Part shown: positions 1 to 64,000 of the stretch, piece after piece
Position numbering within the stretch: position 1 is the stretch's first letter
How the letters are laid out: every line of letters starts with the position of its first letter
DNA from: an uncultured Eubacteriales bacterium
Lineage (GTDB): Bacteria > Actinomycetota > Coriobacteriia > Anaerosomatales > CAVRZR01
Direction: 5' to 3'
NCBI GenBank assembly: GCA_964354215.1
Contig: CAYGYT010000001.1
Coordinates: 146,054-210,053 of the forward strand
Length of the DNA: 64,000 nt
The notes under the pieces: generated by a model
Told to the model about the DNA's origin: nothing
Databases searched by the model: none
What the model saw: the letters and a program-made list of their open reading frames with translations, nothing else
Position numbers and translations under genes: made by a program

Positions 1-1
1 G

Positions 2-2473
2 ATGTTGCTTTCGATTGGGAACATACCGCCGCAGCTCGAAGAAGTGATCCTGCAGATCCGCGCGCGCATCGGCCCCGTTCTCGACAAGGTGATCCTGTGG
101 GGCTCGCTCCTTCTGGCGCTGCTCGTCGGCATGCGGATGTCGGCGTACTGGGTGCCGCTGAGGCTGGCCCTCGCTGCCGTGCCTTTCGGCATCAAAGACC
201 CGCAGTTCGGAAGGGACGTGGGCTTCTTCGTGTTCACGCTGCCGGCCCTGCGCATCATCTCGGACTGGCTGACCAGTATTCTCATCACGACGACCATCGT
301 GACGCTCATAGTCCACGTGCTCGACGGCGCGATCCAACCTTGGGAGAGGCTCCGTGGATTCGCTCCGCACGTGAAGGCGCACCTTTCCGTTCTGCTCGGT
401 CTGATCGTGCTTTCGAAAGCCTTCGCCTACTGGCTCGACATCTGGTCGCTCAACTTCTCGCCGAGGGGGCAGGTCACCGGGGCGTCGTATACCGACGTTC
501 ATGCCCAGCTGCCAGCCCTGCAGATCCTCATCGCGGTCGCCATCGGCGTAGGCATTGCCTTGCTCGTGAACATCAGCTACCAGGGCTGGCGGCTGCCGCT
601 CATCGCGCTTGGCGTGTGGGTGGCGGCGGGCGTGGTCGTCGGAGTCGTCTACCCCGCACTCGTGCAGCAGTTCGTCGTGAGGCCGAACGAGGTCTCGCTC
701 GAAGCTCCCTACATCAAGCGGAACATCCGGTACACACGCATGGGATTCGGGCTCGGTGACGTCATCGGGCGCCCGTTCGCGGCAACCGAGGATCTCACCG
801 CGAAAGACGTCGTCGCCGACAGGGCGACGCTCCAAAACGTGCGCTTGTGGAACCCCGAGATCGTGAAGCAGGGCTTTAGCCAGCTTCAGTCGCTGCGGCC
901 CTACTACGACTTCCCGGATGCGGACATCGACCGCTACACCATCAACGGCAAGCGCCGCCAGGTCCTCGTCGCAGCGCGCGAACTCAACATCGAGAAGCTC
1001 GCGGAGCAGGCCAAGACCTGGGTGAACGAGCACCTCGTCTACACGCATGGGTTCGGCATCGTGATGAGTCCCGTGAACGAAGCCACGACACAAGGGTTGC
1101 CGAGTTTCGTGATCCAGAACATCCCGCCGAAGAGCCTCGACCCGGCTCTCGAGGTCAAGCAGCCGCGCATCTACTTTGGGGAGGACACGCTCGGCTACGT
1201 CATCGTCGACACGGGCATCCGGGAGTTCGACTTCCCGCGAGGCAACGGCAACGCCGAGACTGTCTACACGGGCTCCGCCGGGGTCAAGGTGGGCAGCCTT
1301 GCCCGCCGCATCGCGTGGGCGTTCAGGCTCGGTACGGCGCAGATCCTCTTCAGCAACTACGTGAAGCCCGAGAGTCGCGTCATCTTCGCGCGTGATCTGA
1401 CGACTCGGATCAGTCGGCTCGCCCCCTGGCTCACACTCGAAGACGACCCCTACCCCACGCTCGTCGACGGGCGCGTCGTGTGGATCGTGGATGCCTACAC
1501 GTCGACCGACTACTTCCCGTACTCCGAGCGCCTGCCTGCCGGCTTCAACTACTTGCGCAACTCCGTGAAGATCACGGTGGACGCCTACAACGGCACGGTA
1601 ACCATGTACGGGTTCGATACGCAGGACCCGATCCTCAAGGCGTGGAAGACTGTGTTCCCGACGCTCATCACCAACGCCCGGCGGATCCCCGATGGCGTGC
1701 GGGAGCACTTCCGCTACCCGCAGGGCCTCTTCCGGACGCAGGCCGAGGTCTTTCGCAACTACCACATGACAGACCCACGCGTCTTCTACAACAAGGAAGA
1801 CTCCTGGGACATCCCCACGGTGGGCAGCACGGGCGCCGAGATGGAGCCCTTCTATGTGCTCATGCGCCTTCCCGGACAGCCCGCCGCAGGCTTCCAGATG
1901 ATCTTGCCGTTCACCGCGCGTGGGAAGTCGAACATGATCGGCTGGATGTCGGCGAAGTCCGACCCCGCCGACTACGGCGAGCGCACCGTCTACCAGTTCC
2001 CGAAACAGCGGCTCGTGCTGGGACCGCAGCAGATCAGCGCTCGCATCAACCAGGACGCGAAGATATCCCCGCAGCTCTCGCTATGGAACCAGCGCGGAAG
2101 CCAAGCGATCTTCGGCGACATGCTCGTGATCCCCATCAAGAACTCGATCGTCTATGTGCAGCCGCTCTACCTGCAGGCGGAGAACAACGCCATCCCTGAG
2201 CTGACACGAGTCATCGTCGTGTACTCCGACAAGGTCGAGATGGAGGCCACGCTCGAGGCTGCGCTGCTCAGGGTCTTCGGCGCGGAGGCGCCCTCCACGC
2301 CGACGACTGGCACGCCCACCCCTGCGGCCAGCGCGGCACGGGCACGCAAGCTCTTCGAGGACGCGATCGCCGCGCAGCGCAAGGGCGACTGGGCGGCTTA
2401 CGGACGCGCGATAGACGAGCTCGGCAGGGTTCTGGAGCGGCTCACCACGGTCGAAACGACAGCCACGAAGTAG
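2..2473 (+). CDS. UPF0182 family polytopic membrane protein (5' end cut by window edge)
   Basis: The frame is open from base 2. N-terminal TM helices are followed by family-typical blocks: VYTHGFG, ITVDAYNGTVTMYGFD, YPQGLFRTQ, MIGWMSAKSD, VYQFPK..GPQQ, LWNQRGS, VYVQPLYLQA..PELTRVIVVY. Confidence 0.85.
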   Translation: MLLSIGNIPPQLEEVILQIRARIGPVLDKVILWGSLLLALLVGMRMSAYWVPLRLALAAVPFGIKDPQFGRDVGFFVFTLPALRIISDWLTSILITTTIVTLIVHVLDGAIQPWERLRGFAPHVKAHLSVLLGLIVLSKAFAYWLDIWSLNFSPRGQVTGASYTDVHAQLPALQILIAVAIGVGIALLVNISYQGWRLPLIALGVWVAAGVVVGVVYPALVQQFVVRPNEVSLEAPYIKRNIRYTRMGFGLGDVIGRPFAATEDLTAKDVVADRATLQNVRLWNPEIVKQGFSQLQSLRPYYDFPDADIDRYTINGKRRQVLVAARELNIEKLAEQAKTWVNEHLVYTHGFGIVMSPVNEATTQGLPSFVIQNIPPKSLDPALEVKQPRIYFGEDTLGYVIVDTGIREFDFPRGNGNAETVYTGSAGVKVGSLARRIAWAFRLGTAQILFSNYVKPESRVIFARDLTTRISRLAPWLTLEDDPYPTLVDGRVVWIVDAYTSTDYFPYSERLPAGFNYLRNSVKITVDAYNGTVTMYGFDTQDPILKAWKTVFPTLITNARRIPDGVREHFRYPQGLFRTQAEVFRNYHMTDPRVFYNKEDSWDIPTVGSTGAEMEPFYVLMRLPGQPAAGFQMILPFTARGKSNMIGWMSAKSDPADYGERTVYQFPKQRLVLGPQQISARINQDAKISPQLSLWNQRGSQAIFGDMLVIPIKNSIVYVQPLYLQAENNAIPELTRVIVVYSDKVEMEATLEAALLRVFGAEAPSTPTTGTPTPAASAARARKLFEDAIAAQRKGDWAAYGRAIDELGRVLERLTTVETTATK

Positions 2474-2910
2474 GATCGGGCGCATTCCGCAGGGCGGTTC
2501 GAGCAGCGCGCAAAAGGCCTGCTCAGAGGCTACGAAACGGACAAGCGGCCCCGATTCTGCTACCCTACACGGGTTCTGCAAGGACGCCCGTCAGCGTTCG
2601 GCCGTCAGACGATTGGAACGGCCGAGGGACCTGCGCGACGGGTGTTGGGACACAATCCGATCGGATCGGCCACCGATTCGCCAAAGGCGCGGGGGCGCAG
2701 GCGAACGAACCGAACGAGACCAGCGATAGGTCCACCGCCAAAAAAGCATACGTGCTTCTTCGGCAAATGAGACGACGGCTGTGCCGCTCTCTGTGCCGGA
2801 TGCGAGGCAGCATGCTTGCCGCTTGATCCCACTCCGCTGTCCCGGGCAGTAGTCCGCCCTTCACGCCTCCGTGCCGTCGTCTGCCCTGTTCCCGGCACTC
2901 GGAGGTTTAT

Positions 2911-3579
2911 GTGAGTACGCGTAGGAGAATCGTCAGGACCTCGATCCTCGTCCTGGTCGTTCTCGCCATCGGTTCGATCGGATCGGCCTGCTTCCTCGGC
3001 ACTTCCGCCATCGGGCCGAAGAGAGCGTTCGCTGAGGCGCCAGTATCCGAAACGGGTACGCTCGGCGTCGGCGAGCGCACAGTCGCTCCGCTGACCGCAA
3101 CCGTCACTGCGACGGACAAGGTCGGCGCCGAGCCGTCTGTATCGGCAACCGCTGCGGCCGCCCTTGTGGCACCTGCCATCAAGGTGGTTTCGACGAGCGC
3201 CGAATACACGCGGGCGACGAAGAAGGTCGCGCCGGCGCGAGCGGCCAAGAACGTCGCCGCGATGAGCATCGGTGGCGCCATCACCCGCGGCTGGCAGCGC
3301 GCCAGGTGTTCTTGGTATGGCCCCGGATTCTACGGTCACACGATGGCTGGCGGCGGCAAGCTCAAGCGCAACAGCATGGTGGTTGCGCACCGCAGGCTGC
3401 CGTTCGGCACGCGGATCCAGTTCTGGCACCGTGGCCGTACCGTGACGGCGGTCGTACGCGACCGCGGACCGTTCATCAGCGGCCGCTCGTTCGACCTCGG
3501 ACCGGGCACTGCGAAAGCGCTCGGCTTTGCCGGCGTGGGCACCGTCCGCTACCGGATCCTCGGCAGGAGCAGGAGCTAG
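2911..3579 (+). CDS. RlpA-like double-psi beta-barrel (DPBB) domain protein with N-terminal membrane anchor
   Basis: GTG start sits 5 nt after GGAGG. The C-terminal block is CSWYGPGFYGHTMAGGGKL..MVVAHRRLPFGTRIQF..GRTVTAVVRDRGPFISGRSFDLGPGTAKALG, typical of RlpA/DPBB lytic-transglycosylase-like domains. Confidence 0.7.
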   Translation: MSTRRRIVRTSILVLVVLAIGSIGSACFLGTSAIGPKRAFAEAPVSETGTLGVGERTVAPLTATVTATDKVGAEPSVSATAAAALVAPAIKVVSTSAEYTRATKKVAPARAAKNVAAMSIGGAITRGWQRARCSWYGPGFYGHTMAGGGKLKRNSMVVAHRRLPFGTRIQFWHRGRTVTAVVRDRGPFISGRSFDLGPGTAKALGFAGVGTVRYRILGRSRS

Positions 3580-3710
3580 CGTTCGCTCGACGATTCGAAA
3601 CGAACACCCACATGAGATCTCGTATGGCGCCACGTGTCCGGCGCCATACGTCTTTGGGGTATCTTCATCCAGTGAAGTCCGGAGGGTGTCCCACATGAAG
3701 GAGGGACCCG

Positions 3711-4166
3711 ATGTCGCAGGTGCCCGGCTCGGTTCCTGATTCTCCGCCGATGAGCTCGCTGTACGACGCCGACGCCGCTCCCGATTCGGACGTGGGTGCA
3801 GGAGCGCTGCCGCCCCCGCCGGAACCAGAGCCGGTCTCGGGCGAGAAGGAGGCGCCGCCGCGCCAGAGCGTGATCGATGCGGTCGCGGATCTGCTGCAGT
3901 TCGTCGTCGACTGGCTTCGGCAGGAAGCCGAGGCGGCGGTGCGGGAGAAGGTCGTGCTCCCGCTGCAGAAGCTGGGACTGACGCTCGCCTCCGCGTTCGC
4001 CGCAGCGTTTCTTGCGGCCCTCGGCATCGGCTTCATCGCGGTTGGCATATTCATGCTGCTCGGTGAGTGGCTCACCTATCCCGGCGCGCTGCTTCTCACT
4101 GGCGGCGTGCTCGTTCTCGGCGCGGTCATCTTCGCCGTCATCAAGATGAGGAGCATGCAGAAATGA
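3711..4166 (+). CDS. Holin-X/phage-holin-family-like small membrane protein
   Basis: ATG follows GAAGGAGGG. An acidic/Pro-rich N-terminus is followed by an amphipathic helix and two TM helices. The architecture resembles actinobacterial Holin-X family proteins, but the motif match is weak. Confidence 0.4.
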   Translation: MSQVPGSVPDSPPMSSLYDADAAPDSDVGAGALPPPPEPEPVSGEKEAPPRQSVIDAVADLLQFVVDWLRQEAEAAVREKVVLPLQKLGLTLASAFAAAFLAALGIGFIAVGIFMLLGEWLTYPGALLLTGGVLVLGAVIFAVIKMRSMQK

Positions 4167-4438
4167 GCGCGGACAAGAGCGCAGACATCGAACTCGTGGA
4201 GCCGAAGATCACTATCGACGACGTGAAGCGTCGAGCCGAAGCAGTGAAGGATCTGGCGAAGTCCGAGGCGAAACGCTCGGCGAACGAGCTCATGCACGAA
4301 CGCGCGACTCAGGTCGTGATCGTCGGAGTTGTGGCGGTGGCTACCCTCGCTTCGATTGCGTTCTACCTGGGCACGCGCAGGGGTGCGAGCAAGGTGTCAC
4401 CCGCCCTCCCGCCCTACCACTGCTTCCCGCCCGAGTAG
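4163..4438 (+). CDS. Small C-terminally membrane-anchored hypothetical protein
   Basis: The ATG overlaps the upstream stop (ATGA at 4163..4166). It has a charged helical N-terminus and a single TM (VVIVGVVAVATLASIAFYLG). Confidence 0.4.
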   Translation: MSADKSADIELVEPKITIDDVKRRAEAVKDLAKSEAKRSANELMHERATQVVIVGVVAVATLASIAFYLGTRRGASKVSPALPPYHCFPPE

Positions 4439-4440
4439 GC

Positions 4441-4935
4441 GTGTCGGGGCACCGTTCCGGTTCGCCGTCCGTGCTGCCGCTCGTTCTCGAGCGCGTCGAA
4501 GTCGGCGAATCCGCCGTCGAGGCAGCCGTCCGAGTGACTGAGCCTCGGTGGATGCGCACCTCCGAGGTCCCCGGCTTCGTGGAGTCGGCGCTCCGCATCT
4601 TGCCTGGTTTGGCACGCCATCGCTGCGACTGTGGCACCGCGCACGGGCTCGAGCGCGAACTTGCCGACACAGAGACCCCGCACGCTCTCGAGCACGTCGC
4701 GCTCGAGCTCATGGCGCTTGCGGGCTCGCCACGCGAACTCGGTGGCGAGACGGTGTGGGACTTCGCCGCAGACGGGCGCGGCGTCTTCCGCGTGCGCGTG
4801 GGGTACGACGACGACCTCGTCGCACTCGGTGCGCTCGATCGAGGAGTGCGCTTGGTCAACGCGCTGCTTGTCGGAGCCCCCGCTCCGGACCCTGAGTGTG
4901 ACGCCGCCGAACTGCGGGCCTTGCGCGAGCGATAG
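4441..4935 (+). CDS. Stand-alone cyanophycin-synthetase N-terminal-domain-like protein
   Basis: VPGFVESALRILPGLARHRCD and HALEHVALELMALAG align by eye with the CphA N-domain blocks IPGFYEGL..LPSL..H.CS and GHIVEHVALELQ. No ATP-grasp or Mur-ligase part follows. Confidence 0.5.
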   Translation: MSGHRSGSPSVLPLVLERVEVGESAVEAAVRVTEPRWMRTSEVPGFVESALRILPGLARHRCDCGTAHGLERELADTETPHALEHVALELMALAGSPRELGGETVWDFAADGRGVFRVRVGYDDDLVALGALDRGVRLVNALLVGAPAPDPECDAAELRALRER

Positions 4936-5001
4936 CGCAGGGTGCGACCCGGCCGCCGTCTTGCGGGCGCACGCCAGCCCACGCAGTGTCCCGTCGCCGC
5001 G

Positions 5002-5031
5002 TTGACCCGCGGGAGTTCGCGGTGCTAGAGT
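5002..5031 (+). promoter_or_regulatory. Candidate sigma-A type promoter for the T-box leader
   Basis: TTGACC (5002..5007), an 18 nt spacer, then TAGAGT (5026..5031). It is positioned just upstream of the structured leader. Confidence 0.35.
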
Positions 5032-5039
5032 GGCCCCCA

Positions 5040-5290
5040 ACCTGCGGCGGTTCTCCGCCGCACACACAGCGAGACGTGGACGTGAGGGAAGAGGGCACCA
5101 TTCGCCCAGCCACCCCTCCGGATGTCTCCCGCCAGGGCGGAAGAGCGACGATGCCTCCGGAAGCGGGTCGGCCCGGACCGTTACCCCGGGAATGAGGCTG
5201 CGGACGATGCACAGAGCGTCGGCGGCGAAGATAGGTGGTACCGCGACGACCCCTCGCCCTATCGGCGGAGGGGTCTTGTGTTTTCCGGGG
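5040..5290 (+). promoter_or_regulatory. T-box leader (tRNA-sensing riboswitch) with intrinsic terminator
   Basis: The canonical T-box core AGGTGGTACCGCG lies at 5233..5245. It is followed immediately by the hairpin GACCCCTCGCC / GGCG(G)AGGGGTC (5248..5275) and the T-rich tract TTGTGTTTTCC (5276..5286). The element ends about 30 nt before the aminotransferase start. The specifier codon was not assigned. Confidence 0.7.
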
Positions 5291-5318
5291 CACTCGCGGC
5301 CGCGGGACGTGAAGCGAG

Positions 5319-6599
5319 GTGGGAGCTGTGGGCACAGCCAGGGTCGTGTTCGACAGGTGGGACGGACGCTACGCCGAGAGAATCCGGGACGTGCGCTCGA
5401 GCGCGGTCCGCGACCTGTTCGCCGCAGCGTCGCGCCCGGACGTGATCAGCCTGTCGGGCGGTATGCCCGACGTAGCTCGCGTCCCTGCCTCGGCCGCCGC
5501 CGATGCCGCGCACGACGCGGTCATGCACGAAGGCGCGCAAGCGCTCCAGTACGGCTCCAGCGACGGGCGGGCCCAACTCCGCGACGTGATCGTCGAGCTC
5601 ATGGCCGAGATAGGCGTGAGACTCACGCGCGAAGACCTCATCGTGACCTCGGGCGCGCAGCAGGCGCTCGATCTGCTGGCGAAGACCTTCCTCGACCCTG
5701 GAGACGTCGTGATCGCCGAGGGGCCGACCTACGTGGGCGCGCTGCAGGCGTTCTCGGCGTACCAGCCCCATATCGTCTGCGTGCCGATGGACGACCAGGG
5801 AATGCGCGTCGACCTTCTCGAGCAGGAACTCGTGAAGCTCGGATACCGCGGCGCGAAGTTCATCTACACGGTGCCCAACTTCCAGAACCCCGCTGGCGTG
5901 ACACTCGCCCCTGAGCGTCGCCGCCGGCTGCTCGAGCTCGCGCGCGAATACGACATCCCGGTGATCGAGGACGACCCGTACGGTCGGCTGCGCTTCGGGG
6001 GCGGCCACGCGAAGCCGCTGCGCGCGCTCGATGACGAGGTGATCTACCTCGGCACCTTCAGCAAGATCTTCGCTCCTGGGCTGCGGCTCGGCTGGATCGC
6101 AGCGCCACGGCCGATTCTTGCGAAGGTACTGCTGGTGAAGCAGGCGGCCGACCTCTGTGGCTCGGCGTTCGCGCAAGTGACGGCGGAGCGCTACTTCGCC
6201 GGGACGCGCTGGCGCAAGGTTCTGCAGGGGCTGGTGAAAGCGTACGCCGAGCGGCGCGATGCGATGCTCGCCGCACTCGAAGAGCACTTCCCACCCGAGG
6301 CGCGTTGGACCGTGCCAGAAGGGGGCTTCTTCGTCTGGGTCGAGTTTCCGCAGTTCGTCGATACCGCCACCATGCTTGCCGAAGCTGTCGAGCACGGTGT
6401 GACGTACGTGCCCGGCGACGCATTCTTCCCGGACGGGCGCGGGCGAAACTGTATGAGACTGGCATTCTGCTACGCTGAGCCGGAGGCCATCGCCGAGGGG
6501 ATCCGGCGGCTGGCCGAAGTCATCGAGGACCGTCTCGAGCTCTATCGCGCCTTCATCGCCGCGGGCGCGCTGCCCGAGCGCATCGAGGGAGCCGCGTGA
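5319..6599 (+). CDS. PLP-dependent aminotransferase, class I/II fold (LysN/2-aminoadipate-transaminase-like)
   Basis: Family blocks seen: ISLSGGMPD, LQYG...G, LIVTSGAQQALDL, YTVPNFQNPAGVTL, IEDDPYG.LRF, SKI.APGLRLGW. The SD site is GAGGTGGGAG. Confidence 0.85.
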   Translation: MGAVGTARVVFDRWDGRYAERIRDVRSSAVRDLFAAASRPDVISLSGGMPDVARVPASAAADAAHDAVMHEGAQALQYGSSDGRAQLRDVIVELMAEIGVRLTREDLIVTSGAQQALDLLAKTFLDPGDVVIAEGPTYVGALQAFSAYQPHIVCVPMDDQGMRVDLLEQELVKLGYRGAKFIYTVPNFQNPAGVTLAPERRRRLLELAREYDIPVIEDDPYGRLRFGGGHAKPLRALDDEVIYLGTFSKIFAPGLRLGWIAAPRPILAKVLLVKQAADLCGSAFAQVTAERYFAGTRWRKVLQGLVKAYAERRDAMLAALEEHFPPEARWTVPEGGFFVWVEFPQFVDTATMLAEAVEHGVTYVPGDAFFPDGRGRNCMRLAFCYAEPEAIAEGIRRLAEVIEDRLELYRAFIAAGALPERIEGAA

Positions 6600-6627
6600 T
6601 GCGAGAGACGGAACCGACAGGGGGATC

Positions 6628-7629
6628 GTGGTGAAAGAGAAGATCGCCGTTCTCATGGGCGGGCGTTCCCTCGAGCGCGAGGTCTCGCTCGCGAGTGGCC
6701 GTCGCGTGAGTGCTGCCCTCGAGTCGGCGGGATTCAGGGTGCTCGCGCTTGACGTGACGCCTGACCTGGTAGAAACGCTGAGGCGAGAGCGCCCGGACGC
6801 CGTCTACATCGCGTTGCATGGCAAGTACGGCGAGGACGGTACCATCCAGGAACTGCTCGAGTTCCTCGGCATCCCGTACACGGGGCCGGGGGTGGTCTCT
6901 TCGTACCTTTCGTGGGACAAGTCCGTCGCGAAACACCTCTTCGCCGCGAATGACATCCCCACTCCCGCGTGGATCACGCTCACGGCCGACGCCTTCAAGG
7001 AGATGGGTGCGGCGACCGCGCTCGACCTCATCCCCGGGCAGGTGGGGGGCTTCCCGCTCGTGGTCAAGCCGTCGACGCAGGGCTCTGCCCTCGGTCTCAC
7101 GAAGGTCGAGCGGCCCGACCAGCTCGCCGAAGCATTGCTCACCGCGCTGTCGTTTGCGGATGCCGCGCTTGTCGAGCGCTGGATCGACGGGTGTGAGCTC
7201 GCGGTGTCCGTGCTCGACGGTGCGGACGGGACGCCGTTCGTGCTGCCGCCGGTGGAGATCGTCGCGAAGTCGGGCCTGTTCGACTTCTCGGCTATGTACA
7301 CGCGCGGCGAGACCGACTACTTCGTGCCGGCGCGCCTTGCCGCCGACGTCGAGGAGCTCGTCATACAACTCGCTTCGCGGGTGCACGTCCTGCTCGGCTG
7401 CCGCGATGTGTGCCGCGTCGACATGGTGGTCGACGAGTCCGGTATGCCGTTCGTGCTCGAGTGCAACACATCGCCGGGCATGACCGAGACCTCTCTTCTG
7501 CCTATGGCAGCCGAAGCAGCAGGCCGTTCGTTCGAGGACGTCGTCACGGCGCTCACCGGCGCGGCTCTCAAACGCGTCCAACCTGGTGCCCAGCCGGGCG
7601 CCCCATCGAGCGCCGAATCGGGTACATAG
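6628..7629 (+). CDS. ddl: D-alanine--D-alanine ligase
   Basis: Blocks seen: KIAVLMGGRSLEREVSL.SG, HGKYGEDGTIQELLEFLGIPYTG, DKSVAK, PLVVKPSTQGSALG, CRVD.VVDESG.PFVLECNTSPGMTETS. Confidence 0.9.
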   Translation: MVKEKIAVLMGGRSLEREVSLASGRRVSAALESAGFRVLALDVTPDLVETLRRERPDAVYIALHGKYGEDGTIQELLEFLGIPYTGPGVVSSYLSWDKSVAKHLFAANDIPTPAWITLTADAFKEMGAATALDLIPGQVGGFPLVVKPSTQGSALGLTKVERPDQLAEALLTALSFADAALVERWIDGCELAVSVLDGADGTPFVLPPVEIVAKSGLFDFSAMYTRGETDYFVPARLAADVEELVIQLASRVHVLLGCRDVCRVDMVVDESGMPFVLECNTSPGMTETSLLPMAAEAAGRSFEDVVTALTGAALKRVQPGAQPGAPSSAESGT

Positions 7630-7714
7630 AGTTCTGCATGGTAGTTCCTGCGGTGCCTTTCGCGCGCCGTGGTAGTGCGAGTACGGTCAGACCGGACAAC
7701 GGAGGTGCGTTCGC

Positions 7715-8194
7715 ATGTATGACGATTGGGGACGTCGTGGAGGAAGCCTGCTCGGGGCCTTTCTGCTGGGCGGTGTAATCGGCGCAGTCCTCGGCCTGCT
7801 GTTCGCTCCGCGCTCGGGCAGGGAGACGCGCGAGATGATCTCGGAGAGGGCACAGGATTACTGGGGCGAGGGCGTAGAGATGTACGAGAGCGGTCGCGCG
7901 AAGGTCACGGATCTCTATCAGAGCGGTAGCCAAACCGTCTCTGAGAAGAGCGACGAGCTCAGGGCGAAGATCGACGACGCTCGCGGACGGCTCAAGGAGC
8001 AGGTCGAGAAGACCTCATCGGCGACGAAGAGCAAGATCGCCGACACGATCCCGCAGGCCAAGGAAGCAACCTCCAAAGCGGCCGAGGGCGCAAAGGCCGG
8101 TATCGACACTGCGGCTGCCAAGACGCAGGGCGCTCTCGATTCCGTTGCTGCCAAGGTGACCGAGCCCGCAGGCGAGGCGCCCGCAGAGGCCTAG
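7715..8194 (+). CDS. YtxH domain-containing protein
   Basis: The N-terminal GAFLLGGVIGAVLGLLFAPRSGRETRE motif is followed by a long Ala/Lys/Glu-rich helical region. Confidence 0.65.
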   Translation: MYDDWGRRGGSLLGAFLLGGVIGAVLGLLFAPRSGRETREMISERAQDYWGEGVEMYESGRAKVTDLYQSGSQTVSEKSDELRAKIDDARGRLKEQVEKTSSATKSKIADTIPQAKEATSKAAEGAKAGIDTAAAKTQGALDSVAAKVTEPAGEAPAEA

Positions 8195-8278
8195 AGCGCG
8201 ACTCACCTCGCCTTGGAGAGACGCACGTGAAGGAGCCGGTCCTGGCGGGGCCGGCTCCTGTTCGCTGGAAGGACGCGA

Positions 8279-8983
8279 ATGCCGAGCCTCCGCTCGCTCG
8301 AGGGCCTCGTCGTGTACGACCGCAAAGGCAAGGCGGTCGGCAGGGTGAGCCGCGTTCTGTGTCATCCGAGCGACCCTGTGGTCGTCGGCGTGGAAGTGCA
8401 ACCCCCCAACGTCGCGTACGTCGTGTCCCGCGGGCCGCGCTACATCGCGCTGCAGGGCCTTGAGCTCGGGGAAGACGGGCTCGATGAGGTGGATCTGAAG
8501 GCATGGAGCGGGGGGCGGGCCGAGAAAGAGCTCGGTTTCGAGTGGGAGCAGACCGTCATCTGGATGGGAATGCCGCTCGTGAGCGAGGCGGGCAAGAAGC
8601 TCGGATACGTGAGGGACGCGTCGTTCACGCTGCCTGACGGCCAGCTGGGCGAGGTGCTCATCTCTCAGGGGCTCACGTCAGATGTGGCAGTCGGGACGCG
8701 ACAGTTCGACGGGTCGCTCCTCATCGGATTCGACGGGTCCGCCGTTCGCAGCAAGGACGAGGTGGCGACTGCCGAGTATAGCGGTGGGGCCGCCGCAAAG
8801 GCGGGCGCGAACGTGGGGGTCGCCAAAGTCGTGGTGTCCGAGACGGCGAAGACGGCCGCCGCGGTCGGCGGGAAGGCGATGAAGGCGGCCGCCGAGTCCA
8901 AACCCGCCAAGAGCGCCTGGGCCGTGCTACGCGAGACGGGCAAGGCGTTCCGTGAGGGCATGACCGACGATGACAAGAAGTAG
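8279..8983 (+). CDS. PRC-barrel domain-containing protein
   Basis: There are two PRC-barrel-like segments (L.GLVVYDRKGKAVGRVSRVL; MPLVSEAGKKLGYVRDASF..DGQLGEVLIS), followed by an Ala/Lys-rich tail. Confidence 0.55.
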   Translation: MPSLRSLEGLVVYDRKGKAVGRVSRVLCHPSDPVVVGVEVQPPNVAYVVSRGPRYIALQGLELGEDGLDEVDLKAWSGGRAEKELGFEWEQTVIWMGMPLVSEAGKKLGYVRDASFTLPDGQLGEVLISQGLTSDVAVGTRQFDGSLLIGFDGSAVRSKDEVATAEYSGGAAAKAGANVGVAKVVVSETAKTAAAVGGKAMKAAAESKPAKSAWAVLRETGKAFREGMTDDDKK

Positions 8984-9063
8984 GCGCCATCCCTTCCCAC
9001 CTGCGTTTCTTCGGCCGGGCGAGTATACTGTGAGCGTTTTCCCCCGAATCGGCGGACGGCATC

Positions 9064-9702
9064 GTGACTCGTAGACTGCGCCCACTTCTGTTCGAGGACC
9101 TCGACCGCCTCCCCACACTGTGTGGAGGCTGTGTCTTCTGGGAGACCGCCGAGATGCACGAGCGGCGGTGCGGTACGTCCTGCGACCTGACGGTCCTGCG
9201 CTCGTGGTACGAGCGCGTCACGGACGAGTGGGGCGACTGCGGCAGGGTGGCGCTTGACGACGACGGTGAAGTCATGGGCTTCATCAAGTACGCGCCCAGC
9301 GGGTACTTCCCGCAAGCTGCCACGTTCCCTGCCCGTCCCCTCTCCGGGGACACGGTACTGATCGCCTGTCTGCACATCCGAGACGACGCGCGCGGTCAGG
9401 GCCTGGGCCGCCTGCTGGTCCACGCCGCGCTGAAGGACCTGAAGAGCCGCGGTGATCGCTCGGTGCAGTCGTTTGCGAGCGCTGGGCCGTTCGATCCTGC
9501 GGTGATGCCCATGATCGGTATGAAGTACCTGCTCAACCAAGGCTTCTCCGTGGTGCGCCCGGATCCCGCCTTCCCACTCATGCAGCTGGACCTGCGCTCG
9601 CTTGCGATGCTCGCCGAGAATCTCGAAGCGGTGCTCGAGTCGCTTCGCGCCCCACTGCGCGCGCCCTCCCGCGTTCCCGATCCGACGACGCGGGCGAGGT
9701 AG
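9064..9702 (+). CDS. GNAT family N-acetyltransferase
   Basis: The acetyl-CoA binding block is LHIRDDARGQGLGRLLVHAALKDLKSRG. Confidence 0.65.
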   Translation: MTRRLRPLLFEDLDRLPTLCGGCVFWETAEMHERRCGTSCDLTVLRSWYERVTDEWGDCGRVALDDDGEVMGFIKYAPSGYFPQAATFPARPLSGDTVLIACLHIRDDARGQGLGRLLVHAALKDLKSRGDRSVQSFASAGPFDPAVMPMIGMKYLLNQGFSVVRPDPAFPLMQLDLRSLAMLAENLEAVLESLRAPLRAPSRVPDPTTRAR

Positions 9703-9704
9703 CG

Positions 9705-10190
9705 ATGGCTGAGGTGCCGAAGAAGGCCGGCTCTCGCGAGCGGGTCCGCAGTTTCCTCGATGCGCATGGCCTTACGGAGGGCCTCGTCGAGTTCGAGCAG
9801 TCGACGAAGACCGCGCAGATGGCGGCCGACGCCATGGGATGCGAGCTCGGTCAGATCGTGAAGTCGCTCGTGTTCGTCGTCGACGACCGGGTCGTCCTCG
9901 CCTTGGTGGCCGGCGACCGCCGAGGCGACACCAGTGCCATCGCCGCGCTGGTGGGCGGCTCGGATGCCCGATTCGCGGATGCGGACACGGTTCGCTCGGC
10001 GACCGGCTACGCGATCGGCGGGGTGTCTCCGTTCGACCTGCCCCACGACCTGCTCGTGCTCTTTGACGACTCGCTCGAGCGCTTCGAGATCGTCTATCCG
10101 GCGGGAGGAACCCCGTCGTCCATGGTCAGGATGTCCCGTCGGCAGCTCCTCGAGCTGACGCGCGGGCGCGTGGCACGCATCTCGCATTAG
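9705..10190 (+). CDS. YbaK/EbsC-type aminoacyl-tRNA trans-editing deacylase domain protein
   Basis: Blocks seen: IVKSLVFVVDD..VLALV.GD, ATGYAIGGVSPF, and IVYPAGG found in the YbaK/ProX family. Confidence 0.75.
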   Translation: MAEVPKKAGSRERVRSFLDAHGLTEGLVEFEQSTKTAQMAADAMGCELGQIVKSLVFVVDDRVVLALVAGDRRGDTSAIAALVGGSDARFADADTVRSATGYAIGGVSPFDLPHDLLVLFDDSLERFEIVYPAGGTPSSMVRMSRRQLLELTRGRVARISH

Positions 10191-10197
10191 GGGCCGC

Positions 10198-11328
10198 ATG
10201 AGTTCACTGCCCGTACAACCACCCGCTCCCCGGCGCATCCCGCGCTTGTACGTGGCGCTCGTGGCAACGCTCTTCGCGGCTGGTCTGGCTGCCTCTCTCG
10301 GCGCCGGTTCATCGGTGCGTGTCACGGTCGACGGGAAGACCCACCGGTTGGAGTCCGGTACGACGATCGCCGACATCGTTCAGGCCGGCTACGTCGCCGG
10401 GAGGCCCGGAAACATGCTGTCGGCCACGACGCACCGTGTCGTGGCAAGCGGCGGCGCGTCGATCCGCGTGTGGCGTAATGGGCGCCCGGTCACAAGCGAC
10501 CGAATCGTGTACGACGGCGATACGGTCACGAGTGCCGACGGCACGAGCGTGACCGAGATGGTCGTGGAGAAGCGCGTGCCGATTCCCGTGAGCACTCAGG
10601 TCGTAGGGTCAGGCCCGCTCGTCACGCTTGCAGCTCCCGGCGCGGTAGGGGTCCGCCAACTGAGCGTGGGCGCCGTTTCCGGCGACGTCGTAACGAGCAC
10701 GGTACTGGTGAAACCTTCGCCGATGATCGTGAAGCGCTACGGTCGGCAGACTCACGAGAAGGTCGTCGCGCTCACCTTCGATGACGGTCCGTGGCCTGGC
10801 CAGACCGACAAGATCCTGCACATTCTTCGGCAGTACAAGGTCAGGGGCACCTTCTTCATGGTCGGCTACCTCGCGAAGAAGAACCACTCGCTCGCGCACA
10901 AGGTCGCCGCCGAGGGGCATCTCGTGGGCAACCACACCGCGGGTCATCGGATGCTCACGCGATTGAGCGCCGCTTCCGTCGATGACCAGATTGAGCGGGG
11001 AGAACGGATACTCGCTCGGAGCACCGGCGAGACGCCGGCCTGGTTCCGGCCGCCCGGGGGCGATATCTCGCCGGCTGTGTGGGCACGCGTGCGCAAGGCG
11101 CGTCTCAAGGTCGCGCTCTGGAGCGTGGATCCCCAGGACTGGAGAAAGCCGGGCGCGAAGCAGATCGCTCACCGGGTCGCCATCAATACGCGTCCGGGCT
11201 CGATCGTGCTGCTGCACGACGGTGGCGGGAACCGGGCCCAGACGATCCAAGCGCTGCCGGTCATCATCCGCTCCCTGCAGTCGCGCGGCTACCGCTTCGT
11301 GACGCTGGACGAGATGCCGGTTCGCTAG
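10198..11328 (+). CDS. Membrane-anchored polysaccharide deacetylase (NodB homology domain)
   Basis: An N-terminal TM is followed by VALTFDDGPWP..T..IL..L....V.GTFFMVG, GHLVGNHT..H, WFRPPGG and LLHDGGG. Confidence 0.8.
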   Translation: MSSLPVQPPAPRRIPRLYVALVATLFAAGLAASLGAGSSVRVTVDGKTHRLESGTTIADIVQAGYVAGRPGNMLSATTHRVVASGGASIRVWRNGRPVTSDRIVYDGDTVTSADGTSVTEMVVEKRVPIPVSTQVVGSGPLVTLAAPGAVGVRQLSVGAVSGDVVTSTVLVKPSPMIVKRYGRQTHEKVVALTFDDGPWPGQTDKILHILRQYKVRGTFFMVGYLAKKNHSLAHKVAAEGHLVGNHTAGHRMLTRLSAASVDDQIERGERILARSTGETPAWFRPPGGDISPAVWARVRKARLKVALWSVDPQDWRKPGAKQIAHRVAINTRPGSIVLLHDGGGNRAQTIQALPVIIRSLQSRGYRFVTLDEMPVR

Positions 11329-11960
11329 CGGCTCGTTTCCGCCCCAGGTTCGGGCACCTGCGCGCCCACCACGTGGACCACAGTCGACGGCGTCACAACC
11401 AGGTCGACGGGCTGGTCGTGTGGCTCGGTGGGCACCTCGTCGAGGAGCTGTTCGTCGAAGGCCAACCCGATGCGCAGCGGCCCTTCAGGCAGCCGCGCGA
11501 GGAAGCGGTCGTAGAAGCCCCCGCCGTAGCCGAGTCGGTATCCTCGGCGGTCGAATGCCACCCCCGGAACGAGCACGACGTCGATCTCGTTCGCATCAAC
11601 GCGCGGCGATTCCGGCCGCGGTTCGCGAATCGAGTAGGAGCCGAGGACGAGTTCGTCGGGGCTGCCGACCTCGTGCAGATCGAGCACGTTGTCCGATGTG
11701 ACGCGGGGGTAGGCGATCCTCACGCCTCGCTCGCGGAGCCGAGCCACCGCTCGCGCGGGGTCGAGCTCCTCTCGATTGGCGCCGTAGCCGAGCACGAGGC
11801 GCGCATCGGCGAGCTCGGGAAGGCCCGACAGCGCGTTGGCTATGGCGACGGCCGCCGCCTCGCGCGTGTCCTGTGCAATTGCTCGACGACGCGCCCGCGT
11901 CGCCTCCCGGAGCCCGGCCTTCCGTGCCGCGAGTGTCCCCATGCCCCCACTGTTCGCCAC
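11325..11960 (-). CDS. 5-formyltetrahydrofolate cyclo-ligase
   Basis: Blocks seen: IDVVLVPGVAFDRRGYRLGYGGGFYDRFL and the terminal VDLVVTP. Confidence 0.8.
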   Translation of the reverse strand: MANSGGMGTLAARKAGLREATRARRRAIAQDTREAAAVAIANALSGLPELADARLVLGYGANREELDPARAVARLRERGVRIAYPRVTSDNVLDLHEVGSPDELVLGSYSIREPRPESPRVDANEIDVVLVPGVAFDRRGYRLGYGGGFYDRFLARLPEGPLRIGLAFDEQLLDEVPTEPHDQPVDLVVTPSTVVHVVGAQVPEPGAETSR

Positions 11961-11994
11961 GAGCTGTCTCCGAGTTCGCCGTACGTTCTGTTCG

Positions 11995-13263
11995 CTAGCC
12001 CAGGCCCAGCACCGTCATAACGAGCAGCGCGACGGTCAGTCCGATCACTACCAGTATCGTCGTCCAGGATACGAGGTTGTACGCCCGGCCGTTGACGTAC
12101 CTGCCCATTATTCGGCGGTCGTTCACGATTCCCATCATGAAGATGAGCAGGAAGGGCAGGAGAACGCCGTTCACGGCCTGCGAGAGCACCATGATCTGGA
12201 TAAGCGGCGCCTTGGGGATGAGGACGAGCGCCGCGCCGACGAAGATGACGAAGGTGTAGATGCTGTTGAAGATCGGGGCCTCCGACCACGAACGATCGAT
12301 GCCGCGCTCCCAGCCGAACGCCTCGGTGATCGCGTAGGCCGCGGTAAGCGGCAGCACGAATGCGGCGAGCAGCGAGGCGCCGAACAGCCCGATCGCGAAG
12401 AGCGCGCTCGCGTAGCGACCGGCGACCGGCGCCAGTGCCTGTGCCGCCTGTGCGGGGCCGCCAACCCCGCTGATCTCAACTCCGCGAGGGAACAGCACGG
12501 TGCCCGTCGTCACGATGATGAACCAGGCGATCACGTTCGCTGAGATCGCCCCCGAGATCACATCGACGCGCTGGTAGACGAGGTCCTTGGCGGTCACGCC
12601 CTTGTCGACGATGTTGCTCTGCACGAAGAACTGCATCCACGGGGCAATGGTGGTGCCTACGGTTGCGATCACGATGAGCACGAAGCTCGCGCTCGGGATG
12701 AAGGTCGGTACGACGGTGGCGCGCAGAACCACGCTCCAGTCCGGCTTTGCCATGAACGCCGCCACCACGTACGCCAGGAACACGCTCGAGAGAGCGAGCA
12801 GGAGCTTCTCGATGTTGCGGTACGAGCCCCGCACCACGAGCAGCCACACCGCGACGGCAGCGACCGGCACCGAAAGGTACTTGGACACTCCAAAGAGCTC
12901 GAGCGCGGCTGCGATGCCGGCGAATTCGGCGACGGAGGTGGCCGCATTGCTCGTGAGCAGCGCGAGCATCGCGAAGAGCGTCGGCCGTATGCCGTAGCGC
13001 TCGCGGATGAGCGCCGAGAATCCCTTGCCGGTGACCGCTCCCATGCGCGCGGCGGTCTCTTGGACGATGACGAGCGAGAACGTCATCACGAAGATCATCC
13101 AGAGCATCGCGTAGCCGTAGCTCGTGCCGGCGACGGAGTACGTGGAGATGCCACCGGCGTCGTTTCCCGCCGAGGCAGCGATGATACCGGGGCCCATGGC
13201 CGCCAGCACCGCCAGAACGCCTGCCCGGCGAGTGCCGCGCTTGCTATCGGCGACCGCGGGCAA
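11995..13263 (-). CDS. mntH: NRAMP family divalent metal (Mn2+/Fe2+) transporter
   Basis: GPGIIAASAGNDAGGISTYS matches the NRAMP DPGN-type motif region, followed by about 11 TM helices. The track ORF extends to 13407 and overlaps the upstream gene. I place the start at TTG 13263, just after the upstream stop, but the start is uncertain. Confidence 0.75.
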   Translation of the reverse strand: MPAVADSKRGTRRAGVLAVLAAMGPGIIAASAGNDAGGISTYSVAGTSYGYAMLWMIFVMTFSLVIVQETAARMGAVTGKGFSALIRERYGIRPTLFAMLALLTSNAATSVAEFAGIAAALELFGVSKYLSVPVAAVAVWLLVVRGSYRNIEKLLLALSSVFLAYVVAAFMAKPDWSVVLRATVVPTFIPSASFVLIVIATVGTTIAPWMQFFVQSNIVDKGVTAKDLVYQRVDVISGAISANVIAWFIIVTTGTVLFPRGVEISGVGGPAQAAQALAPVAGRYASALFAIGLFGASLLAAFVLPLTAAYAITEAFGWERGIDRSWSEAPIFNSIYTFVIFVGAALVLIPKAPLIQIMVLSQAVNGVLLPFLLIFMMGIVNDRRIMGRYVNGRAYNLVSWTTILVVIGLTVALLVMTVLGLG

Positions 13264-13267
13264 GCGG

Positions 13268-15130
13268 CTAGCTCCACGCGACGAGGAGTACCCCGCCGAC
13301 GAAGGACAATCCCAGGTAGCACACCGTGGCGAAGAGCATCGCCCCGAGCGAGAGCCACGTTGCCGAGACCGGCCGTTCGCCCTCGCTCCGACGGCCCGCG
13401 AGTTCACCGAGGAGCGCGCCCACCAGTACGGTGGCGAGCACGGACAGGCCCGTCACGACCCCGAAGACAGCGGCTGTCTTCTCGGCGCCCCCAGAGGTGA
13501 TTTCGACGAACGCGAAGGCGACAAGCCCGATCGCGAGCGCGATCGCCGTTCCCAGGGCGCTCTCGGCGAGCAGTCGTCGGCCAAAGGAGGGCCGCTCGCC
13601 CTCACTGGTCGGGTCGATGAGTTCGGCGACCGCGCGCGAAGATGCCTCCTCGCCCGTGCGCAGCAGCAGCGGAAGCAGGATGACTGCCATCGACACGAAG
13701 ACCAGCGCGTCGGGCAGCCACGCGGGGGGGACGGCCTGAGCGAACCGTTCCTCGAGCTGCTGCGTTGACAAGGCGAACGCCAGCAGCGCCGCGACCCAGA
13801 TGATCGCCCACCCGCTGCGCCGCACGATCCACCAGCCAAGGTTCGCGACGCGGCCGTACTCGCGCGGCGATCCCGTCGCGATGGCGAGGTCCTCGTCGGC
13901 CTCCTCCTCCAACACGTCGAGCGCGTCGTCGACGGTGACGATGCCGAGGAGCTTGCCGGTCTCGTCGACGACGGGGAGTGCGAGCAGGTCGTACTTGCTC
14001 ATGGTCTCGGCGACGTCTTCCTGGTCCTCGTCGACATCGGCTGTGAACAGGTCGGTCTCGGCGATCTCGGCGACCGTAATGTCCGGCGCAGACATGATGA
14101 GGTCGCGAAGCGAGACGACGCCCGTGAGGTGACAGTCGTCCTCGATGACGTAGATGTAGTAGATCGACTCGTGCTCGGCGGATTCGGCGCGCAGATGGTT
14201 GATGACCTGCTCGACCGTCATGTCCTCGGTCACGGTCGTGACCTCGGGCGTCATGATGCCGCCGGCCGTCTTCTCCTTGTAGCCGAGGAGCGACCGGATC
14301 TGCCGAGACTCCTTCACGCCCATGAGTCGCAGCAGGCGCTCCGCCTTGTCGTAGGGGAGATCGCCCACGATGTCGGCTGCGTCGTCAGGGTCCATCTCCG
14401 CAAGAAGAAGGGATGCCCGGCGCTCCGAGAGGTCGTCGATGACGTCCGCCTGGTACTCGTCCTCGAGTTCGGTGATCGCTTCGGCGGCCTGTTCGTTGTC
14501 GAGGTGCTCGAACACCCTCGCGCGCTGGCTCGGCGACAGCTGCTCGAGGATGTCGGCGACGTCGGCCGGATGGAGCTCGTGGAGGCGCTTGTGCGTGACC
14601 GAGAGCTGGACGTGTGAGAGGTCTCGGTCGAGCAGGTCCATGTAGTTCCACGCGATGATGTTCTCGGGAAGCTTCCCGCCGAAGAGGCGCGTGATCCGAA
14701 CGCCGAGGCGCTCGATTGCGGGGGAGATGCCGCGCAGGATGCCGCGGAAGCCCACGTCGGCGCCCAACAGGCGCAGCTGGTTGCGAGACTCGGAGAGCTT
14801 GAGGTCGTTCACGCGAACGACCTTCATACCTTGCGTGTCCACGATCTGCTTGCTCATCAGGTCGCGCGCGAGCAGGACTTCGTCGGGCTGCAGGTAGGAG
14901 AAGCGAAGCTGCGACTGCTCGGCGTTCAGTCGCACCTGTTCGTCGTCGAACTCCATGACGTACTTGCGCCATGACAGCATGAACGGCGTCTTGTCCGGTC
15001 CGACGAACGCCAGCGACGTGACGCGCGGAAAGATCTCGCCCGTCGCGATGGCGACGTCGTTGATCGTGCCGATCTCGGCGCCTGCGGCATCGACCACCGG
15101 CTTCCCGAGCATGCGGGACAGGTAGATCAT
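13268..15130 (-). CDS. MgtE-related protein: 2x PRC-barrel + MgtE_N + CBS pair + non-canonical 5-TM C-terminus
   Basis: The MgtE N-domain block is HPADVADILEQLSP..R..VFE.L....AAEAI..L. A CBS pair follows (IMTPEV..V; LLALPVVDETGKLLGIVTVDD). The C-terminal TM region lacks the canonical MgtE GGNAG.Q and DPA motifs. Confidence 0.7.
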   Translation of the reverse strand: MIYLSRMLGKPVVDAAGAEIGTINDVAIATGEIFPRVTSLAFVGPDKTPFMLSWRKYVMEFDDEQVRLNAEQSQLRFSYLQPDEVLLARDLMSKQIVDTQGMKVVRVNDLKLSESRNQLRLLGADVGFRGILRGISPAIERLGVRITRLFGGKLPENIIAWNYMDLLDRDLSHVQLSVTHKRLHELHPADVADILEQLSPSQRARVFEHLDNEQAAEAITELEDEYQADVIDDLSERRASLLLAEMDPDDAADIVGDLPYDKAERLLRLMGVKESRQIRSLLGYKEKTAGGIMTPEVTTVTEDMTVEQVINHLRAESAEHESIYYIYVIEDDCHLTGVVSLRDLIMSAPDITVAEIAETDLFTADVDEDQEDVAETMSKYDLLALPVVDETGKLLGIVTVDDALDVLEEEADEDLAIATGSPREYGRVANLGWWIVRRSGWAIIWVAALLAFALSTQQLEERFAQAVPPAWLPDALVFVSMAVILLPLLLRTGEEASSRAVAELIDPTSEGERPSFGRRLLAESALGTAIALAIGLVAFAFVEITSGGAEKTAAVFGVVTGLSVLATVLVGALLGELAGRRSEGERPVSATWLSLGAMLFATVCYLGLSFVGGVLLVAWS

Positions 15131-15325
15131 AGGTGCTCCCTCCCTCCGGTGGCGCCGGGTCGGTCTCTCGCCGCCGCGTGGGTCGCGACGTCGCGCTCGG
15201 CCGGCCCGCGCTGGGGTTCCGTCGGGTCTGGCAGGGGTCCCGCCCCCTGCCCGTGACTCGGGAGGAAGCGGGACCTACGGACTTGGAGGTCTCACGCAGG
15301 TCCTTCTCGCTCGGCAACAGGTCCG

Positions 15326-15368
15326 ACAACACGAAACGACCCCTGCGTCCGGGTGTGGACGAGGGGTC
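15326..15368 (-). terminator. Intrinsic terminator-like hairpin in the M-box expression platform
   Basis: The minus strand reads GACCCCUCGUCC-ACACCC-GGACGCAGGGGUC followed by GUUUCGUGUUGU. Confidence 0.45.
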
Positions 15369-15480
15369 GGCATGCGGTCGCGCGCCGGGGCGTTCCTCGG
15401 CTCGGCCACGTGAAGCCCGACCGCGCCGGTGGTGCTTGGCGCGCCCGGACCGCTCCCTCCCTCGTCGCAAGGATTTGGCA

Positions 15481-15662
15481 CTGTCCGACGTAGGACGCGC
15501 GCGCGGGTTCGCGCGACGCAGTGGGATTGCCCACCCCATGATCCAGCCACCTTAGCCTTCGCCTTAAGCCGGCGAGGGCTGTTCTACCCATTGGCGTCTC
15601 TCGACATTTCCGGGCAGTGGCCTGTGTTCGAACAGGAGCCGCACCGTAACGGACGGAGCGCT
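15481..15662 (-). promoter_or_regulatory. M-box (ykoK leader) Mg2+ riboswitch aptamer
   Basis: The minus strand reads CCGUUACGGUGCGGCUCCUGU ... CUGCCCGGAAAUGUCGAGAGACGCCAAUGGGUAGAACAG ... CUUAAGG ... GGCUGGAU ... CCUACGUCGGAC. This parallels the B. subtilis mgtE leader blocks GUUAGGUGAGGCUCCUGU, CUGCCCAAAAAUGUCCAAAGACGCUAAUGGGUCAACAG, UAAGG, GCUGGAU and CUACG. The closing P1 helix is GUCCG/CGGAC. Confidence 0.8.
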
Positions 15663-15801
15663 TCTGTGGTGTCAACGCTCGCCAGACGCGGCGAGCACAG
15701 GAATCGTACACCCGCGTTTGTGGACGGCGCAACCAAATGCGCTGCTCGGACGCGCCGCCGAGCACGTGCGCAGTGTACACAAGCCGTCCGCGCGTGCTCT
15801 G

Positions 15802-16770
15802 CTACAACCCGCGCGCTTCCAGCCACAAGCGGGCGAATTCCGCCCACCCGTGCCCCTGGCGCGCGCGGGTGACGTACGCGTTGGGCGTGGCTGCCACGCC
15901 CACAGCGAGTGCCGGTGAGTCGAGCCCGTTCGCCACGAGGGCGAACAGGCCCACCGAATCGGCCATCTCCAAGTCGCTCGCAGAGTCGCCGATCGCCGCA
16001 GCCTGCCCGGGTCGCAGGCCCCGCGCCGCGAGGTCCTCGGCAAGTGCGCGCGCCTTTGACGCACCCTTGGGCACCAAGTGGTACGCGTGGATCTGCTCGA
16101 CGCCTGTCAGGCCGTGCCGAGGCGGGTGGATGATCCCGTTGTCGACGAACCCGATCGGCAGCGCGAGCGAGTCGAGCACGGCTTGCGCCGCGTCCACGTC
16201 AACCTCGCCGCGCAGGATGTGCGTTGCGAGCCGGTCGCGGTCCCACGGGAAATGACGCTCGATACGACCGGGGAACGCGGTCTGCAGGGCGTCGAGGGCG
16301 CCCGCCTGCTCGATCGCCTCGTACGGCGTGAGGTGCTCGGGTACGAGGTCGGGCGGCCAGTCACCGGTGCTGTAGGTCATGGTGCGCTCGCGGCCGACGG
16401 ATCGGATGCAGCCGACCTCGCCGATGAAATCGGTCCAGCCCAGAAGCCGCGTGTTCTCGGCGAGCTGAATGGCGTTGCGTCCCGAGACCATGACCACGGT
16501 CAGGGCCGCCCGGTTCACCGCAACCACGGCCTCGACCGTCTCGAGCGTGGGTTCGCCGCGGTCGTCCGTGAGCACGCTGGCGCCCCGGCCAAGCAGCGTC
16601 CCGTCGAGGTCGGTGTAGAGGATCTCTATGCCCGCGAGGGCTTCGAGCGCCTCCGGCGATTCGGCGAGAAGGCGCGGCGCGCTGGGGCCTGGGCTATCAC
16701 TGTTCATGGAACCGATGATAGCGCGGAGGGCGGGTGCGCCGGACAACGCACTCAGATTCGTGCGCCGCAC
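15802..16770 (-). CDS. HAD-IIB (Cof-type) family hydrolase
   Basis: Blocks seen: ILYTDLDGTLLG (motif I), VMVSGR (motif II), AAIGDSASDLEMA (motif IV). An alternative start is the ATG at 16707. Confidence 0.7.
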   Translation of the reverse strand: MRRTNLSALSGAPALRAIIGSMNSDSPGPSAPRLLAESPEALEALAGIEILYTDLDGTLLGRGASVLTDDRGEPTLETVEAVVAVNRAALTVVMVSGRNAIQLAENTRLLGWTDFIGEVGCIRSVGRERTMTYSTGDWPPDLVPEHLTPYEAIEQAGALDALQTAFPGRIERHFPWDRDRLATHILRGEVDVDAAQAVLDSLALPIGFVDNGIIHPPRHGLTGVEQIHAYHLVPKGASKARALAEDLAARGLRPGQAAAIGDSASDLEMADSVGLFALVANGLDSPALAVGVAATPNAYVTRARQGHGWAEFARLWLEARGL

Positions 16771-16862
16771 TGCGCGACACGGTATAAGGATAGAATCGGC
16801 GACGGTGCCTCAAGCCTGGCAAGGTACCGGCCTGCCCCGCGACCCTCACAACTCGAGCTGGA

Positions 16863-17477
16863 GTGACGATGCGCGACCCGTTCGAAATGCCCTTCCCTCA
16901 GTACCGCTGCCCGACGTGCGGCAAAGACCTGCCGCTGAACGAGGCGCGCATGATGGTGACGTGTGCCGAGCACCAGAGGAACGAGCCGATCGCGTTCTCA
17001 GTCCGCGAGGCCAAGCCGGCCGACAAGCACGACATCGAGGAGATCTGCGACCGAGCACTCGGAGAGACCGACGTCGACGTCTTCGGCAAGACGTTCGATG
17101 TGCTCTCCGGTCTGAACCTCGTAGCGCAGGCCGACGGTGCGTTTGCCGGCCTGCTCGCGTGCGCCGTCGAGGGCGGCAGCCTCGCAATCGTGCTCCTCTC
17201 GGTCTACCCGGACTTCCAGGGCCAAGGCGTGGGGAATGCGCTCCTGGATGCGGCCGACACGCTTGCTGCCGCGAGGCGGCTCCCATTCCTTCGCGCGGCC
17301 GCGAGCAACGACGACATCCCGCAGCTCTACTTCTATCAGCGCCACGGCTTCGCTATCGACGAGATAGCCGTGGGGGCGGTCGCCGACCAGCTCGGCTCGG
17401 TGGTCGCCGGGTTCTCGGGCATCCCCGTGCGAGACGAGATCCGCCTTCGGCGGGCCGTCTGTGCGAAGGAGAGCTGA
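16863..17477 (+). CDS. GNAT family N-acetyltransferase with N-terminal Cys-pair (zinc-ribbon-like) segment
   Basis: CPTCG...TCAEH is followed by VYPDFQGQGVGNALLDAA and YFYQRHGF. Confidence 0.7.
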   Translation: MTMRDPFEMPFPQYRCPTCGKDLPLNEARMMVTCAEHQRNEPIAFSVREAKPADKHDIEEICDRALGETDVDVFGKTFDVLSGLNLVAQADGAFAGLLACAVEGGSLAIVLLSVYPDFQGQGVGNALLDAADTLAAARRLPFLRAAASNDDIPQLYFYQRHGFAIDEIAVGAVADQLGSVVAGFSGIPVRDEIRLRRAVCAKES

Positions 17478-17524
17478 CCGCACGATCGCGCGGCACACAC
17501 GCCGACACGTCTCAAGGAGGCTTC

Positions 17525-18565
17525 ATGCGTCGCCAGACCAACGGCATCGCCCGTCTGCTGCTCGTAGTGGCACTTGGTGCCGCGCTCTCGGCCGTCGGCT
17601 GTGCCGAGCAGGCAGCAACGCCTGAGCCGGACAAGCTCGCGCCTGCCGCAGACCCCATCCCGGTCAAGATCGGCACACTTCCTACGGAGGACTCGCTCCC
17701 GTTGTGGGTCGCCGAGCAGGAAGGTCTCTTCACGGCTGCCGGCCTGCCGAGCGTCGAGATCGTGGTGTTCCAGTCGGCGCAGGAGCGCGACGCAGCGCTC
17801 GCGGCGCGCGCGATCGACGGCTTCATGGGCGACATCATCGCTGCGGCCAATCTCGAGGCCGGTGGAACGCCCGTGACGATCGCGACGATCATGCTCGGTG
17901 CGACTCAGGCGCAGGGCCGGTTCGGGATCGTCGCTCCCAAGAGCTGGACCGACGGTACCGGCGCCGATGCGCTCGCGCGGCTCGCGAACGTGCCGGTCGG
18001 CACCTCTTCGGCGACCATCCAGGAGTACGTGCTCGATGGCCTCATGCGTCAAGCCGGTGTGTCGAGTGACCAGGTCAAGGTAGAAGAGGTCAAGAAGGTG
18101 CCCGTCCGCTTCGAGCTCCTCATGCAGGGCAAGCTCAAGGCGGCGGCACTCCCCGAGCCGTTCCTCTCGCTCGCCGTACTCCAGGGCGCCAAGCTCCTCG
18201 CCGACGACACTACCGCTACGCCCGCCGGATTCGGGAACGAGAACCTGTCGCAAACGATCCTGCTGTTCTCGGATACGTTCCTCTCCAAGACGGGCGGCGT
18301 CGAGTCCGAAGTAGCGATCAAGGAAGCGTGGGATGAGGCGGTCGCGCTCATCAACAAGGACCCGAACGCGTACCGCGCGCTGCTCGTCGAGAAGGCGCGG
18401 CTTCCCGAGCCGCTCAAGGATTCCTACCAGGTCAACACCTACCCGACGGCGCAACTGCCCACGGAGGCGCAGGTGCAGGCGGTGACGGACTGGATGAAGC
18501 AGCGCGGCTACCTGAAGCAGGACGTCACCTACACGGACCTCACGGTCGTCATGCCCGCGAAGTAG
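17525..18565 (+). CDS. ABC transporter substrate-binding lipoprotein (NitT/TauT, NMT1-like family)
   Basis: The lipoprotein signal is LLLVVALGAALSAVGC, and the fold pattern is NMT1/SsuA-like. The track ORF extends 5' to 16628, but that part is Arg/Pro-rich and non-coding-like. Confidence 0.75.
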   Translation: MRRQTNGIARLLLVVALGAALSAVGCAEQAATPEPDKLAPAADPIPVKIGTLPTEDSLPLWVAEQEGLFTAAGLPSVEIVVFQSAQERDAALAARAIDGFMGDIIAAANLEAGGTPVTIATIMLGATQAQGRFGIVAPKSWTDGTGADALARLANVPVGTSSATIQEYVLDGLMRQAGVSSDQVKVEEVKKVPVRFELLMQGKLKAAALPEPFLSLAVLQGAKLLADDTTATPAGFGNENLSQTILLFSDTFLSKTGGVESEVAIKEAWDEAVALINKDPNAYRALLVEKARLPEPLKDSYQVNTYPTAQLPTEAQVQAVTDWMKQRGYLKQDVTYTDLTVVMPAK

Positions 18566-18571
18566 GCGGAT

Positions 18572-19411
18572 TTGCGCCGGCTGCCCATGGCTTCACTCAC
18601 CCTCGAGTCGCTCGGAGTCACGTACGCGGGTACGGATCGCGAGGTCGAAGCGCTCTCGGATGTCACGCTGTCGCTCGCCCAGGGCGAGCCGGTCGCCGTC
18701 ATCGGTCCGTCGGGCTGCGGGAAGACCACCTTGCTGCTCGCCGCCGCGGGATTGCTCGCGCCCACGGCCGGCCGAGTCCTTGTCGGGGGAGCACCGCTCT
18801 CGGGTGTGCGGCGCACGACCGCGCTCATCCTCCAGGACTTCGGTCTGTTCCCTTGGAAGAACGTGTTTCACAATGCTGGGCTCGGACTCGAGATTCGAGG
18901 GCACGGGCGCTCTGAGCTGCGCGAGCGCGTCATGGCGGCGCTCGACCAGGTGGGGCTCGCCGAGTTTGAGCGAGCGTACCCGGGCGAGCTTTCCGGCGGC
19001 ATGCGACAACGGCTCGCTCTTGCCCGCGCGCTCGCACTCGAAGCCGACCTGCTGCTCATGGACGAGCCGCTCTCGGCGCTCGACGCGCTCACACGCGAGG
19101 ACCTGCAGGACGTACTGCTGGCGCTCTGGCAGAAGCGAGGGCATACGTGCGTTCTCGTGACGCATTCGATCGAGGAGGCGGTGTACCTCGGCCGCCGAGT
19201 GGTCGTGCTCACTCCACGCCCCGGGCGCATCGCCGCGATCGTGGACAACCCCATGATGGGCGAGTCCGGGTATCGCGAAAGCCGCGAGTTCTACGAGCGG
19301 GCCGTCGAGCTCAGACGGCTGCTTGCCGAGGAGGGTGCCGTGCACGCGGGCGTCGGCCCGAGATCCGGTCCCGGGGGCTCTCCGGACCGCGAACCAGGTC
19401 CGCGCTCATGA
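18572..19411 (+). CDS. ABC transporter ATP-binding protein (NitT/TauT family)
   Basis: Walker A is GPSGCGKTT, the signature is LSGGMRQRLALARAL, and Walker B is LLLMDEPLSALD. Confidence 0.85.
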   Translation: MRRLPMASLTLESLGVTYAGTDREVEALSDVTLSLAQGEPVAVIGPSGCGKTTLLLAAAGLLAPTAGRVLVGGAPLSGVRRTTALILQDFGLFPWKNVFHNAGLGLEIRGHGRSELRERVMAALDQVGLAEFERAYPGELSGGMRQRLALARALALEADLLLMDEPLSALDALTREDLQDVLLALWQKRGHTCVLVTHSIEEAVYLGRRVVVLTPRPGRIAAIVDNPMMGESGYRESREFYERAVELRRLLAEEGAVHAGVGPRSGPGGSPDREPGPRS

Positions 19412-20160
19412 GTCCCTTCGCACGGAAAGCGCTCGGCTACGTGGGCGCGGTCGTCGTGCTGCTTGCGGGTTGGGAGCTGCTTTCACTAGCGGTGGACTCG
19501 CCCGCGCTCCCGCCACCCACCGCAGCCCTCCCGGCGTTCGTGGCGCTGTTCGCGGATATCCTCCCCCAGATCGCGATCAGCGCCTGGCGCGTCGTGGCGG
19601 CCCTCGCGCTCGGCAGCGTGCTTGCGGTACCGCTCGGCCTCGCGCTCGGGCGCTCGCCGCGCGCAGATGCCGTCGCCGCCCCGATCGTCTTCCTCAGCTA
19701 TCCCGTTCCCAAAGTGGTCTTCCTGCCGGTGGTGATCATCTTGCTCGGTCTTGGGAGCCTGTCCAAGATTGTGCTCATCACGCTCATCGTCTTCTTCCAG
19801 ATCCTCGTCACGGCCCGCGATGCCGCCCGGGCGATCCCGCCGGCGTCCGTGCTGTCGGTGCGCTCGCTCGGAGCCGACACGCTGCAAGTGTTCCGGCACG
19901 TTGTCTACCCTGCCGCACTCCCGGACATCTTCACGGCGCTCCGGATCGGGAGCGGAACGGCCGTCGCGGTGCTCTTCCTTGCCGAGGCCTGGGCGGGTTC
20001 GGACGGCCTGGGCTGGTACATCGTCGACGCGTGGGGCCGCATCGACTACGAGGCGATGTTCGCGGGGATTCTCGGCATGGCGCTTCTCGGCGTGCTGTTG
20101 TACGAGGGGCTCGAAGCGCTCGAAGCTCGCATGTGCCGATGGACGCGGGTGGAGCGGTAG
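19408..20160 (+). CDS. ABC transporter permease (NitT/TauT family)
   Basis: The ATG overlaps the ATPase stop (ATGA). There are six TM helices and an EAA-like loop (ARDAARAIP...SLGA). Confidence 0.8.
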   Translation: MSPFARKALGYVGAVVVLLAGWELLSLAVDSPALPPPTAALPAFVALFADILPQIAISAWRVVAALALGSVLAVPLGLALGRSPRADAVAAPIVFLSYPVPKVVFLPVVIILLGLGSLSKIVLITLIVFFQILVTARDAARAIPPASVLSVRSLGADTLQVFRHVVYPAALPDIFTALRIGSGTAVAVLFLAEAWAGSDGLGWYIVDAWGRIDYEAMFAGILGMALLGVLLYEGLEALEARMCRWTRVER

Positions 20161-20172
20161 AAGGCGCAGCCC

Positions 20173-20412
20173 TCAGCTGCGGCGGTACGCGTCCAGAAAC
20201 GCATCGCGGTCTATTCCAGCGAGTCGGCACGCAGTGCGAAGCGTCGACCCTTTGATAGTGCGATGGTTCGGCAGCGTCATCGTCGTGGGCGTGCCGTCGG
20301 ATGCGAAGCCTCGCAGTGAGATGTGCTCGCCGGTGCGGACAACGCCAAAACCGAGAGACCGAAGCGTTGCGAGCACCCTCGAGAGCGGTGCGTCGCGGGG
20401 CCAGGGACTCAA
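20173..20412 (-). CDS. hicA: Type II toxin-antitoxin system HicA family toxin
   Basis: The YcfA/HicA pattern is L.SLGF..VR..GEH...........T.P.H..IK..TLR...R.AGI. It overlaps the upstream partner by 4 nt. Confidence 0.65.
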   Translation of the reverse strand: MSPWPRDAPLSRVLATLRSLGFGVVRTGEHISLRGFASDGTPTTMTLPNHRTIKGSTLRTACRLAGIDRDAFLDAYRRS

Positions 20413-20648
20413 CCAAGGCTGACGGTATCCTCTGCCACGAACGCATCGAGCACAGGCGACTCGTCGAAGGCATCGCTGCCGAATGTCTCGATGTGGAAGA
20501 GAAGTGCGGAACGCGCGTCGGCGATTGCCTCCTCCGGGGTGTCCCCCTCGCCGACGACCGCACCGTTCACTCCGAGAGGGTAGGCAACGAAGCCGTCCTC
20601 ATGCTGCTCTACGAGGATCTTGACGCGCTGGAGCATGGCTTCATCCAT
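20409..20648 (-). CDS. hicB: HicB-like (UPF0150) antitoxin
   Basis: The HicB N-domain pattern is EDGFVAYPLG..G.V.EGDTPEEAI.....AL. Confidence 0.6.
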   Translation of the reverse strand: MDEAMLQRVKILVEQHEDGFVAYPLGVNGAVVGEGDTPEEAIADARSALLFHIETFGSDAFDESPVLDAFVAEDTVSLG

Positions 20649-20782
20649 CTCCCGTGGGTGTGGGCGAGTATAGCACCGTCCCTTGTCACCTCCTCTGAAC
20701 TGACGGTGCCATCCGGATCCTAACCCGGCATGTCCGCTTTCCTACCGACGGTGACGGTCAGGAACTCCACGACCACTTCACG

Positions 20783-20990
20783 GTGACCTCAGTCGACGTC
20801 TTCGGCTCCTTTGCTCGCGGAGAGCAGCTCCCTGAGAGCGATGTGGAGTCTGCGCGACAGGATCGTGCACTACTACTTCGGGCTGAGCGACACGGCGCTC
20901 CTCCTTGTCGTTCGCGAGGCGGTTCCAGGTGTTCTGCCCCCTCTCAGCACACTGCTCGCCCAGATTGACGCAGAGGCGGAGGACAACTAG
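20783..20990 (+). pseudogene. Decayed MNT (nucleotidyltransferase) / HepT (DUF86 HEPN) toxin-antitoxin remnant
   Basis: Frame 1 encodes only VDVFGSFARGEQLPESDV, the MNT GS.ARGE..SD active-site start. A +1 frame from 20841 encodes only the HepT C-terminus (W)SLRDRIVHYYFGLSDTALLLVVREAVPGVLPPLSTLL. The bulk of both genes is missing. Confidence 0.5.
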
Positions 20991-21063
20991 CCGCAAAGAG
21001 GCCGCGCGTGGGCATACTCTCCGAGGAACCGCTTCGCGCGGCGCGTTCCGAGGAGGTGGAGAG

Positions 21064-21687
21064 ATGTTCGCCGATCGGGTCGATGCCGGCCGACAGCTTG
21101 CCCGAGCGCTCGGGCGATTTGCCGACGCGCCCGATGCGGTCGTGCTCGGGGTGCCCCGCGGTGGCGTGGTAGTTGCCGCCGAAGTCGCGAATGCACTCCG
21201 TCTGCCGCTTGACGTCGTCGTGGCGTCGAAGGTCGGAGCGCCCGGCAACCCCGAGTATGCCGTGGGCGCGGTCGCCCCGGACGGCATCGTCACGCCCAAT
21301 GAGCGGAGCGGCTACACCGCCGACGACCTGCAGCCTCTCGCGCAACCGGTGCATGCCAAGATCGCGCACCGGCTCGACGCGTTTCGCGGTGGCCGAGGCG
21401 AGCTCGACGTCTCAGGGAAGACCGCCATCGTCGTCGACGACGGCATTGCGACCGGTCTTACCGCACGCGCCGCATTAGAGTATCTGCGCCGCCGAGGAGC
21501 GGGGCACATCGTCGTGGCCACGCCGGTCATGCCTCCGGAGTCGGCTCACATGCTCCGGCAGATTGCCGATGAGGTGATCGCTCTCGACACACCGTCGCTG
21601 TTCTGGGCGGTCGGGCAGTTCTACAAGCACTTCGATCAGACCGATGACTCTGAGGTCGTACGGTTGCTCGCGGAGGCGCGAACATAG
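21064..21687 (+). CDS. Phosphoribosyltransferase family protein
   Basis: The start is MFADRVDAGRQLA..L, and the PRPP-binding loop is AIVVDDGIATGLTARAA. The track ORF begins earlier (20905). Confidence 0.75.
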   Translation: MFADRVDAGRQLARALGRFADAPDAVVLGVPRGGVVVAAEVANALRLPLDVVVASKVGAPGNPEYAVGAVAPDGIVTPNERSGYTADDLQPLAQPVHAKIAHRLDAFRGGRGELDVSGKTAIVVDDGIATGLTARAALEYLRRRGAGHIVVATPVMPPESAHMLRQIADEVIALDTPSLFWAVGQFYKHFDQTDDSEVVRLLAEART

Positions 21688-21745
21688 GAGCACCGGCCGC
21701 CGTCGGCAAGAGCGGCGCGGCCAACGCGGCGAGCGAAGCCGGCGG

Positions 21746-22363
21746 CTAGCGGAGCAGGTTCGCGCCTGCCATGAGCGCAACGACGCCCATCGCCGCGATG
21801 ATGGCGCCCGAGACGCGGTTGATCGTACGCATGGCGCGCACGCCCACGCGTTCGCGCATCATGCCCACGACGCCGGACAGCAGCAGCCACCACGCGGCCG
21901 AGCCGCAGAAGACGCCGAGCACGAGCCACGCGGCCTCGACAGTGCCTCCTCCCGTGCCCGCGAGCCCGAGGCCGGCGAACACCGCGGCGAACGCGATAAT
22001 CGTCGATGGGTTCGTGAGGGTGAGCGCAAAGGTGGACGCGTAGGCGGGCCAGATGCGGGCCGTGTCTTCGGCGGTGCACTCGGTGGGCTCGGCGAGGAAC
22101 GTGCGCCAGCCCAGGTACAGCAGAATGACACCGCCCACGATTCGCAGCCATGCTGCCTGCTCGACCAGAACGGCTGTCACCGCCGTCAGCCCGAAGGCCG
22201 CTGTCGCACCGTAGACTGCGTCAGCCGAGGCGGCGCCAAGCCCGGTTGCGAGCCCGATCACGCGCCCGTGCGCGAGCGTCCGACGGATGCAGAGCACGCC
22301 GATCGCCCCCACGGGCGCAGCGATCGCGAAACCGATGAGTACTCCTCGGTAGAAGTACGGCAT
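21746..22363 (-). CDS. LysE/RhtB family amino-acid exporter
   Basis: The N-terminal block is GFAIAAPVGAIGVLCIRRTL.HG...G...GLGAA.AD, with about six TM helices in about 205 aa. Confidence 0.8.
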   Translation of the reverse strand: MPYFYRGVLIGFAIAAPVGAIGVLCIRRTLAHGRVIGLATGLGAASADAVYGATAAFGLTAVTAVLVEQAAWLRIVGGVILLYLGWRTFLAEPTECTAEDTARIWPAYASTFALTLTNPSTIIAFAAVFAGLGLAGTGGGTVEAAWLVLGVFCGSAAWWLLLSGVVGMMRERVGVRAMRTINRVSGAIIAAMGVVALMAGANLLR

Positions 22364-22447
22364 CGCGCTCCTTGGTCCGGACGTTGGCGTGCTAGCATGC
22401 GCAGCTTAGGCGATGATACAGGGACGATTCACACCCGAAGGAGCCCC

Positions 22448-24142
22448 ATGGCCCGGCGCACTCGCCCCGCCCCCGTTTGCCGAGAAGACGAGACCTTCTT
22501 CCAGAAGTGGGGGAGCCTGCTCGTACTGAGCCTCGCACTCGCGATCATCCTGATCGACGTCACGCTGCTCAACGTGTCGCTCAAGGCGATCATCGAGGAC
22601 CTGGACACCGACATCCAGTCGGTCCAGTGGGTCATCACAGCGTACTCGCTCACACTGGCGGCTCTCACCATCACGGGCGGACGCCTCGGCGACCTCTATG
22701 GCCGCAAGCGCATGTTCATGTTCGGCGCGGTGCTGTTCGGGATCGGATCGTTCATCGCTTCGATCTCGCAAAGCGTGCCGCAGCTCATCATCGGCGAGTC
22801 GATCATCGAGGGCGTGGGAGCCGCGCTCATGATGCCGGCGACCGCATCGCTGCTCGTCTCGAAGTTCCGCGGGCGCGATCGCGCCATCGCGTTCGGCGTC
22901 TGGGGCGGCGTTGCCGGCGCTTCCACGGCGATCGGTCCGCTGCTCGGCGGCTGGCTCACCACCAACTACAGCTGGCGCTGGGGCTTCCGCATCAACCTGT
23001 TCGTCGTCGCCGTGCTGCTCATCGGCTCGGTGCTCATCGACGAGTGCTTCGACACCGAGGAGAAGCGCGATCTCGACTGGATCGGTGTCTTCCTGTCGTC
23101 CTCCGGGCTGTTCGCGCTCGTGTTCGGCATCATCGAATCGAGCACCTATGGCTGGGTCTACGCCAAGAAGCCGTGGGAAGCGTTCGGGAACACGTACGAA
23201 CTCGCCGGCTACTCGATCAGCCTCTTCGCGATCGCGGCAGGCGTCATCTTGCTCACGCTGTTCATGCTGTGGGAGCGCCACGTCGAGCGCGCTGGCCGCA
23301 CGCCTCTCGTGTCGCTCGAGCTCTTCTTGAACCGCCAGTTCACGTCAGGGGCATCCACGACCGCGGTGGTCTCGATGGGCCAGGCGGGACTCATCTTCTC
23401 GATCCCGATCTTCATGCAGGCCGTTCGAGGCGCGACCGCGTTCGAGACCGGCCTTGTGCTGCTGCCGTCCTCGATCGCGGCATTCGTCGCGGCACCCACG
23501 GGTGCCGTGCTCTCACAGCGCATTCCGCCGAAGCGGATCATCCAGTTCGGACTGGTACTCAACATGATCTCGTATCTGATGCTCCGTCAGGCGCTCACCG
23601 TAGATGCCACCGGGGTGGATCTGATCCCGGGTCTCGTTGTGCAGGGCATAGGCCTTGGCGTCGTGCTGGCGCAGATCAGCAACGTGACGCTCTCGGCGGT
23701 CTCGGTCCAGCAGGCAGGCGAGGCGTCAGGGGTGAGCAACACCTTCCGGCAGCTGGGCGCCACCCTCGGCACCGCGATCATCGGCGCGCTCATCTTGGGC
23801 TCCATCAGCACCGGCCTCGTCGACGGGCTCAAGGCGAGCCCGGTCATCCCGGATCAGTTCAAGGGGCAGATCTCGAGCATGGTCGAGGAGCAGTCCTCCG
23901 CGGTCGAGTTCGGGAGCGGCGCGCGGCTGCCGGGGCAGGTGCCGCAGGCCATCAAAGACGAGATCACCAAGGTGAGCCACCAGGCGATCACCGACGCGAA
24001 CGACGAAGCGCTGCTCTGGGGTGCCGTGATCGCTCTGTTCGGCCTCGTGGCGTCGATCTGGCTGCCGGGTGGGCGTGACCTCGAGCGCGACGAGAGTGCC
24101 GCACACCACTCGGATGCGGACGAGGTGGCTGCCGAGGCGTGA
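22448..24142 (+). CDS. MFS transporter, DHA2 (EmrB/QacA, 14-TMS) family
   Basis: Blocks seen: LDVTLLNVSLKAI..DL, W.ITAYSLTLAALTITGGRLGDLYGRKRMF, and a 14-TM layout. The track ORF 5' extension from 21644 is antisense to lysE and was rejected. Confidence 0.85.
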   Translation: MARRTRPAPVCREDETFFQKWGSLLVLSLALAIILIDVTLLNVSLKAIIEDLDTDIQSVQWVITAYSLTLAALTITGGRLGDLYGRKRMFMFGAVLFGIGSFIASISQSVPQLIIGESIIEGVGAALMMPATASLLVSKFRGRDRAIAFGVWGGVAGASTAIGPLLGGWLTTNYSWRWGFRINLFVVAVLLIGSVLIDECFDTEEKRDLDWIGVFLSSSGLFALVFGIIESSTYGWVYAKKPWEAFGNTYELAGYSISLFAIAAGVILLTLFMLWERHVERAGRTPLVSLELFLNRQFTSGASTTAVVSMGQAGLIFSIPIFMQAVRGATAFETGLVLLPSSIAAFVAAPTGAVLSQRIPPKRIIQFGLVLNMISYLMLRQALTVDATGVDLIPGLVVQGIGLGVVLAQISNVTLSAVSVQQAGEASGVSNTFRQLGATLGTAIIGALILGSISTGLVDGLKASPVIPDQFKGQISSMVEEQSSAVEFGSGARLPGQVPQAIKDEITKVSHQAITDANDEALLWGAVIALFGLVASIWLPGGRDLERDESAAHHSDADEVAAEA

Positions 24143-24237
24143 GGGAAGACGATCCTCGCTACCGCCCTCGGTCTGATCGAGTGTGTGACATGAGAATGGC
24201 CCGCGGAGCCAAGACCGCGGGCCACATGATGTGCAGA

Positions 24238-24313
24238 TGGTGCCCCCGGCAGGATTCGAACCTGCGACACCAGGTTTAGGAAACCTGTGCTCTATCCCCT
24301 GAGCTACGAGGGC
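24238..24313 (-). tRNA. tRNA-Arg (anticodon CCT)
   Basis: The minus strand reads GCCCTCG-TA-GCTCAGGGGATAGAGC-A-CAGGT-TTCCTAA-ACCTG-GTGTC-GCAGGTTCGAATCCTGC-CGGGGGC-A-CCA. The cloverleaf is complete with a 7 bp acceptor stem (one G-U pair) and an encoded CCA. Confidence 0.9.
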
Positions 24314-24355
24314 GCGCGTTGCATCATAACAATCATGCTGTTGAAGCGGTGTGCG

Positions 24356-25066
24356 TCACCTCGCCGCCGGGATCGATCTGATGACGTCGGATAGGTCGTT
24401 CGCGGATCGGTTCAGGCACACTCGCGTGATGGCCCCGACCGACGGATTCACGCCGGCCTTCGTGTAGTTCGAGACGAGCGACCAGTACCACCGGTGGGAG
24501 AACGATGCGGCACCGCGCGCCTTGCCCTGCACATTCGTGACGCGCTGGTAGCCATCGCTTTGTATCCAGCCGCGGCGCTCGCCGGCGTAGCTCGTGAGCA
24601 GATCGACGGCTTCCTCGTACTTGCCGTGCATCGACTGCTCGGCCGCGACTTTGTCGGTGTGGAGCGGCTGACAGATATCGGCGTAGTAGTGCGAGAGCAG
24701 CCCAACATACGTGCTGGCCCCGTCGTAGTCCTTCGCGCGGTAGGCCTTCACCGCGAGGGTGTAGCACTCGCCGATACGTGCCGGCGCGTTGCCGTAGCGT
24801 CTGCCCCAGACATCGTAGGCGTGGTAGTACCAGTCCTGGAAGAGCATGTCCGGGTCGTCAGTGGCGGCAAGTGCGGTCGAGGTCTCGAGCCAGGATGGGC
24901 TGCCCGCGAGCCGCTGCGCCTCAGCAAGCACCCAGTCGTGCGTGCCGAAACCCCTGCCGTAGTTCGGGCCGTTGCTCCACGCGAACGCCGGAGTGGCGCT
25001 GCTGGCGCCGAGCACGAGGACGCCCACCAGGAGAATCGCTGTTCGCAGGTGCCCTCGAACCATCAT
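24356..25066 (-). CDS. Secreted zinc-dependent phospholipase C / P1-nuclease superfamily protein
   Basis: A signal peptide ends in AFA before W. The mature protein has W1 and H14 (WSNGPNYGRGFGTHDW). The spacings H-x3-D-x5-H (HYYADICQPLH) and H-x3-E (HGKYE) mirror the Zn-ligand spacing of B. cereus-type PLC. Confidence 0.65.
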   Translation of the reverse strand: MMVRGHLRTAILLVGVLVLGASSATPAFAWSNGPNYGRGFGTHDWVLAEAQRLAGSPSWLETSTALAATDDPDMLFQDWYYHAYDVWGRRYGNAPARIGECYTLAVKAYRAKDYDGASTYVGLLSHYYADICQPLHTDKVAAEQSMHGKYEEAVDLLTSYAGERRGWIQSDGYQRVTNVQGKARGAASFSHRWYWSLVSNYTKAGVNPSVGAITRVCLNRSANDLSDVIRSIPAAR

Positions 25067-25085
25067 GCCGCGCGCTTCCTCTCGG

Positions 25086-25529
25086 CTACTTGAAGACCCC
25101 GAAGTACCAGACGGCGAGCGCGATCGCGACGATAATGAGGACCCAGCCGACCGTCACCAGGCTGAACACGCCCGTGCGAGCGGCCTTCTCCTCAGCTTCG
25201 ATCTTCTCTTCGGCCGAGCGGTGCGGCTTCTCGCCGGCACCTTGCGCATTCTTCTCGCCGATCAGCTTCACGGCGTCGTCGGCGCGCTCGGCAGGAACTT
25301 CGAGCACGAGGCGCTTGTCGTCGTCGTGTTCGATGCGCGCCGATATGCCGTCCTGCTCAAGATGCCGGCGCTCGGACTCGAGCCGACTCCTCGCGCCTTC
25401 GCCGCTCACGCGGTCGACGACGGCCCACGCCTCGGCGCGCTCGGGTCGCTTCTCGGCGGCGTGCTCCGGTGCTGGCGGGATGGGCGGCTGTTCTGGGAAG
25501 AACGGATCGGTGCTGGGGGCGTCAGGCAT
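25086..25529 (-). CDS. Tail-anchored hypothetical membrane protein
   Basis: It has a Pro-rich N-terminus, a charged middle region and a single C-terminal TM (VFSLVTVGWVLIIVAIALAVWYFGVF). No motif was recognised. Confidence 0.45.
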   Translation of the reverse strand: MPDAPSTDPFFPEQPPIPPAPEHAAEKRPERAEAWAVVDRVSGEGARSRLESERRHLEQDGISARIEHDDDKRLVLEVPAERADDAVKLIGEKNAQGAGEKPHRSAEEKIEAEEKAARTGVFSLVTVGWVLIIVAIALAVWYFGVFK

Positions 25530-25571
25530 GGGGCAGGGTCCTCTCGACGATGTCAGCGTGTCGGGTCAGGT

Positions 25572-26405
25572 TCAGGCTGCGGGCGGCTGGTCAGACGTCA
25601 TCACGGACACGTTCTTCTCCTTCACGAACGCGAGTACCTCGTCGACATGGCAGCCAAGCCCGAGGTTGATGAACTGGTGCTCGATGATCTTCTCACCTTC
25701 CGCGGTCGTGACTTCGGGACTGAAGCCGAGCGGGAGGTGGATCGTCGAGCTCTGGATCGCCCAGACGCGGCCGGAGAGGTCGAAGATGGGACCTCCGCTC
25801 TGTCCGCGGAGCCCGGGCGAGGACGTTTCGAGGAAGCGCACCTTGCGGCCGGTCGCCGAGTTCTCCCTTATCGCATCACGCGTGTAGATGCCGTCGACCG
25901 GGAACCGAGGAATCGGCGTGACCCCTGGAGCGAGGCTAAAGGCCTTCGTCTTCTCGTCGAAGGTCGCCGACGCCTGGTGCAGCGGGTAGCCCAGGCGACA
26001 CAGCTGGTCTCCGGGCCGGATCGCGCTCGCCGGCTGCCCGAAGACCGGGTAGGCGCCAATCGACGCGGGGTTGAAGCCTTTGAGACGGGTGAGCGCGAGG
26101 TCGCGGTCGAAATCGACGTGCACGTCGGTCATGCCGATCGAGTCGACGCCCCACCAGTACGAGACGTTCGTGAGCCTGCCGGCGTCGTCTGTGACGGCCG
26201 GGGCTGGGCCTGTGTTCGCGCCCCAGGCCGACGGGTCCGCGGCGCGAAGCGCTTCCATCATGTGGCCGGCTGTGAGCGCCCAGCCTTCGGCATTCAAGAC
26301 GATGTACGCACCGATGCTGCAGCGGACGGTCCCATCGGCGGACCGTGTGGAGATGACGAGCGGGCGCGTGAAGCCACCTGCGATCTCGATCGCGTCTGCG
26401 AACAC
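25572..26405 (-). CDS. Trypsin-like (S1/chymotrypsin fold) serine peptidase, no signal peptide
   Basis: Catalytic triad candidates are TAGHM (His), DRDLAL (Asp) and GLRGQSGGPIF (Ser). Confidence 0.7.
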   Translation of the reverse strand: MFADAIEIAGGFTRPLVISTRSADGTVRCSIGAYIVLNAEGWALTAGHMMEALRAADPSAWGANTGPAPAVTDDAGRLTNVSYWWGVDSIGMTDVHVDFDRDLALTRLKGFNPASIGAYPVFGQPASAIRPGDQLCRLGYPLHQASATFDEKTKAFSLAPGVTPIPRFPVDGIYTRDAIRENSATGRKVRFLETSSPGLRGQSGGPIFDLSGRVWAIQSSTIHLPLGFSPEVTTAEGEKIIEHQFINLGLGCHVDEVLAFVKEKNVSVMTSDQPPAA

Positions 26406-26483
26406 GTTCCCTCCGCGAGTCGGGGTGCCGACACCTGGTATCGCCGTCTCGTCAGAGACTACCCTACGCTGAGAGGGAGCACC

Positions 26484-27803
26484 TCACTCGAGCGCTCGAT
26501 AGATGCGTACCAGAGTCCGGGCGGCGGCTTGGTCCTCGATCCAGGGGCCGAGGTCGTTCCACAGCAGCAGCGTGTTGGTTGGGCGGGCGCTGGCGCAGGT
26601 CTGCCACCAACCCTCGTCCTCACGCGTCTCGAGAAGCGGCGCGCGCGTCCGGCGCTCGGGGTCGGCGAGCCAGATGCGGCGGACCCGTCTCGTGATGCCG
26701 CCCGGTGTGCCGACCATGCTGGCCTCGAGGCTCTCGAATGCGGCGTAGCGGCCGAAGAAGGCGGGATCGATCGAGTCGATGCCCGCGAGCAGAACACCGC
26801 TGCGACTCGGGCCGTCGCTGGAGCTTCCCATGCGGCTCGCGGCCGAGCTCCGCGGCGCGAGCGGCGCGAAGTACAGGCTCGGCCAAGCGGCGCCCTCCCC
26901 GGGGAAGACGGCCCACGAAAGCCACTCATCGGACGCGCGCACGAAGTGCGAGACGGGGTGCTCGTTGTCCAAGTCGCGGGTGACCAGGATCCGTGCGGTC
27001 TCCGGATCGAAGAGTCGAGCGCGCACGTGGAAAGGCCGCGTATCGTCCAGTGTCTCGGTCATGCTGAGCAGCCCGTTGGTCGCACAGAACGTGGGAAACG
27101 CGTGGTTGGTTCGTAGCACTGTCCGCCGCTCAACGGTCACCAGGTCCAGCGACTCGACCGCGCCCGACCGCGGGACGTACTCCTGGCGGGGGCTCGGCAC
27201 CTTGTTGACGCTCCAGAACACCTTCGAGTCGAGCACCGCGTAGTGAGGTCTCAGCTTGTAGTCAGTGCGGCCTTCGTCAACGAGTCTCGGCTTGCCGAGG
27301 ACGAAGTCGTTCGCATCGATCCGCGCTGCGTAGAGTCGCCAGGTGGTGTTCCTCGGGTCGGCTTCCTCGTCCGGGCTGACTTCCTCCCAGACGAGCCACG
27401 AGTCGGAGAGCTTGGGCGTGTGGACGGAGTAGCCGCCAGCTGCGTTCACGGCCTGTTCCAGCACGATGCGATGCGCGCCGGAGGCCAGATCGAGCAGCCC
27501 GAAGACCACGTGGCCGGCATTCTGGCTTGTCTCGGAGTACGCGGCGATATGTTCGGTGTAGTCGGTGACTTGCGAGCCCGCGGGCAGCTCGAACTGCCGG
27601 AACGCGAGCCGCGGCGTGGCCGTGTCTGCCAGCGAGATCGTGGGCGGGTAGCGAATCGCCGAGGACGTCTCGGTCGAGCGCGCTCGTGGCGCCGACGGCC
27701 GAGGCTGCGTACGCGAGTCGCTGGAGCCCGGCGTGCAGGCCGGCACCAGCAGCAGAGCTGCGAGGACGGTGAGCCACGCGACGCGTGGATTGACGTTGGA
27801 CAT
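26484..27803 (-). CDS. Hypothetical lipoprotein
   Basis: The lipobox is LLLVPAC. The body is beta-rich with recurring W/Y-containing strands (possibly propeller-like). No catalytic motif was recognised. Confidence 0.55.
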   Translation of the reverse strand: MSNVNPRVAWLTVLAALLLVPACTPGSSDSRTQPRPSAPRARSTETSSAIRYPPTISLADTATPRLAFRQFELPAGSQVTDYTEHIAAYSETSQNAGHVVFGLLDLASGAHRIVLEQAVNAAGGYSVHTPKLSDSWLVWEEVSPDEEADPRNTTWRLYAARIDANDFVLGKPRLVDEGRTDYKLRPHYAVLDSKVFWSVNKVPSPRQEYVPRSGAVESLDLVTVERRTVLRTNHAFPTFCATNGLLSMTETLDDTRPFHVRARLFDPETARILVTRDLDNEHPVSHFVRASDEWLSWAVFPGEGAAWPSLYFAPLAPRSSAASRMGSSSDGPSRSGVLLAGIDSIDPAFFGRYAAFESLEASMVGTPGGITRRVRRIWLADPERRTRAPLLETREDEGWWQTCASARPTNTLLLWNDLGPWIEDQAAARTLVRIYRALE

Positions 27804-27887
27804 GGGCGGTCCTCCGGTTGGCTGAAGGATGACACAGTCGGGGAATGCGGGGCCCGGCTCGGCATTCCGGGCCCCGCAGGGGGAGGC

Positions 27888-28649
27888 TCAGGGCGCGGAC
27901 ACGACCGCTCGGCGGAAGTGGTTGTAGACGCCGTTCCAGACGATCGCGCGGTCGTACGTGGAGTGGCCGAAGGTGTTGCCCCCGCCGTAGTAGCCGGCCT
28001 CGTCGAAGACGTCGTTGAGGCGGATCGTCCCGTATCGCCAGTCGAAGGCCTCGATGGGGACGATGTGACCAGCGTAGTCGCGGGTGTAGTTGGGCCAGAT
28101 GCTCGCGATGATCTTGAGGTCCGTGGCGAGCGGCATGCCGTGGTTCATGATGCTGTCCGACACCCGCACGTTGAACTGCGATTCGGTCAGCGGGCCGTAG
28201 TAGTAGTACGGCATTCGAGCGAAGTAGCGAAGGCAGTCGTCGACGAGCGAGAAGTCCGTGCCGTTGCTGTTCGTGCCCATGGCGCTAGCGTAGGTGCTCT
28301 GCGACACGTAGCTGCCGAAGTAGTGATCGATCACCTGGCAGGTGGCGGGGCCGCACCAGTAGCCACGCTCTTGCCGATGGCTGGGTGTCCAGAGAGAGCC
28401 GTACGGCGCGTCTACGATCATCGGGACGATACCGCCGGTCTTTCCCCCACCCCGCGAGTCCGCGTCGAGTGCCGCGGTCTCGCGCTCGAGGCGAGCCTTG
28501 GTTGCGGCCTCCCGCGGGGTCAGGACGTCTTGGGTGGGCGTGGGGTTGTCGCCGGTCCCGGCCGCGACGGCGGCGGGAGCGCAGGCGCACGCGACCGCAG
28601 CCGCAAGGCAGCCGGCAACGACGAGTGTTCGAATCGGATGTGTTCTCAC
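27888..28649 (-). CDS. Papain-like (C39-like/C47-like) cysteine peptidase lipoprotein
   Basis: GTG 28649 follows GGAGGGG. The lipobox is LVVAGC. YWCGPATCQ matches the nucleophile-Cys context of C39-like peptidase domains. The track ORF extends to 29501, but that part overlaps the giant gene in another frame. Confidence 0.6.
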   Translation of the reverse strand: MRTHPIRTLVVAGCLAAAVACACAPAAVAAGTGDNPTPTQDVLTPREAATKARLERETAALDADSRGGGKTGGIVPMIVDAPYGSLWTPSHRQERGYWCGPATCQVIDHYFGSYVSQSTYASAMGTNSNGTDFSLVDDCLRYFARMPYYYYGPLTESQFNVRVSDSIMNHGMPLATDLKIIASIWPNYTRDYAGHIVPIEAFDWRYGTIRLNDVFDEAGYYGGGNTFGHSTYDRAIVWNGVYNHFRRAVVSAP

Positions 28650-28813
28650 AGTTCCCCTCCTCAGTAGAGCTGCAGTAGAGCTTCGTGAGCCGAACGTTCG
28701 CGTCGTCAGGCTCGATGGCTGGCGCGCCGAGGAGGAGTGTTGCGCACGGGCCATAGCCAGGCCTTGCCGAAGCCTTACCCGGGCGCCGAACCCGCGTGCA
28801 TCTCGGGCCCGGG

Positions 28814-28849
28814 CGCAAAGAGCGAAGCCCCGGCGGATGCCGGGGCTTC
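28814..28849 (-). terminator. Intrinsic terminator after the giant-gene pair
   Basis: The minus strand reads GAAGCCCCGGC-AUCC-GCCGGGGCUUC followed by GCUCUUUGCG, starting 31 nt after the stop at 28880. Confidence 0.5.
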
Positions 28850-28879
28850 GGCGAAACGACAGGTGTGCCTGGCGAGCTC

Positions 28880-31800
28880 CTATCTGCCAACGATCACCGG
28901 AAGAGTGACTCCGCTCCCCGCCGGAGGAGTGAGGGGGAGCGTGTCCGCGTAGACGAGGCGCGCTGCCTGCGGGACCATGGCAACAACGCCCGGAGCGGTG
29001 TCGGCGGTATGGAACCACTCGTATTCCCTGATGACGAGCCGGTAGGTCTCTCCCCCGGCCGTGCTTGGGAACGCGAGTGACTTCTCCCAGGTCGTGTACG
29101 TGGCCCCGGCGATGATGAGGATCAGCGGAACGGCCTTCCTGGAGAGCTCTGTCTCCGTGCCTACGGGCAGCCAGCCGGTTGGGTGGTTCTCGTCTGCCGT
29201 CTGAGTCGTGAGCAGCTTCTCGAACTGGGCGGTGACCGTCGCCTTCTTGCCTGCGTGGTGCTTGCTCACGTGCGACTCGCTGTAGCTCTGGCCAGAGACG
29301 GTCAGCCTCACCTGCCAGCCGAACGGCGACGTCGCCCACTGGATCGAGGCCGAGCGCTCCGCCGCCAGCTGGGCGAAGTCGCCTATGACGACCGGCGACA
29401 GCTCGAGGCCGGACAGCGAGTACTTCTGGTAGCGGGCGAGCGCCAGCTTCACGAACGGATAGTAGGTGCCCCCCGCGTCGACCTGGATGTCCGCGAACCA
29501 CATGTCGCGGTCGGCGTCGAAATCTACGTTGTAGGTCGCAAGCGAGACAGTCGAGCCATCCTCCGTGAGCGTGAGGCCGCCAACCGAACCGGCCTTCTGC
29601 TTGAACGAGACGACGTTGGCGTTCGTGAACGGCAGGGTGCCGCTTGACTTCCAGATGGGGTCCTCACCCCACTGCGTGTGCCAGCGGGTGGGCGTGCCGC
29701 GACCCGGCGTGCACACGATGGCGAGCTGCTCGTTGTCGCCCGACGAGAACCACGGACGCTCGAGGTAGACTCTGAGACCGCCTCCGGAGCGCTTGCTCGA
29801 CGTTGCGTTCTTGGTCCACCCGTAGGTCGGGATGATGTAGCCGATGCTCGGCGCCGCTGGTTTGGCAGAGCTCGGAACGTGGATGGCCATCTTCGGCGAT
29901 GTCCGCGTGAAGACGGCATTGGGGTCATCGGCGAAGAACTCCGGGAAGCGTGACGTCGCTGTCGCCGCGTAGTTGATGAGGCGGTGTTTCGTGTCGCCGA
30001 AGAAGTGCCTCTGTGCGTTGGCCTTCGGATCGTCGGCGAGGGCCTTGATGGGAGCGTACGTGGGCTTCGCGAGCTTCAGCCCCAGGTCGAGCACGGTCGT
30101 GTCGGCGGGACCCACGGTGACGTTGAAGACCTTCTCCCTGCGGGCCACCGAGGTGTCCTCGCCGTTGGGATCCTTCCATTTGGGCGCGCCGGCGGACGAG
30201 TCGTCGACGTTCTCGTGCCAGTCCGCCTCGACGTCGAGCTTCGCCGTGCTCTTCCCGTGGATGGGCATCCAGTCGACGAGAACGCCGAAGGGCTCACCTT
30301 TCTTCCGAGTCACGCGTGCGTAGCTCGTGAAGTTGGGAGCGATCATCGGCTGCTGGACCGCATGGACCAACGTGAGTCTGTCGTTGGGGGTGATCGTCCA
30401 GTTCCTGCCGAGGATGCTCACGCCCACAAGCGCCTTGAGGTCCGCGGTCATGGTCGACTTGATCAGCGTTGGCAGTGGAGCCGCCGTGGGGAGCGCCATC
30501 TGCTTCAGGCCGACGAGGCGCGCAACGGTGGTCTTGCGGACAAAGGGGCGGGTGCCCCACTCGTAGACCTCCATGAGGTTGAGGTCGGCGGGGTTGGTGA
30601 ACGAGCTGAGCTCGACGGCCACCTTCTCGGCCTTCGGCAATTCCACGGTGAGCGTGCGAGCGGTCGAGTTCCACTTGGGCGCTGCTGGTGTGGCATGGGC
30701 GGCCAGTCGTGAGTCGGTCCCCTCGATGCCGTTGATGATGAGCTTGAAGGAGCGCTTGTTGTACCACTTCTGCCCGGCCTGATCGAAGTCGACCATGACC
30801 GTCTTGACGGTCTCGGTCTTGCCGACGCCGATCGGGATCTTCACGACCCCGACCTTCGCGACGCTGCCGAGCGTCGGGCTCACGGCTGCCGCCGTCATGC
30901 GGACACCCGAGGCAGTCGCCGGCGTGCCCGGCAGCCCCGTGAGCGTGGCGCCACGCGAAAGCATGTCCGGGAGGTAGGGAAGCGTACCGTCGGGCTTCTC
31001 GACCTTGTCCGTCGGAGCCTGCTGCGTGTACTCCTTCGGCACGTAGGGCTGCTTTGTTCGGAGCTGGCCTGGAAGAAGCGGGGTCAAGGGCGACGGATAC
31101 GCGACCGGCGGGATGCTCGGCCCGATCGCCAGCGCCTTGCCGGAGGCCTTCACCGCACCCTCCGATGCCGTCTCAGCATCAAACTCGAAGGTGTCGCGCA
31201 CCGCGAGCATCGAGTGCAGCGTGGGGTCGACCGGCTTGCCGGGCTTGAGTGCGTCGTCGAGGCCGCCCAGCTCCTCGGCCATTTCGACCGAGGACTTGGG
31301 GGGGGTGATATGGCGTGACGTCGGCGGGATGCTCGCAGGCGGCGTGTTGTAGTTGCTGCGCACGACGAGGATCGCCGGCGACTCGCCGGGCTTCATGCGC
31401 TCGGCGATCACGACCACGGGGGCCTTCACGGGGTCTGTCCGACGGTTCACGACCTTGTCGCTGACGGTCGGGTTCGCGTCTCCGGTCCCGCCCGGGTCAG
31501 CCGAGGGCGCGCCCGGGGCGAAGTCTACGCTGTTGCCGGCGAGATCGACGCTGCGCGCGCGGAACCGGTAGGTGGTGCCGAACCGCTTCCTCGGCAGGGT
31601 CCCGGCCGGGACAACGAAGTCCGTCACGAGCGGAAAGTCGGGATCGACCCAGCGGCCGATCGGGTGCGTCTTCTGGTCCGGACCGACGGACTCGCGGATC
31701 ATGGACGAACTGCCGTCGGCGTGCACCGCGAGAGCCGCTCCCGGGCGTGGCACGGCCAGACTCCAGCCCGTCCAGTCGAACATATGCTCGTGGACCCAGA

Positions 31801-33373
31801 TCTCGTCCGGGATCTCATTCTCGTTGGTCTTGTTGGGATCCGACACGGCGGCGGTCTGGATCCAGCCCTCGTCTCCGAGCGTGGCCGCGCCGTCTTCGGC
31901 GAGCGTGGCCACGCCGCTCTTGAACCGGATGGTGGTGTCCCCGATCCCGTACTCACCGACGCGGGCGCAGAGCTTGTGCCACTTCTTCGTGACGCTGTCC
32001 CACACGTCGATGCGGTAGCCGCGGCTGACATCCTCGGCGTAGTTCAGGATGAGCTTCTCCTTGTTCGCCTCGAGCAGAGCGTCCTTGCTCGCGAGAGTCT
32101 CAACCATCGACTTGAGCTTCGAGCCGGCGCTGTTGACCGAGAGGCTCAGTGTCGAGGGCCCGAGACCCGGCAGGCCCATCGGTTCGTACGTTGTCGAGGG
32201 CGAGACGGTTCCCGGGATAGGCCTCGCCACATCGACGCCGACGCCCGACGTTGCGGCTGCCTTCACAGAGGCCGCCGAGGCGGCCTTGGCCTTCGCCACC
32301 GTTTTGATTTGCTTTGCCGCCGACACGGCTGTCGCCTTGAGTGCCAGGCCGGCGAAGTCCACGTCGACCGTTGCGATGGTCACCGGGTTCTTCGACGGCG
32401 TGGCCGGTGTGCGCATCACCATGTAGCCGCCCTTGAGCTCGCTCGACCTGGCGCGGGTCGCGAAACCCTTCGCCGAGACGATGCCCGATCGCGTGAGCGC
32501 ACCAGGTGTGAGGTCGTAGGCGGTCCAGGGCGACGCGCTGCCGGTCGGTGGCGTGGTCGGGACGACGCGCAAGCGCTTCGCGAGCCTGAGCCTGTTGTCG
32601 TAGGGGATCTCGAGGTTGATCACAATCCCGAGGCCGAGCAGCATTCCCGGGAACTCGCCCAGCGAAGAGAGCGCGGTGTGGAAGTCCATCTTTGGGCGTT
32701 TCGGAACTGCCTTTGCGATCTCCGCTTGTGCCGAGACGACCCCGTCCTTCGGCGTGCTGTCGAAGCCTCTGTGGAACTCCTCGAACTCCTTGAACGCTGG
32801 GTCGCTATCGGACGCCATGGAGATCACGCGAATGGACGGCGGCCGCTGGATCGCCGGTATCAGCCGCATCAACGGAGACGACTTGAGTCCCGCAGGAGTG
32901 ACCATGAGGTTGACGGCCGGTAGCTTGGAGACGAGAAGAGGATTGGCACCCACCGCGACGTATTGGTCCTGGACCTGCTTGATCACGGAGGGGACGCTGA
33001 AGGAGTTCACCTTCAGGGCCGGGATCTTGGGCACCTTGGACGGAACCAGGGTGTCCGGCTTGAACATGAGGTCCCAGAGCCCTGGCGAGGCTTGGGAGAC
33101 AGGGGTGTACGTCCCGACGACGGCGGGGCTGTCGGCAAGGTCGGGTGAGAGGTTGTTCATCACTTCGACTTGGAACGACATCCCGTTCACCATCGACGCC
33201 CAGTTCACGCCGGCACCGTTCGAGAAGTCGGGGAAGTGGTCGAGCCGCCCGGGTGAGACGTCGTCTTCGAGTCTCGGCGACACGAACACCGAGAGCCTCA
33301 GCTTCTTGCCGCCCGACCCGGGAACGAGTCCGTTGGGCAGGGCCGTCCACATGACGCGCTGCTTCTTGGCCAT
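28880..33373 (-). CDS. Giant hypothetical protein B (~1497 aa), no signal peptide, no recognised domain
   Basis: This is an uninterrupted 4.5 kb ORF with coding-like composition. ATG 33373 lies 5 nt after the upstream stop, with GGGAG upstream. The N-terminus is MAKKQRVMWTALPNG...LRLSVFVSPRL. Confidence 0.8.
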   Translation of the reverse strand: MAKKQRVMWTALPNGLVPGSGGKKLRLSVFVSPRLEDDVSPGRLDHFPDFSNGAGVNWASMVNGMSFQVEVMNNLSPDLADSPAVVGTYTPVSQASPGLWDLMFKPDTLVPSKVPKIPALKVNSFSVPSVIKQVQDQYVAVGANPLLVSKLPAVNLMVTPAGLKSSPLMRLIPAIQRPPSIRVISMASDSDPAFKEFEEFHRGFDSTPKDGVVSAQAEIAKAVPKRPKMDFHTALSSLGEFPGMLLGLGIVINLEIPYDNRLRLAKRLRVVPTTPPTGSASPWTAYDLTPGALTRSGIVSAKGFATRARSSELKGGYMVMRTPATPSKNPVTIATVDVDFAGLALKATAVSAAKQIKTVAKAKAASAASVKAAATSGVGVDVARPIPGTVSPSTTYEPMGLPGLGPSTLSLSVNSAGSKLKSMVETLASKDALLEANKEKLILNYAEDVSRGYRIDVWDSVTKKWHKLCARVGEYGIGDTTIRFKSGVATLAEDGAATLGDEGWIQTAAVSDPNKTNENEIPDEIWVHEHMFDWTGWSLAVPRPGAALAVHADGSSSMIRESVGPDQKTHPIGRWVDPDFPLVTDFVVPAGTLPRKRFGTTYRFRARSVDLAGNSVDFAPGAPSADPGGTGDANPTVSDKVVNRRTDPVKAPVVVIAERMKPGESPAILVVRSNYNTPPASIPPTSRHITPPKSSVEMAEELGGLDDALKPGKPVDPTLHSMLAVRDTFEFDAETASEGAVKASGKALAIGPSIPPVAYPSPLTPLLPGQLRTKQPYVPKEYTQQAPTDKVEKPDGTLPYLPDMLSRGATLTGLPGTPATASGVRMTAAAVSPTLGSVAKVGVVKIPIGVGKTETVKTVMVDFDQAGQKWYNKRSFKLIINGIEGTDSRLAAHATPAAPKWNSTARTLTVELPKAEKVAVELSSFTNPADLNLMEVYEWGTRPFVRKTTVARLVGLKQMALPTAAPLPTLIKSTMTADLKALVGVSILGRNWTITPNDRLTLVHAVQQPMIAPNFTSYARVTRKKGEPFGVLVDWMPIHGKSTAKLDVEADWHENVDDSSAGAPKWKDPNGEDTSVARREKVFNVTVGPADTTVLDLGLKLAKPTYAPIKALADDPKANAQRHFFGDTKHRLINYAATATSRFPEFFADDPNAVFTRTSPKMAIHVPSSAKPAAPSIGYIIPTYGWTKNATSSKRSGGGLRVYLERPWFSSGDNEQLAIVCTPGRGTPTRWHTQWGEDPIWKSSGTLPFTNANVVSFKQKAGSVGGLTLTEDGSTVSLATYNVDFDADRDMWFADIQVDAGGTYYPFVKLALARYQKYSLSGLELSPVVIGDFAQLAAERSASIQWATSPFGWQVRLTVSGQSYSESHVSKHHAGKKATVTAQFEKLLTTQTADENHPTGWLPVGTETELSRKAVPLILIIAGATYTTWEKSLAFPSTAGGETYRLVIREYEWFHTADTAPGVVAMVPQAARLVYADTLPLTPPAGSGVTLPVIVGR

Positions 33374-33378
33374 CTGAC

Positions 33379-36300
33379 TCACGCTCCCAGGGTCGCCGGT
33401 GCGAACGCCTTGCAGTAGGCGATCCATTCGGACTCGTCGTAGGTGTCTCCAAACCGCGGATCCTTGCCCGCGATCTCCTGCGAGCAGGTGGCGTTCACGC
33501 TGAACGAGAAGAAGAGGATCTCGATCTCGATGGTCAGCGTCGCCGTACCGGTGAGCTTGTCACCCTTGTCGCTGCCCTTGGTGAACTGCTCATAGGTGAG
33601 CACGAGTTCGAAGGTGAGCGAAACCTTGATGATCCCGAGGATGTCGAGTCGACCGGAGAGGCGGATGTAGGCCTCGAACTTGAGGGTTTCCGTCGACCCA
33701 TCGTCGGTGATGGTGAAGGTAAAGCCACCCTTGATCTCGACCGAACCGCTCGCCACGCCGATGTCGATCGATGCCGAGGCGCCGAACCAGAAGCCGATCT
33801 CCAGCATGCGTAGAAACGGGTCGCCGGTGGCGAGCTTGAGCAGGACGTATCCGCCGCCGCCCCAGCCGCAGACCGAGATCGTCATCTGCGATTCCTTGGT
33901 GCAGAAGTTGAAGTCGACGAGAATGGGGCTGCCGTCCCAAAGCAGGCTTATTTTCGCGCCGAGCGTCATGTTGGAAAGCGACATGGCGCCTACGGAGATG
34001 TTCGGGATCGCGAGCGAGATGCTGATGAAGAGGCCCGCGGTATCGAACTCCACGAGGAACGGCCCGATGTTGAACGAGCCGAGCGCCATCTCCTCGGTCT
34101 TGGAGCCCTTCGCGAGCGCTTGCGCGCCCTGCCCGCCTCCGCCGAACACGCCGAGGAACTGGCGGAGTTCGTTCAGGAACTCGAGCGGCCCGGCGAACAG
34201 TACGTCCTCGAGACCGGGGTTGATCTTGGGCGACTCGCCGTTGATCGAGCTCATCGTGAACGTGCCGAAGACGAGGTTCATGAACAGCGCGTCGTCCCCG
34301 ATCAGGTTGATGTAGAAGTCGGAGAGCGATCCCTCGATGATCGAGGTCGGGGCGGCCTCGAGGTTCGAGAGGCTCTTCGTCATCTCGGCCTTGAGGTGGA
34401 CCTTCGTGCTCGATGTCGGCTCGAAGATCAAGGCCTTCTTGATCTTCTGCGTCGATGTGTTGTCGACGTTCCAGTCGAACGCGACTATCAGCTTCTTGTC
34501 ACCCTCGGGTCCCTCGATGCGCTTGGTGAAGCCGGGGATGTCGTCGAGGCCGAGCACGCTCGTGAGCAGGTCGATGAGCTTGACGCCGCCGATGAGCTTG
34601 GCCTCCAGAAGCGAGCCGAAGAAGTCGCCGGGGTTGAAGTCGGTCCCGTCGCCGAACCCGTCGGCGAAGGCGTCGACGGCGCCTCCGAAGGGTCCCGCGT
34701 ACGCCGAGAGTCCCTTGAGCACCTGGCTCGGAGTGGCCAGGCCACCCGCTTGCGAGCCGGGGAACTGCAGCGGGAGGCCGTCGTTGTCCATGCTCACGAT
34801 GATGCCCGGCGTGAACGGGATCAGCGACGTCAACTTCGGGTTCACGTTCGCGAAGGCCATTCCCTTGGCGTTCGGCCCGGAATAGCCGTTGTTCAGGTAC
34901 ACGTCGGCCAGGTTGATGGGGGTGGAAGCCACCTGGTTGGTGATCTGCTCGGCGATGTCGAGGCGGACGCCCGAGAGGTGGAGCCTCGGGTGGAACAGCC
35001 GCTCGCCGCCACCCACCTGGGTGGGACGCAGCGTTTCGGCGGAGAACTTCATCCACTGCGTGGGCAGTTGTCGCGTGTCCTTCGGCACCCCGGAGGGCAG
35101 TGGTTCCGCGTACGTGATCACCTGCCCCCGCATGTCGATGCTCTTGCCCTGGTACGCGACCGCGACCGGGCCCAGGTTCGTGGAATCGGGTGTCGAGCTG
35201 AGCTTCCTGACGGCGATGTTCTCGTCCACGAAGATCATCGGCGCTTCGAACTTGATGAGCGTGCCGTCCCAGTCGGTCGCCTCGATCTGGAACATGATGT
35301 CCTTGGTTGTGTTGACGGCGTCCCGGACCCAGTAGGAGTACATGCCTGCGACGCCGTCACTCAGCTGTGCGGCCGTGGTGCTGATGGGCGGCGTGATCAG
35401 CGTCTTGAACTCGACCTTCTTGAACGGCATCTGGCGCGCGCGATACGCCTTGCCGGGGTAGTCCGCGAAGTCGTATGTCCGCACCGGCTCGCGGATGACG
35501 ATGAAGTTGCGTTGTAGCAGGTATGCAACTGGTCTTGAGGATCCTGGCTCGGTTCTGAACTTGCGCTCAGTGACCTGCACCTCGACCGCCTTGTGGCCGA
35601 AGGGGAAGATCCTGCCGGCGAACACGAGCTTGACGTAGTGGTCGCGACCCTGCGTCATGCGGTGTTCCCAGGTGAGGAGCGCTGCGATGATGTTCAGGCT
35701 CTCCGGGGGATTCGTGTACTCGTCGGTCGCCCAGTTGCCGAGCACGTTCATCCACGCGCCCTGGGACGTGAGCATGAGCTGCCTCACGTCGACGGCCGGC
35801 TTGCGGTAGCGCCCCGTGAGGTCGGCGACAGTCCATCGGTTGCGCACGCCGAGAGGGTCTTGCGCTACCTCGGCCGATCGCGTGAAGCTGTTCCGTCGCC
35901 TGAGCTCCGATGGGACGCTGGGGATGATTGAGGTCAACGGGTTGTCCTTGCGCTGCTGGTAGTAGCGCGCCCACACGGCTCGCACCTTGGGGGACGTCAG
36001 GCCGAACCTGACCGCATCGGTGATGGGCGGGCGCGTCCCGATGATTGCGCCACCGATGGCGGGGCCTATCGCCGCGCTCCTGGTGGCGCTCCCCCTGTCT
36101 GAGGCCTCCTCGCCGAGCGCGATGAAGATTGGGCGGTAGTCGCCCACGTACTTCGTGTGCCAGAGTTCGTACACGTTGTTCTGGCCCACGGCATCCGCTT
36201 TGTGGGTCCAGCGCGCGTACTGCGTGGGCGAGAGATAGAGGCCCCAGGGCGCCTCGATCGATGTCTCGAAGTCCGTCGGCTCCACGAGCGTCTGCGGTAC

Positions 36301-38031
36301 GGTTGCGCTCGCCCTCGCGGCGTCGGGAACCGCCATGTCGTAGGCGTCCCAGTTGAGCAGGCCCGCGAGCGTGTAGGGAATGCCTGCGTCCGCCTGGGAA
36401 GCGCTCAGAGCGAACGCGAGGCGGGACTCGCCGGCTATCGTCGACCAGATCGGCAGCTTCGCCGTACCTTCGTCGCTACCCGAGGGGAGTGCTGCGAACT
36501 CGTTGTAGGCGCTCTCCAAGATGTGCTGCGGCGGGAACACGACGACCAACTTGGCTGTGTTGAGCGTCCTGCTGCGTCGCACAAGCTTGGGTGTCCCCGA
36601 AGTAACGAGCGACAGGTTGCTGAACTCGAAGCGGAGCCGGAGCATGTCCTCCGGTCTTGTGACGGTGACCGCCGAGGCATTCGGTAGCACGATGACACCG
36701 GGGTCGATGATGTCGATGATGCCCGGATCGATTGCGGCTGCCTGAGCCCTCATCGACCTCGCAGGCGGCTTCTGAGTGCCGAGGTTGAGCGCGACCGTGC
36801 TGCCTTCCGGATAGCGGATGGGCTCGACGATCGCGTCGCCCATCGGGACTGAGACGGCTGCTACCGCGGGTCGGCAGACGACGCGGTCCGCGACGCGGCC
36901 CGTGCCGGTCATCTCGAATGGTGTCGAACCGGGTCCGGAGCCGACCAGCAGTGCGTACCCCTTTCCGTGCAGCCACGAGCTCTGCTCGGGGAAGTCAGCG
37001 GCAAGTGCGAACGACTCGCCGTCGGCGTCGAATGCGCGCGCGTAGCGCAGGGCGGCGAGCGGGACCTCCACGGCCCTCCCGCGGGAGTTGCGAAGGGCCT
37101 TGGAGGCGAACAACGCCTTCGCGTCGGGGCCCGTAGAAGTTGCCACTACCGCGCGGTAGGGGTAGCCGTCGGCGGTCTCGGCCGCCTCGAGCGTGATGGT
37201 GTCGAACGCATCCTTCGCGAGCGCGACGCCTCCGGCACCGTTGCCGGAGGGCGCGGCGAGCGTCCACTCGCGCGTGCCACGCTCTATGGTGACGAGCGTG
37301 CGACGCTTGATTCGCCGAGTGAACAGCGAGGGCACATTCTCGGACGGCAGCGCGATCGTGACGGTGTCGCCAACGATACCCGAGCCGAGCCCGGTCACAC
37401 GGGCGATGCTCGAGCCCTCGATCTTGAGCGTCCAGTCCGGGCCGAACGTGGCGGTGCCGCTTCCGGAGAGCTTGATCGCCGAGAGTCCCTTGAGCGGACA
37501 CGTCTCGCCCGAGAAGCGCACCGCCGAGGAGGCGATGGCCTCGCCGGCGAGCCACTTGGCGAGCGGAACCTCTGCGTCGAACCCGCCGAGCCTCGAGCGG
37601 ATCCGCAGACGCATCCCGGCGCCTGCGCCGACAGTCTCGAACGACAGGTCCGCGGGAAGCTCGGTGCCGGGGAAGCGTGCGCCGGAGAGGGCGACCACGG
37701 TGCCAGTCGCGCTCTTGGTCACGGCGAGCTTCGGCGCACCTGCAAAGCGCGCGGTGTCGAGAACGAGCGCGTTGCTCCCGGCAGCGAAGCGTGCGCGCTT
37801 CGAGCTCGCAGTGACGCTCACCGGTCCCAACGCTGCGAACGCCGGCACGGCTCCCGTGGCGTTCGCGACTGTCGCCGCCGCGACGCCGGCGATCGCCACC
37901 GCCTCACGGCGCGTGACCTTGAGCGCGTCGGGGCCGAGCGCTACCAGCGAGTCGACCGTCTCGGCGGGGGGCGCCTTCATCGGCAGCCTTGTCTCGCGGA
38001 GCGCGGCGATGTTGAGGCGGACGCGGCTCAT
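33379..38031 (-). CDS. Giant hypothetical protein A (~1550 aa) with Tat-like leader and Gly/beta-strand-rich C-terminus
   Basis: This is an uninterrupted 4.65 kb ORF. ATG 38031 follows GGAAGAGGGG; an alternative start is ATG 37980. The leader is KVTRREAVAIAGVAAATVANATGAVPAFA-A. The track start at 38199 adds an Arg-rich, non-coding-like extension. Confidence 0.8.
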   Translation of the reverse strand: MSRVRLNIAALRETRLPMKAPPAETVDSLVALGPDALKVTRREAVAIAGVAAATVANATGAVPAFAALGPVSVTASSKRARFAAGSNALVLDTARFAGAPKLAVTKSATGTVVALSGARFPGTELPADLSFETVGAGAGMRLRIRSRLGGFDAEVPLAKWLAGEAIASSAVRFSGETCPLKGLSAIKLSGSGTATFGPDWTLKIEGSSIARVTGLGSGIVGDTVTIALPSENVPSLFTRRIKRRTLVTIERGTREWTLAAPSGNGAGGVALAKDAFDTITLEAAETADGYPYRAVVATSTGPDAKALFASKALRNSRGRAVEVPLAALRYARAFDADGESFALAADFPEQSSWLHGKGYALLVGSGPGSTPFEMTGTGRVADRVVCRPAVAAVSVPMGDAIVEPIRYPEGSTVALNLGTQKPPARSMRAQAAAIDPGIIDIIDPGVIVLPNASAVTVTRPEDMLRLRFEFSNLSLVTSGTPKLVRRSRTLNTAKLVVVFPPQHILESAYNEFAALPSGSDEGTAKLPIWSTIAGESRLAFALSASQADAGIPYTLAGLLNWDAYDMAVPDAARASATVPQTLVEPTDFETSIEAPWGLYLSPTQYARWTHKADAVGQNNVYELWHTKYVGDYRPIFIALGEEASDRGSATRSAAIGPAIGGAIIGTRPPITDAVRFGLTSPKVRAVWARYYQQRKDNPLTSIIPSVPSELRRRNSFTRSAEVAQDPLGVRNRWTVADLTGRYRKPAVDVRQLMLTSQGAWMNVLGNWATDEYTNPPESLNIIAALLTWEHRMTQGRDHYVKLVFAGRIFPFGHKAVEVQVTERKFRTEPGSSRPVAYLLQRNFIVIREPVRTYDFADYPGKAYRARQMPFKKVEFKTLITPPISTTAAQLSDGVAGMYSYWVRDAVNTTKDIMFQIEATDWDGTLIKFEAPMIFVDENIAVRKLSSTPDSTNLGPVAVAYQGKSIDMRGQVITYAEPLPSGVPKDTRQLPTQWMKFSAETLRPTQVGGGERLFHPRLHLSGVRLDIAEQITNQVASTPINLADVYLNNGYSGPNAKGMAFANVNPKLTSLIPFTPGIIVSMDNDGLPLQFPGSQAGGLATPSQVLKGLSAYAGPFGGAVDAFADGFGDGTDFNPGDFFGSLLEAKLIGGVKLIDLLTSVLGLDDIPGFTKRIEGPEGDKKLIVAFDWNVDNTSTQKIKKALIFEPTSSTKVHLKAEMTKSLSNLEAAPTSIIEGSLSDFYINLIGDDALFMNLVFGTFTMSSINGESPKINPGLEDVLFAGPLEFLNELRQFLGVFGGGGQGAQALAKGSKTEEMALGSFNIGPFLVEFDTAGLFISISLAIPNISVGAMSLSNMTLGAKISLLWDGSPILVDFNFCTKESQMTISVCGWGGGGYVLLKLATGDPFLRMLEIGFWFGASASIDIGVASGSVEIKGGFTFTITDDGSTETLKFEAYIRLSGRLDILGIIKVSLTFELVLTYEQFTKGSDKGDKLTGTATLTIEIEILFFSFSVNATCSQEIAGKDPRFGDTYDESEWIAYCKAFAPATLGA

Positions 38032-38478
38032 CTCGATACCCCTCTTCCGGCCGAAGGAGCGGGATGCGACGGTGGCACCGCCGAGCAAGCGGGGAAGAAC
38101 GAAGCGCCGACGCGGTTGGGTGCGTCGGCGCTGTGGGTAGTCTGTGAAGCCGGATTCGATGAGGGGCTGCTCGGCCCCGGCGGAGCGCTCGACGCGCAAC
38201 GAGGCTCGGACGAGGCTCGAGTCTCGAGCGCGTCAGGGAAACGGTGTATCGACCGGCCAGCGCTCAGCGGGTACCCCTGTTTCCACAAACCTCGGGTGGC
38301 TCGCGACGATTCGCGACGCGAATAGCGAACCCAAGAAAGAGTATGCCCCTTGGGAGCTCTGGCGAGTTACTCTCGTGCGACCAGCGGTCACTGACGTGTG
38401 ACCGACGGCACACTCACGCGGCGCGTATGCCGAGCGCGTACGCCGAGCCCATCCCGACGAAGCACCCGGGCGGCAGCG

Positions 38479-40329
38479 CTACATCTGCGCCTTGCCGACC
38501 CAGATCGTGACGTTGGCGCCACGATTGAGCTGGGTGTTAGGCAGCGGGTCCTGGGTCAGGACGAATCCCACGTCGGGACTGATCTGGTAGTTGACGGTCA
38601 CCTGAAGGCCGAGGTTCTCCAGCGTTGAAATAGCGTCAGCCTCGCCTTGGCCGGTCACATCCGGCACCGTGACGAGCTGCGGGCCCTTCGAGACGAGGAT
38701 CGTGATCCGGGTGCCGACCATGACGAACACCCCGCTGATGGGCGACTGGCTGATGACCACACCCTTCTTCACGGTCTCGCTGTAGTCCTCGCTCACCTTG
38801 ACCTTGAAGCCCGCGGCGGTAAGCGCCTTGTTCGCGTCGGACTGGGACTTCCCGACAACGTCCGGTACCTGCCTGAGCTCCGGTCCTTCGGAGATGACGA
38901 GTGCGATGAGCGACCCTCGTGCGGCTTGCGCGCCAGCGGCCGGTGCCTGGCTGACGACGTCGCCCTTCGGCACTTTGCTATTGGGCTTTCGTTGCGGGAC
39001 GTCAAGCTCGAAGCCGGAACTGCGCGCGAGCCTGGTCGCGTCGGACTCGTTCATGCCTTTCAGGTCGGGCACCTCGAGGAGTTCGACGCCCTTGCTCACG
39101 ACGAGATCGATCTTGGTGTCCTTCTCGACTTCGACCCCCACACCGGGCGACTGGTCGATGACAATGCCCGCCGTCACCTCGTCGCTGTAGGTCTGCTCTA
39201 CGGTTCCTACCGCGAGCTCCTCCGCCGTGAGCCGCGCTTCCGCTTGTGCGAGCGTCTGACCGCTCAAGTCCGGAACCACGATGCCGGAGGGTCCGAGCAC
39301 GCCCGCGGTCCAGGCCCAGATCAACCCGCCCACTGCCAGCACGCCGACGATCGCGGCGATCCACGGCCACGGGCTTGTCTTGCGCGGAGGTGAGGCCGGG
39401 CGCGACTGGGTCGTCGTCGTACCCTCGCCGACCGCCGGCATCACGGAGGTCTCAGCCATGCCCGCACCGGCCGCGGCGGCCATCGCCGCATCCCCCGCCA
39501 GCGCCTCGGTCTGCTGGCCCTGCGACACGCGGATAAGGTCGCGGCGCATCTCCTCGGCCGACGCGTAGCGGTCTTGCGGGTTCTTCGCCATGGCCTTGAG
39601 GATCACGGCTTCGAGCGAGGCGGGAATCGCCGGATTGATCGTGCGCGGAGCGATGGGCGGCTCGTTGACCTGCTTGAGCGCTACCGAGACAGGCGTATCG
39701 CCGTCGAACGGGAGGCGTCCGGTCGAGAGTTCATACAGAACGATGCCGAGCGAGTACAGGTCGCTCGTCGGGCCGAGGGGCCGACCCTGCGCCTGCTCCG
39801 GACTGACGTACTGCGCGGTGCCGAGCACGGAGCCGGTCTGCGTCATGTTCGTGTTGCCGGCGCGCGCAATGCCGAAGTCCATGACCTTGATCTGACCGTC
39901 CGGCGTGAGCACGATGTTCTGTGGTTTGATGTCGCGGTGGATGATGTCGTAGCCGTGGGCCACCGACAGCGCGGCCGCGACCTGGGCCCCGTACTCGGCG
40001 ACCTTCACGGGGTCGATCGCGCCGCGTTCCTCCACGAGTGCTTTGAGATCGGTGCCTCGGACGTACTCCATAACGATGTAGTACGTCTCGCCGTCTTGAC
40101 CCCAGTCGTAGATGTTGACGATGTTGGGGTGCGAGAGGTTGGCCGCCGATGCGGCCTCGTGCCTGAACCGCTGCACGAAGTTGGGATCGGTCGCGTATCG
40201 GGGGTGCAGGACTTTGACAGCCACGGTCCTGCCGAGGACCTCGTCGACCGCCTTGTAGACGTCGGCCATGCCGCCGGAGCCGATCGTCTCGATCGCCCGG
40301 TACCTTCGGCCGAACACGCGATCCTCCAC
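38479..40329 (-). CDS. pknB: Ser/Thr protein kinase with four PASTA domains
   Basis: Hanks kinase blocks are GSGGMADVYKA, VAVK, HRDIKPQN, DFGIA and SPEQ. A single TM is followed by four repeats beginning VPDLSG / VPDLKG / VPDVVG / VPDVTG. Confidence 0.9.
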   Translation of the reverse strand: MEDRVFGRRYRAIETIGSGGMADVYKAVDEVLGRTVAVKVLHPRYATDPNFVQRFRHEAASAANLSHPNIVNIYDWGQDGETYYIVMEYVRGTDLKALVEERGAIDPVKVAEYGAQVAAALSVAHGYDIIHRDIKPQNIVLTPDGQIKVMDFGIARAGNTNMTQTGSVLGTAQYVSPEQAQGRPLGPTSDLYSLGIVLYELSTGRLPFDGDTPVSVALKQVNEPPIAPRTINPAIPASLEAVILKAMAKNPQDRYASAEEMRRDLIRVSQGQQTEALAGDAAMAAAAGAGMAETSVMPAVGEGTTTTQSRPASPPRKTSPWPWIAAIVGVLAVGGLIWAWTAGVLGPSGIVVPDLSGQTLAQAEARLTAEELAVGTVEQTYSDEVTAGIVIDQSPGVGVEVEKDTKIDLVVSKGVELLEVPDLKGMNESDATRLARSSGFELDVPQRKPNSKVPKGDVVSQAPAAGAQAARGSLIALVISEGPELRQVPDVVGKSQSDANKALTAAGFKVKVSEDYSETVKKGVVISQSPISGVFVMVGTRITILVSKGPQLVTVPDVTGQGEADAISTLENLGLQVTVNYQISPDVGFVLTQDPLPNTQLNRGANVTIWVGKAQM

Positions 40330-40443
40330 GCTGACCCCCGTTTGAGTCAGGCCCGGGAATGTCCCGCGCCACCTGCTATTCTAGCCCGACCCCGCAGGGT
40401 CGTGGCGCTAACGGTTCTGCGACGCTTCACCGAAGCCCACGGG

Positions 40444-43194
40444 CTACCTCGATCCCTGTGCCGTGAGGGCCGCTTCGAGCACCGGCTTGGCGGCGGGTGC
40501 GGCCACCCGTCCGCCCACACCCGCGTTCTCGAGCACGATCGACATCGCGACGGTTGGGTTGTCGGCTGGCGCGAATGCGATGAACCATGCGTGTGTCCCG
40601 ACTGACTTTCCCGCCTCGGCGGTCCCCGTCTTCCCGGCCACCTTCACGCCCGGGATTCGAGCGCGGGCACCCGAGCCGTGCTCCACGACCTCCACCATCA
40701 GATCGCGCACGGTCGCGGCCGTCGCCGGTTCAACGGCGGTGAGCCAGCCGCGAGTGGGTGTCGTCGCGAGGACCCGCCCCGCCTCGTCGCGAACGCTGTT
40801 GATGATGTGTGGCTCCATGATGAGGCCCGCGTTTGCCACGCCCGATGCGACGAGCGCCATCTCGAACGCCGTGGCCTGCGGCCCGGGCGGGCTCTCGTGC
40901 TCCCCGACGGGCTGTCCGACGCCCGCCCACGCGGTCTCCCACACGGTCATCTCGGCGGGGTCGGGCATGAGCGATGTCTTCACCGGCAGCTCGAAGGGCG
41001 TGGTGTGGTCGAAGCCGTACGCGTCGGCCTGCGCGACGAGGCGATCGGGCCCCAGGTCCACCGCGAGCTGTGCGAACACGGTGTTGACCGAGCGGGCGAG
41101 CGCGGTGGCCAGATCGAGCAAGCCGTACGAGCCACCCTCGAAGTTGGTCACGGGCGCGTTGCCGATCTCGATTCGGCCCGGACCGGGATACGTGGTCTCG
41201 GGCGTCGCGATGCCCGCGCCGAGCGCGCCGGAGAGCGTGACTACCTTGAAGGTCGATCCCGGTGGGTAGAGGGCCTGCGTCGCTCGGCTTACCAGCGGAG
41301 CGCCCTTCGCCGAGGAGAGCGTCTTCCACTGGTCGTCGATGATCGCTGGTGGATAGCTCGGCGAGGAGGCGAGCGCGAGCACGGAGTTGTCCCGCGGGTC
41401 GAACACGACACAGGCGCCACGCTGTCCTGTGAGCGCGGCCTGTGCGGCCTTCTGCACTGTGGAGTCGATGGTGAGCACCACGTCGTTGCCGGTCACGGGG
41501 ATGCCCGCAGCGGCGTCGATCACATCTTGGAAGCTCCCGAACACACGGCGCCCCGAGAGGACCTCGTTGGCGGCGCGCTCGACGCCGGCCCGACCGTACG
41601 TGGGCGAGGTGTAGCCGACGACATGAGCGGCGAGCACTCCCGCGGGGTAGCGGCGCTTGAACGTGCCACCCCTAGCCGGCACCGACTCGGCGAGCACGGC
41701 GCCGTCGGCAGTGACGATGGCGCCCCGGTCGCCCCGTGCCTCCTCGGCGAGCAACCGTGTATTCGCGGGATGGTTGCGGAGCCTATCCGCCTGGACCACC
41801 TGCACGTACGTGAGGTTCACCACGAGCGCGACGAGCAGGATGGAGATCACGTCGGCCACGCGTACGAGCCTGCGCGAGAGCGCCACGCGTCCCAGCACGC
41901 CGATGTCACCCGCAGTCGTCTGCATCTCGGTTTCGACGCCGGTGGCCTCGTCGCCCGCGCGCAGCAGCAGGCCGAGCAGCATGAAGTTGGCGATGATGGA
42001 CGAGCCGCCATAGCTCACGAACGGAAGCGTGACACCGGTCAGCGGCACGAGGCGGGTGACCCCCCCGATGATGACGAACGTTTGCAGCCCGATAGCCGCA
42101 ACGAGCCCCGTCGCCGTGAGCGCCGCCATGTCGGAGCGGGCGCGCGCTGCCGTGGCGAGGCCACGCAGGCAGAACACGGCGTAGGCTATGATGAGCCCCA
42201 CACCGCCCACGAGCCCGAGCTCCTCGCCGATGGCCGCGAAGATGAAGTCGGTCTCCACTGAGGGGATACGGCCTGGTAGTCCTCGGCCGACTCCGACGCC
42301 GGTGACACTGCCCGCGGCAAGCGCGAAGAGCGACTGGACGAGCTGGTAGCCCCGATCGGCCGCGTCGGCGAAGGGGTGCAACCAGATCTCAACGCGCGTC
42401 TGCACGTGCGCGAACATGAAGTACGCGGCGGTGGCTCCGGCGGCGAAGAGCACTACCCCCACGATTACGTAGCTGATGCGTCCGGTGGCCGCGTAGATCA
42501 TCACGAGGAAGATGCCGAAGAAGAGCAGGCTCGACCCCAGGTCCTTTTCGGCGATGAGCACGAAGAGCGATATCGCCCACATGAGTAGGAGCGGGCCGAG
42601 CTGTTTGAGCGGGGGCATCCACACCCCAAGTACTCGGCGCGTCGAGATCGAGAGCAGCTCACGGTTCTCGGCAAGGTATGCGGCGAGGAAGAGCACGACG
42701 AGGATCTTCGCGACCTCGCCGGGCTGGAACGAGAGGCCGCCGAAGCGCAGCCAGAGCTTCGCGCCGTTCACCTCGCGTCCGACGAGCGCGGGCAGAACCA
42801 GCAGAGCGATGCCTGTGAGCATGATTGTGTACTTGTAGCGCGCGAGGCGTTCGAGCGAGCGCACCATCACAAGCATGAGTGCGAGTACCGCCACTCCGCT
42901 GAAGAGCCACACGATCTGGCTCTTGCCGAGCTCGGGATCGAGCCGAGTGACAAACGCGACGCCGACGCCCGAGAGCAGCGCCGCGATGGGCAGCAACGCG
43001 GGGTCGGCGGCGGGTGCGGTCAGTCGTACGGCAACGTGAGCGATGCCGAATGCCGCGATCAGCCCGGCGGGCACGATGAGGTCGGCAAGCGCGATCGACT
43101 TGGACGCCTGTGCCTGCACGAGGGCGAAGATCAGCAACACGACGGGAGCAACCGCGAGGAGCAGGAGGAGTTCGAGTGTGCGTGGGTTCTTCAT
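40444..43194 (-). CDS. Fused SEDS glycosyltransferase (RodA/FtsW) - class B penicillin-binding protein (PbpA-like)
   Basis: The N-terminal ~420 aa are polytopic and end in the SEDS signature LPFVSYGGSS. The C-terminal half carries the transpeptidase motifs STFK, SVN and KTGT. It is one continuous 916-codon ORF. Confidence 0.85.
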   Translation of the reverse strand: MKNPRTLELLLLLAVAPVVLLIFALVQAQASKSIALADLIVPAGLIAAFGIAHVAVRLTAPAADPALLPIAALLSGVGVAFVTRLDPELGKSQIVWLFSGVAVLALMLVMVRSLERLARYKYTIMLTGIALLVLPALVGREVNGAKLWLRFGGLSFQPGEVAKILVVLFLAAYLAENRELLSISTRRVLGVWMPPLKQLGPLLLMWAISLFVLIAEKDLGSSLLFFGIFLVMIYAATGRISYVIVGVVLFAAGATAAYFMFAHVQTRVEIWLHPFADAADRGYQLVQSLFALAAGSVTGVGVGRGLPGRIPSVETDFIFAAIGEELGLVGGVGLIIAYAVFCLRGLATAARARSDMAALTATGLVAAIGLQTFVIIGGVTRLVPLTGVTLPFVSYGGSSIIANFMLLGLLLRAGDEATGVETEMQTTAGDIGVLGRVALSRRLVRVADVISILLVALVVNLTYVQVVQADRLRNHPANTRLLAEEARGDRGAIVTADGAVLAESVPARGGTFKRRYPAGVLAAHVVGYTSPTYGRAGVERAANEVLSGRRVFGSFQDVIDAAAGIPVTGNDVVLTIDSTVQKAAQAALTGQRGACVVFDPRDNSVLALASSPSYPPAIIDDQWKTLSSAKGAPLVSRATQALYPPGSTFKVVTLSGALGAGIATPETTYPGPGRIEIGNAPVTNFEGGSYGLLDLATALARSVNTVFAQLAVDLGPDRLVAQADAYGFDHTTPFELPVKTSLMPDPAEMTVWETAWAGVGQPVGEHESPPGPQATAFEMALVASGVANAGLIMEPHIINSVRDEAGRVLATTPTRGWLTAVEPATAATVRDLMVEVVEHGSGARARIPGVKVAGKTGTAEAGKSVGTHAWFIAFAPADNPTVAMSIVLENAGVGGRVAAPAAKPVLEAALTAQGSR

Positions 43195-43197
43195 GGG

Positions 43198-44379
43198 TCA
43201 GGGTCTCGGGGTCGCGCTCGTCACGCCCGACGGCGATTGAGCACCCGGCATCGCGATGGGAAGCTCCGAGCGGTACTGCTCCACCAGCGCGAGCGCAGGC
43301 GCAAGCCCCTCGGTGCGGATGCCCTCGGCAAGTCGTCCCGCGAGCAGCGGGTCGAGGCCGGCGATCGGCACGGTCGTCTCCACTTCACGCCAGTGCAGCG
43401 ACACGCCGCCGAGCGATCCGGGGACGCCTCGATACACGACGACGAAGCCGTTCTCGCCGACGAGGTAGGCCTGGGTACGGGCATAGCTCCACGTCGCATA
43501 CCCGATGCCGCCGACGACGAGAGCCGCGACAAGCACAAACGCCGCGACGGCAAGCCAGCTTCGGAGCGCCCCCGAGCGCGGGGTGCTGGCGCCCGCTTCG
43601 CCCGCGTCTGCCGTCCCGCTTCCGCGACTCGCGCGGGCTGCGCGCCACCCGCGCCCTCGGCTGCTGCCGCCGATATCGACCACGACAACGGTGATGTTGT
43701 CTTGCCCTCCCGCCTCGTTCGCCGCCGCGACGAGCGCTCGCGCGGCATCCTGCGGGTCAGGGTTCGCTTCGAGCAACGCAGCGATCTCGGCATCTTCAAG
43801 CATCCCCGTGAGGCCGTCGCTCGCGAGAAGCAGGCGGTCGCCCGGCGCGGTCTCGATGTCGTAGGTGTCCGCGCACATGTTCGGGTCGGTGCCCAGGGCA
43901 CGGGTGATGACGCTCCGGTTGGGGTGACGACGCGACTCCTCTTCGGTGAGCTGACCTCGGCGTATCATGTCCGCGACCATTGAATGGTCTTCGGTGAGCC
44001 GCTCGAGGCCGCCCTCGTGCATGAGGTATGCCCGACTGTCGCCCACGTGCGCGATGGCGATGTGCGAGCCCTCGACGATCGCGGCGGTGAGCGTGGTGCC
44101 CATGCCCGAGCGGCCGGAGCGCTCCTCGGCCGCGTCGATGACGGACCGGTTGGCCGCATGTACCGCGCGGGCGAGCGCTTTGGAGTCTGCGTGAAGCGGC
44201 GCGTTCGCCACGAGCGTCTCGATGGCGATCGACGAGGCGATCTCGCCGGCCTGGTGGCCCCCGAGGCCGTCGGCGACAGCGAAGAGCGGCGGTTCGGCCA
44301 AGAGCGCGTCCTCGTTGTGTGTGCGAACGCGACCGATGTCGGTCAGGAGCCCGTAGTGGTCCGGCGTGCGCCCGCTCAC
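43198..44379 (-). CDS. pstP: PP2C-family Ser/Thr phosphatase with TM and extracytoplasmic domain
   Basis: Blocks seen: NED, AVADGLGGH.AGE, DGLT, QDNITVVVVD, then a TM helix. Confidence 0.85.
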   Translation of the reverse strand: MSGRTPDHYGLLTDIGRVRTHNEDALLAEPPLFAVADGLGGHQAGEIASSIAIETLVANAPLHADSKALARAVHAANRSVIDAAEERSGRSGMGTTLTAAIVEGSHIAIAHVGDSRAYLMHEGGLERLTEDHSMVADMIRRGQLTEEESRRHPNRSVITRALGTDPNMCADTYDIETAPGDRLLLASDGLTGMLEDAEIAALLEANPDPQDAARALVAAANEAGGQDNITVVVVDIGGSSRGRGWRAARASRGSGTADAGEAGASTPRSGALRSWLAVAAFVLVAALVVGGIGYATWSYARTQAYLVGENGFVVVYRGVPGSLGGVSLHWREVETTVPIAGLDPLLAGRLAEGIRTEGLAPALALVEQYRSELPIAMPGAQSPSGVTSATPRP

Positions 44380-44798
44380 GTGCGCTCCACTCTGAGCGTG
44401 ACGGTGCCGAGTCCGATGACCGAGCCTACTTGGACGGGAGCGATTCCCCGCACGAGCACGCCGTCGAGCAAGGTCCCGTTAGTGGAGCCGAGGTCCTCGA
44501 GCATCGCGCCGTCACGCGCGGGCGTGACCCGGGCGTGACGAGCCGAGACGAAATCGTCGGCAATGACGATGTCCGCGCCGGGCGAGCGGCCGATCACGAT
44601 GGGGCCGCGGATGGGGAGCCGCGTGCCGCGAAGTTCCCTCGGCCCCTCGGCCACCGCAAGCACGAGCTCGCCGCTGCCAGCGCGGCTCGACGAGCGGCCG
44701 GCGACCATGCCGACGCCGGTCTTGATGGCAGCGAAGAGGAAGAGGTATAGGAGCACGAGCAGGAGGAGCTTGCCCGCGAGAAGGGCTATCTCGAACAT
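44376..44798 (-). CDS. fhaB: Membrane-anchored FHA domain protein
   Basis: An N-terminal TM is followed by the FHA block IGRSPGADIVI.D..VS.RHA.......LEDLGSTNGT. Confidence 0.75.
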   Translation of the reverse strand: MFEIALLAGKLLLLVLLYLFLFAAIKTGVGMVAGRSSSRAGSGELVLAVAEGPRELRGTRLPIRGPIVIGRSPGADIVIADDFVSARHARVTPARDGAMLEDLGSTNGTLLDGVLVRGIAPVQVGSVIGLGTVTLRVERT

Positions 44799-44801
44799 CC
44801 G

Positions 44802-45725
44802 CTAGCCTCTCGGCTCGTGGTACACGAGCTCCGAGACGCCGACCGTGATCACGTCGCCGTTGCGCAGCCGCATGCGCTGCACCGGCTCCCCGTTGACGAA
44901 GGTGCCGTTCGTGGAGCCGAGGTCGGTGATGATCCAACTGCCGGCCTCGTCCACGAAGGCGGCGTGCTCTCGCGAGACGTTCGCGTCGGGCAGCCGAATG
45001 GCGGCCGAGTTCGAGCGGCCCACCACCATGCGGTCACCGCTCAGAACGACATCGTGGTCCACGCCGGTCACCGTGACCGTCGAGAGAGCGCGGATGGTGC
45101 GCGGCTCTCCGAGAGGCGCCGCTGCGTTGCCTGCTTCTTGCGCCTCAGCGGCCGCAACCGCGGGTATCGCCGAAGGCGGCAACGTGACGCCGGGTCCTGG
45201 TCGCGGGCGACCGGCGGGCGTGCGCACGCCCGCGGGCGGGGCGGCTGCGGGTGAGGGTGGCGCCACAGCGGGCGCGGCGCCGGCGTGCCCGGCGGGCCCG
45301 GGGCCGGGTGGCGGCAGATAGAAGCCAGCCTCCTCGGCGGCCTCGGCAAGCTCGGCGGCCGACACGAGTTCGCCGATCGCTTCGAACCGGCCAAGCTTGA
45401 GCGCGTCGTGCACCCGGAAGCGCACGAATGGCCGGTCGTCGAGCGAGTAGCCTTTCTCGCGCGCGTACCCCATGAGGTAGGTCGCGAGTTCGGCGGCGAG
45501 CGTCTCGGTGAACGACCCGAGCCGCTGCTCGTCGGCAGGAGAGATGACGACGGTGAAGAGGTTCGGCGCGTAGACCTTGCCGACACCGACCACGCGGCGA
45601 CGGTCCATCTCCTTGCCGAGTGCCTTGGCGAGTTCGGCCGGCTGCACGCGCGACCGGAAGACGCCCGCGAAGACGCCTTCGACCGCGCGCGCGACGCTGT
45701 CTTCGAAGTCGGACAGAATGCTCAC
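44802..45725 (-). CDS. fhaA: FhaA-type protein (DUF3662 N-domain + C-terminal FHA)
   Basis: The N-terminus is MSILSDFEDSVARAVEGVF...VQPAELAKAL. A Pro/Ala linker follows, then the FHA block VGRSNSAAIRLPD.NVSREHA....E.GSW.ITDLGSTNGTFVNG. Confidence 0.8.
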   Translation of the reverse strand: MSILSDFEDSVARAVEGVFAGVFRSRVQPAELAKALGKEMDRRRVVGVGKVYAPNLFTVVISPADEQRLGSFTETLAAELATYLMGYAREKGYSLDDRPFVRFRVHDALKLGRFEAIGELVSAAELAEAAEEAGFYLPPPGPGPAGHAGAAPAVAPPSPAAAPPAGVRTPAGRPRPGPGVTLPPSAIPAVAAAEAQEAGNAAAPLGEPRTIRALSTVTVTGVDHDVVLSGDRMVVGRSNSAAIRLPDANVSREHAAFVDEAGSWIITDLGSTNGTFVNGEPVQRMRLRNGDVITVGVSELVYHEPRG

Positions 45726-45777
45726 GAACGCTGCCCCTTGAGGTCATGCCGAGTGGCGCGCGCACTGCGCGATCGCG

Positions 45778-47571
45778 TCACTCCTCTTCCGGCCGAACCG
45801 GTGGGCCGGCCGCAATGACGAGCACGACCAGTATAAGAGAGGCGGTCATCTGCCGAGCGAAGGGTTCGCGCAGTGTTTCCCAGCCGAGATGTGCCGCCGA
45901 GGGCCCGCCGGTTTGAGCGATCGTTCCCGCGAGGAAGTAGCCTCCCCACAGTGTCGCTGCCGCGATGGCAGCGCCGAGGGTGGCAGCGGGACGGGATGCC
46001 CGGCGGCATGCGAGAGACATGGCGACCGCCGCGAGCGCCCACGCGAGGAGCGCGACGTAGGTGAACGGCGATGTCCACGCGAGGTGCAGGTTCGCGCTCA
46101 CTTCCGTTGCAGCGCCGCCCGCGTATGCGGCGGCTGGATTCGCGAAGACGTGCCAGTCCACGTTGCCGAACGCGACTGTGCTGGGCGAGGCTGCCCACGC
46201 CAGGACAGTGAGCGCCCCGCCCGCGAGCGCAGCCGCCGCGGCGGGCACGGGCGAGAGCACGAAACCGGCGAGGAAGGGCGTAGCGAGTGCGACGTGCCCC
46301 ACGCCGAGCACCGGGGCCGCGAGGGGCAGAAGCGCTGCTCCAGCATCGCGTCGGCCCCAGATCCACCAGTACGCGGCCGCGAGAGGGACGAGCACCGCAG
46401 CGACGACGTACGCGCGTGCGGCTACGAGGCCGGCCGAGAAGAGCAGCAGTCCGAGAGCCACGCCAAGGCCTGGCGCGAGCACGCCCGCCAACGCCGCGAG
46501 CGCGGCCCCCGCCACGGTCGGGATGCGCGACAGGCCGAGCCAGTCGAGCCCGGCCCACGCGAGCCACGTCGCCGAGGCCGCGGCCGTCGCACGCGCGAGT
46601 AGCGAGCCATACGGGCGTGCGCGGTCCCAGAGTCCCACTCGTTCCCAAGAGCCGGGCTCGTCGTCGGTCGGCTGCTCTTCGACCAGGGTTTCGATACGAG
46701 CGGCGAGTCCCGACCGGCCGAGCTGCTCGTCGCCGAGATGCGGCAGGAGCGATGCCGCGAACCGTGTCACGGACGGGTATCGCTCGTCAGGTGTGGGTGA
46801 GAGCGCGGTCAGTACGACGTCGTCGAGCTCTGGCGGCAACGAGGAGTCGAAGTCGCTCGGCGCGCTGGGTTCGGCGACTTCCATCTTGAAGAGCGCGCCC
46901 TCCACGGAGTCGGAGATGAACGGGTTCGCGTCCGTGAGCACCTCGAACGCGAGCGCACCGAGCGCCCACACGTCCGTGCGGTCGTCCACGCGCTCGCCGC
47001 GAAGCTGCTCGGGTGGCATGTAGCCAAGCGTTCCTCCGAACGATGACGCATGTCCGGATGCGGTCGAGAGCGTCGAGATGCCGAAATCGGCGACCTTGAC
47101 GCGGCCATCGCGCGAGACGAGCACGTTCTGGGGCTTGAGATCGAGGTGCAGGACGCCGTTCTCGTGAGCGAACTCGACCGCCGAGAAGACGGCGTCGAGC
47201 ACCGCCGCGGCCTCATCCGAATCGAGCGCGCCACCGTCGTCGAGCACATCGGCCAGCGAGGCCCCGTCGACGTGCTCCATGATGAGGAACGCCTCGTCCG
47301 CGTCGGTGTCCCACTCGTAGACGGTGACGATGTCCTGGTGGTTGAGGAGAGCCGCGGTGCGCGCCTCTGCGAGACCCGCGTCACGCGCGGATCCCGCTCG
47401 CCCGCGACGGGCACTCGCCGGCAGGGGGAGCCGCTTGATCGCCACCCGGCGCTGCATCTTCGTGTCCCACGCGAGTACGACAGACCCGAAACCGCCCTCG
47501 CCCAGCTCCTCGAGTGGGCGGTAGCGGTCCAGGATCAGCTGCTGCGGCAGAGCGTCCTTCTCGGCGGACAT
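45778..47571 (-). CDS. Ser/Thr protein kinase fused to a polytopic (about 8-10 TM) C-terminal membrane domain
   Basis: Kinase blocks are GEGGFGSV, VAIK, HLDLKPQN, DFGIS and PPEQ. The last ~300 aa are Ala/Leu/Gly/Trp-rich with multiple TM helices. Confidence 0.85.
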   Translation of the reverse strand: MSAEKDALPQQLILDRYRPLEELGEGGFGSVVLAWDTKMQRRVAIKRLPLPASARRGRAGSARDAGLAEARTAALLNHQDIVTVYEWDTDADEAFLIMEHVDGASLADVLDDGGALDSDEAAAVLDAVFSAVEFAHENGVLHLDLKPQNVLVSRDGRVKVADFGISTLSTASGHASSFGGTLGYMPPEQLRGERVDDRTDVWALGALAFEVLTDANPFISDSVEGALFKMEVAEPSAPSDFDSSLPPELDDVVLTALSPTPDERYPSVTRFAASLLPHLGDEQLGRSGLAARIETLVEEQPTDDEPGSWERVGLWDRARPYGSLLARATAAASATWLAWAGLDWLGLSRIPTVAGAALAALAGVLAPGLGVALGLLLFSAGLVAARAYVVAAVLVPLAAAYWWIWGRRDAGAALLPLAAPVLGVGHVALATPFLAGFVLSPVPAAAAALAGGALTVLAWAASPSTVAFGNVDWHVFANPAAAYAGGAATEVSANLHLAWTSPFTYVALLAWALAAVAMSLACRRASRPAATLGAAIAAATLWGGYFLAGTIAQTGGPSAAHLGWETLREPFARQMTASLILVVLVIAAGPPVRPEEE

Positions 47572-47807
47572 GGGCCCATTGTAGGAGAAGGGCAGGCAAG
47601 CACCGCCCCTGTGCCCTATTCGCCCTTCCTGTTCTCCGAGGATTTCGCCGACGGTTTCGTCGCAGATGGTGTGCGGTTCGTGAACCCGTTCAAAGCGGAG
47701 CTCGACCTCGACGGCTTGCTTGCGGAACTGACGCGGCCGTAGCGCCTCGCTCGTTGCTGCTCCTTGTCGCCTCTCACCTGCGATGCTACCCTAGCGCTCG
47801 CACCCGT

Positions 47808-47893
47808 GCGGGTGTGGCGGAATGGCAGACGCGCATGGTTCAGGTCCATGTGGGGGCAACCCCGTGAAGGTTCAACTCCTTTCACCCGCACCA
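47808..47893 (+). tRNA. tRNA-Leu (anticodon CAG)
   Basis: The sequence reads GCGGGTG-TG-GCGGAATGGCAGACGC-G-CATGG-TTCAGGT-CCATG, a long variable arm, GAAGGTTCAACTCCTTT-CACCCGC-A-CCA. The acceptor stem is perfect and the class II variable arm fits Leu. Confidence 0.9.
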
Positions 47894-47996
47894 TGGCACA
47901 CGAAAACGACCCCGAGCATTCGGGGTCGTTTTGCCTGTCTTGGTGGAGGAGCGCTTGGCGGGGCGCACGCCTGACTCGGCGAACTCGCCTCGCGCG

Positions 47997-48443
47997 CTAC
48001 GCGTCGGGCCCGGCGAGCTGCGCGTCGACGATCTCCACGAGCTCGATCTCGAACGTGAGGTTCTCGCCCGCCAGCGGGTGGTTGAAGTCGAGTACGGCGA
48101 TCTCGGGACCGACCTCGGTGACGGTCGCAGCCATGCGCTGGCCCTCGGGCGAGGCGACCTCGACCATCCAGCCCTCCTCGGGCGGCTCGGGAAACGCCTC
48201 GAGCGGGACTTCCTGCCGAGCCTCGTCGATGCGCTCCCCGTAGGCGTCGCACGCGGGTATCGTGACGGTGGCCTTCTGCCCCACGTCGAGGTCGGCAACG
48301 GCGGTGTCGAACCCTGGAATGACCTCGCCCGAGCCGACGACGAACTCGAGTGGCTCTCGTCCCTCGCTGCTGTCGAACTCGCTGCCATCGCCGAGTGTGC
48401 CTCGGTAGTGGACGCGTACCTTCTGGCCGGCCTGTGGTGTCAT
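47997..48443 (-). CDS. FKBP-type peptidyl-prolyl cis-trans isomerase (SlyD-like, with IF insert, no His-rich tail)
   Basis: Blocks seen: V.VHYRGTL.DGSEFDSS..REPLEF..G.G.VIPGFD.A...D.. and NHPLAGENL.F. Confidence 0.85.
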   Translation of the reverse strand: MTPQAGQKVRVHYRGTLGDGSEFDSSEGREPLEFVVGSGEVIPGFDTAVADLDVGQKATVTIPACDAYGERIDEARQEVPLEAFPEPPEEGWMVEVASPEGQRMAATVTEVGPEIAVLDFNHPLAGENLTFEIELVEIVDAQLAGPDA

Positions 48444-48659
48444 GGGATTCCTCCTAGGTAGTCAACGCACCCGAAACGGTGGGGTCGCCCGCGATGGCGT
48501 GCCGTGGTGCGAAGCGATTCTCGCACTCTACAGCCTTCTTCCGCCAATGCCGATGAATCTGGTTGAGGTCTCGGCGGTTCACAGGTCGCTGAGGAAGAGC
48601 ACGAGTGGTTCGCCGGGCTCGGCGTGGCGCTTGGTGCTACGGGCGCGGGGCGGGGATAG

Positions 48660-48872
48660 ATGAACATCTACGCACCGATCAAGGGCAAGTGCACGTGGTG
48701 GCGGGAGTTTCCGAGGGAGGAAGACCGCTTCGATAGTTCGCTGCCCGTCTCAGACAAGCGCGTCGAGTGCGTGTGCTTTGTCGAGGGCGATGCGTGGTCG
48801 TACAAGTACAGGGATGTCCCGGAGGACTGCCCGTTCAGTCGCCGTTGCCGCTACCACATCCGCTCGGGATAG
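48660..48872 (+). CDS. Small Cys-containing hypothetical protein (70 aa)
   Basis: ATG follows GGGGA and the ORF ends 12 nt before the GGDEF-EAL gene. It has five Cys (C11, C37, C39, C57, C63). No motif was recognised. Confidence 0.4.
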   Translation: MNIYAPIKGKCTWWREFPREEDRFDSSLPVSDKRVECVCFVEGDAWSYKYRDVPEDCPFSRRCRYHIRSG

Positions 48873-48884
48873 GCGGGACGCGCG

Positions 48885-51770
48885 GTGAAACTGGAACGCC
48901 GAGTTCTCGGCTACTTGGCCGTCGTCATGACGATTCTATCGCTGCTGCTCGCTGCGGCTGCGGCCGGAGCAATCCTTGTGAACGCCAATCGCACAGACCG
49001 TGCTGAGACCCTCAGGTCGGTACAACTCGTCCACGACACCCTGGCGGCGAGCCGAGCCGAACTCGCGGGAAACGCGAAGGATTGGGCGACGCGGGACGAC
49101 ACGCACCGTCTCGTCGCGGGCGAGTACCCCGAGTACTTCGCCGACAATCTCTCGGCGAACGGCATGCGAAACCTCGACATCAATCTGTTCGCCGTCTACG
49201 ACGGGACGGGTCGGCTCGTCCAAGCCAAGACGGCCGATTCGGCATCCCGACAGCCCATCGACCTTCCAGGTGTTGAGGACTTGCTCTTCTCTTCGCCTCG
49301 TATGAACGTCGCCTCCGGCGTCGTGCGCTCGGTCTCCGGTTTGGTCCGTCTCCCCAACGGACGTCTCCTGCTCGCCTCGGCAGCACCCGTCGTCCCCACC
49401 GACGGGGCCACGTCCACGCCGAACGGCACGCTCGTGATGGGCAAGCTGCTCGACTCGGAGAGGCTTCGCGGGCTCTCGAGGAACGTCCAGCACACGGTGA
49501 GGCTCCGCTCGATGCCCGGCCCGAGCAAGACGACAGCCGCTGAACAAGCGCAGGTCCGTCCTGGCTGGTTCTCCTCGAGTGACGGCATCGCCAGTCTCAC
49601 GGACACGAACGGAGACGTTGTCGGCGAGATGGTCGTGCGCGCCGATGGCTCAGCGTGGAACGGCGCCGTGCTCGCGCTCACGCTGCTCTCGTGTGGCCTC
49701 GTACTGCTGCAGCTCACCACCGTCTACATTCTTCGGTACGGTCTGCGCGGTCTTCTGCTCGACAGGGTCTTCATGCTCAATGCCCAGGTCGAACGCATCC
49801 GGCAGAGCGGCAGCGTCGAGCACGTGATGGTGCCCGGCTCCGACGAACTCTCCACGCTCGGCGAGAACGTCGACCAGATGGTGCAGGCACTCGACGAGTC
49901 TCGTCGGGAGCTGCAGCGCGCGCACGATGAGCTCGAGGTGCGAGTCGAAGAGCGCACCGCCGATCTCAGCCAGGCGATTGCCGAACTCGAGGAGCAGATT
50001 GCCGGCCGCCGCGCTGCAGAAGACGGACGTGCGGCCTCCGACGAGCGCTACCGGCTTCTCATCGACAACCTCACCGACACCGTCTTCACGCTTGATCGCG
50101 ACGGATGCATCACATATGTGAGCCCCGGCGTGGAGTGGGCATTCGGCTATCTCACGGAGGACCTCGTCGGCAAGTCCATCGCCGCGTTGCTGACGCTTCC
50201 GTCTGCGAGTACCGTCGCCCGCCAGCTCGAGCGGGGGCTCTCGAAGGACGGCACCGTTCTGGGCCTCGATGCCGTGGCCGCGGACGGCCGGGAGCTGGAT
50301 GTCGAGATGGTGCTCACTCCGCTCGACGTCGAACTCGGTAGCGCCCAAGGCATCATCCGCGATGTGACGGCTCGGCGTCGCTACGAGGATGAGCTGCTCC
50401 ACATGGCGAGCCATGATTTCCTTACCGGCCTCGCGAACCGGCGCCGGTTCGAGGAGGAACTCGGGCGAGTGCTCGCCACGGCGCAGCGTCACGACACCGA
50501 GGGTGCCGTCCTCTGGATCGACCTCGACAACTTCAAGGACGTGAACGATACGCTCGGGCACCACGCCGGCGACGACCTTCTGATGGACATCGCGAGGACC
50601 CTACGCTCGGCAGTGCGCGCCGAGAGCCTCCTCTCACGGCTCGGCGGTGACGAGTTCGCCGTGCTCCTGCCACTCGCGACGAGAGAGGAGGCCCAGGGAG
50701 CAGCCGATCGGCTCCTCGACGAGATCTCGAACGTCCACGTGTTCTTCGAAGGCCGCGTCATCCGGGCGTCGGGGAGCATGGGCATCGTGATGTTCCCGAG
50801 CGACGGACTCGACGTAGGCGAACTGCTCGCACGCGCCGACATGGCGATGTATCGCGCGAAACAGCTCGGTCGAGCGAGAAGCGTCTTCTTCACGCGAGAC
50901 GATGAGTGGCATGACGAGATCGAGGACCGTCGGGCCTGGACCGAGCAGATCGAGCTCGCGGTGAGCGAGAACGGCCTCGCTGCGTTCGCCCAGCCGATCG
51001 TTGGACTCGGTGATGGGCTAACCGGTTGCTTCGAGCTGCTCGTGCGCATGCTCGATATCGATGGCGGGTACATCCCTCCGGACCGGTTCATCGGCATCGC
51101 AGAACGCACGGGGCTCATCGTCGACATAGACCTGTGGATGCTTCGCGAGGCCGTGCGTCTTCTCGTCGAGTTTGACGACCAGTGCATCAGCCTCAACGTG
51201 AACGTCTCAGCGCGCACGCTGGGCGACTCGAGGTTCGTCGCCGAGGTGGCCCGCCTGATCGAGGAGTCGGGCGTGAGCGCCGAGCGGCTGGGCATCGAGA
51301 TCACGGAAACCGCGATCATCGTGGATGTCGCCAGCGTGCAAGATGTGCTCCGTGAGCTGAAGCGGATCGGTTGCCGCGTGCTGCTTGATGACTTCGGCTC
51401 GGGCTTCACGTCCTTCCTCCACTTGAAGCAGCTGCCGGTCGACACGCTCAAGATCGACGGCAGCTTCGTACAGCGGCTGCACGAAAACCCGAACGACCAG
51501 CATCTGGTGCGTGCGATGGTCGAGATGGCGCGAGGACTCGGGATGGGGACGACCGCTGAGTTCGTCGAGACCGGGGAGGCTGCGGAGCTCTTGCGGGAGT
51601 TCGGAGTGGAGACGATCCAGGGCTTCCACGTGGGACGCCCCGGGGTGGCGCGCGAGATCATCCAAGGAGAACTCGCGCACTCCGATGCACGCGAGATCCT
51701 CCTGACAGACGTCATGGACCAGGCGGGCTCCGTGTGCGACCTCCCGGTCACGGACCCCGAGTCGTCCTGA
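48885..51770 (+). CDS. Membrane sensor GGDEF-EAL protein (periplasmic sensor, HAMP/coiled coil, PAS, diguanylate cyclase, phosphodiesterase)
   Basis: Two TM helices flank a ~230 aa loop. The GGDEF site is RLGGDEFAVLL. The EAL blocks are EITE, DDFGSGFTS and KIDGSFV. Confidence 0.9.
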   Translation: MKLERRVLGYLAVVMTILSLLLAAAAAGAILVNANRTDRAETLRSVQLVHDTLAASRAELAGNAKDWATRDDTHRLVAGEYPEYFADNLSANGMRNLDINLFAVYDGTGRLVQAKTADSASRQPIDLPGVEDLLFSSPRMNVASGVVRSVSGLVRLPNGRLLLASAAPVVPTDGATSTPNGTLVMGKLLDSERLRGLSRNVQHTVRLRSMPGPSKTTAAEQAQVRPGWFSSSDGIASLTDTNGDVVGEMVVRADGSAWNGAVLALTLLSCGLVLLQLTTVYILRYGLRGLLLDRVFMLNAQVERIRQSGSVEHVMVPGSDELSTLGENVDQMVQALDESRRELQRAHDELEVRVEERTADLSQAIAELEEQIAGRRAAEDGRAASDERYRLLIDNLTDTVFTLDRDGCITYVSPGVEWAFGYLTEDLVGKSIAALLTLPSASTVARQLERGLSKDGTVLGLDAVAADGRELDVEMVLTPLDVELGSAQGIIRDVTARRRYEDELLHMASHDFLTGLANRRRFEEELGRVLATAQRHDTEGAVLWIDLDNFKDVNDTLGHHAGDDLLMDIARTLRSAVRAESLLSRLGGDEFAVLLPLATREEAQGAADRLLDEISNVHVFFEGRVIRASGSMGIVMFPSDGLDVGELLARADMAMYRAKQLGRARSVFFTRDDEWHDEIEDRRAWTEQIELAVSENGLAAFAQPIVGLGDGLTGCFELLVRMLDIDGGYIPPDRFIGIAERTGLIVDIDLWMLREAVRLLVEFDDQCISLNVNVSARTLGDSRFVAEVARLIEESGVSAERLGIEITETAIIVDVASVQDVLRELKRIGCRVLLDDFGSGFTSFLHLKQLPVDTLKIDGSFVQRLHENPNDQHLVRAMVEMARGLGMGTTAEFVETGEAAELLREFGVETIQGFHVGRPGVAREIIQGELAHSDAREILLTDVMDQAGSVCDLPVTDPESS

Positions 51771-51955
51771 CTGCGCAGGCGACTCGAGTCAATCCTGCGC
51801 TCCTGCCTCCGCGTGAACCCGCACCGCGCTCTTGAACCCTCTCGGCGCGCGGTCTATCGTGTCACGTCCGGCTCAACCTGCTGCGTGGCAGCGCACTGCG
51901 TGCGGCGTAGCGGTACGCTCCGGCTACCGGCCGTCGAGCTTGGGGCCGATCGGCG

Positions 51956-52804
51956 GTGCGACACGATAGGGGACATGCCGGGATGCAGCCGACACCGCGC
52001 CAGGCCGTCGCGTTCCGCGAGCGCGTCTGGGCCCACTACCGCGAGCACGGCCGCCACGACTTGCCCTGGCGGCTGACGACCGACCCCTACGCCGTCCTCG
52101 TCTCGGAAGTGATGCTGCAGCAGACCCAGGTCTCCCGGGTGGTGGCTAAGTACGAAGCGTTCCTCGGCGAGTTTCCCAGCGTCGACGCTTTGGCGGCGGC
52201 ACCGCTCGAGCGTGTGCTCCGGCTCTGGCAGGGACTCGGCTACAACCGTCGTGCGGTCGCGCTCAAGCGCGCTGCAGAGACCGTGAGCGAGCGGCACGCG
52301 GGAGTGATACCCTGCGACCTCGCCTCGCTCGAAGCGCTGCCGGGCGTAGGCCCCGCGACTGCTGCCGGCGTGCTCGCGTTCGCGTACGGCGAGCCCGCGC
52401 CGTACCTCGAGACCAACATTCGCGCAGTCTACCTGCATGAGTTCTTCGCGGATCGCGATGCCGTCCCCGACCGCGAGATCCTGCCGCTCGTGCGGGCGAC
52501 GCTCGATGAGGAGAACCCGCGCTTGTGGTTCTACGCGCTGCTCGACTACGGCTGGTGGCTCAAGCGCTCGCAGCCGAACCCCTCGCGGCGAAGCGCGCAC
52601 CACACCCGGCAGACTCCCTTCGAGGGCTCTCGGCGGCAGAAGCGGGCTCGGCTCTTGCGCGCGGTGATGGGGGCTCCGGGTGGCACGGCCGCCGAACTTG
52701 CCGCCGAGGTCGGGTCGTCCCTCGGTGAGACCACGGGGCTGCTCGAGGAACTCGAGCGCGAGGGCTTCCTCGAGCGTGACGCAGATGGCTGGCGGGTTGC
52801 CTAG
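51956..52804 (+). CDS. MutY/endonuclease III superfamily (HhH-GPD) adenine glycosylase-like protein without Fe-S Cys cluster
   Basis: Blocks seen: DLPWR...DPY.VLVSEVMLQQTQV..V, W.GLGYNRRA, and the HhH motif LPGVGP.TA..VL.FA. There is no C-x6-C-x2-C-x5-C motif, and the C-terminus looks like a winged helix. The start may be ATG 51983. Confidence 0.7.
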   Translation: MRHDRGHAGMQPTPRQAVAFRERVWAHYREHGRHDLPWRLTTDPYAVLVSEVMLQQTQVSRVVAKYEAFLGEFPSVDALAAAPLERVLRLWQGLGYNRRAVALKRAAETVSERHAGVIPCDLASLEALPGVGPATAAGVLAFAYGEPAPYLETNIRAVYLHEFFADRDAVPDREILPLVRATLDEENPRLWFYALLDYGWWLKRSQPNPSRRSAHHTRQTPFEGSRRQKRARLLRAVMGAPGGTAAELAAEVGSSLGETTGLLEELEREGFLERDADGWRVA

Positions 52805-53003
52805 GCGAGACGCGCGCTGCGAAGCGGGACATCGACGACGCGCCGTGCCCGTCGACGCTCGTCTGTGACGGATGAGCATTCGCGGCGACGGACGGCACTA
52901 ATCGCCCGTGCGCGGAATGCCGAACTACACAGCAGAGACCCTCGCGATCATCCACCCGCAAAAAAGGGTCTTGGCGCCGAATTCCTCTGCGGCTGCGGGC
53001 GCC

Positions 53004-53042
53004 TGAAAAATGCAGCCAGCCGCGGGGGCCTGTGGTGGCTGC
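53004..53042 (-). terminator. Intrinsic terminator after the response-regulator operon
   Basis: The minus strand reads GCAGCCACCACAGGCCCCCGCGGCUGGCUGC followed by AUUUUUCAGG. Confidence 0.5.
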
Positions 53043-53069
53043 CCCGCTGCCGCAGGCCCTACCTTTTCC

Positions 53070-53528
53070 TCAGGTGTTCTCCCGCTTGCGGTGCATGATC
53101 TCGACCATCGTGCGGAGCTTGGCTTCCTTCGCCTTGTGCTCCTTCAAGATCTGCTCCCGACGGGTGGGGTCGAGGAATCCCTTGACGCGGTCGACAAGGT
53201 CGGAGGGTGCGAAGGGTTTCGTGATGTAGTCGGTGGCGCCGCCTTCAACCGCGTTGAGCTGCTGCTCGAAGTCGCCCACCGCAGAGAGGTGAATGACGGG
53301 AAGGTCGCGGGTGGCCGGGTCTGCCAGGAGCCGCTTGCGGACCTCACGACCGTCGAGGTGCGGCATCATGATGTCGAGCAACACCAGGTCGATGTGGTGG
53401 TTCTTGATCTTCGCGAGCGCCTCCTCGCCGTCGTAGGCGGGGATGATCGTGTATCCGTGCTTCTCGAGCGTCGCTGTAACCAGTCTGACGATCGAGGGTT
53501 CGTCGTCGACGACGAGAATCGTAGCCAT
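53070..53528 (-). CDS. Stand-alone receiver response regulator with short C-terminal helix
   Basis: Receiver blocks are ILVVDDEP, LVLLDIMMP..DG and KPF. Confidence 0.85.
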   Translation of the reverse strand: MATILVVDDEPSIVRLVTATLEKHGYTIIPAYDGEEALAKIKNHHIDLVLLDIMMPHLDGREVRKRLLADPATRDLPVIHLSAVGDFEQQLNAVEGGATDYITKPFAPSDLVDRVKGFLDPTRREQILKEHKAKEAKLRTMVEIMHRKRENT

Positions 53529-53591
53529 AGTCGACCCGCTCCCTTCGGCTCCATCAGTCCTTGGTTCGCGCTGCCGCGTCTACATCCCTGC

Positions 53592-53957
53592 TCATTCGCC
53601 GAGGAATCCATTCACCTGGGCGACGAGATCCTTGGGAGTGAACGGTTTGCAGATGTAGTCGAGCGCCCCCGCATCGAGCCCCGTCTTCTGCTCGGTGACC
53701 TGCGTCTTCGCGGTGAGCATGACCACGGGGATGTGCTCGGTCTTGGGATTCGCCTTGATCCGTCGGCAGGCCTCGTAGCCATCGCAGACCGGCATCATGA
53801 CGTCGAGCAGGATGAGGTCGGGCTGCTCCTGCTCGGCGACCTCGACCGCCGAAAGGCCGTCGGTCGCCTCGATCACGTCGAAGCCATGCGCCTTGAGCGA
53901 GAAGGACACGAGCTTAAGGATATGCGGCTCGTCGTCGACGGCGAGGATTCGCTTCAC
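53592..53957 (-). CDS. CheY-like single-domain response regulator
   Basis: Receiver blocks are ILAVDDEP, LILLDVMMP..DG, LTAK and KPF. It overlaps the kinase stop by 4 nt. Confidence 0.85.
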   Translation of the reverse strand: MKRILAVDDEPHILKLVSFSLKAHGFDVIEATDGLSAVEVAEQEQPDLILLDVMMPVCDGYEACRRIKANPKTEHIPVVMLTAKTQVTEQKTGLDAGALDYICKPFTPKDLVAQVNGFLGE

Positions 53958-56062
53958 GACGCCGGCTCCGCCACGTACTGGCGGTCGAGCATTGCCTCGA
54001 CCTGTTCGGCAATCAACTCAGGGGAGAACGGCTTGGCGAGCCGCCCCTCCGCGAGCTCGAGGATGTCGATGCGCTCGCGATCGATGCGGTGCGCGGTCAT
54101 GATGACGATTGGAATGTCGCGCCACTCGGGTGAGGTCTTCACCCGGCGGATGAGTTCGTAGCCGTCCATTCGCGGCATTCGCAAGTCGGTGATGATGATG
54201 TTCGGCTTGTGCTGCTCGATCGCCGCGATGGCCTCGACGCCGTCGTAGGCGGCGGCTACGGTGAAGCCGCGCCGGCGAAGGTTCTGGGAGAGCACTCGGA
54301 CGATGGAGTGATCGTCGTCGACCACGAGCGCGACCGGCGAGGCGAGCGAACCAACGAGTGGGTCGATGATCTCGATGAGCCGCTGCTGGTCGATAGGCTT
54401 CTCCAGGTACTGCGAGGCGCCCAGCCTACACGAGCGGCCTTCGTCGCAGATGATCGAGACAACGACGACCGGGATGTGCGCTGTCTCCTCGTGGTCCTTC
54501 AGGCACTGCAGCAATTCGAAGCCGTCCGCGCCTTCGAGGATGACGTCGAGCGTTATCACCCTTGGCCGCACGCGGATGGCCAGTGCGAGGGCCTCCTCGG
54601 CGGTGTGTGCCTTCACCACGTCGTAGCCGCGCTTGATGAGGTAGGTGGCGATCAGGTCGGCGACGTCCGGGTCGTGGTCGACCACAAGAACGGTCCCGCC
54701 CACCTGGTCGGGCGCCTGGAGTGTGGGCAGGCGAACGAGATCGATTCCCGCCTCCGGCACGGTGAAGGAGAACGTCGAGCCCTCACCGAGCTTGCTCCGC
54801 ACGAAGACCTTCCCGCCGAGCAGTTCGATGATGCTCTTGGCGATCGACAGGCCGAGCCCCGTGCCGCCGATCTCGCGCGTCATCGCCGAGTCGACGCGGT
54901 AGAACTTGGTGAAGAGCTTCTTCTGGTCCTCTCGGCTGATGCCCATACCCTTGTCGGCCACCGAGATCTGCACGAACCCATTTGTGTGCTTCGCGCTGAC
55001 GGTGACATCCCCGCCCTCGGGCGAGTACTTGAGCGCGTTGCTGATGAAGTTGATGAGTACCTGGCCGACCCTGTCGCGGTCCACAGCCACAAGCGGAAGG
55101 TTGTCGGGTATGCGCGTCTTGACCCTGCGGCCGGTCTGGCTCAGGACCGCGCGGAACGAGTCGACGGCGCCTTCGATCGAGTCGGCCATGTTGACGGGTT
55201 CAATCTTGAGCCGGATGCGACCGGACTCAATGCGTGAGATGTCGAGCATATCGTTGATCATATCGACGAGCCGGTCGGAGTTCTCCTTCACTATGCCGAG
55301 GAACTCCTCCTGGATCTCGTTGATCTCGCCTGCATCGCCGTCGAGGATGAGGTCCACGTAGCCCTTGATCGACGTGAGCGGCGTGCGAAGTTCGTGCGAC
55401 ACCGTCGAGACGAACTCGTTCTTCATCTGGTCGATCTCGCGCTCGTGCGTGATGTCGTGCATTGCGAGTACGCGGCCGATGTAGTCGCCCTCGGCGTCGA
55501 TGACGGGGCTCACACGCGCCTTGACGACGCGTGCCGGCTCGTCGAACTCGAGCTCGCGGTACTCATCGGAGTGCAGCGGGTCGAACACGTCGGCGTTCGC
55601 CTTGTGGACCTCGCAGTTGACGCATCTGTCCCGCTTCTCAGCGAACGTCGCGGGGCTGCCGCCGCAACAAAGCGTCCCGTTGATGAGCCAGCAGCGCAGG
55701 TCGTCGCTGTCGTAGGCGGGGCAGTCGTCCATCCCGCAGTCGAGGATGTCGCGACAACGGCGGGTGTCGGCGGGCGTGAGCGGCTCGATACCCACGAGCG
55801 CGTCGATGGAGACCTCTCTGCCCAAGAGCTTGGTACGCGACACGCCGAGCATCTCGGTGGCTGCGGGGTTCAGATAGGTGACGCGATCGTCCGCGGAGAA
55901 CAGCACGAGCCCGTCGCCGCTCGCCGCGAGCACGGCCTCGTTCACGAACGGAGCGCCGACTTCCTTGTCGACCGCGATGAGGCGGCCATCCGCGCGAGCG
56001 GGCGTGAAGCGCGTCGCGGGCGCGCGCTTGGGTGCGGCTCCTGGGTTCGCCGGCTTCGTCAT
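53954..56062 (-). CDS. Hybrid sensor histidine kinase (PAS, 8-Cys module, HisKA, HATPase, two receiver domains)
   Basis: ATG 56062 lies 4 nt after GGAGGG. The H-box is SHELRTPLTSI. The N and G boxes are NALKYSP and GTGLGLSI. The two receivers begin VLVVDHDP..TLDV and LVVDDDH..ITDLRMP..DG. Confidence 0.85.
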   Translation of the reverse strand: MTKPANPGAAPKRAPATRFTPARADGRLIAVDKEVGAPFVNEAVLAASGDGLVLFSADDRVTYLNPAATEMLGVSRTKLLGREVSIDALVGIEPLTPADTRRCRDILDCGMDDCPAYDSDDLRCWLINGTLCCGGSPATFAEKRDRCVNCEVHKANADVFDPLHSDEYRELEFDEPARVVKARVSPVIDAEGDYIGRVLAMHDITHEREIDQMKNEFVSTVSHELRTPLTSIKGYVDLILDGDAGEINEIQEEFLGIVKENSDRLVDMINDMLDISRIESGRIRLKIEPVNMADSIEGAVDSFRAVLSQTGRRVKTRIPDNLPLVAVDRDRVGQVLINFISNALKYSPEGGDVTVSAKHTNGFVQISVADKGMGISREDQKKLFTKFYRVDSAMTREIGGTGLGLSIAKSIIELLGGKVFVRSKLGEGSTFSFTVPEAGIDLVRLPTLQAPDQVGGTVLVVDHDPDVADLIATYLIKRGYDVVKAHTAEEALALAIRVRPRVITLDVILEGADGFELLQCLKDHEETAHIPVVVVSIICDEGRSCRLGASQYLEKPIDQQRLIEIIDPLVGSLASPVALVVDDDHSIVRVLSQNLRRRGFTVAAAYDGVEAIAAIEQHKPNIIITDLRMPRMDGYELIRRVKTSPEWRDIPIVIMTAHRIDRERIDILELAEGRLAKPFSPELIAEQVEAMLDRQYVAEPAS

Positions 56063-56152
56063 GGGCCCTCCGTCGTATTCGCCGACAACACTGGTTCCTT
56101 CGACATCCGCACGGGTGTCCCTTCCCCTCTTCGGGACCACCGCGGACGCTCG

Positions 56153-57436
56153 TCACTCAAGGCAGAGCGCCGCGGCGATATCGGTGGCAAGCTCATCGGC
56201 TATGTGTCGCACGGAGCGCCCGGTGTCGCGGGCGATGCGTGCCACGTCGTCGTGCTCCGCTCGGGCCTGCGTCTGTCCATCGACGCGAGCGACCTTGACC
56301 CTCACCGCGCCATGACGCGTGTCGAAAGTGCGCTCTTCGCGCGCGACGACGGTTCGTTCCACATCGCGACGGCGGACGCCGAGGGTGCCGGTCAGCTCGT
56401 GCGTCCGGACGACGAGCCGTTCGGCATCGCCCGGGGTGCACATGAGCGAAAGCGCCACCGCCGCGCGGCCCTTCTTCATCACGATGGGCGTCTGCCACAC
56501 GTCGAGCGCGCCCTCGGCGAGCAACTCCTCCGCGCAGAACGCGAGCTGCTCGGGACTGAGGTGGTCGATGTTGGTCTCGAGCACGGCGATCGTCTCGAGG
56601 GCGAGCCGGCCGACGTCGCCGCTCGACGGCGCAGGCACGCCGGCGGTTCGCTCGCCGACAACCACCCGCGTCACGTTCGGGAAGCCGACATCGCGCGTGC
56701 CCGCACCGTATCCGACGGTGGTCGCTACCATCGAAGGGAGGGGTCCGAAGCCGGTTGCGAGGGAACGCACGAGGGCTGCCCCGGTCGGCGTTGTGAGTTC
56801 GCCAGCCGGCGCACCGTCCGCCGCCGTTGGCCCGGTGACGACCGGCAGCCCGAGAAGGAGCTGGACGGTGGCTGGTGCGGGCACAGGCAGGCGTCCATGA
56901 GCGGTCTGGACGGTGCCGCCGCCCACCGCGGGGGGCGTGGCGATCAGCTCGTCGATGCCGAGTGCATCCAGTCCGAGAGCGACACCGACCACGTCGAGGA
57001 TCGTGTCCAAGGCGCCGATCTCGTGGAAGTGCACCTCGTCAACGCTCGTTCCGTGCACCTGCGCTTCGGCCTCGGCGAGCAGCTCGAACACCTGGAGCGC
57101 CCGCGCAGCGACTCGCTCGCAAAGCCCGGCGCTCGCAACGACGCCGCGGATGTCCGCGAGACAGCGGAGCGGGGCGTGGGCGGCGGGCCCAGCAGCGGCG
57201 GGCCCAGCAGCCACGTGCCCGACAGCCGCGGGCTTCGCGGCAGGTGCGTCGCGCAACCGTACCGAGACCGCGGCGATCCCGGCCGACGTGACGCGCTCGA
57301 CGAGGAGCGATTCCGGAGCGATGCCGAGCGGCGCCACGGCCGAGCGGAGCTGGTCGGAGGCGAAGCCGGCGTCGATGAGCGCGCCGAGGAACTTGTCGCC
57401 GGAGATCCCACTCGAGCAGTCGAGGTGAGCGATCAC
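56153..57436 (-). CDS. larC: Nickel-pincer cofactor biosynthesis nickel insertion protein LarC (DUF111)
   Basis: GTG 57436 overlaps the larB stop (GTGA). The N-terminus VIAHLDCSSGISGDKFLGALIDAG is typical of LarC. The track ORF extends to 58315 in a frame that overlaps larB, and that part was rejected. Confidence 0.8.
   Translation of the reverse strand: MIAHLDCSSGISGDKFLGALIDAGFASDQLRSAVAPLGIAPESLLVERVTSAGIAAVSVRLRDAPAAKPAAVGHVAAGPAAAGPAAHAPLRCLADIRGVVASAGLCERVAARALQVFELLAEAEAQVHGTSVDEVHFHEIGALDTILDVVGVALGLDALGIDELIATPPAVGGGTVQTAHGRLPVPAPATVQLLLGLPVVTGPTAADGAPAGELTTPTGAALVRSLATGFGPLPSMVATTVGYGAGTRDVGFPNVTRVVVGERTAGVPAPSSGDVGRLALETIAVLETNIDHLSPEQLAFCAEELLAEGALDVWQTPIVMKKGRAAVALSLMCTPGDAERLVVRTHELTGTLGVRRRDVERTVVAREERTFDTRHGAVRVKVARVDGQTQARAEHDDVARIARDTGRSVRHIADELATDIAAALCLE
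57181..57210. repeat. Perfect 15-bp tandem duplication inside larC
   Basis: CGGCGGGCCCAGCAG occurs twice head to tail. It encodes AAGPAAAGPAA on the minus strand. Confidence 0.9.
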
Positions 57437-58245
57437 GGTGCGCCCTCGGATGCTGCCTGGTTGATGCGACTCGCGAGTGCGGCCGCGCCAAAACCGTTGT
57501 CGATGTTGACCACGCCGATTCCCGCGGCGCACGAGTTGAGCATCGTCAGCAACGGAGCGACGCCGCCGAAGTGTGCGCCGTAGCCCACCGATGTGGGCAC
57601 ACCGACCACCGGCACCGCAACGAGCCCGGCCACGAGCGAGGGAAGTGCGCCCTCCATGCCCGCCACCGCGATGATCACGCGCGCGGAAGCGAGCGTTTCG
57701 CCAAACGACAGCAGCCGATGAATCCCCGCGACGCCAACGTCGTAGAGCCGAGTGACGCGGTTTCCCATCACTTCGGCGCAGATGGCGGCCTCTTCGGCAA
57801 CCGGCACATCGGCGGTGCCCCCGGTGGCAACCACGATGTGACCGGCGGCAGGGCGCTCGGCTCGGCGGTCGACCACGATGACGCGGGCGTCCTCGAAGAA
57901 GCGTGCGTCGTCTGCGAGCTGCGCGACCGCCTGGAAGTGGGCTGCGCTCGCCCGCGTGGCAAGCAAGACGTCGCCGTGCTCGAGGATCTCGCGGGCGATC
58001 GAGCGCAGCTGAGAGGGGGTCTTGCCCTGGCAGAACACCACCTCGGCGAAGCCGGTGCGCATCGCCCGGTGGTGGTCGACGCGAGCGTCCACGCGATCCG
58101 CGCTCGCTGTCGGGTGAGCTCCGGCCTCCTGCTCGGCCGTCAGCTCGCCGAAGGGGAACCGCCTGAGAACGTCGGCGGCTTCCTCGACCGAGCGCTCGCC
58201 CGAGGCGACCTCGGCGAGCAATCGGAGTATGCGATCGGGATCCAC
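57433..58245 (-). CDS. larB: Nickel-pincer cofactor biosynthesis protein LarB (AIR-carboxylase-like)
   Basis: Blocks seen: RTGF.EVVFC.GKT, VATGGTADVPVAEEA, AVAGMEGALPSVVAGL-like (AVAGMEGALPSLVAGL), PTSVGYG. Confidence 0.85.
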   Translation of the reverse strand: MDPDRILRLLAEVASGERSVEEAADVLRRFPFGELTAEQEAGAHPTASADRVDARVDHHRAMRTGFAEVVFCQGKTPSQLRSIAREILEHGDVLLATRASAAHFQAVAQLADDARFFEDARVIVVDRRAERPAAGHIVVATGGTADVPVAEEAAICAEVMGNRVTRLYDVGVAGIHRLLSFGETLASARVIIAVAGMEGALPSLVAGLVAVPVVGVPTSVGYGAHFGGVAPLLTMLNSCAAGIGVVNIDNGFGAAALASRINQAASEGAP

Positions 58246-58424
58246 TGGACTCCTTGGGCATGTGGCGCGTAGCGGAGCGATGCCAGCGAGCGACTCGCAG
58301 CGAATCCGCGCACATTAAACGGACTCATACCTGCAGGCCGTGCAAGCGCGTGCCGATATCTTCCTTCAGAGTATAGTGCGACGCTTCCGCGCCGCACGAG
58401 CGGAAACTCGGACGAGGGAGATGC

Positions 58425-59945
58425 GTGGCGCACCGGGGGCGGGCAGTCGCCAGCGCCGACGAGCGCGCGTACTTGTATGCGCGCGGTATCGTGCTTGCCA
58501 CGCTCACCTTCTTGTACGTCTCCGACCTGCTTGAACTGCCCGATCAGACCGCGAGCACGTACTACGTCGCGGCCATCACGGGATTCGCGCTTGTCGGCGC
58601 CCTTCAGGTCTGGGCATTCCTCGTTCGACGAATACCGCTCCAGCGGACCATGCCGTACGCGCTGCCCTTCGACTTGGTGTGCATCGGCTTGTTCACGTCG
58701 GCGCTGGCCGAGTCGGGCAACTTGGGCTACCCGATCGCCATAACCTGGCCCGTTCTGTACGCGCTTGTGATGCGGCGGCGTCAAGCGTGGGTGGTTGGTG
58801 GTCTGACCGCGATCATCTACCTCGTAGGTATGCTCTCGGTCCCGCTCGAGAGCTGGGCCCAATTCGCCGAGTTGACGATCCGCGCGCTCGTCATCGTGGC
58901 GGTGAGCGGCCGCATCGCGTACTCGGAAGAGCTGCAGCGCGAGCGAGAAGAACAGGCGCAGCGCGCCAATGCCGAGAATGAGCGGCTCAATGCGGAGTTG
59001 CAGTCGAGCCTGAGTGAGCTCCAGGCGCTTTTCGAGATCAGCGATCACATCCACGCGAGTCTCGACGTTGATGCTGCCGCGCAGCCCGTCCTGGAGACCG
59101 TCGCGCGAACGCTCGGCCTCGAGGCGTGCTGCATGTACGTCGTGGAGAAGTCCACGGATGCAGTAGTCTTCAGCGCCTCGATCGGCGTGCCCCTCGACGT
59201 TGCGCTGCCGGGAGCTCCAAGCTGCGACCGTCGAATCGAAGATGAGGACCTCGAGCTGGCGCTCTCGTGCATGTGCCCGTTCGACCAGCCGCACATGCGG
59301 CTCGTCTTCTGCGCCGCCGCCCACGATCTCGAACGGCTCTCCGAGAACGATCACCTTGTGCTTCAGGCAATCGGGCACGAAGTCGCGGAAGCGGTCGAGA
59401 ACTCCCAGCTCTACAAGCTCACGAAGCGTATGGCGGTCACAGACGAACTAACCGGTCTCTACAACTACCGCTACCTGCAGCAGCACATTGCCGATGAGGT
59501 CTCGCGGGCGGGCCGCTACAAGGGGTTCGCAACGCTGCTCATGATCGACTGTGATGACTTCAAGGCATTCAACGACCTGTACGGGCACGTGGCAGGTGAC
59601 GAAGTCCTCGCCGAACTCGGCCACGTCTTCACGGACAACGTCCGCGACGTCGATCTGGTAGCGCGATACGGCGGCGAGGAGTTCTCGGTGCTCCTACCGG
59701 AGACCGACATGATGGGTGGGGTCGCTGCCGCCGAGAAGCTTCGCGACGCCGTCGCCGAGCACGAGTTCCAGGCTCCCTACAATCGCAAGTTGAGCGTGAG
59801 CATCGGGATCGCGACGTACCCGACGCATGGCCGTGATGCGGAGTCCCTGCTACGCGCGGCAGACGATGCTCTGTACGGTGCCAAGAACAGCGGGAAGAAC
59901 CAGGTTCACACTCCGGGCGTGTACGACGGCCAGCCAGTGTGGTAG
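58425..59945 (+). CDS. Polytopic membrane GAF-like/GGDEF diguanylate cyclase
   Basis: About six N-terminal TM helices and a coiled coil are followed by DELTGLYNYRY, RYGGEEFSVLLP and an RxxD-free region. The GTG start at 58425 is tentative. Confidence 0.8.
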   Translation: MAHRGRAVASADERAYLYARGIVLATLTFLYVSDLLELPDQTASTYYVAAITGFALVGALQVWAFLVRRIPLQRTMPYALPFDLVCIGLFTSALAESGNLGYPIAITWPVLYALVMRRRQAWVVGGLTAIIYLVGMLSVPLESWAQFAELTIRALVIVAVSGRIAYSEELQREREEQAQRANAENERLNAELQSSLSELQALFEISDHIHASLDVDAAAQPVLETVARTLGLEACCMYVVEKSTDAVVFSASIGVPLDVALPGAPSCDRRIEDEDLELALSCMCPFDQPHMRLVFCAAAHDLERLSENDHLVLQAIGHEVAEAVENSQLYKLTKRMAVTDELTGLYNYRYLQQHIADEVSRAGRYKGFATLLMIDCDDFKAFNDLYGHVAGDEVLAELGHVFTDNVRDVDLVARYGGEEFSVLLPETDMMGGVAAAEKLRDAVAEHEFQAPYNRKLSVSIGIATYPTHGRDAESLLRAADDALYGAKNSGKNQVHTPGVYDGQPVW

Positions 59946-59985
59946 TCAATAGCGTAACGACCACACCGACTGGGAGGGGCCAGCC

Positions 59986-60807
59986 ATGCCCCGCTACGCG
60001 TTCCTCGGTCCCGAAGGGACTTACTCCGAAGAAGCCCTGCTGAGCTTGAACCTCCCCGGCGCGGAACCGGTGGCATGCGCCACCATCGGGGAGGTGTTCC
60101 TCGCCGTGGAGTCCGGCAAGGCAGACGCGGGCGTCGTGCCGATCGAGAACTCGGTCGAAGGCAGCGTCAACGCCACCCTCGACGCGCTCGCGTTCGATCA
60201 TGACCTGTCGATCAGCCGAGAGATCGTGCTCAACATCCATCACTCGCTCGTGGGCGCGCCAGGCCTCAAAGTCGCCGACGTCACCGAGATCGTTGGGCAT
60301 CCGCAGGCAACGGGGCAGTGCCGCAAGTGGATCGCCCGCACCCTGCCGAGCAAGCCGATCGTCGCGGCGAATTCGAATGCCGAGGCAGTGCAGATCGCGG
60401 TCGCTTCACCGGGGGTCGCGGCGATCGGGCCGGCACTCGCCGCATCGCTCTACGGCGGAGAGGTGCTGGTGGAGGATGTCGAGGACTTCGCGGGCAACCA
60501 GACGCGCTTCGTCATGGTCGGCAGGGAGTCTGCGGAGCGCACAGGGAAGGACAAGACGTCGCTCGCGCTCTTCTTGAGAGCCGACAAGCCAGGCGCGCTT
60601 CTGATGATCCTGTCCGAGTTCGCCTACGGGGACATCAACCTCACGAAACTCCAGTCCCGTCCCACCAAGCGGGCGCTCGGCGACTACATGTTCTTCATCG
60701 ACCTCGAGGGGCATGTCGACGACGAGAACGTGCAGCTCGCGCTCAACTGCCTGCGCCTCAAGCTTCGAACCGTTAAGGTGCTCGGCAGCTACCCGCGCGC
60801 GAAGTAG
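59986..60807 (+). CDS. pheA: Prephenate dehydratase
   Basis: Blocks seen: YAFLGPEGTYSEEA, VPIENS.EGSV, N.TRF, and the ACT-domain blocks TSL.F.....PGAL and NLTKLQSRP. Confidence 0.9.
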   Translation: MPRYAFLGPEGTYSEEALLSLNLPGAEPVACATIGEVFLAVESGKADAGVVPIENSVEGSVNATLDALAFDHDLSISREIVLNIHHSLVGAPGLKVADVTEIVGHPQATGQCRKWIARTLPSKPIVAANSNAEAVQIAVASPGVAAIGPALAASLYGGEVLVEDVEDFAGNQTRFVMVGRESAERTGKDKTSLALFLRADKPGALLMILSEFAYGDINLTKLQSRPTKRALGDYMFFIDLEGHVDDENVQLALNCLRLKLRTVKVLGSYPRAK

Positions 60808-60975
60808 CAACGCAGGCCTGAGACGCAGGCAGTGGGAGCTCTGCCGCTCTCGCCCGCCGCTCCCCGGCTATACCGCACCATTCGGCTGGGTAATGCGCCG
60901 GTTTGCTGGCCTTATGGCGTGGCGCTCGCTATGATGCACCGCATCCTCGACGTGAAGGAGGTGGATTCGAGGACC

Positions 60976-61083
60976 GTGGCACGCACGCTTTCGCTCGTGA
61001 CGATGATGGACATGATGATGACCCAGCCCGGGTCTTGGCGCGTATGCGCTGGAACCGGGCGGCTTTCGCTGCTCGCCTCGTAG
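60976..61083 (+). promoter_or_regulatory. Candidate Met-codon-rich leader peptide ORF upstream of metY
   Basis: An in-frame run ATG ATG GAC ATG ATG ATG lies at 61003..61020. A possible GTG start at 60976 sits 14 nt after AAGGAGG (60955..60961). The stop at 61081..61083 is 53 nt before the metY ATG. The ORF limits are tentative. Confidence 0.3.
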
Positions 61084-61136
61084 GCGGGCTCATCTGCAGT
61101 CCACATCAGACACGACCGAAAGTGAGGTACCGAGCC

Positions 61137-62438
61137 ATGAGTGACTCGTCCACCCCCCGTTTCGATACGCTTGCGATCCACGCCGGGCAGGTCCCCGATC
61201 CCACCACCGGATCGCGCGCCGTCCCGATCTATCAGACCGTCGCGTACAACTTCCGCGACACGGAGCACGCCGCGAACCTCTTCGGCTTACGCGAGTTCGG
61301 CAACATCTACTCGCGGATCATGAACCCCACGAACGACGTGCTCGAGCAGCGCATCGCCGCCCTGCACGGAGGCACAGCCGCTCTCGCCGTCTCGTCAGGA
61401 CACGCCGCCGAGAACCTCGCGCTCCTGAACCTCGCGGACTCGGGCGATTCGATCGTGAGCTCTACTTCGCTCTACGGCGGCACCTGGAACATCTTCCTGC
61501 ACACGTTCAAGCGCCTCGGCATCACCGTGCGCTTCGTCGAGCCCACTGACATCCAGGGTTTCGTCGACGCAACGGACGACACAACGAAGGCATGGTTCAT
61601 CGAGACGATCGGCAACCCGCGTCTCGACGTCCCCGATCTCGCGCCCCTCGCTGCCGCCGGCCGCGAGCTTGGCGTGCCGCTGGTCGTGGACAACACGTTC
61701 GCGACGCCGTACCTCACTCGTCCGATCGAGCACGGCGCTGCGGTCGTCATCGAGTCGCTCACGAAGTGGCTCGGCGGACACGGCACCTCGATAGGTGGCG
61801 CGATCGTCGACGGTGGCAACTTCGACTGGGGCAACGGTCGCTTCCCGCACTTCACCGAGGGCGACCCGAGCTACCACGGACTGAAGTACTGGGACGTCTT
61901 CGGCGACTTCCCGGGTCTGGGCAACGTCGCCTTCGGCATACGCGCGCGCGTGCAGCTGCAGCGTGACTTCGGCGCGGCGCTCTCACCGTTCAACGCGCAG
62001 CAGTTCATCCTTGGAGTGGAGACGTTGTCGCTTCGCCTCGAGCGCCACTCTCAGAACGCTCTGGCGGTCGCGAAGTATCTCGAATCGCACCCGAAGGTCG
62101 ACTGGGTCATCTACCCCGGCCTGACGTCGCATCCCACGAAGGCGAACGCCGACCGCTACCTCACGCACGGCTACGGCGGCGTTGTGGTCTTCGGCGTGAA
62201 GGGCGGGCTTGAGGCCGGCAAGAAGCTCATCGACTCCGTAGAGCTCTTCAGCCACCTTGCGAACGTGGGAGACGCGAAGTCGCTCATCATCCACCCTGCC
62301 TCCACCACGCACTCCCAGCTCTCAGAAGAGGAGCTCGTTCGCGCCGGAATCGGCCCGGACTTCGTCCGCCTTGCGGTGGGCATCGAGGACGTCGCCGACA
62401 TCCTGGCCGATCTGGACCAGGCACTCGAGCGGGTGTAG
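61137..62438 (+). CDS. metY: O-acetylhomoserine sulfhydrylase (aminocarboxypropyltransferase)
   Basis: Blocks seen: RFDTLAIHAGQ.PDP.TG.RAVPIYQT..Y.F, NPT.DVLE.R.A.LEGG, ESLTKWLGGHGT.IGG and HPASTTH. Confidence 0.9.
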   Translation: MSDSSTPRFDTLAIHAGQVPDPTTGSRAVPIYQTVAYNFRDTEHAANLFGLREFGNIYSRIMNPTNDVLEQRIAALHGGTAALAVSSGHAAENLALLNLADSGDSIVSSTSLYGGTWNIFLHTFKRLGITVRFVEPTDIQGFVDATDDTTKAWFIETIGNPRLDVPDLAPLAAAGRELGVPLVVDNTFATPYLTRPIEHGAAVVIESLTKWLGGHGTSIGGAIVDGGNFDWGNGRFPHFTEGDPSYHGLKYWDVFGDFPGLGNVAFGIRARVQLQRDFGAALSPFNAQQFILGVETLSLRLERHSQNALAVAKYLESHPKVDWVIYPGLTSHPTKANADRYLTHGYGGVVVFGVKGGLEAGKKLIDSVELFSHLANVGDAKSLIIHPASTTHSQLSEEELVRAGIGPDFVRLAVGIEDVADILADLDQALERV

Positions 62439-62441
62439 GCG

Positions 62442-63626
62442 ATGAGCGGCACGAACGTCGGCTCGCCTCCCCCCGAGGCGCGGCTCGTGACGCTGGACGG
62501 CGAGGTGAGACTCTCCTCAGGGCAGAGTCTCACCTCCGTGCAGGTCGCGTACGAGACGTTCGGCGAACTCAACGAGAAGAAATCGAATGCCGTGCTGATC
62601 TGCCACGCGCTGTCCGGCGACTCGCACGTCACAAGTGGGGCCAGCGGGCGCGAAGGCTGGTGGGAGCCGCTCGTGGGACCGGGCCGGGCCATCGACACCG
62701 ACCGCCTGCACGTGATCTGCAGCAACGTGCTCGGAGGGTGCAGCGGCACGACCGGTCCGGGCTCGATCGATTCCGCGACCGGCAAGCGGTACGGCCGGAG
62801 CTTCCCGCTCGTCACCGTCGAGGACATGGTGGACGCGCAGATCCGCGTGCTCGACGAGCTTGGCATCGAGCGGCTCGCGGCGGTCATCGGCGGCTCGATG
62901 GGCGGCATGCAGGCGCTCGCGTGGGGCAAGCGCTATCCACACCGCGTCGCATCCGTGATCGCGGATGCGACGACCCCGCGTCTCGCGGCCCAGGCGATCG
63001 GCTTCAACGAGGTCGGCCGCCAGGCCATACTCGAGGACCCGGCCTTCGCGGACGGCGACTACTACGACAACGCGGTGCAGCCCGACGCGGGTCTCGCGAT
63101 CGCACGCATGATCGGGCACATCACGTACCTCTCGGACGAGTCGATGCGCGAGAAGTTCGGCCGGCGGCTGAAGGACCGCGACGACTACGCGTTCGAGTTC
63201 GTGCACGAGTTCGAGGTAGAGACCTATCTTGCCCACCAGGGGAGGCGCTTTATCGAGCGCTTCGACGCGAACACGTATCTCTACATGACGAAGGCGATGG
63301 ACTACTTCGATCTGTGCGGGAGTGATGCGAGCCTCGCCGAGGCTGTCGCAGGCATGCCCGAGCGCTTCCTCGTGCTCTCGTTCTCGAGTGACTGGCTCTT
63401 CCCGACCTACCAGGCACGGCAGCTCGTTGACGCGTTGCTCGTCACCGGGAAGGCGGTCACATTCGCCGAGGTCCCCAGCCCCTACGGCCACGACGCGTTC
63501 CTGCTCGAGGTGGACGCGCAGACCGCACTCGTCAGGCCGTTTCTCGAGAACTCGGTGCGCGCGAACGGCGCTCAACTGAGAGGCGTCTTGCCGAGCGGGC
63601 CGCTGACAAAGGCGGTGGCATCATGA
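62442..63626 (+). CDS. metX: Homoserine O-acetyltransferase
   Basis: Blocks seen: NAVLICHALSGDSH, GWW..LVGPG.AIDT....VIC.N.LG.C.G.TGP, GGSMGGMQAL.W and D.LFP. Confidence 0.9.
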   Translation: MSGTNVGSPPPEARLVTLDGEVRLSSGQSLTSVQVAYETFGELNEKKSNAVLICHALSGDSHVTSGASGREGWWEPLVGPGRAIDTDRLHVICSNVLGGCSGTTGPGSIDSATGKRYGRSFPLVTVEDMVDAQIRVLDELGIERLAAVIGGSMGGMQALAWGKRYPHRVASVIADATTPRLAAQAIGFNEVGRQAILEDPAFADGDYYDNAVQPDAGLAIARMIGHITYLSDESMREKFGRRLKDRDDYAFEFVHEFEVETYLAHQGRRFIERFDANTYLYMTKAMDYFDLCGSDASLAEAVAGMPERFLVLSFSSDWLFPTYQARQLVDALLVTGKAVTFAEVPSPYGHDAFLLEVDAQTALVRPFLENSVRANGAQLRGVLPSGPLTKAVAS

Positions 63627-64000
63627 CCGCGGCAGAGCTGCTCAGACGCGACTTCGCACTGATCGCCGACCGCGTCCCGCACGGTGCGCGTGTGCTGGAC
63701 CTCGGGTGCGGTGATGGCCGTCTGCTCGAGCTCGTCCGAGAAGCGCGGGGAGCTACGGTCACCGGAGTCGAGCTGGATCTCGACGACATCGCCGCGTGCA
63801 TTGCACGCGACATCCCCGTCATCCAGGCCGACCTCGATGCTGGTCTGGCCGGCTTCCCCGACGACGTATTCGACTGCGTGATCTTGTCTCAGACACTGCA
63901 AGTCGTGCGCAAACCCGCACTCGTCGTGCGCGAGATGCTCCGAGTGGGCGCCCGCGGCATCGTCTCGTTCCCGAACTTCGGCCACTGGAGGGTGCGCTCC
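63622..64000 (+). CDS. metW: Methionine biosynthesis protein MetW (3' end cut by window edge)
   Basis: The ATG overlaps the metX stop. My translation gives RVLDLGCGDGRLL, VILSQTLQ, EMLRVG..GIVSFPNFGHW. This ORF is absent from the supplied track because it has no stop within the window. Confidence 0.85.

Follow-up and report, generated by a model that had tools for sequence, protein, structure and literature searches.

A predicted tRNA-Ala-sensing T-box with a truncated Stem I and an intrinsic terminator upstream of an aminotransferase-ddl operon in uncultured Anaerosomatales

Positions 5002-5284 of a 64,000 nt stretch of DNA from an uncultured actinomycetote (hereafter 'the window') are, judged from their sequence, a genuine T-box RNA switch. 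Among regulators of this well-known type the leader is unusual in having a short arm; it occurs in an uncultured group of Actinomycetota and probably represents a T-box riboswitch, most likely sensing tRNA-Ala, that controls an aminotransferase-ddl operon through transcription attenuation; we assign this reading a probability of about 0.72. What was established computationally comprises the gene identities, the sequence elements with their conservation and covariation, and the helices that exclude one another. A sequence-only reading of the same DNA had described an exact T-box core followed by a terminator hairpin and T-tract, a promoter (TTGACC-18-TAGAGT) and a downstream gene pair with a 28 nt gap, and had proposed that a terminator-type T-box places aminotransferase and ddl under the control of uncharged tRNA. 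All of these features were recovered at the coordinates given there, and the core of the proposal holds computationally, given the covarying elements, a terminator in 55 of 55 leaders and the adjacency of the genes.

Features of the locus (all on the + strand, in coordinates of the window)
5002-5284, +: promoter, T-box leader (~250 nt) and intrinsic terminator, 5' of the aminotransferase and ddl
5002-5031, +: promoter, with -35 TTGACC (5002-5007), 18 nt spacer and extended -10 TGC-TAGAGT (5023-5031)
5043-5062, +: 5' hairpin UGCGGCGG-UUCU-CCGCCGCA, upstream of Stem I
5078-5127, +: truncated Stem I, ~50 nt
5078-5081 / 5124-5127, +: lower helix of Stem I, GGAC/GUCU; 96.8% paired, two pairs changed on both sides
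5084-5088 / 5114-5118, +: middle helix of Stem I, GAGGG/CCCUC; invariant
5089-5092, +: side bulge AAGA of Stem I, opposite A-GCC-A-C (5108-5113)
5093-5096 / 5104-5107, +: upper helix of Stem I, GGGC/GCCC, with a 7 nt loop cap
5109-5112, +: proposed specifier GCC (Ala; 5109-5111) and conserved 3' purine A5112
5128-5167, +: Stem II, with basal helix CCCGC/GCGGG (5128-5132 / 5163-5167); 98.9% paired
5133-5135 / 5159-5163, +: S-turn-type internal loop of Stem II, CAG / GGAAG
5172-5190, +: Stem IIA, CCCGG/CCGGG, its loop carrying the F-box CCGUUA (5178-5183)
5197-5226, +: Stem III, a variable-length hairpin lying between GAG (5194-5196) and GAAGA (5227-5231)
5231-5262, +: antiterminator, with helices A1 AUAGG/CCUAU (5231-5235 / 5258-5262) and A2 GCGA/UCGC (5243-5246 / 5254-5257)
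5236-5242, +: 7 nt T-box bulge UGGUACC between A1 and A2; invariant
5248-5284, +: intrinsic terminator, a hairpin (5248-5275) with U-tract UUGUGUUUU (5276-5284)
5328-6599, +: PLP-dependent class I/II aminotransferase, 423 aa (Pfam Aminotran_1_2, 5e-36)
6628-7629, +: D-alanine--D-alanine ligase, DdlB-like, 333 aa (NCBIfam PRK01372 and TIGR01205)

A conserved and covarying leader

The promoter, TTGACC-18-TAGAGT with an upstream TG, was the sole promoter-like (sigma-70-like) site in a scan of positions 4700-5500, shuffled versions of which gave a mean of 0.0 such sites, and an extended -10 of the form TGnTAnnnT occupies the equivalent position in 48/55 orthologous leaders. The T-box core AGGTGGTACCGCG at 5233-5245 is equally distinctive, as it provides the only exact GGTGGNACCGCG in the 64 kb window, against a chance expectation of ~0.03 per window (11 specified bases, two strands).

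This leader also stands before the orthologous operon in 54 other species-level genomes of Anaerosomatales/Coriobacteriia, and compensatory changes were found in Stem I, Stem II, Stem IIA, Stem III, the antiterminator and the terminator. Across the alignment the drawn structure is 90.6% paired, compared with 39-51% when partners are slid; double-sided changes occur in 24 of the 44 pairs, and none of 500 shuffles reached the observed values. Both sides have changed in three of the five basal pairs of Stem II, in four of the five pairs of Stem IIA, which is 93% paired, and in all five pairs of the 97.1% paired base helix of Stem III; these three elements were also recovered by unsupervised RNAalifold. 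Several unpaired elements are held constant alongside them: the five-purine string GGAAG of Stem II, a T-box feature described in PMC7778990, is invariant, as are the RAG and AA motifs flanking Stem III (described in PMC11297988 and PMC7778990), and the F-box is conserved as CCGNUA, although a search of the leader for its IIB pseudoknot partner identified none. The antiterminator is 100% paired in the 55 sequences, with helix A1 exchanging U-A for C-G in 22 of them and A-U for U-A in one.

The 5' hairpin follows a different pattern, being kept at the same position in nearly all orthologs with entirely different stem and loop sequences. Column-wise counts for this helix (helix 1) are uninformative, as it is misaligned by MAFFT. 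Its unconserved loop makes it an unlikely platform for the tRNA elbow, and its likeliest role is as a 5'-end stabiliser or folding insulator.

Matches to the Rfam T-box model were weak. The sequence-only reading had made its identification depend on a hit to RF00230, and this was only narrowly obtained: there was no match at the gathering threshold, but searching positions 4900-5400 in E-value mode gave a match at 5139-5264 scoring 26.7 bits (E = 4.5e-4), far below the gathering value of 93, and one ortholog (L011) had no match even at E <= 1. Within the alignment the F-box of Stem IIA, Stem III and the T-box/antiterminator are placed well, the last with high posterior probability, and Stem I is deleted. 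Given that a control T-box with a long Stem I, from an Atopobiaceae locus (L057) in a sister order, scored only 29.4 bits, the low score reflects weakness of the model on high-GC genomes, and the RF00230 threshold is therefore uninformative for this clade.

A truncated Stem I and its proposed specifier

Whether Stem I could be folded at all had been left as a further point on which the proposal might fail. It does fold: the flanking helices are supported and GCC is exposed in the side bulge. The upper helix closes in 50/50 distinct Stem I sequences, with one compensatory and two wobble changes, and lineages with insertions extend it coaxially and carry GNRA caps. Above the specifier bulge, Stem I is capped by a hairpin of 13-19 nt whose loop varies. 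The middle helix and the specifier strand, being invariant, cannot be confirmed through covariation, and RNAalifold applied to the full alignment prefers a long-range pairing of these strands with the discriminator.

Neither of the T-loop motifs AGAGA and UGxRA (consensus from PMC7583486) is visible in the Stem I sequence, and its 50 nt leave no room for them; the elbow-binding double T-loop is absent. At the base of Stem I, GUGA (5082-5085) and GA (5121-5122) are present, and no register yields the canonical K-turn arrangement, in which tandem sheared G-A pairs stack on each of the two helices; covariation cannot help in judging this, because all of the relevant positions are invariant.

The proposed specifier GCC is invariant in the 50 distinct Stem I sequences. 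The base that follows is always a purine (A in 49, G in one), whereas either G (34 sequences) or A (16) comes before it, and the position of GCC agrees with the class I/IV convention of a specifier on the 3' side of the bulge (PMC10482949, PMC7778990). From these patterns the specifier is most likely GCC, encoding alanine, with a codon frame that could be shifted by one base (GCC or CCA) and an identity resting partly on gene content. The alanine reading is supported by the regulated genes being alanine-related, in that they comprise a bona fide Ddl and a member of an aminotransferase family that includes alanine:glyoxylate transaminase. Furthermore, the UGGU of the T-box bulge fits a tRNA with discriminator A73, which suits tRNA-Ala and not bacterial tRNA-Gly (U73). 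A glycine specifier, GGC at 5094-5096 within GAAGAGGGCACC (5088-5099), had been suggested in the sequence-only reading and flagged there as unreliable; it was rejected, since the upper Stem I helix uses these bases as its 5' strand.

An expression platform ending in a terminator

The terminator hairpin, GACCCCUCGCC / GGCGGAGGGGUC with one bulged G, folds at -22.7 kcal/mol and reuses the 3' strand of the antiterminator (-5.1 kcal/mol), making the two structures mutually exclusive. A simple consensus terminator scan missed the hairpin at 5248-5275, apparently through a rule requiring a short uninterrupted stem and a loop of 3-8 nt. In 55/55 orthologs a hairpin (median -20.1 kcal/mol) is followed by at least four U in 9 nt, and in each the terminator is more stable than the antiterminator, by about 14 kcal/mol. 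Its outer stem occurs in 21 different combinations of 5' and 3' strands, and is perfectly complementary in 49 of the 55.

The downstream genes

The aminotransferase probably starts at the GTG at 5328, preceded by the SD sequence GAGGUGGGAG at 5316-5325, instead of the mechanical ORF start at 5319; its homologs are 423 aa long and begin MGTAR. Among solved structures its nearest relatives are PH0207 (389 bits), the T. profundus multiple-substrate aminotransferase, the T. litoralis alanine:glyoxylate transaminase and LysN, the nearest characterised enzymes being of broad specificity or acting on kynurenine or aminoadipate, not dedicated alanine transaminases. No NCBIfam model scored above its own cutoff, and the probable assignment of this enzyme to alanine comes solely from the T-box specifier and the neighbouring ddl.

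The ligase, by contrast, is readily classified, at 325.8 bits to PRK01372 (cutoff 243) and 272.9 bits to TIGR01205 (cutoff 245.65), its best solved relative being E. coli DdlB (218 bits). A Van-type ligase was rejected, as the D-Ala-D-Ser and D-Ala-D-Lac models all scored far below their cutoffs. The 28 nt between the aminotransferase stop and the ddl start (6600-6627) contain no promoter-like site. In 60 of the 61 Coriobacteriia loci extending far enough, the aminotransferase is followed by ddl, frequently with the stop codon of the one overlapping the start codon of the other, and the adjacency recurs in two other Actinomycetota.

Comparison with known T-boxes

In its architecture the leader is 'class IV'-like, having an intermediate Stem I without the IDTM, a specifier side bulge between two helices and a Stem II domain, yet its expression platform is a terminator. 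As far as the class is outlined in PMC10482949, this architecture has been described so far for translational ileS T-boxes. The ileS T-box of Actinomyces odontolyticus, as presented there after Sherwood et al. 2015, shares with the leader an intermediate Stem I lacking the interdigitated double T-loop, a purine S-turn within its Stem II domain, an F-box carried by a Stem IIA/B-type element, and an actinomycetote host. Set against the class description, the leader differs in carrying an intrinsic terminator and U-tract in place of an SD sequestrator, in its GCC (Ala) rather than AUC (Ile) specifier, in regulating an aminotransferase and ddl rather than an aminoacyl-tRNA synthetase, in the extra 5' hairpin before Stem I, and in belonging to uncultured Anaerosomatales of the Coriobacteriia.

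The switch itself resembles that of class I T-boxes of the Bacillus subtilis tyrS type (RF00230), in which an antiterminator with a UGGNACC bulge competes with a terminator and the default state is OFF; Stem II with an S-turn, an F-box in a Stem IIA/B-type element, Stem III, and a specifier and purine on the 3' side of the internal loop are likewise shared. However, Stem I is about 50 nt long here compared with about 90-110 nt, and has neither the elbow-docking module of AG bulge and distal loop (IDTM), nor an S-turn (AGUA/GAA) above the codon, nor a K-turn that can be drawn canonically.

T-boxes of Actinomycetota had been characterised in the sequence-only reading as mainly controlling ileS at the level of translation. 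A transcriptional T-box outside ileS has a precedent in the his operon of Corynebacterium glutamicum, which is cited (PMC9413887) as an actinobacterial case of T-box-type transcriptional attenuation of amino-acid biosynthesis genes; the amino acid (His), operon and lineage differ. The less usual point, overlooked in that reading, is the combination of a truncated Stem I with a terminator. A link between tRNA charging and the supply of cell-wall building blocks also has a parallel in the Staphylococcus aureus glyS T-box (PMC4574755). In that case the link is indirect, through the synthetase that charges tRNA-Gly for pentaglycine bridges, whereas here a peptidoglycan precursor enzyme, Ddl, itself lies within the regulated operon.

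Alternative readings

The same T-box might instead act mainly on translation, with the hairpin sequestering or playing a structural part instead of terminating efficiently. For class III/IV architectures, action mostly on translation has been reported (PMC10482949), the elbow-binding motif thought necessary for co-transcriptional speed is missing, the U-tract UUGUGUUUU is interrupted, and in several leaders (e.g. L009, L018 and L045) a second hairpin between the terminator and start codon can pair a pyrimidine-rich tract with the SD. This second hairpin nevertheless occurs in only part of the sequences and lies clear of the T-box switch, while the helix that does compete with the antiterminator never contains the SD and is followed by a U-tract. 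Both the SD and the start codon lie downstream of the folded leader structure, by 3-75 nt, and the distance from T-box core to start codon varies between 69 and 134 nt. In all 55 leaders a U-rich tract directly follows the hairpin, and its conservation would serve no purpose in a pure sequestrator. Primarily translational control appears unlikely. Decay of the leader into a relic, leaving either a structured 5' UTR or a partial terminator that acts constitutively, neither of them sensing tRNA, would be in keeping with the low Rfam scores and with the evolutionary lability of the element, which two loci (L027 and L046) lack, of which two more (L013 and L052) keep just a stub containing the terminator, and which is missing from Coriobacteriales despite their retention of the aminotransferase-ddl pair. 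Against this, all functional T-box elements are intact in 55 species-level genomes, and about 60 invariant positions together with compensatory changes in seven helices indicate purifying selection on the structure, not decay, leaving a non-functional leader very improbable.

A T-box reading the frame one base later, as CCA (5110-5112), would sense tRNA-Pro(UGG). Bacterial tRNA-Pro has A73, so that UGGU would fit it as well; moreover C5113 is unpaired when the middle helix is drawn as GAGGG/CCCUC, and the only change in the base following GCC, where L001 has G in place of A, would be synonymous, CCA to CCG. With C5113 unpaired, the TBDB default, which takes bulge positions 2-4 counted from the 3' side (PMC7778990), gives this frame. 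It would, however, place the pyrimidine C5113 where a purine is functionally critical (PMC7583486), and the CCG of L001 would demand a different isoacceptor, T-boxes having a preference for strict Watson-Crick pairing (PMC7778990). Neither downstream gene is tied to proline, which an aminotransferase cannot make, and Ddl uses D-alanine; downstream gene ontology, TBDB's own tie-breaker, accordingly picks alanine. We therefore regard a proline specifier as distinctly unlikely.

Proposed mechanism

Under the preferred reading, transcriptional control by tRNA-Ala, RNA synthesis would start about 7 nt past the -10 element (5026-5031), and the nascent leader would fold into the 5' hairpin, a short Stem I presenting GCC in its side bulge, a Stem II containing the purine S-turn, Stem IIA with the F-box, and Stem III. 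The anticodon of tRNA-Ala(GGC) is predicted to pair with GCC, Stem II buttressing the pairing as in class III/IV ileS T-boxes; no contact with the tRNA elbow would be made, because the distal double T-loop is absent. If the tRNA were uncharged, its 3' ACCA could pair with UGGU (5236-5239) and stabilise the weak antiterminator (about -5 kcal/mol), allowing RNA polymerase to read through into the aminotransferase and ddl. With tRNA charged or absent, the much stronger terminator (about -20 kcal/mol) would be expected to form, halting transcription at the U-tract (5276-5284) in vivo. Low alanine charging would in this way yield more of an enzyme that may be able to make L-alanine, and more Ddl, sustaining D-Ala-D-Ala synthesis when the substrate pool is low.

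Implications

According to reviews (PMC7583486), transcriptional T-boxes generally need the elbow-binding motif, absent here, for fast tRNA capture, and the leader challenges the rule held in the field that a long, elbow-binding Stem I goes with transcriptional control and a truncated Stem I with translational control (PMC7583486, PMC10482949). With 55 sequence variants, it offers a natural test case. The strongest form of the proposal, that a T-box without an elbow module decides co-transcriptionally at an intrinsic terminator while tRNA-Ala charging directly gates D-Ala-D-Ala ligase, is advanced tentatively, at slightly less than even odds. Were it true, elbow docking would not be a general requirement for kinetically controlled T-boxes, and time or affinity would have to be gained elsewhere, for example from a tight Stem I-Stem II groove, the length of Stem III, the 5' hairpin or a slow polymerase.

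The low sensitivity of RF00230 has a practical consequence, since at its gathering threshold the model misses T-boxes in high-GC Coriobacteriia, and regulon reconstructions of MAG-only lineages therefore probably undercount them. The leader also provides a functional hint for the otherwise unassignable aminotransferase family found beside ddl across the Coriobacteriia, which probably supplies alanine. Lastly, the peptidoglycan precursor enzyme Ddl is placed under predicted tRNA-charging control, for which no earlier report was found in the searchable literature; if this is correct, translation status would act as a checkpoint on peptidoglycan precursor synthesis across a whole order of Actinomycetota.

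The leader and its operon

The T-box core is the 13-mer AGGTGGTACCGCG at 5233-5245, and the exact string GGTGGNACCGCG occurs only once in the 64-kb window. The elements surrounding it are listed below.

Features of the leader and the start of the first regulated gene (window coordinates)
5002-5031, +, promoter TTGACC-18-TAGAGT with an upstream TG, the sole promoter-like site in a scan of 4700-5500
5043-5062, +, 5' hairpin, conserved across orthologs in position, not in sequence or loop
5078-5127, +, Stem I, with lower helix GGAC/GUCU and invariant middle helix GAGGG/CCCUC
Within Stem I, +, internal loop, 5' side AAGA against 3' side A-GCC-A-C
Within Stem I, +, upper helix GGGC/GCCC, capped by a 7-nt loop
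5248-5275, +, terminator hairpin, folding at -22.7 kcal/mol
5276-5284, +, U-tract UUGUGUUUU, directly 3' of the terminator hairpin
5328, +, GTG start of a class I/II aminotransferase (MGTARV..., 423 aa as in homologs), with Shine-Dalgarno (SD) sequence GAGGUGGGAG upstream

The core, the promoter, the hairpin with its T-tract and the downstream aminotransferase and ddl genes, all claimed in a sequence-only reading of this DNA, were found in the window. When shuffled, the 4700-5500 region was expected to yield 0 promoter sites. The 5248-5275 hairpin was missed by a consensus terminator scan, apparently through its bulged G and nested loop, and explicit folding of the hairpin was used instead. 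GTG 5328 is most likely the aminotransferase start; the mechanical ORF begins three codons earlier, at 5319.

The aminotransferase falls in a group of PH0207, multiple-substrate, alanine:glyoxylate and LysN enzymes, and reached the cutoff of none of the NCBIfam family models. Since no model passes, we infer a role in alanine synthesis from the T-box and from the adjacent ddl. The D-Ala-D-Ala ligase, which is DdlB-like and passes curated NCBIfam cutoffs, follows after a gap of 28 nt; the two genes abut or overlap in several other loci, and no promoter-like or terminator-like site lies between them or the next genes in the window. The window was also searched for an aminoacyl-tRNA synthetase gene carrying a paralogous T-box; there was none.

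Immediately before the T-box promoter is a 164-aa gene (4441-4935, +) whose sole domain is a cyanophycin-synthetase-like N-terminal one (PF18921, 1e-13); its placement is shared by most Anaerosomatales loci and, to a weak degree, by some Coriobacteriales. Cyanophycin synthetase combines this domain with an ATP-grasp domain, and Ddl is itself an ATP-grasp enzyme, making a functional link between the PF18921 protein and ddl conceivable. Beyond the YtxH, PRC-barrel and GNAT genes, approximately 2 kb downstream from ddl and in the same orientation, is a free-standing YbaK/ProX-type aminoacyl-tRNA editing-domain protein (9705-10190, +; PF04073, 9e-27). Some members of this type deacylate mischarged Ala-tRNA-Pro, although the proximity to a predicted alanine T-box operon may be coincidence. 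The window also contains an M-box (Mg2+) riboswitch (15452-15660, -; 122.5 bits, well over the gathering score) upstream of genes for a PRC-barrel, MgtE_N and CBS protein (13268-15130, -) and an Nramp transporter (11995-13407, -). A single 916-aa ORF (40444-43194, -) comprises FtsW/RodA/SpoVE, PBP dimerisation and transpeptidase domains, and adjoins a PASTA Ser/Thr kinase (38479-40329) in a pknB-type cell-wall cluster; this putative SEDS-bPBP fusion in place of two genes would be unusual, and a missed stop codon or frameshift is possible.

Conservation of the leader

The close relatives of the aminotransferase, at 70-92% identity, are all from uncultured Coriobacteriia/Anaerosomatales MAGs. 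The core TGGTACCGCG was present in 54 of 80 loci from species-representative genomes, 64-135 nt upstream of the aminotransferase gene, and these loci together with the window formed an alignment of 55 leaders onto which a T-box structure drawn by hand was mapped. The drawn structure reached 90.6% pairing, and sliding the 3' partners by 1-3 columns lowered this to 39-51%; 24 of the 44 pairs had changed on both sides, and the observed pairing values were matched by 0 of 500 shuffles.

Pairing and double changes in the helices of the alignment
Stem I lower helix (base of 5078-5127), +, 96.8% paired, double changes in 2 pairs
Stem II base, +, 98.9% paired, double changes in 3 pairs
Stem IIA, +, 93% paired, double changes in 4 pairs
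Stem III base, +, 97.1% paired, double changes in all 5 pairs
Antiterminator helix A1 (5231-5235/5258-5262), +, 100% paired, U-A to C-G in 22 sequences

Stems II, IIA and III were independently recovered by unsupervised RNAalifold. Invariant throughout are the Stem II purine string GGAAG, the F-box CCGNUA, the Stem III flanks (GAG on the 5' side, GAAGA on the 3' side) and the bulge UGGUACC, all of which are named functional elements of T-boxes (PMC7778990, PMC11297988, PMC7583486). A mutual-information scan aimed at a IIB pseudoknot and at any partners of the 5' hairpin, in which clade signal was dominant, picked out only helices already drawn. With these elements present, helices that covary and the core at 54 further loci, comparative sequence analysis bears out the proposal that the leader is a real, conserved T-box riboswitch.

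The search with Rfam model RF00230, put forward with that proposal, gave a divided result: nothing matched the leader at the gathering threshold of 93 bits, while permissive filters on 4900-5400 returned a sub-threshold match to 5139-5264 (26.7 bits, E = 4.5e-4) in which the F-box, Stem III and T-box/antiterminator aligned well and the entire Stem I was deleted. RF00230 found nothing at E <= 1 in the orthologous leader of locus L011, and an Atopobiaceae T-box used as a control (L057:9180-9245), which has a long, canonical-looking Stem I, scored only 29.4 bits. As both results indicate that the model is generally weak on high-GC Coriobacteriia, the low score is no refutation, nor is it alone proof of an odd architecture.

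The gene order aminotransferase-ddl-YtxH-PRC-barrel is kept in Anaerosomatales-type loci, and the aminotransferase-ddl pair also occurs, with the T-box absent, in Coriobacteriales/Atopobiaceae and two other Actinomycetota. The T-box is evolutionarily labile here. In L027 and L046 the whole leader has been lost, the promoter running straight into the SD sequence, whereas what is left at L013 (3860-3995) and L052 (3880-4000) is the promoter plus a hairpin that resembles a terminator and has a U-tract; Stem I and Stem II are gone, as is most of the T-box. Constitutive termination would be the expectation for such stubs if the hairpin has not been weakened, and they may represent either true deletions or errors of MAG assembly. 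The T-box of the uncultured Atopobiaceae genome that served as the control above (L057:8990-9260), with its long Stem I, a GAUGA motif and an AGAGC bulge, stands apart from the aminotransferase-ddl pair of that genome, around 4 kb downstream of it; a UUC-A (Phe) directly abuts its lower helix, and the locus ends before the gene it regulates.

Stem I and the specifier codon

The upper Stem I hairpin closes in all 50 distinct sequences, with a compensatory G-C to A-U change in L070 and a G-U pair in two other genomes, and in lineages with insertions the helix is lengthened coaxially to 6-8 bp under GCGA or GUGA caps. On the 3' side of the bulge beneath it, GCC (5109-5111) is the sole invariant triplet followed by a purine (A in 49 of the 50 distinct sequences and G in 1), the preceding base being A or G. 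GCC is an alanine codon, and is most likely the specifier, with tRNA-Ala the predicted ligand. The UGGU bulge predicts a discriminator base A73, which suits tRNA-Ala; tRNA-Pro likewise has A73, and bacterial tRNA-Gly has U73. A tRNA-Ala gene, sought for its anticodon and discriminator, was found neither in the window nor in 47 loci.

The glycine specifier tentatively suggested from the sequence alone, GGC at 5094-5096, instead forms the 5' strand of the upper helix: it pairs with GCCC (5104-5107), as the L070 change and the lengthened helices attest, the base following it varies, and UGGU misfits the U73 of tRNA-Gly. The apical loop, which reads AUC or AUU in many sequences, as in class III ileS T-boxes, was rejected as the specifier site: it is unconserved, and several lineages have GNRA-capped helices in its place. 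A local RNAalifold solution pairing GGC with the specifier GCC was not adopted, as it never varies except in L070, where the pairing is broken, though it could be an apo-state conformation. One caveat concerns the reading frame, which would be CCA (Pro) should C5113 be truly unpaired. This is the frame given by the TBDB default, which takes positions 2-4 counted from the bulge end (PMC7778990), and tRNA-Pro, through its A73, is compatible with UGGU. However, a pyrimidine would come next after CCA, the variant in L001 would force a change of isoacceptor, and downstream gene function, the TBDB tie-breaker, points to alanine, such that GCC is favoured. A search of 241 million metagenome records for this Stem I scaffold carrying another codon (non-C at codon position 2) produced 18 matches, none of them a T-box, and hence no independent confirmation of the codon register.

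Two strands of Stem I, 5082-5096 and 5109-5119, show 100% invariance across the 55 species, while every other helix covaries freely. These strands have complements in the discriminator that are just as invariant: GAGGG...GAGGG matches CCCUCGCCCUA and GCCACC matches GGUGGU, the zones being 5082-5119 and the T-box/antiterminator strands at 5230-5263. One possible reading of the invariance is tertiary docking with Stem II, by analogy with class III structures; another is a genuine alternative pairing in the tRNA-free state, which could mask the specifier and UGGU bulge together. The long-range pairings, proposed by RNAalifold on the full alignment, were not adopted: they show no covariation and would need to form once Stem I had already been transcribed.

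Expression platform and architecture

A hairpin reusing the 3' strand of the antiterminator, then at least 4 U in 9 nt, is found in 55/55 leaders, with a median stability of -20.1 kcal/mol. Its outer stem is seen in 21 differing strand combinations, which are perfect ungapped complements in 49 of the 55; complementarity thus persists throughout the variation, upholding the terminator-type platform of the sequence-only reading. In every leader the antiterminator, at a median of -5.6 kcal/mol, is weaker than the terminator, which is the default-OFF logic of a T-box. In the orthologs the SD and start codon lie at a variable distance further downstream, outside the competing helix; this, with the conserved hairpin and U-tract, favours transcription attenuation over SD sequestration, and the predicted mode is most likely transcription termination on the aminotransferase-ddl operon. 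Some orthologs have a second, facultative hairpin in which a pyrimidine tract can pair with the SD, and may add a translational effect.

Stem I is too short for an interdigitated double T-loop, whose consensus motifs AGAGA and UGxRA (PMC7583486) are absent, and the 5' hairpin was rejected as a stand-in elbow platform, being without a conserved loop; there is no sign of such a replacement. In the four-class scheme of PMC10482949, class IV T-boxes, such as that of Actinomyces odontolyticus ileS, have an intermediate Stem I without the double T-loop, a Specifier held in a side bulge that separates two helices of Stem I, and a required Stem II domain. The leader shares this type of decoding module, but whereas classes III and IV 'mostly regulate translation initiation' (PMC10482949), its platform is a conserved intrinsic terminator. 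It has been argued in review that transcriptional T-boxes generally need the elbow contact, so that the tRNA is caught before polymerase reaches the terminator (PMC7583486, section 6.2).

In the literature searched, we found no report of a T-box linked to ddl, alr or D-alanine genes. Sequence, structure and conservation lead us to infer that the leader acts on aminotransferase-ddl via tRNA-Ala. T-box transcription attenuation has a precedent in Actinomycetota, being cited for the Corynebacterium glutamicum his operon (PMC9413887). What is most interesting about the leader is less its presence in this phylum than the joining of a conserved intrinsic terminator to a decoding module of class IV-like type.

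What the first reader, a model, noticed from the sequence alone, without database searches (positions are those of the whole stretch)
11995..15662. M-box riboswitch controlling a non-canonical MgtE-like protein plus an NRAMP transporter
A well-conserved M-box aptamer (15481..15662, minus strand) is followed by a terminator-like hairpin (15326..15368) and an unusually long remaining leader of about 190 nt before the start at 15130. The regulated gene has two PRC-barrel modules, the MgtE cytoplasmic N-domain and a CBS pair. Its membrane part lacks the MgtE pore signatures (GGNAG.Q / DPA) and looks like a different 5-TM domain. It abuts an NRAMP gene with essentially no spacer. This suggests either a Mg2+-sensing regulator of the NRAMP transporter or a novel channel, rather than a standard MgtE.
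Basis: partly seen in the sequence, partly recalled or inferred. Interest (0 to 1): 0.55.

Follow-up and report, generated by a model that had tools for sequence, protein, structure and literature searches.

The report
Magnesium riboswitch, pore-dead MgtE, NRMT importer
A magnesium-sensing riboswitch switches off a two-gene operon for a known type of magnesium importer and its partner protein, a former magnesium channel that kept its magnesium sensor but lost its pore; this kind of operon was published in 2014, and only this membrane-embedded form of the partner and a second control element in the leader appear to be new.

Summary
A full-length M-box (RF00380, 122.5 bits) lies at 15452-15660 (-). 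It is followed by a conserved intrinsic terminator and a ~195-nt leader. The operon is a 620-aa PRC/MgtE_N/CBS/5-TM gene (13268-15130) and an NRAMP-family gene (11995-13263) that starts 5 nt after its stop.

The interpretation needs three corrections.
1. The NRAMP gene is an NRMT, the Mg2+-transporting SLC11 branch. It is 61.5% identical to EleNRMT (PDB 7QIA) and keeps all the binding-site residues checked.
2. The C-terminal domain is a diverged MgtE transmembrane domain, not a different fold (profile E 1.5e-5 to MgtE TM crystal chains; hhalign 90%). The pore is dead: Asp432 is replaced by Met598 and the TM2 GGNxGNQ motif is lost. All eight cytosolic Mg2+-ligand residues are kept.
3. M-box/mgtE-like/nrmT operons, and the idea that the partner gives feedback regulation, were published by Shin et al. 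2014.

Three things appear to be new. The partner comes in three anchoring classes: a 5-TM relic, a single TM helix, or a polybasic tail. The relic TM domain evolves very fast (28% vs 71% identity). The long leader carries a conserved element with a hairpin or 6-codon mini-ORF and an anti-SD. Interest is moderate: a new variant of a known kind.

The parts
15703..15732 (-). Candidate promoter: TTGCGC, 18-nt spacer, TACGAT. It would place the transcription start about 35 nt upstream of the aptamer.
   Evidence: Read directly from the sequence. It does not pass the sigma-70 consensus scan. Weak and untested.
15452..15660 (-). M-box (Mg2+) riboswitch aptamer.
   Evidence: RF00380, 122.5 bits against gathering score 44, E 9.6e-28, full model 1-169. 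The same element sits at the same place in 22 related loci.
15459..15466 (-). 3' strand of helix P1 (GACGAGGG). It can pair either with the 5' strand of P1 or with the 5' strand of the terminator, which would form the anti-terminator.
   Evidence: Folding the nascent transcript without the 3' half of the terminator pairs this strand with CCCUCGUC. The 8-bp duplex recurs in most of the 22 related M-box leaders. It covaries in L085 and L106 (GACCAGGG with CCCUGGUC).
15326..15369 (-). Intrinsic terminator: 13-bp GC-rich stem with one bulge, 6-nt loop and a U-rich tail.
   Evidence: RNAfold gives -25 kcal/mol. Conserved in the alignments.
15264..15330 (-). Conserved post-terminator leader element. 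It includes a hairpin (GGACCUGC 15303-15296 pairing with GUAGGUCC 15278-15271) with invariant GUGA..CC....AGU in its loop.
   Evidence: nhmmer E 7e-18. It occurs once in the window and in 23 related leaders, including L005, which has no M-box. No Rfam match at E <= 1. Support for the hairpin is modest: 78.7% of cells paired, 13 of 500 shuffles as good, pair 34-65 AU8/GC8/GU4.
15275..15295 (-). Possible 6-codon mini-ORF, GTG AGA CCT CCA AGT CCG TAG (M-R-P-P-S-P-stop).
   Evidence: In all 23 leaders GTG is followed by an in-frame TAG after 6-9 codons. Two independent 3-nt insertions keep the frame. The peptide pattern is M-x-P-x-S-[PT]. It is not shown to be translated. The invariant AGT and TAG could equally reflect constraint at the RNA level.
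15260..15269 (-). Anti-Shine-Dalgarno sequence GCUUCCUCCC.
   Evidence: In the MFE fold of the leader it pairs with the SD of the MgtE-like gene. The duplex is -22 kcal/mol, z -2.5 against shuffles. 13 of 23 leaders have z < -1.5.
15136..15147 (-). Shine-Dalgarno sequence GGAGGGAGGGAG of the MgtE-like gene.
   Evidence: Read from the sequence. Conserved in relatives. Predicted unpaired probability <= 0.1 in most leaders.
13268..15130 (-). Gene for the pore-dead MgtE-like NRMT partner protein (620 aa): PRC1, a weak PRC2-like module, MgtE_N, a CBS pair, a plug helix and a relic 5-TM MgtE domain.
13886..14575 (-). Cytosolic Mg2+-sensor module (MgtE_N aa 186-286 and CBS pair aa 291-415). It keeps the ligand residues E217, D249, D253, D381, D402, D405, E413 and D414.
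   Evidence: Mapped from the phmmer alignment to T. thermophilus MgtE onto the Mg2-Mg7 site residues listed in PMC5882242.
13271..13852 (-). Plug helix and relic MgtE transmembrane domain (aa 427-620). Met598 stands at the Asp432 position, and RTGEEASSR stands at the GTGGNTGNQ position.
   Evidence: Mean pairwise identity is 28%, against 71% for the cytosolic part.
11995..13263 (-). NRMT gene (NRAMP-related Mg2+ transporter), 422 aa from TTG 13263.
   Evidence: phmmer against PDB 7qia (EleNRMT): 499.5 bits, E 7.5e-149. BLASTP identity 61.5% over 403 aa. Equivalents of Asp55, Gly58, Glu133, Thr224, Ala227 and Gln379 are all present.

Best explanation
This is an M-box-controlled Mg2+-uptake operon of the type Shin et al. 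described in 2014, from an environmental Coriobacteriia (Anaerosomatales-like) genome.

Step 1, shown by sequence and covariation: at high cytosolic Mg2+ the M-box aptamer compacts and locks the P1 3' strand GACGAGGG. The GC-rich terminator at 15369-15326 then forms and transcription stops. At low Mg2+ that strand pairs with the terminator's 5' strand and RNA polymerase reads through.

Step 2, inferred: the read-through leader holds the Shine-Dalgarno sequence of the first gene in a long-range helix with an anti-SD. The anti-SD lies just after a conserved hairpin or 6-codon mini-ORF. This gives a second, translational checkpoint.

Step 3, by strong homology: the second gene encodes an NRMT, an SLC11 transporter that imports Mg2+. 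It is translationally coupled to the first gene (5-nt spacer).

Step 4, inferred: the first gene encodes a former MgtE channel that has become a sensor subunit. It keeps the residues of all the cytosolic Mg2+ sites of MgtE but has lost the pore aspartate and the TM2 glycine/asparagine motif, so it most likely does not conduct Mg2+. Its relic TM domain most likely serves as a membrane anchor that holds the sensor next to NRMT. The sensor would throttle NRMT when cytosolic Mg2+ is sufficient. The N-terminal PRC-barrel region, the most conserved part of the protein, is the best candidate for the contact with NRMT.
For: Riboswitch and switch mechanism:
- Full-length M-box.
- Terminator and anti-terminator conserved, with covariation.

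NRMT identity:
- 499 bits to EleNRMT, 61.5% identity, binding-site residues intact.
- Mg2+ transport by EleNRMT and by C. acetobutylicum NrmT was shown experimentally (PMC8806188, PMC4072509).

The partner is MgtE-derived:
- TIGR00400 235 bits.
- phmmer to 2yvx over residues 180-582.
- TM-domain profile hits MgtE TM chains at E 1.5e-5; hhalign 89.9%.
- Foldseek aligns the model to full-length MgtE.

The pore is dead:
- Two independent alignments put Met598 at Asp432.
- D432A and D432N are inactive in T. thermophilus MgtE (PMC4241985).
- No polar residue in the TM domain is conserved across 25 diverse members.
- The TM domain shows 28% mean identity against 71% for the cytosolic part, for example 35% against 92% for window vs L082. 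NG86 omega is 0.08 to about 1 for the TM part and 0.03-0.35 for the cytosolic part.

The sensor is intact:
- All eight Mg2-Mg7 ligand residues are kept and are mostly invariant in 53 homologs.

Tight, reciprocal linkage to NRMT:
- Nearly all of the 78 NRMT loci with enough upstream sequence have a PRC/MgtE_N/CBS gene on the same strand upstream of NRMT, in most of them immediately upstream; the only such loci without one are L066 and L076.
- All metagenome loci found through the partner that extend more than ~270 nt past its gene (about 20) carry NRMT directly downstream. The two canonical MgtE loci, L115 and L116, do not.

The membrane part is dispensable:
- Orthologous partners have one TM helix or none.

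NRMT works without the partner:
- This was shown in proteoliposomes and by complementation. It fits a regulatory role for the partner, not a catalytic one.
Against: - No experiment links the partner to NRMT activity.
- In the only test published, co-expression of the A. capsulatum partner did not change rescue by its NrmT. That assay, however, would not reveal an inhibitor acting at high Mg2+.
- The TM domain diverges much faster than NRMT (47% against 83% for window vs L081). This argues against an extensive TM-TM interface.
- The ATP-stacking residue Phe227 of MgtE is Leu in the whole family, so regulation may differ from that of MgtE.
- The A. capsulatum NrmT relative mainly carried Mn2+, so the substrate here is inferred, not shown.
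- The second PRC barrel is weakly supported and modelled at low confidence.
- The translational checkpoint rests on predicted pairing in about 13 of 23 leaders.
Confidence: 0.6

Rival explanations
1. The 620-aa protein is still an ion channel or transporter. It would be a divergent MgtE with a re-invented pore, working in parallel with NRMT or conducting another ion.
For: - It passes the NCBIfam mgtE equivalog cut-off (235 against 232.75 bits) and is annotated 'magnesium transporter' in public records.
- The five TM helices are kept without frameshifts in more than 100 homologs and are modelled at pLDDT 84-96.
- A clade-specific charged motif, LLPLLLRTxEExSSRAxAELIE, is conserved at the end of TM2.
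- The plug-helix ligands E413 and D414 are invariant only in the 5-TM class. This hints that the TM domain still communicates with the sensor.
Against: - The Asp432 equivalent is Met or another hydrophobic residue in every member. D432A/N abolish MgtE activity.
- The GGNxGNQ motif is lost.
- Only A3, W26, W30 and P72 of the TM alignment are (nearly) invariant.
- The TM part evolves close to neutrally in many pairs.
- Orthologs in other lineages lack the TM domain altogether yet keep the same linkage to NRMT.
- A TM-only phmmer search of 1.84 billion representatives finds only 31 hits, mostly short sequences that look like fragments of the same family, and none the size of a full-length MgtE.
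Confidence: 0.08
2. The partner does not gate NRMT. It acts as a cytosolic Mg2+ (or Mn2+) buffer or chaperone that receives the ion from NRMT, or as an assembly or stability factor.
For: - Shin et al. raised chaperone activity as an alternative.
- The Mg2+ ligands are conserved.
- The partner is also found next to NrmT relatives without an M-box, one of which carried Mn2+.
Against: - NRMT folds and transports on its own in E. coli, B. subtilis and liposomes.
- Mg2+ is millimolar in the cytosol, so a stoichiometric chaperone makes little sense.
- In MgtE these same sites act as a gating sensor.
Confidence: 0.15
3. The relic TM domain, and perhaps the whole first gene in this clade, is decaying. 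It would be a non-functional remnant kept only for translational coupling to NRMT.
For: - TM identity is 28%, and omega approaches 1 in distant pairs.
- Other lineages have already lost the domain.
Against: - The cytosolic part is under strong purifying selection (omega 0.03-0.35; 92% identity in the pair window vs L082; many invariant columns).
- The closest pairs still show TM omega of 0.08-0.4.
- Hydrophobic helices and an intact reading frame are maintained in all members.
Confidence: 0.05

Closest known systems
M-box-regulated mgtE-like/nrmT operons (Shin et al. 2014, PLoS Genet, PMC4072509; e.g. Clostridium acetobutylicum Ca_c0685)
   Same: An M-box with a terminator upstream, a gene homologous to the MgtE cytoplasmic domain, then an Nramp-related Mg2+ transporter. 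The authors already speculated that the MgtE-like protein gives cytoplasmic feedback regulation.
   Different: [quoted passage not shown] Here it is 620 aa, with a PRC-barrel N-terminus and a retained, pore-dead 5-TM MgtE domain. The leader also carries an extra conserved element after the terminator.
EleNRMT, Eggerthella lenta NRAMP-related Mg2+ transporter (PDB 7QIA/7QIC/7QJI/7QJJ; Ramanadane et al. 2022, PMC8806188)
   Same: 61.5% identity over 403 aa. Equivalents of Asp55, Gly58, Glu133, Thr224, Ala227 and Gln379 are present. The alpha6b histidines of canonical NRAMPs are replaced (Trp, and Val in place of Asn).
   Different: The Eggerthellaceae loci sampled have no M-box, and their partner has a single C-terminal TM helix instead of five. 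The paper does not discuss the neighbouring gene.
Thermus thermophilus MgtE Mg2+ channel (PDB 2YVX, 2ZY9, 5X9H, 4U9L)
   Same: Same order of N domain, CBS pair, plug helix and 5 TM helices. All cytosolic Mg2+-site ligands (E59, D91, D95, D226, D247, D250, E258, D259) are conserved. Pro321 and Leu324 of TM2 are kept.
   Different: - Asp432 is replaced by Met598.
- GTGGNTGNQ is replaced by RTGEEASSR.
- The loop motif GVDPA is replaced by SEGERP.
- The ATP-stacking residue Phe227 is replaced by Leu.
- About 175 extra N-terminal residues with PRC-barrel similarity.
- Always encoded next to NRMT.
Bacillus subtilis ykoK (mgtE) M-box riboswitch
   Same: The same aptamer family and the same logic of a terminator competing with an anti-terminator, built on the 3' strand of P1.
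   Different: It has a 44-nt insertion in a variable loop, about 84 nt between the aptamer and the terminator, and a further ~195-nt structured leader.
Leader peptides in Mg2+-transporter leaders (Salmonella mgtL and mgtP, from my own knowledge; M. tuberculosis pe20 M-box uORF, PMC12810186)
   Same: A short, Pro-containing ORF lies between a Mg2+-sensing RNA and the transporter genes. A possible link between its translation and the accessibility of downstream signals exists here too.
   Different: Here the candidate ORF has only 6-9 codons, lies after an intrinsic terminator and is not shown to be translated. The Mtb switch works through a translational platform and Rho.

Membership tests
M-box riboswitch (Rfam RF00380) | Covariance-model score above the curated gathering score, over the full aptamer | tested here: met
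   122.5 bits against 44, model positions 1-169 of 169.
M-box riboswitch (Rfam RF00380) | Expression platform in which the P1 3' strand can pair with a downstream terminator strand instead | tested here: met
   GACGAGGG pairs with CCCUCGUC. The terminator is conserved in 22 relatives.
M-box riboswitch (Rfam RF00380) | Mg2+-dependent compaction and termination | not testable with these tools
   Needs in-line probing or transcription assays.
MgtE Mg2+ channel (TIGR00400 / Pfam MgtE_N + CBS + MgtE) | MgtE N domain and CBS pair with the cytosolic Mg2+ ligands | tested here: met
   PF03448 E 2e-28 and PF00571 E 2e-22. All eight ligand residues are kept.
MgtE Mg2+ channel (TIGR00400 / Pfam MgtE_N + CBS + MgtE) | Homologous 5-helix transmembrane domain | tested here: met
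   Profile E 1.5e-5 to 4u9n/4u9l/8h5e. hhalign 89.9%. Foldseek full-length alignment. The single sequence scores only 16.9 bits on PF01769, below the gathering score of 27.6.
MgtE Mg2+ channel (TIGR00400 / Pfam MgtE_N + CBS + MgtE) | Selectivity-filter aspartate in TM5 (Asp432 of T. thermophilus MgtE), essential for conduction | tested here: not met
   Met598 stands at that column in both alignments. It is invariant Met in 53 homologs and hydrophobic (one Ser) in 25 diverse members. D432A/N are inactive.
MgtE Mg2+ channel (TIGR00400 / Pfam MgtE_N + CBS + MgtE) | Gly/Asn-rich TM2 motif (PxxLGTGGNxGNQ) | tested here: not met
   PLLLRTGEEASSR in the window, LLIADNSVSF in the termite-gut clade.
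NRMT (NRAMP-related Mg2+ transporters, SLC11) | Closest to characterised NRMTs rather than to canonical NRAMP/MntH | tested here: met
   499.5 bits to EleNRMT against at most 109.5 bits to any other SLC11/NRAMP chain in the PDB.
NRMT (NRAMP-related Mg2+ transporters, SLC11) | Binding-site signature: Asp and Gly on helix 1 (DxGG in place of DPGN), Thr and Ala on helix 6 (in place of Ala and Met), Gln on helix 10, and loss of the helix-6b histidines | tested here: met
   NDAGG, GTTIAPW and SQAVNG are all present (alignment; residues defined).
NRMT (NRAMP-related Mg2+ transporters, SLC11) | Mg2+ transport | not testable with these tools
   Inferred from homology and from M-box control. One relative without an M-box carried mainly Mn2+.
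NrmT-associated MgtE-like ancillary protein (Shin et al. 2014) | Encoded immediately upstream of nrmT and homologous to the MgtE cytoplasmic domain | tested here: met
   5-nt spacer in the window. Nearly all NRMT loci with enough flanking sequence, and all partner loci that extend past the gene, show the pairing.
NrmT-associated MgtE-like ancillary protein (Shin et al. 2014) | A small protein limited to the cytoplasmic domain | tested here: not met
   620 aa with a 5-TM domain. Short forms of 413-470 aa occur in other lineages.
PRC-barrel domain (PF05239) | Two PRC-barrel modules at the N-terminus | tested here: inconclusive
   PRC1 scores 27.7 bits, above the gathering score. PRC2 scores 16.1 bits, E 0.011. 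AlphaFold pLDDT is below 50 for residues 79-126 and 157-181.

The most novel reading that the evidence does not exclude
The leader combines two sensors in series. The first is the M-box, which acts on transcription. The second would be a previously undescribed attenuator: a conserved hairpin holding a 6-9-codon Pro-containing mini-ORF (M-x-P-x-S-[PT]) whose stop codon lies 8-20 nt before an anti-SD that masks the ribosome-binding site of the operon. Ribosome occupancy or stalling on the mini-ORF would then unmask translation. This would be an actinobacterial counterpart of the Salmonella mgtL logic. Together with it, the pore-dead, membrane-anchored MgtE would be the first channel-derived regulatory subunit shown for an SLC11 transporter.
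Probability: 0.25. Interest if true: 0.65.

Novelty: new variant of a known kind. Interest (0 to 1): 0.4.

Why it matters
- The function of the MgtE-like gene next to nrmT has been open since 2014. This locus gives a clear, testable picture: the cytosolic Mg2+-sensor residues are intact, the pore is demonstrably lost, and the membrane part is reduced stepwise across lineages (5 TM helices, 1 TM helix, polybasic tail). This is how a channel could become a regulatory subunit of an unrelated transporter.
- It exposes a systematic annotation error. These proteins pass the mgtE equivalog threshold and are named 'magnesium transporter'.
- A cultured relative, Anaerosoma tenue (WP_267194499.1), makes experiments feasible.
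- The conserved post-terminator element may be a new cis-regulatory module in Mg2+ homeostasis.

Tried and rejected
- The simple terminator and promoter scan found nothing. The terminator has a bulge and an interrupted U-tract, so I confirmed it by folding and conservation instead.
- A TM-only phmmer search against 1.84 billion representatives gave 31 hits, mostly short sequences that look like fragments of the family, and none the size of a full-length MgtE. Single-sequence search therefore could not show homology. Profiles could.
- RNAalifold predicted no consensus structure for the post-terminator element. My hand-drawn hairpin got only modest support.
- I considered the element as a second promoter and rejected it: there is no -10-like hexamer at a workable spacing.
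- I considered the mini-ORF as an in-frame N-terminal extension or read-through of the main gene and rejected it. It is in frame in only about half of the 23 leaders, by my count.
- Hattori 2009 (PMC2782099) is not held. I took the residue roles from PMC4241985, PMC5882242 and PMC5529423 instead.
- My first estimate of about 70% identity to EleNRMT was wrong. BLASTP gives 61.5%.
The essential Asp432 lies in the TM5 motif SDVTG.

Full report
**Observation**

cmscan places a complete M-box aptamer at window 15452-15660 on the minus strand. It scores 122.5 bits against a gathering score of 44 (E 9.6e-28) and covers model positions 1-169, with a 44-nt insertion in one variable loop. No other Rfam family matches 9000-19000 at E <= 1.

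A GC-rich hairpin lies downstream. Its stem is 15369-15357 pairing with 15350-15337, with one bulge and a 6-nt loop. It is followed by UUUCGUGUUGU (15336-15326). The consensus scanner missed it. RNAfold finds it, and it is conserved in 22 related leaders, most with a cleaner UUUUUCGU tail.

When the nascent RNA is folded without the 3' half of the terminator, the P1 3' strand GACGAGGG (15466-15459) pairs with the terminator's 5' strand CCCUCGUC. The same 8-bp duplex recurs in most relatives. It covaries in L085 and L106, where GACCAGGG faces CCCUGGUC. This is the classical M-box OFF switch.

**The two genes**

ORF 13268-15130 (-) encodes 620 aa. Pfam finds PRC (46.4 bits over two stretches), MgtE_N (residues 186-286) and two CBS domains. 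The MgtE TM model scores only 16.9 bits against a gathering score of 27.6. NCBIfam TIGR00400 (mgtE) scores 235 bits, just above its 232.75 cut-off. Scanned alone, PRC1 is significant (27.7 bits) but the second module is not (16.1 bits, E 0.011).

The second gene is an SLC11 protein (Pfam Nramp, 305 bits). Its best match among solved structures is EleNRMT (7qia), at 499.5 bits and E 7.5e-149. No other SLC11/NRAMP chain in the PDB scores above 109.5 bits. BLASTP identity to EleNRMT is 61.5% over 403 aa.

The residues that define the Mg2+-transporting NRMT branch are all present: Asp55, Gly58, Glu133, Thr224, Ala227 and Gln379, together with replaced helix-6b histidines (alignment; residues defined in PMC8806188).

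The likely start of the NRMT gene is TTG 13263. GGAG lies 8 nt upstream, and the start is 5 nt after the TAG stop of the first gene. The two genes are therefore probably translationally coupled.

**Is the membrane domain MgtE or something else?**

A phmmer search with the TM part alone against 1.84 billion representatives found 31 hits. Most are short sequences that look like fragments of the same family, and none is the size of a full-length MgtE. Profile methods do show homology:
- 21 of 53 close homologs hit PF01769 at E <= 0.01, the best at 1.2e-7.
- A profile of 25 diverse TM domains (A3) hits only the MgtE TM-domain crystal chains 4u9n, 4u9l and 8h5e (E 1.5e-5), colinear over all five helices.
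- hhalign against a canonical MgtE TM domain taken from locus L116 gives 89.9% probability, E 1.7e-6, over 162 columns.
- The AlphaFold model has a plug helix and five TM helices at pLDDT 84-96. Foldseek aligns it to full-length MgtE over 441-455 columns at E 5e-24. Cytosolic-only entries align over about 250 columns at E 2e-17.

The domain is therefore a diverged MgtE TM domain, not a different fold.

The pore is nevertheless gone. Takeda et al. (PMC4241985) identify Asp432 in TM5 as the sole conserved acidic pore residue, and D432A and D432N are inactive. Both alignments place Met598 at that column. Met598 is invariant in 53 close homologs. The position is hydrophobic, with one Ser, in the 25 diverse ones.

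The TM2 motif GTGGNTGNQ is RTGEEASSR here and IADNSVSF in a termite-gut clade. Only Pro321 and Leu324 survive.

**The sensor is intact**

I mapped the phmmer alignment to T. thermophilus MgtE onto the Mg2+-site residues tested by Maruyama et al. (PMC5882242). E59, D91, D95, D226, D247, D250, E258 and D259 correspond to E217, D249, D253, D381, D402, D405, E413 and D414. All are conserved in the window protein. Six of the eight are invariant in the 53 close homologs; E217 and D405 vary.

Of the ATP-site residues (PMC5529423), Tyr170, Arg187 and Asp188 are kept. Asn203 is Glu, and the stacking residue Phe227 is Leu throughout the family.

**Evolutionary pattern**

Across 30 full-length members, the cytosolic part averages 71% pairwise identity and the TM part 28%. 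Window vs L082, for example, is 92% against 35%. A crude Nei-Gojobori estimate gives omega of 0.03-0.35 for the cytosolic part. For the TM part it is 0.08-0.4 in the closest pairs and drifts to about 1 in distant ones. The membrane part is thus kept hydrophobic and in frame but is otherwise barely constrained.

**Context in other genomes**

A scan of GTDB species genomes with the NRMT returned 80 loci from Coriobacteriia, Geobacter relatives, Acidobacteriota, Nitrospirota, Chloroflexota, Margulisbacteria and others. Using domain HMMs built from the family, I found a PRC/MgtE_N/CBS gene upstream of NRMT on the same strand in nearly all of the 78 loci with enough flanking sequence. In most it lies immediately upstream. 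Only L066 and L076 lack one.

In the reverse direction, I fetched metagenome loci through the partner protein. All of those that extend more than ~270 nt past its gene, about 20 loci, have NRMT directly downstream. The two canonical MgtE loci picked up by the same scan (L115, L116) do not.

The partner occurs in three anchoring classes:
- **Class A:** about 600-660 aa with the relic 5-TM domain. It is found in environmental and termite-gut Coriobacteriia, including this window.
- **Class B:** about 445-470 aa with a single C-terminal hydrophobic helix. It is found in Eggerthellaceae-type gut Coriobacteriia, the family of Eggerthella lenta.
- **Class C:** about 413-425 aa with a short polybasic tail. 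It is found in Geobacter, Acidobacteriota, Nitrospirota and others.

D249 and D402 (the Mg4 site) are invariant across all classes. The plug-helix ligands E413 and D414 are invariant only in class A.

M-boxes accompany the environmental class A loci and the Geobacter-type loci. They are absent from the termite-gut class A, class B, Acidobacteriota and Nitrospirota loci sampled.

**Literature**

Shin et al. 2014 (PMC4072509) discovered NrmT through M-boxes upstream of Nramp-related genes. They noted that most group members have an adjacent gene homologous to the MgtE N-terminal cytoplasmic domain. They speculated on feedback regulation or chaperone activity, and they saw no effect of co-expression in one Mn2+-preferring case.

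Ramanadane et al. 2022 solved EleNRMT and showed Mg2+ and Mn2+ transport without mentioning the neighbouring gene. Three further searches found no later functional work on the partner. Public records name these proteins 'magnesium transporter (MgtE)', for example WP_267194499.1 of the cultured Anaerosoma tenue.

**The long leader**

An alignment of nine, then 23, leaders shows a second conserved block after the terminator, at window 15330-15264. It occurs once in the window. It is present in every class A leader that has an M-box. It is also present in L005, which has lost the M-box, and weakly in two class B loci.

The block contains a hairpin (15303-15296 pairing with 15278-15271) with modest covariation: pair 34-65 is AU8/GC8/GU4, 78.7% of cells are paired, and 13 of 500 shuffles do as well. 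RNAalifold predicts nothing for it.

Its loop and 3' strand can also be read as a mini-ORF, GTG-AGA-CCT-CCA-AGT-CCG-TAG (15295-15275). In all 23 leaders GTG is followed by an in-frame TAG after 6-9 codons, two independent 3-nt insertions keep the frame, and the peptides follow M-x-P-x-S-[PT].

Eight to twenty nucleotides after the stop codon lies a CUCCC-type anti-SD (15269-15260). In the MFE fold it pairs with the SD GGAGGGAGGGAG (15147-15136) of the first gene. This pairing beats shuffled controls in 13 of 23 leaders, with a mean z of -1.7.

I read this as a probable translational checkpoint. Whether the mini-ORF is translated remains open.

**Verdict**

The regulator reading is favoured and was anticipated in the literature. 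The 'different 5-TM domain' and 'novel channel' readings are not supported.

The locus is a new variant of a known system. Its value lies in three things: the pore-dead but sensor-intact MgtE relic, the series of anchoring classes, and the unexplained leader element.

Flanking genes are a 5-formyltetrahydrofolate cyclo-ligase (11325-11960, -) and a HAD-type hydrolase (15802-16770, -).

Noticed in passing
window 15264-15330 (-); also L001-L007, L009, L010, L081-L088, L103, L106, L107, L109, L112: A conserved ~65-nt element lies between the M-box terminator and the start codon. It has a hairpin with invariant GUGA..CC....AGU, which can also be read as a 6-9-codon mini-ORF (M-x-P-x-S-[PT]-stop). 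An anti-SD follows that pairs with the operon's SD. It has no Rfam match.
   Followed up: partly
L005:2877-2954: This class A locus has no M-box (neither Rfam at gathering score nor nhmmer) but keeps the post-terminator element. Its mini-ORF stop is mutated (TAG to CAG) and the ORF runs three codons further to the next in-frame TAG. The element therefore seems to act independently of the riboswitch.
   Followed up: partly
L011-L033, L038, L041, L044, L045, L047, L058, L069 (gene upstream of NRMT): The NRMT partner in Eggerthellaceae-type genomes ends in one strongly hydrophobic helix with a conserved LYTL motif, so it looks tail-anchored. In Geobacter, Acidobacteriota and Nitrospirota it ends in a polybasic tail (LPKDWRQRLPRLFG or KRKRR). 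As far as I found, neither feature is mentioned in the literature.
   Followed up: partly
window 13268-15130 (-): The protein passes the NCBIfam TIGR00400 'mgtE' equivalog cut-off by 2 bits, and its homologs are publicly named 'magnesium transporter (MgtE)' although the essential pore aspartate is missing. This is probably a systematic mis-annotation.
   Followed up: yes
window 14615-14905 (-), residues 76-172: This is the most conserved stretch of the whole protein (Q95, D98, G101, R106, N108, D109 and W161 are invariant across all three classes). It is also the part AlphaFold models worst (pLDDT < 50), and it matches PRC only weakly. It is a candidate NRMT-contact surface of unknown fold.
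   Followed up: partly
L090-L102, L105, L108, L111 (termite-gut metagenomes): A divergent class A clade has no M-box, and its TM domain has a long variable insertion between TM3 and TM4 and a different TM2 motif (LLIADNSVSF).
   Followed up: no
L006:3063-5614: The partner ORF ends at 531 aa, and traces of TM-domain similarity appear in other frames before NRMT. This is probably a frameshift or an assembly error in that MAG.
   Followed up: no
window 11941-11997 (-): Only about 35-55 nt without an obvious terminator separate the NRMT stop codon from a 5-formyltetrahydrofolate cyclo-ligase gene on the same strand. It may be co-transcribed. I did not check whether this neighbour is conserved.
   Followed up: no
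window 15703-15732 (-): Candidate promoter: TTGCGC, 18-nt spacer, TACGAT, about 35 nt upstream of the aptamer. It does not meet the sigma-70 scan criteria.
   Followed up: no

Follow-up and report, generated by a model that had tools for sequence, protein, structure and literature searches.

A methionine-codon leader ORF and a co-evolving long helix upstream of metY in uncultured Coriobacteriia: a putative ribosome-mediated translational attenuator

The leader of the metY-metX-metW operon in the window, by which we mean the whole 64,000-nucleotide stretch of DNA analysed here, combines a short ORF carrying a run of methionine codons with a long RNA helix that sequesters the metY start, and this helix co-evolves and is real. 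Judging from the sequence, we consider it fairly likely that the leader acts as a translational attenuator in which ribosomes sense charged Met-tRNA and thereby control metY; metX and metW would probably be controlled through metY too. Leader-peptide attenuation for methionine had been put forward in a first-pass annotation of this DNA; that proposal has come through the conservation and riboswitch checks described below, whereas its functional part is something that we infer. The known means of controlling methionine synthesis in bacteria are SAM riboswitches, Met T-boxes and protein repressors, and to our knowledge methionine is absent from the amino acids that have leader-peptide attenuators. 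Later proposals of a methionine leader peptide amount, in the literature searched, to a single weak one from one genome (PMC8079986), and it looks as if no ribosome-based sensor of this kind has been reported for methionine. If the proposal is true, methionine would join the amino acids that are sensed directly by the ribosome, which would be notable because methionine limitation also affects initiation.

The leader ORF and its methionine codons

The leader ORF lies on the forward strand at 60976..61083, comprises 35 codons (VARTLSLVTMMDMMMTQPGSWRVCAGTGRLSLLAS) with a GTG start at 60976 and a TAG stop at 61081-61083, and measures 25-40 codons among 34 of the 35 related loci. It is preceded by the SD AAGGAGGTG (60955..60963, forward strand), in which GGAGGTG is invariant in 33/33 aligned leaders (columns G10-G16) and whose 3' portion lies at the base of the long helix, P1. 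The constancy of this SD, while its pairing partner varies, argues that it is a real ribosome-binding site. The spacer between SD and leader start (60964..60975, forward strand) pairs with metY codons 3-6. In the window the start codon follows AAGGAGGTG by 12 nt and GGAGG by 14 nt, and the distance from the end of GGAGG to the start codon is 13-16 nt in all loci; this spacing is long for efficient initiation and counts against the attenuator model. The putative regulated gene is metY (O-acetylhomoserine sulfhydrylase, 61137..62438), whose ATG lies at 61137 and not at 61138, followed by metX (62442-63626) and metW (63623 to the window end), all three on the forward strand and with the NCBIfam matches TIGR01326, NF001209 and TIGR02081, respectively. 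The order sORF-metY-metX-metW is shared by the relatives. A comparison with these relatives suggests TATGAT at 60930..60935 (forward strand) as a candidate -10 hexamer of the operon promoter, a TTGAC-N15-20-(T/C)AnnnT arrangement being found 18-70 nt upstream of the SD in 14/32 of them; given this putative hexamer, transcription would start about 12 nt before the leader SD. A scan for promoters of strict sigma-70 consensus found nothing.

The methionine-codon run reads ATG ATG GAC ATG ATG ATG at 61003-61020, in the same frame as GTG 60976 and within the ORF that ends at 61083, exactly as had been read in the first pass. Together with the preceding ACG it forms a seven-codon regulatory run (61000..61020, forward strand) that occupies leader codons 9-15, with five Met codons here and six in most relatives. 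The earlier view that such a run is unlikely by chance is borne out: with 67% G+C and an ATG frequency of 0.012, the window contains exactly one six-codon stretch with at least five ATG, the binomial expectation being 2e-4 per window, and none appeared in 200 first-order Markov simulations. Allowing up to three mismatches, the 18-mer occurs once against 0.03 expected. The run starts at codon 8 or 9 in every locus and is always in frame with the leader start. Its positions 1, 3, 5 and 7 are nearly invariant Met (59-65 of 65 database peptides), substitutions within it replace entire codons and are conservative (D to E or N; M to L, V, I or A), and at least three Met codons are kept throughout. 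The mean pairwise identity of the run is 92%, against 56% for its pairing partner, while in lower P1 neither strand evolves faster than the other (65% and 67% identity). The run, being far more conserved than the strand with which it pairs, has thus been selected as codons and not only as a helix strand.

The leader does not encode an N-terminal extension of MetY, a possibility raised by the metY frame of the window, in which a further 78 codons before the ATG contain no stop (ORF 60903..62438) and the run would be read as DDDGHDDD. The phase of the run relative to metY is 0, 1 and 2 in 15, 10 and 8 loci, respectively, and in about half of the loci the metY frame ends 3-20 codons upstream; this extension is therefore rejected.

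The Met-codon run is conserved in orthologous leaders. The element is present upstream of metY in 34/35 related Coriobacteriia-like genomes, always with a conserved SD and start codon, and a pattern scan of metagenomes gave 11 true matches, 11/11 of them upstream of metY; the other 109 of the 120 stretches retrieved were chance matches within unrelated coding DNA, only the 11 having the full element. In all cases looked at, namely 34 genome loci, 11 loci from metagenomes and 2 contigs, it directly adjoins metY, irrespective of the gene on its upstream side. Nothing resembling the element was found before metY in 46 further loci (45 from other phyla or archaea, and the Coriobacteriia locus L012), among which two weak 3-of-7 Met stretches were seen. 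All instances come from uncultured organisms, and about 100 natural variants are known. The 66 homologous predicted peptides, with the consensus MxMDMxM-T-x-PGS, are unnamed or annotated as 'hypothetical', except for one evident mislabel (MoaB), and searches of Pfam and NCBIfam with the leader peptide gave no family match. On our reading of the leader ORF, these short ORFs labelled 'hypothetical protein' in metagenomes of uncultured Coriobacteriia would be regulatory.

The long helix P1 and the hairpins above it

The 205-nt leader folds as one long helix, P1, with three hairpins on top arranged as a four-way junction. The fold of the window leader reaches -102 kcal/mol (-101.9; z = -5.3), 0/200 shuffles fold as well, and the P1 architecture is common to the minimum-energy folds of 33/33 leaders. 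The 5' strand of P1 (60957..61021, forward strand) runs from the end of the leader SD through the spacer, the leader start codon and codons 2-8 to the Met run. Its 3' strand (61090..61157, forward strand) begins with a C-rich segment (61090-61112) that complements the Met run and continues through the region upstream of metY, where the metY SD (GAGG, 61124-61127) lies, and the metY start codon (61137-61139) into metY codons 2-7. At its end, within the coding sequence, stands the anti-SD-like UCCACCCCC (61149-61157), which pairs with 60957-60965, a stretch that includes the 3' part of the leader SD. The regulatory element consequently spans 60955 to about 61157, with its 3' end inside metY, and is longer than the extent given to it at first. 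Local GC helices alone had been listed initially, and the key pairing, the long-range helix P1, had been missed.

RNAalifold on a plain MAFFT alignment recovered the invariant base of hairpin P2 only. Because the 3' strand of P1 is too indel-rich for sequence alignment, we used alignment-free tests, which compare the pairing energies of cognate strands with those of non-cognate ones. The spacer against metY codons 2-10 gave -17.3 kcal/mol for cognate and -12.9 for non-cognate combinations (permutation p<1e-4), and leader codons 2-8 against metY -32..-4 gave -17.0 and -12.8 kcal/mol (permutation p<1e-4). For the P1 strands of 10 de-replicated lineages, the energies were -41.1 (cognate) versus -28.6 kcal/mol (non-cognate; permutation p<1e-4), and the cognate 5' strand was the best partner for 10/10 of the 3' strands. 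Explicit compensatory changes are seen in P1, namely GGUGCGAC/GUCGCACC, GGUGCGGU/ACCGCACC and GGUGUGAUC/GAUCACACC, and 86% of the helix cells are paired, against 25-45% in slid controls.

The three hairpins comprise P2 (61026..61060), P3 (61061..61070) and P4 (61071..61089), all on the forward strand. The pairings CCCGG/CCGGG (P2), GGC/GCU (P3) and CGCC-TCGTA-GGCG (P4), once described as mutually exclusive GC helices, coexist as arms of the junction. P2 has a base, GCCCGG/CCGGGC, that is invariant in sequence, and an apical stem that varies and covaries: its helix 2 is 93% paired, four of the five pairs of the apical helix have changed on both sides, and 0/500 shuffles match the score. This covariation was counted in the majority register; with the window's own register the signal was weak, since the apical stem is paired in a shifted register there. 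P3 is small (GGC-UUUC-GCU) and has a GGCC-loop-GGCC equivalent in most relatives. P4 carries the leader stop TAG (61081-61083) in its loop and 3' arm; its sequence differs among lineages while the hairpin is retained, and the stop codon lies in or adjoins the P4 loop in most relatives. The four-way junction has essentially one unpaired nucleotide, which is variable (A, G or C), and the loops of P2, P3 and P4 are all variable.

It could be argued that the ORF encodes a functional Met-rich micropeptide, for example a metal-binding or membrane one, which lies next to metY by chance. The N-terminal 20 residues (MxMDMxMTxPGS) are indeed well conserved among about 100 variants, but the C-terminal half is kept as nucleotides and not as peptide: one-base indels shift the frame or bring an early stop in three loci (L003, L005 and L019) with the RNA sequence unchanged, residue 17 is Q, R, W, S, G or P, exactly as a free junction nucleotide predicts, and the position of the stop is spread over 25-40 codons. 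We regard a micropeptide as extremely improbable.

The compact fold also has to be weighed as a riboswitch or a protein-binding RNA, in which the P2-P4 junction, with its GCCCGGG/CCGGGCGG core, would bind SAM, methionine, homocysteine or a protein, so that P1 is stabilised and metY blocked, the ORF being incidental or auxiliary. A P1 that closes a compact multi-helix domain over a start site is the usual layout of actinobacterial riboswitches (PMC1262725), and a protein was favoured for the similar LEU element by its authors (PMC1262725). The base of P2 (GCCCGGG/CCGGGC) shows no covariation across 33 sequences, which suggests a constraint beyond pairing and is left without explanation by the attenuator model. 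Against this stand the results of the Rfam searches. A scan of 60700-61300 at E<=10 gave no match to a SAM, T-box or other riboswitch, and at the gathering score neither the window leader nor 12 related loci matched an Rfam model (SAM-I, IV, I/IV, II, V, III, VI, SAM-SAH and T-box among them), in agreement with the original statement that no SAM-I or SAM-IV signatures were seen; the same search found SAM-I riboswitches before metY in two Chloroflexi loci. No conserved unpaired nucleotides that could form a ligand pocket are visible in the junction or the loops, where the sole unpaired junction nucleotide and all hairpin loops vary. A ligand-binding RNA would furthermore leave unexplained the invariant SD and start, the fixed frame and position of the run, and a conservation of the run that far exceeds that of its partner. 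It is, in our opinion, an unlikely explanation.

Access to the metY start and the proposed mechanism

In equilibrium folding of the free RNA, the metY AUG is 15% unpaired and is masked by the initiation region of the leader ORF. For the leader start codon itself the fold gives 96% pairing, which counts against the attenuator model. The simplest form of attenuation, in which one ribosome stalled on the run melts the helix, is not supported at equilibrium: under constraint folding with a ribosome on the run the metY AUG stays paired (0.15 unpaired), and opening to 0.49-0.56 requires that the leader start region be occupied too. Since a single stall, at whichever codon of the run, fails to free the metY start at equilibrium, the model would have to invoke either a second ribosome or kinetics during transcription, and this modelling suggests that a stalled ribosome plus a queued one are probably needed for opening.

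We propose the following sequence of events. In RNA free of ribosomes, pairing of the leader initiation region and codons 1-15 with the metY initiation region (SD area, AUG and first seven codons) would close P1 and lock both start sites, with the P2-P4 junction keeping the strands together. As the RNA is transcribed, the leader start would emerge some 170-200 nt before its partner strand, so that ribosomes could load there first. With ample Met-tRNA, ribosomes would complete the short ORF and depart, P1 would zip and metY would not be translated. When Met-tRNA is scarce, the first ribosome would stall with an AUG in the A site at codons 11-15. This stall site is one ribosome length from the start, and the next ribosome would thus be trapped on the leader start region; P1 would then stay open, and the metY start would be exposed and translated. 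Translation of the leader ORF, stalling of ribosomes on the run under methionine limitation and the two-ribosome queue are steps that we infer. The invariant Met codons are codons 10/11, 12/13 and 14/15 of the leader ORF, about as far from its start as a ribosome is long. It can be speculated, though we hold this to be a doubtful extension, that the sensor is the ribosome collision itself, a bistable co-transcriptional switch whose mutually locked starts are freed by a two-ribosome queue, and that it would be the first leader-peptide sensor of methionine. Methionine limitation also depletes initiator fMet-tRNA, by which the sensor could be blunted. The well-defined fold, the mutually sequestering starts and the conserved anti-SD-like stretch in metY would make a compact, synthesisable system for studying the sensing of ribosome queues in vitro.

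The dependence of metY access on the leader start region can also be read as constitutive translational coupling, in which translation of the leader unfolds P1 and sets a fixed metY level, the Met codons being kept for reasons of RNA or peptide and methionine not being sensed. An occupied leader start region would open the metY AUG regardless of the run, and leader ORFs with no role other than to enhance translation of the gene downstream have been suggested in Actinobacteria (PMC4833913). Yet under such coupling the four to six codons for the pathway's own end product would serve no need, the run is conserved well above the requirement for pairing, and the element is seen only at metY; we give this explanation little credence.

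The output of the proposed attenuator would be translational. A scan of 60700-61300 for intrinsic terminators found none, and no U tract follows P4 in the leaders of relatives, which agrees with the early observation that a U-tract terminator is lacking; the accompanying suggestion of translational control fits both this absence and the burial of the metY start in a co-evolving helix. The absence of an intrinsic terminator is equally expected if closed P1 and untranslated metY lead to Rho termination inside metY or to RNase III cleavage, in which case control would be exerted by polarity or decay and not by initiation alone. The closely following metX and metW would need co-regulation, the strand 61090-61120 is C-rich and G-poor, and Rho-dependent attenuation has been suggested for terminator-less actinobacterial cys leaders (PMC1262725). 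Such a layer would, however, lie downstream of the same ribosome sensor and offers no alternative to it, and the C-rich strand would be exposed upon a starvation stall, so that Rho loading would have the wrong sign. A transcriptional output of this kind seems to us improbable, and translational attenuation remains the reading that we compare with known systems.

Relation to known leader systems

Classical leader-peptide attenuators are those of the trp, his, leu, thr, ilv and phe operons. The metY leader shares with them a run of end-product codons in a short leader ORF that has its own SD and, as proposed, the selection of an RNA structure by the position of a ribosome. They differ in the use of a terminator hairpin with a U tract and an antiterminator, absent here, where the output would be access to a start codon. 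No report of a methionine member of this class was found in the literature searched. With the ermC and cat leaders the proposed mechanism shares the remodelling, by a ribosome stalled in the leader ORF, of a structure that hides a downstream start; there, however, the stall arises from an antibiotic and the nascent peptide and not from a shortage of aminoacyl-tRNA, and the hairpins are short and local, whereas the metY leader is a 200-nt helix that locks both start sites.

SAM riboswitches (SAM-I, SAM-IV and others) are found at the same place in the genome and serve the regulatory purpose proposed here, but the metY leader differs from them in having no covariance-model match and no conserved pocket, and a Met-codon ORF instead. 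A survey of Actinobacteria in 2005 (Seliverstov et al.) found no RNA element for methionine genes (PMC1262725). The only methionine-dependent leader-peptide proposal that we found for this phylum is 'metL', the peptide MSTTSDRTPATEATTTPGARCMCRRMCAF proposed upstream of metNIQ in Streptomyces lividans (PMC8079986). It is unlike the metY leader in having two internal Met only and no run, in being leaderless and placed before a transporter, and in its single genome and unrelated sequence.

The LEU element and the polycysteine ORFs of mycobacteria, both from the same phylum, offer nearer parallels. In the LEU element, located upstream of leuA in Actinobacteria, a run of Leu codons pairs with the leuA SD (PMC1262725). 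It has in common with the metY leader an upstream ORF with a run of codons for the pathway's amino acid, a compact structure whose basal stem connects the codon run with the initiation region of the biosynthetic gene, and the lack of both a terminator and conserved unpaired nucleotides. It differs in serving leucine and leuA, in its unrelated sequence and in a proposed pseudoknot, as against the four-way junction here. Moreover, its base stem is formed by the codon run and the SD, whereas in the metY leader the run lies in the upper helix, and the metY AUG and early codons pair with the leader SD, spacer and start. Mutation of the Leu codons was reported to be without effect on regulation (PMC1262725), which by analogy counts against our model. 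For the mycobacterial polycysteine sORFs it has been shown experimentally that ribosomes stalled in the tract block a duplex that hides the downstream ribosome-binding site (Canestrari et al., bioRxiv 10.1101/834739). Here, too, a short ORF rich in the end-product amino acid precedes the genes of its metabolism, and control is translational with no need of a terminator, which the metY leader likewise lacks. These sORFs sense cysteine and are leaderless, whereas the metY leader ORF has an invariant strong SD. Their stall sits on the sequestering strand, while the metY AUG is hidden by the leader start region instead, so that one stalled ribosome is insufficient in the equilibrium model. Rfam, Pfam and NCBIfam gave no match that would indicate homology to the LEU element, the Cys sORFs or the erm leaders. 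The systems most similar to the metY element are thus the LEU element of Actinobacteria and the polycysteine ORFs of mycobacteria, and this likeness is one of architecture only.

A methionine-codon run in a small ORF upstream of metY

The leader ORF comprises 35 codons on the forward strand, from a GTG at 60976 to a TAG at 61081-61083, with the Shine-Dalgarno (SD) sequence AAGGAGGTG at 60955-60963. The run ATG ATG GAC ATG ATG ATG (61003-61020) is in frame with this GTG; the coordinates and sequence reported in the first-pass annotation match. The next gene is metY (O-acetylhomoserine sulfhydrylase; start ATG 61137, forward strand), followed by metX and then metW, and the upstream neighbour is the prephenate dehydratase gene pheA, ending at 60807. 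Upstream of pheA, two genes before metY, lies the gene for a GGDEF diguanylate cyclase that has a membrane region at its N terminus (58425-59945, forward strand). The window has a G+C content of 67% and contains exactly one six-codon stretch with at least five ATG, against about 2e-4 expected per window (binomial) and none in 200 Markov simulations; the Met run is therefore not a product of chance, as had been judged by eye.

A MetY scan with one genome per species yielded 36 loci of uncultured Coriobacteriia-like Actinomycetota (MetY identity 77-86%). One of them, L032, begins within metY and has no upstream DNA, which with the window added leaves 35 related loci with upstream DNA. The expectation that the run would be conserved in orthologous leaders is borne out in 34 of these 35, all sharing the order GGAGGTG, an ATG or GTG 13-16 nt past GGAGG, and an ORF of 25-40 codons in which codons 8/9 to 14/15 encode M-x-M-D-M-x-M, followed by T-x-P-G-S. 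The sole related locus without a leader ORF, L012 (an uncultured Coriobacteriia MAG, MetY 82% identical), has ~130 nt between the upstream gene and metY and no Met run; either the element was lost or this is a second metY copy. Runs of this kind are absent from 46 further loci (45 from other phyla or archaea, plus L012). An exact-pattern scan of metagenome contigs returned 120 stretches, only 11 with the full element, each directly upstream of metY. A peptide profile search retrieved 66 predicted proteins, all unnamed or 'hypothetical' except one evident mislabel (MoaB) and none with a Pfam domain; two divergent peptides traced to their contigs both precede metY(-metX-metW), with different upstream genes. 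Neither Pfam nor NCBIfam holds a family for the leader peptide.

Gene callers often begin the leader ORF further 5', adding in-frame sequence that is not conserved and giving 43-67 residues (60832-61083, forward strand, in the window; database peptides P0004, P0009, P0016, P0040, P0048 and P0063-P0066), whereas the conserved start is the codon spaced as described from GGAGG. An ATG ATG at 60931-60936 of the window overlaps a putative -10 box. The metY frame of the window is open for 78 codons 5' of the true ATG (60903-62438, forward strand), reading ...ARDDDGHDDDPARV... across the run, and could lead gene callers to annotate MetY with a false N-terminal extension. That the leader belongs to MetY is nevertheless rejected: the phase from run to metY start is 0, 1 and 2 in 15, 10 and 8 loci, the metY frame is often shut a few codons upstream, and the run never leaves the frame of the conserved upstream start. 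The openness in the window is accidental.

The leader RNA and selection on its long helix

Searched against Rfam with a threshold as loose as E<=10, the stretch 60700-61300 gave no riboswitch, and the scan found no terminator-like site in the leader region, in agreement with the first-pass annotation, which had seen neither a SAM-I or SAM-IV riboswitch signature nor a clear U-tract terminator; compared with SAM riboswitches and T-boxes, the leader fitted neither. At gathering score, the whole window gave one M-box (magnesium) riboswitch (15452-15660, reverse strand; 122.5 bits, gathering score 44) and two tRNA genes (24241-24313, reverse strand; 47808-47890, forward strand), and nothing else. 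Two Chloroflexi loci of the same scan carry a SAM-I riboswitch upstream of metY (L044, 2615-2736; L047, 952-1055), which suggests that metY is governed by different RNA sensors in different phyla.

All 33 distinct leaders adopt one common predicted fold. For 60954-61158 its energy is -101.9 kcal/mol (z = -5.3), the MFE equals the centroid structure, and none of 200 dinucleotide shuffles folds as well. The fold is built on a long helix, P1 (60957 to 61157, forward strand). On its 5' side lie the SD end (GGUG), spacer and start codon of the leader, the leader codons 2-8 and the Met run; on its 3' side, a C-rich segment faces the run and is joined by the metY SD region, the metY start codon and metY codons 2-7. 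The two start codons pair with each other, as UCAUGG/CCAUGA in most loci, and the final part of metY codons 2-7, an anti-SD-like UCCACCCCC, pairs with the leader SD. Atop P1, the hairpins P2 (61026-61060), P3 (61061-61070, small) and P4 (61071-61089, its loop including the leader stop codon) are stacked as a four-way junction. Since P2, P3 and P4 are all present in one fold, the GC helices previously taken as mutually exclusive are not alternatives; the element noticed from sequence is real, but larger and better defined than described. The base of P2 (61026-61031/61055-61060, GCCCGG/CCGGGC, with the palindrome CCCGGG inside) is invariant in the 33 leaders and without covariation, and the neighbouring helices vary freely. 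This invariance is not accounted for by pairing alone and may reflect alternative pairing, dimerisation or a bound factor.

Because the P1 3' strand is too indel-rich for sequence alignment, the pairing energy of each 5' strand was compared between its own (cognate) and foreign (non-cognate) 3' strands. Cognate pairs were favoured for leader codons 2-8 with metY -32 to -4 (-17.0 vs -12.8 kcal/mol), for the spacer with metY codons 2-10 (-17.3 vs -12.9 kcal/mol) and for the whole lower P1 in 10 lineages of <75% identity (-41.1 vs -28.6 kcal/mol), with permutation p<1e-4 throughout; in these lineages the best 5' partner was the cognate one for 10/10 3' strands. Compensatory change is evident in that GGUGCGAC/GUCGCACC of L025 is replaced by GGUGCGGU/ACCGCACC in L024, GGUGUGAUC/GAUCACACC in L046, GGUGGA/UCCACC in the window, GGUGGGAG/CUCCCAUC in L021 and GGUGAACCG/CGGUUCAUC in L027. 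In the well-aligned parts, namely P2 and the start-start helix, pairing holds in 86% of cells; when partners are slid, the figure is 25-45%. Eight pairs are altered on both sides, and 0/500 shuffles attain the observed score. The Met run with its downstream partner beats shuffled partners in 21/31 loci.

Constraint on the codons and a proposed translational attenuator

The lower P1 strands evolve at the same rate (mean pairwise identity 65% and 67%). The Met run reaches 92% against 56% for its partner, and the invariant leader SD faces a variable partner with the same asymmetry; run and SD are thus both constrained beyond pairing. Judged from these alignments, the constraint is ribosome binding for the SD and reading as Met codons for the run. 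Substitutions in the run are of whole codons (ATG to GCG, CTG, GTG, AAG, GAG and others), its central Asp is replaced by Glu, Asn or Gly only, and each of positions 1, 3, 5 and 7 is occupied by Met in 59-65 of the 65 database peptides. A functional peptide is argued against by the lack of peptide conservation past PGS, where one-base indels in L003, L005 and L019 cause frameshifts or early stops with nucleotides unchanged, and by residue 17, the site of the single unpaired junction nucleotide, which varies (Q, R, W, S, G, P). No conserved unpaired nucleotides are left, which argues against a ligand pocket.

We propose that the leader is, somewhat more probably than otherwise, a methionine-specific leader-ORF translational attenuator; the leader-peptide attenuation suggested in the first-pass annotation withstands both the comparison of orthologous leaders and the SAM-class riboswitch search. 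In the computed free RNA, the unpaired fraction is 15% for the metY start-codon region and 4% for the leader start codon. Opening of metY by a single stalled ribosome failed in constraint folding, the metY AUG staying at 15% whether the ribosome was placed at the stop codon or at any point of the run. Opening of the AUG to 49-56% additionally required occupancy of the leader start region, since the strand hiding it is the leader's own initiation region rather than the run. In all loci the first codon of the run is codon 8 or 9, which places the invariant Met codons at 10/11, 12/13 and 14/15. A ribosome awaiting Met-tRNA there would stand about one ribosome length from the leader start, so the one behind it would be kept on that start region. 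We hypothesise a kinetic switch in which the leader start leaves the polymerase ~170-200 nt ahead of its partner strand and ribosomes load. With ample Met-tRNA they would clear the leader, P1 would close and both start sites would be locked; with scarce Met-tRNA, stalled and queued ribosomes would cover the 5' strand and metY would be translated. Untranslated metY could add Rho-dependent polarity on metX and metW. This modelled two-ribosome detail is held with lower confidence than the attenuator class. Caveats are the long SD-to-start spacing, the predicted sequestration of the leader start itself and the P2-base invariance, which the model does not explain.

Many related metY promoters carry, ~10 nt 5' of a -35-like TTGAC box, the inverted repeat GC(A/G)C(C)-N5-9-(G)GTGCGG(A/T)(A/T)T (60873-60897 in the window, as CCGCACC-ATTC-GGCTGGGTAAT; same position in L002, L006, L007, L016, L024, L025, L028, L031 and others). 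A DNA-binding regulator may use the repeat as its operator, in which case metY would be under a second layer of control.

Comparison with known systems

Full-text literature searches found no Met-run leader peptide. The sole related proposal found, 'metL' before metNIQ in Streptomyces lividans (PMC8079986), differs in having two internal Met residues, in one genome, and a sequence unrelated to the metY leader peptide. Classical attenuators need a terminator; the metY leader is without one, so their defining test failed. Its architecture is closest to the actinobacterial LEU element, in which the Leu-codon run of an upstream ORF pairs with the leuA SD to make the base stem of a compact structure, without a terminator or conserved unpaired nucleotides; for methionine genes, the same study reported no RNA element (PMC1262725). 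Mutation of the Leu codons was reported to have no effect on regulation (PMC1262725), which, as far as the analogy holds, is a further caveat for the attenuator reading. The proposed mechanism is closest to that of the mycobacterial polycysteine short ORFs, in which ribosomes stalled in the Cys tract were shown by experiment to block a duplex hiding the downstream ribosome-binding site (bioRxiv 10.1101/834739). Four features set the metY leader apart from both: its amino acid (methionine), its strong SD, two start sites that lock each other, and where the run lies with respect to the sequestering strand.
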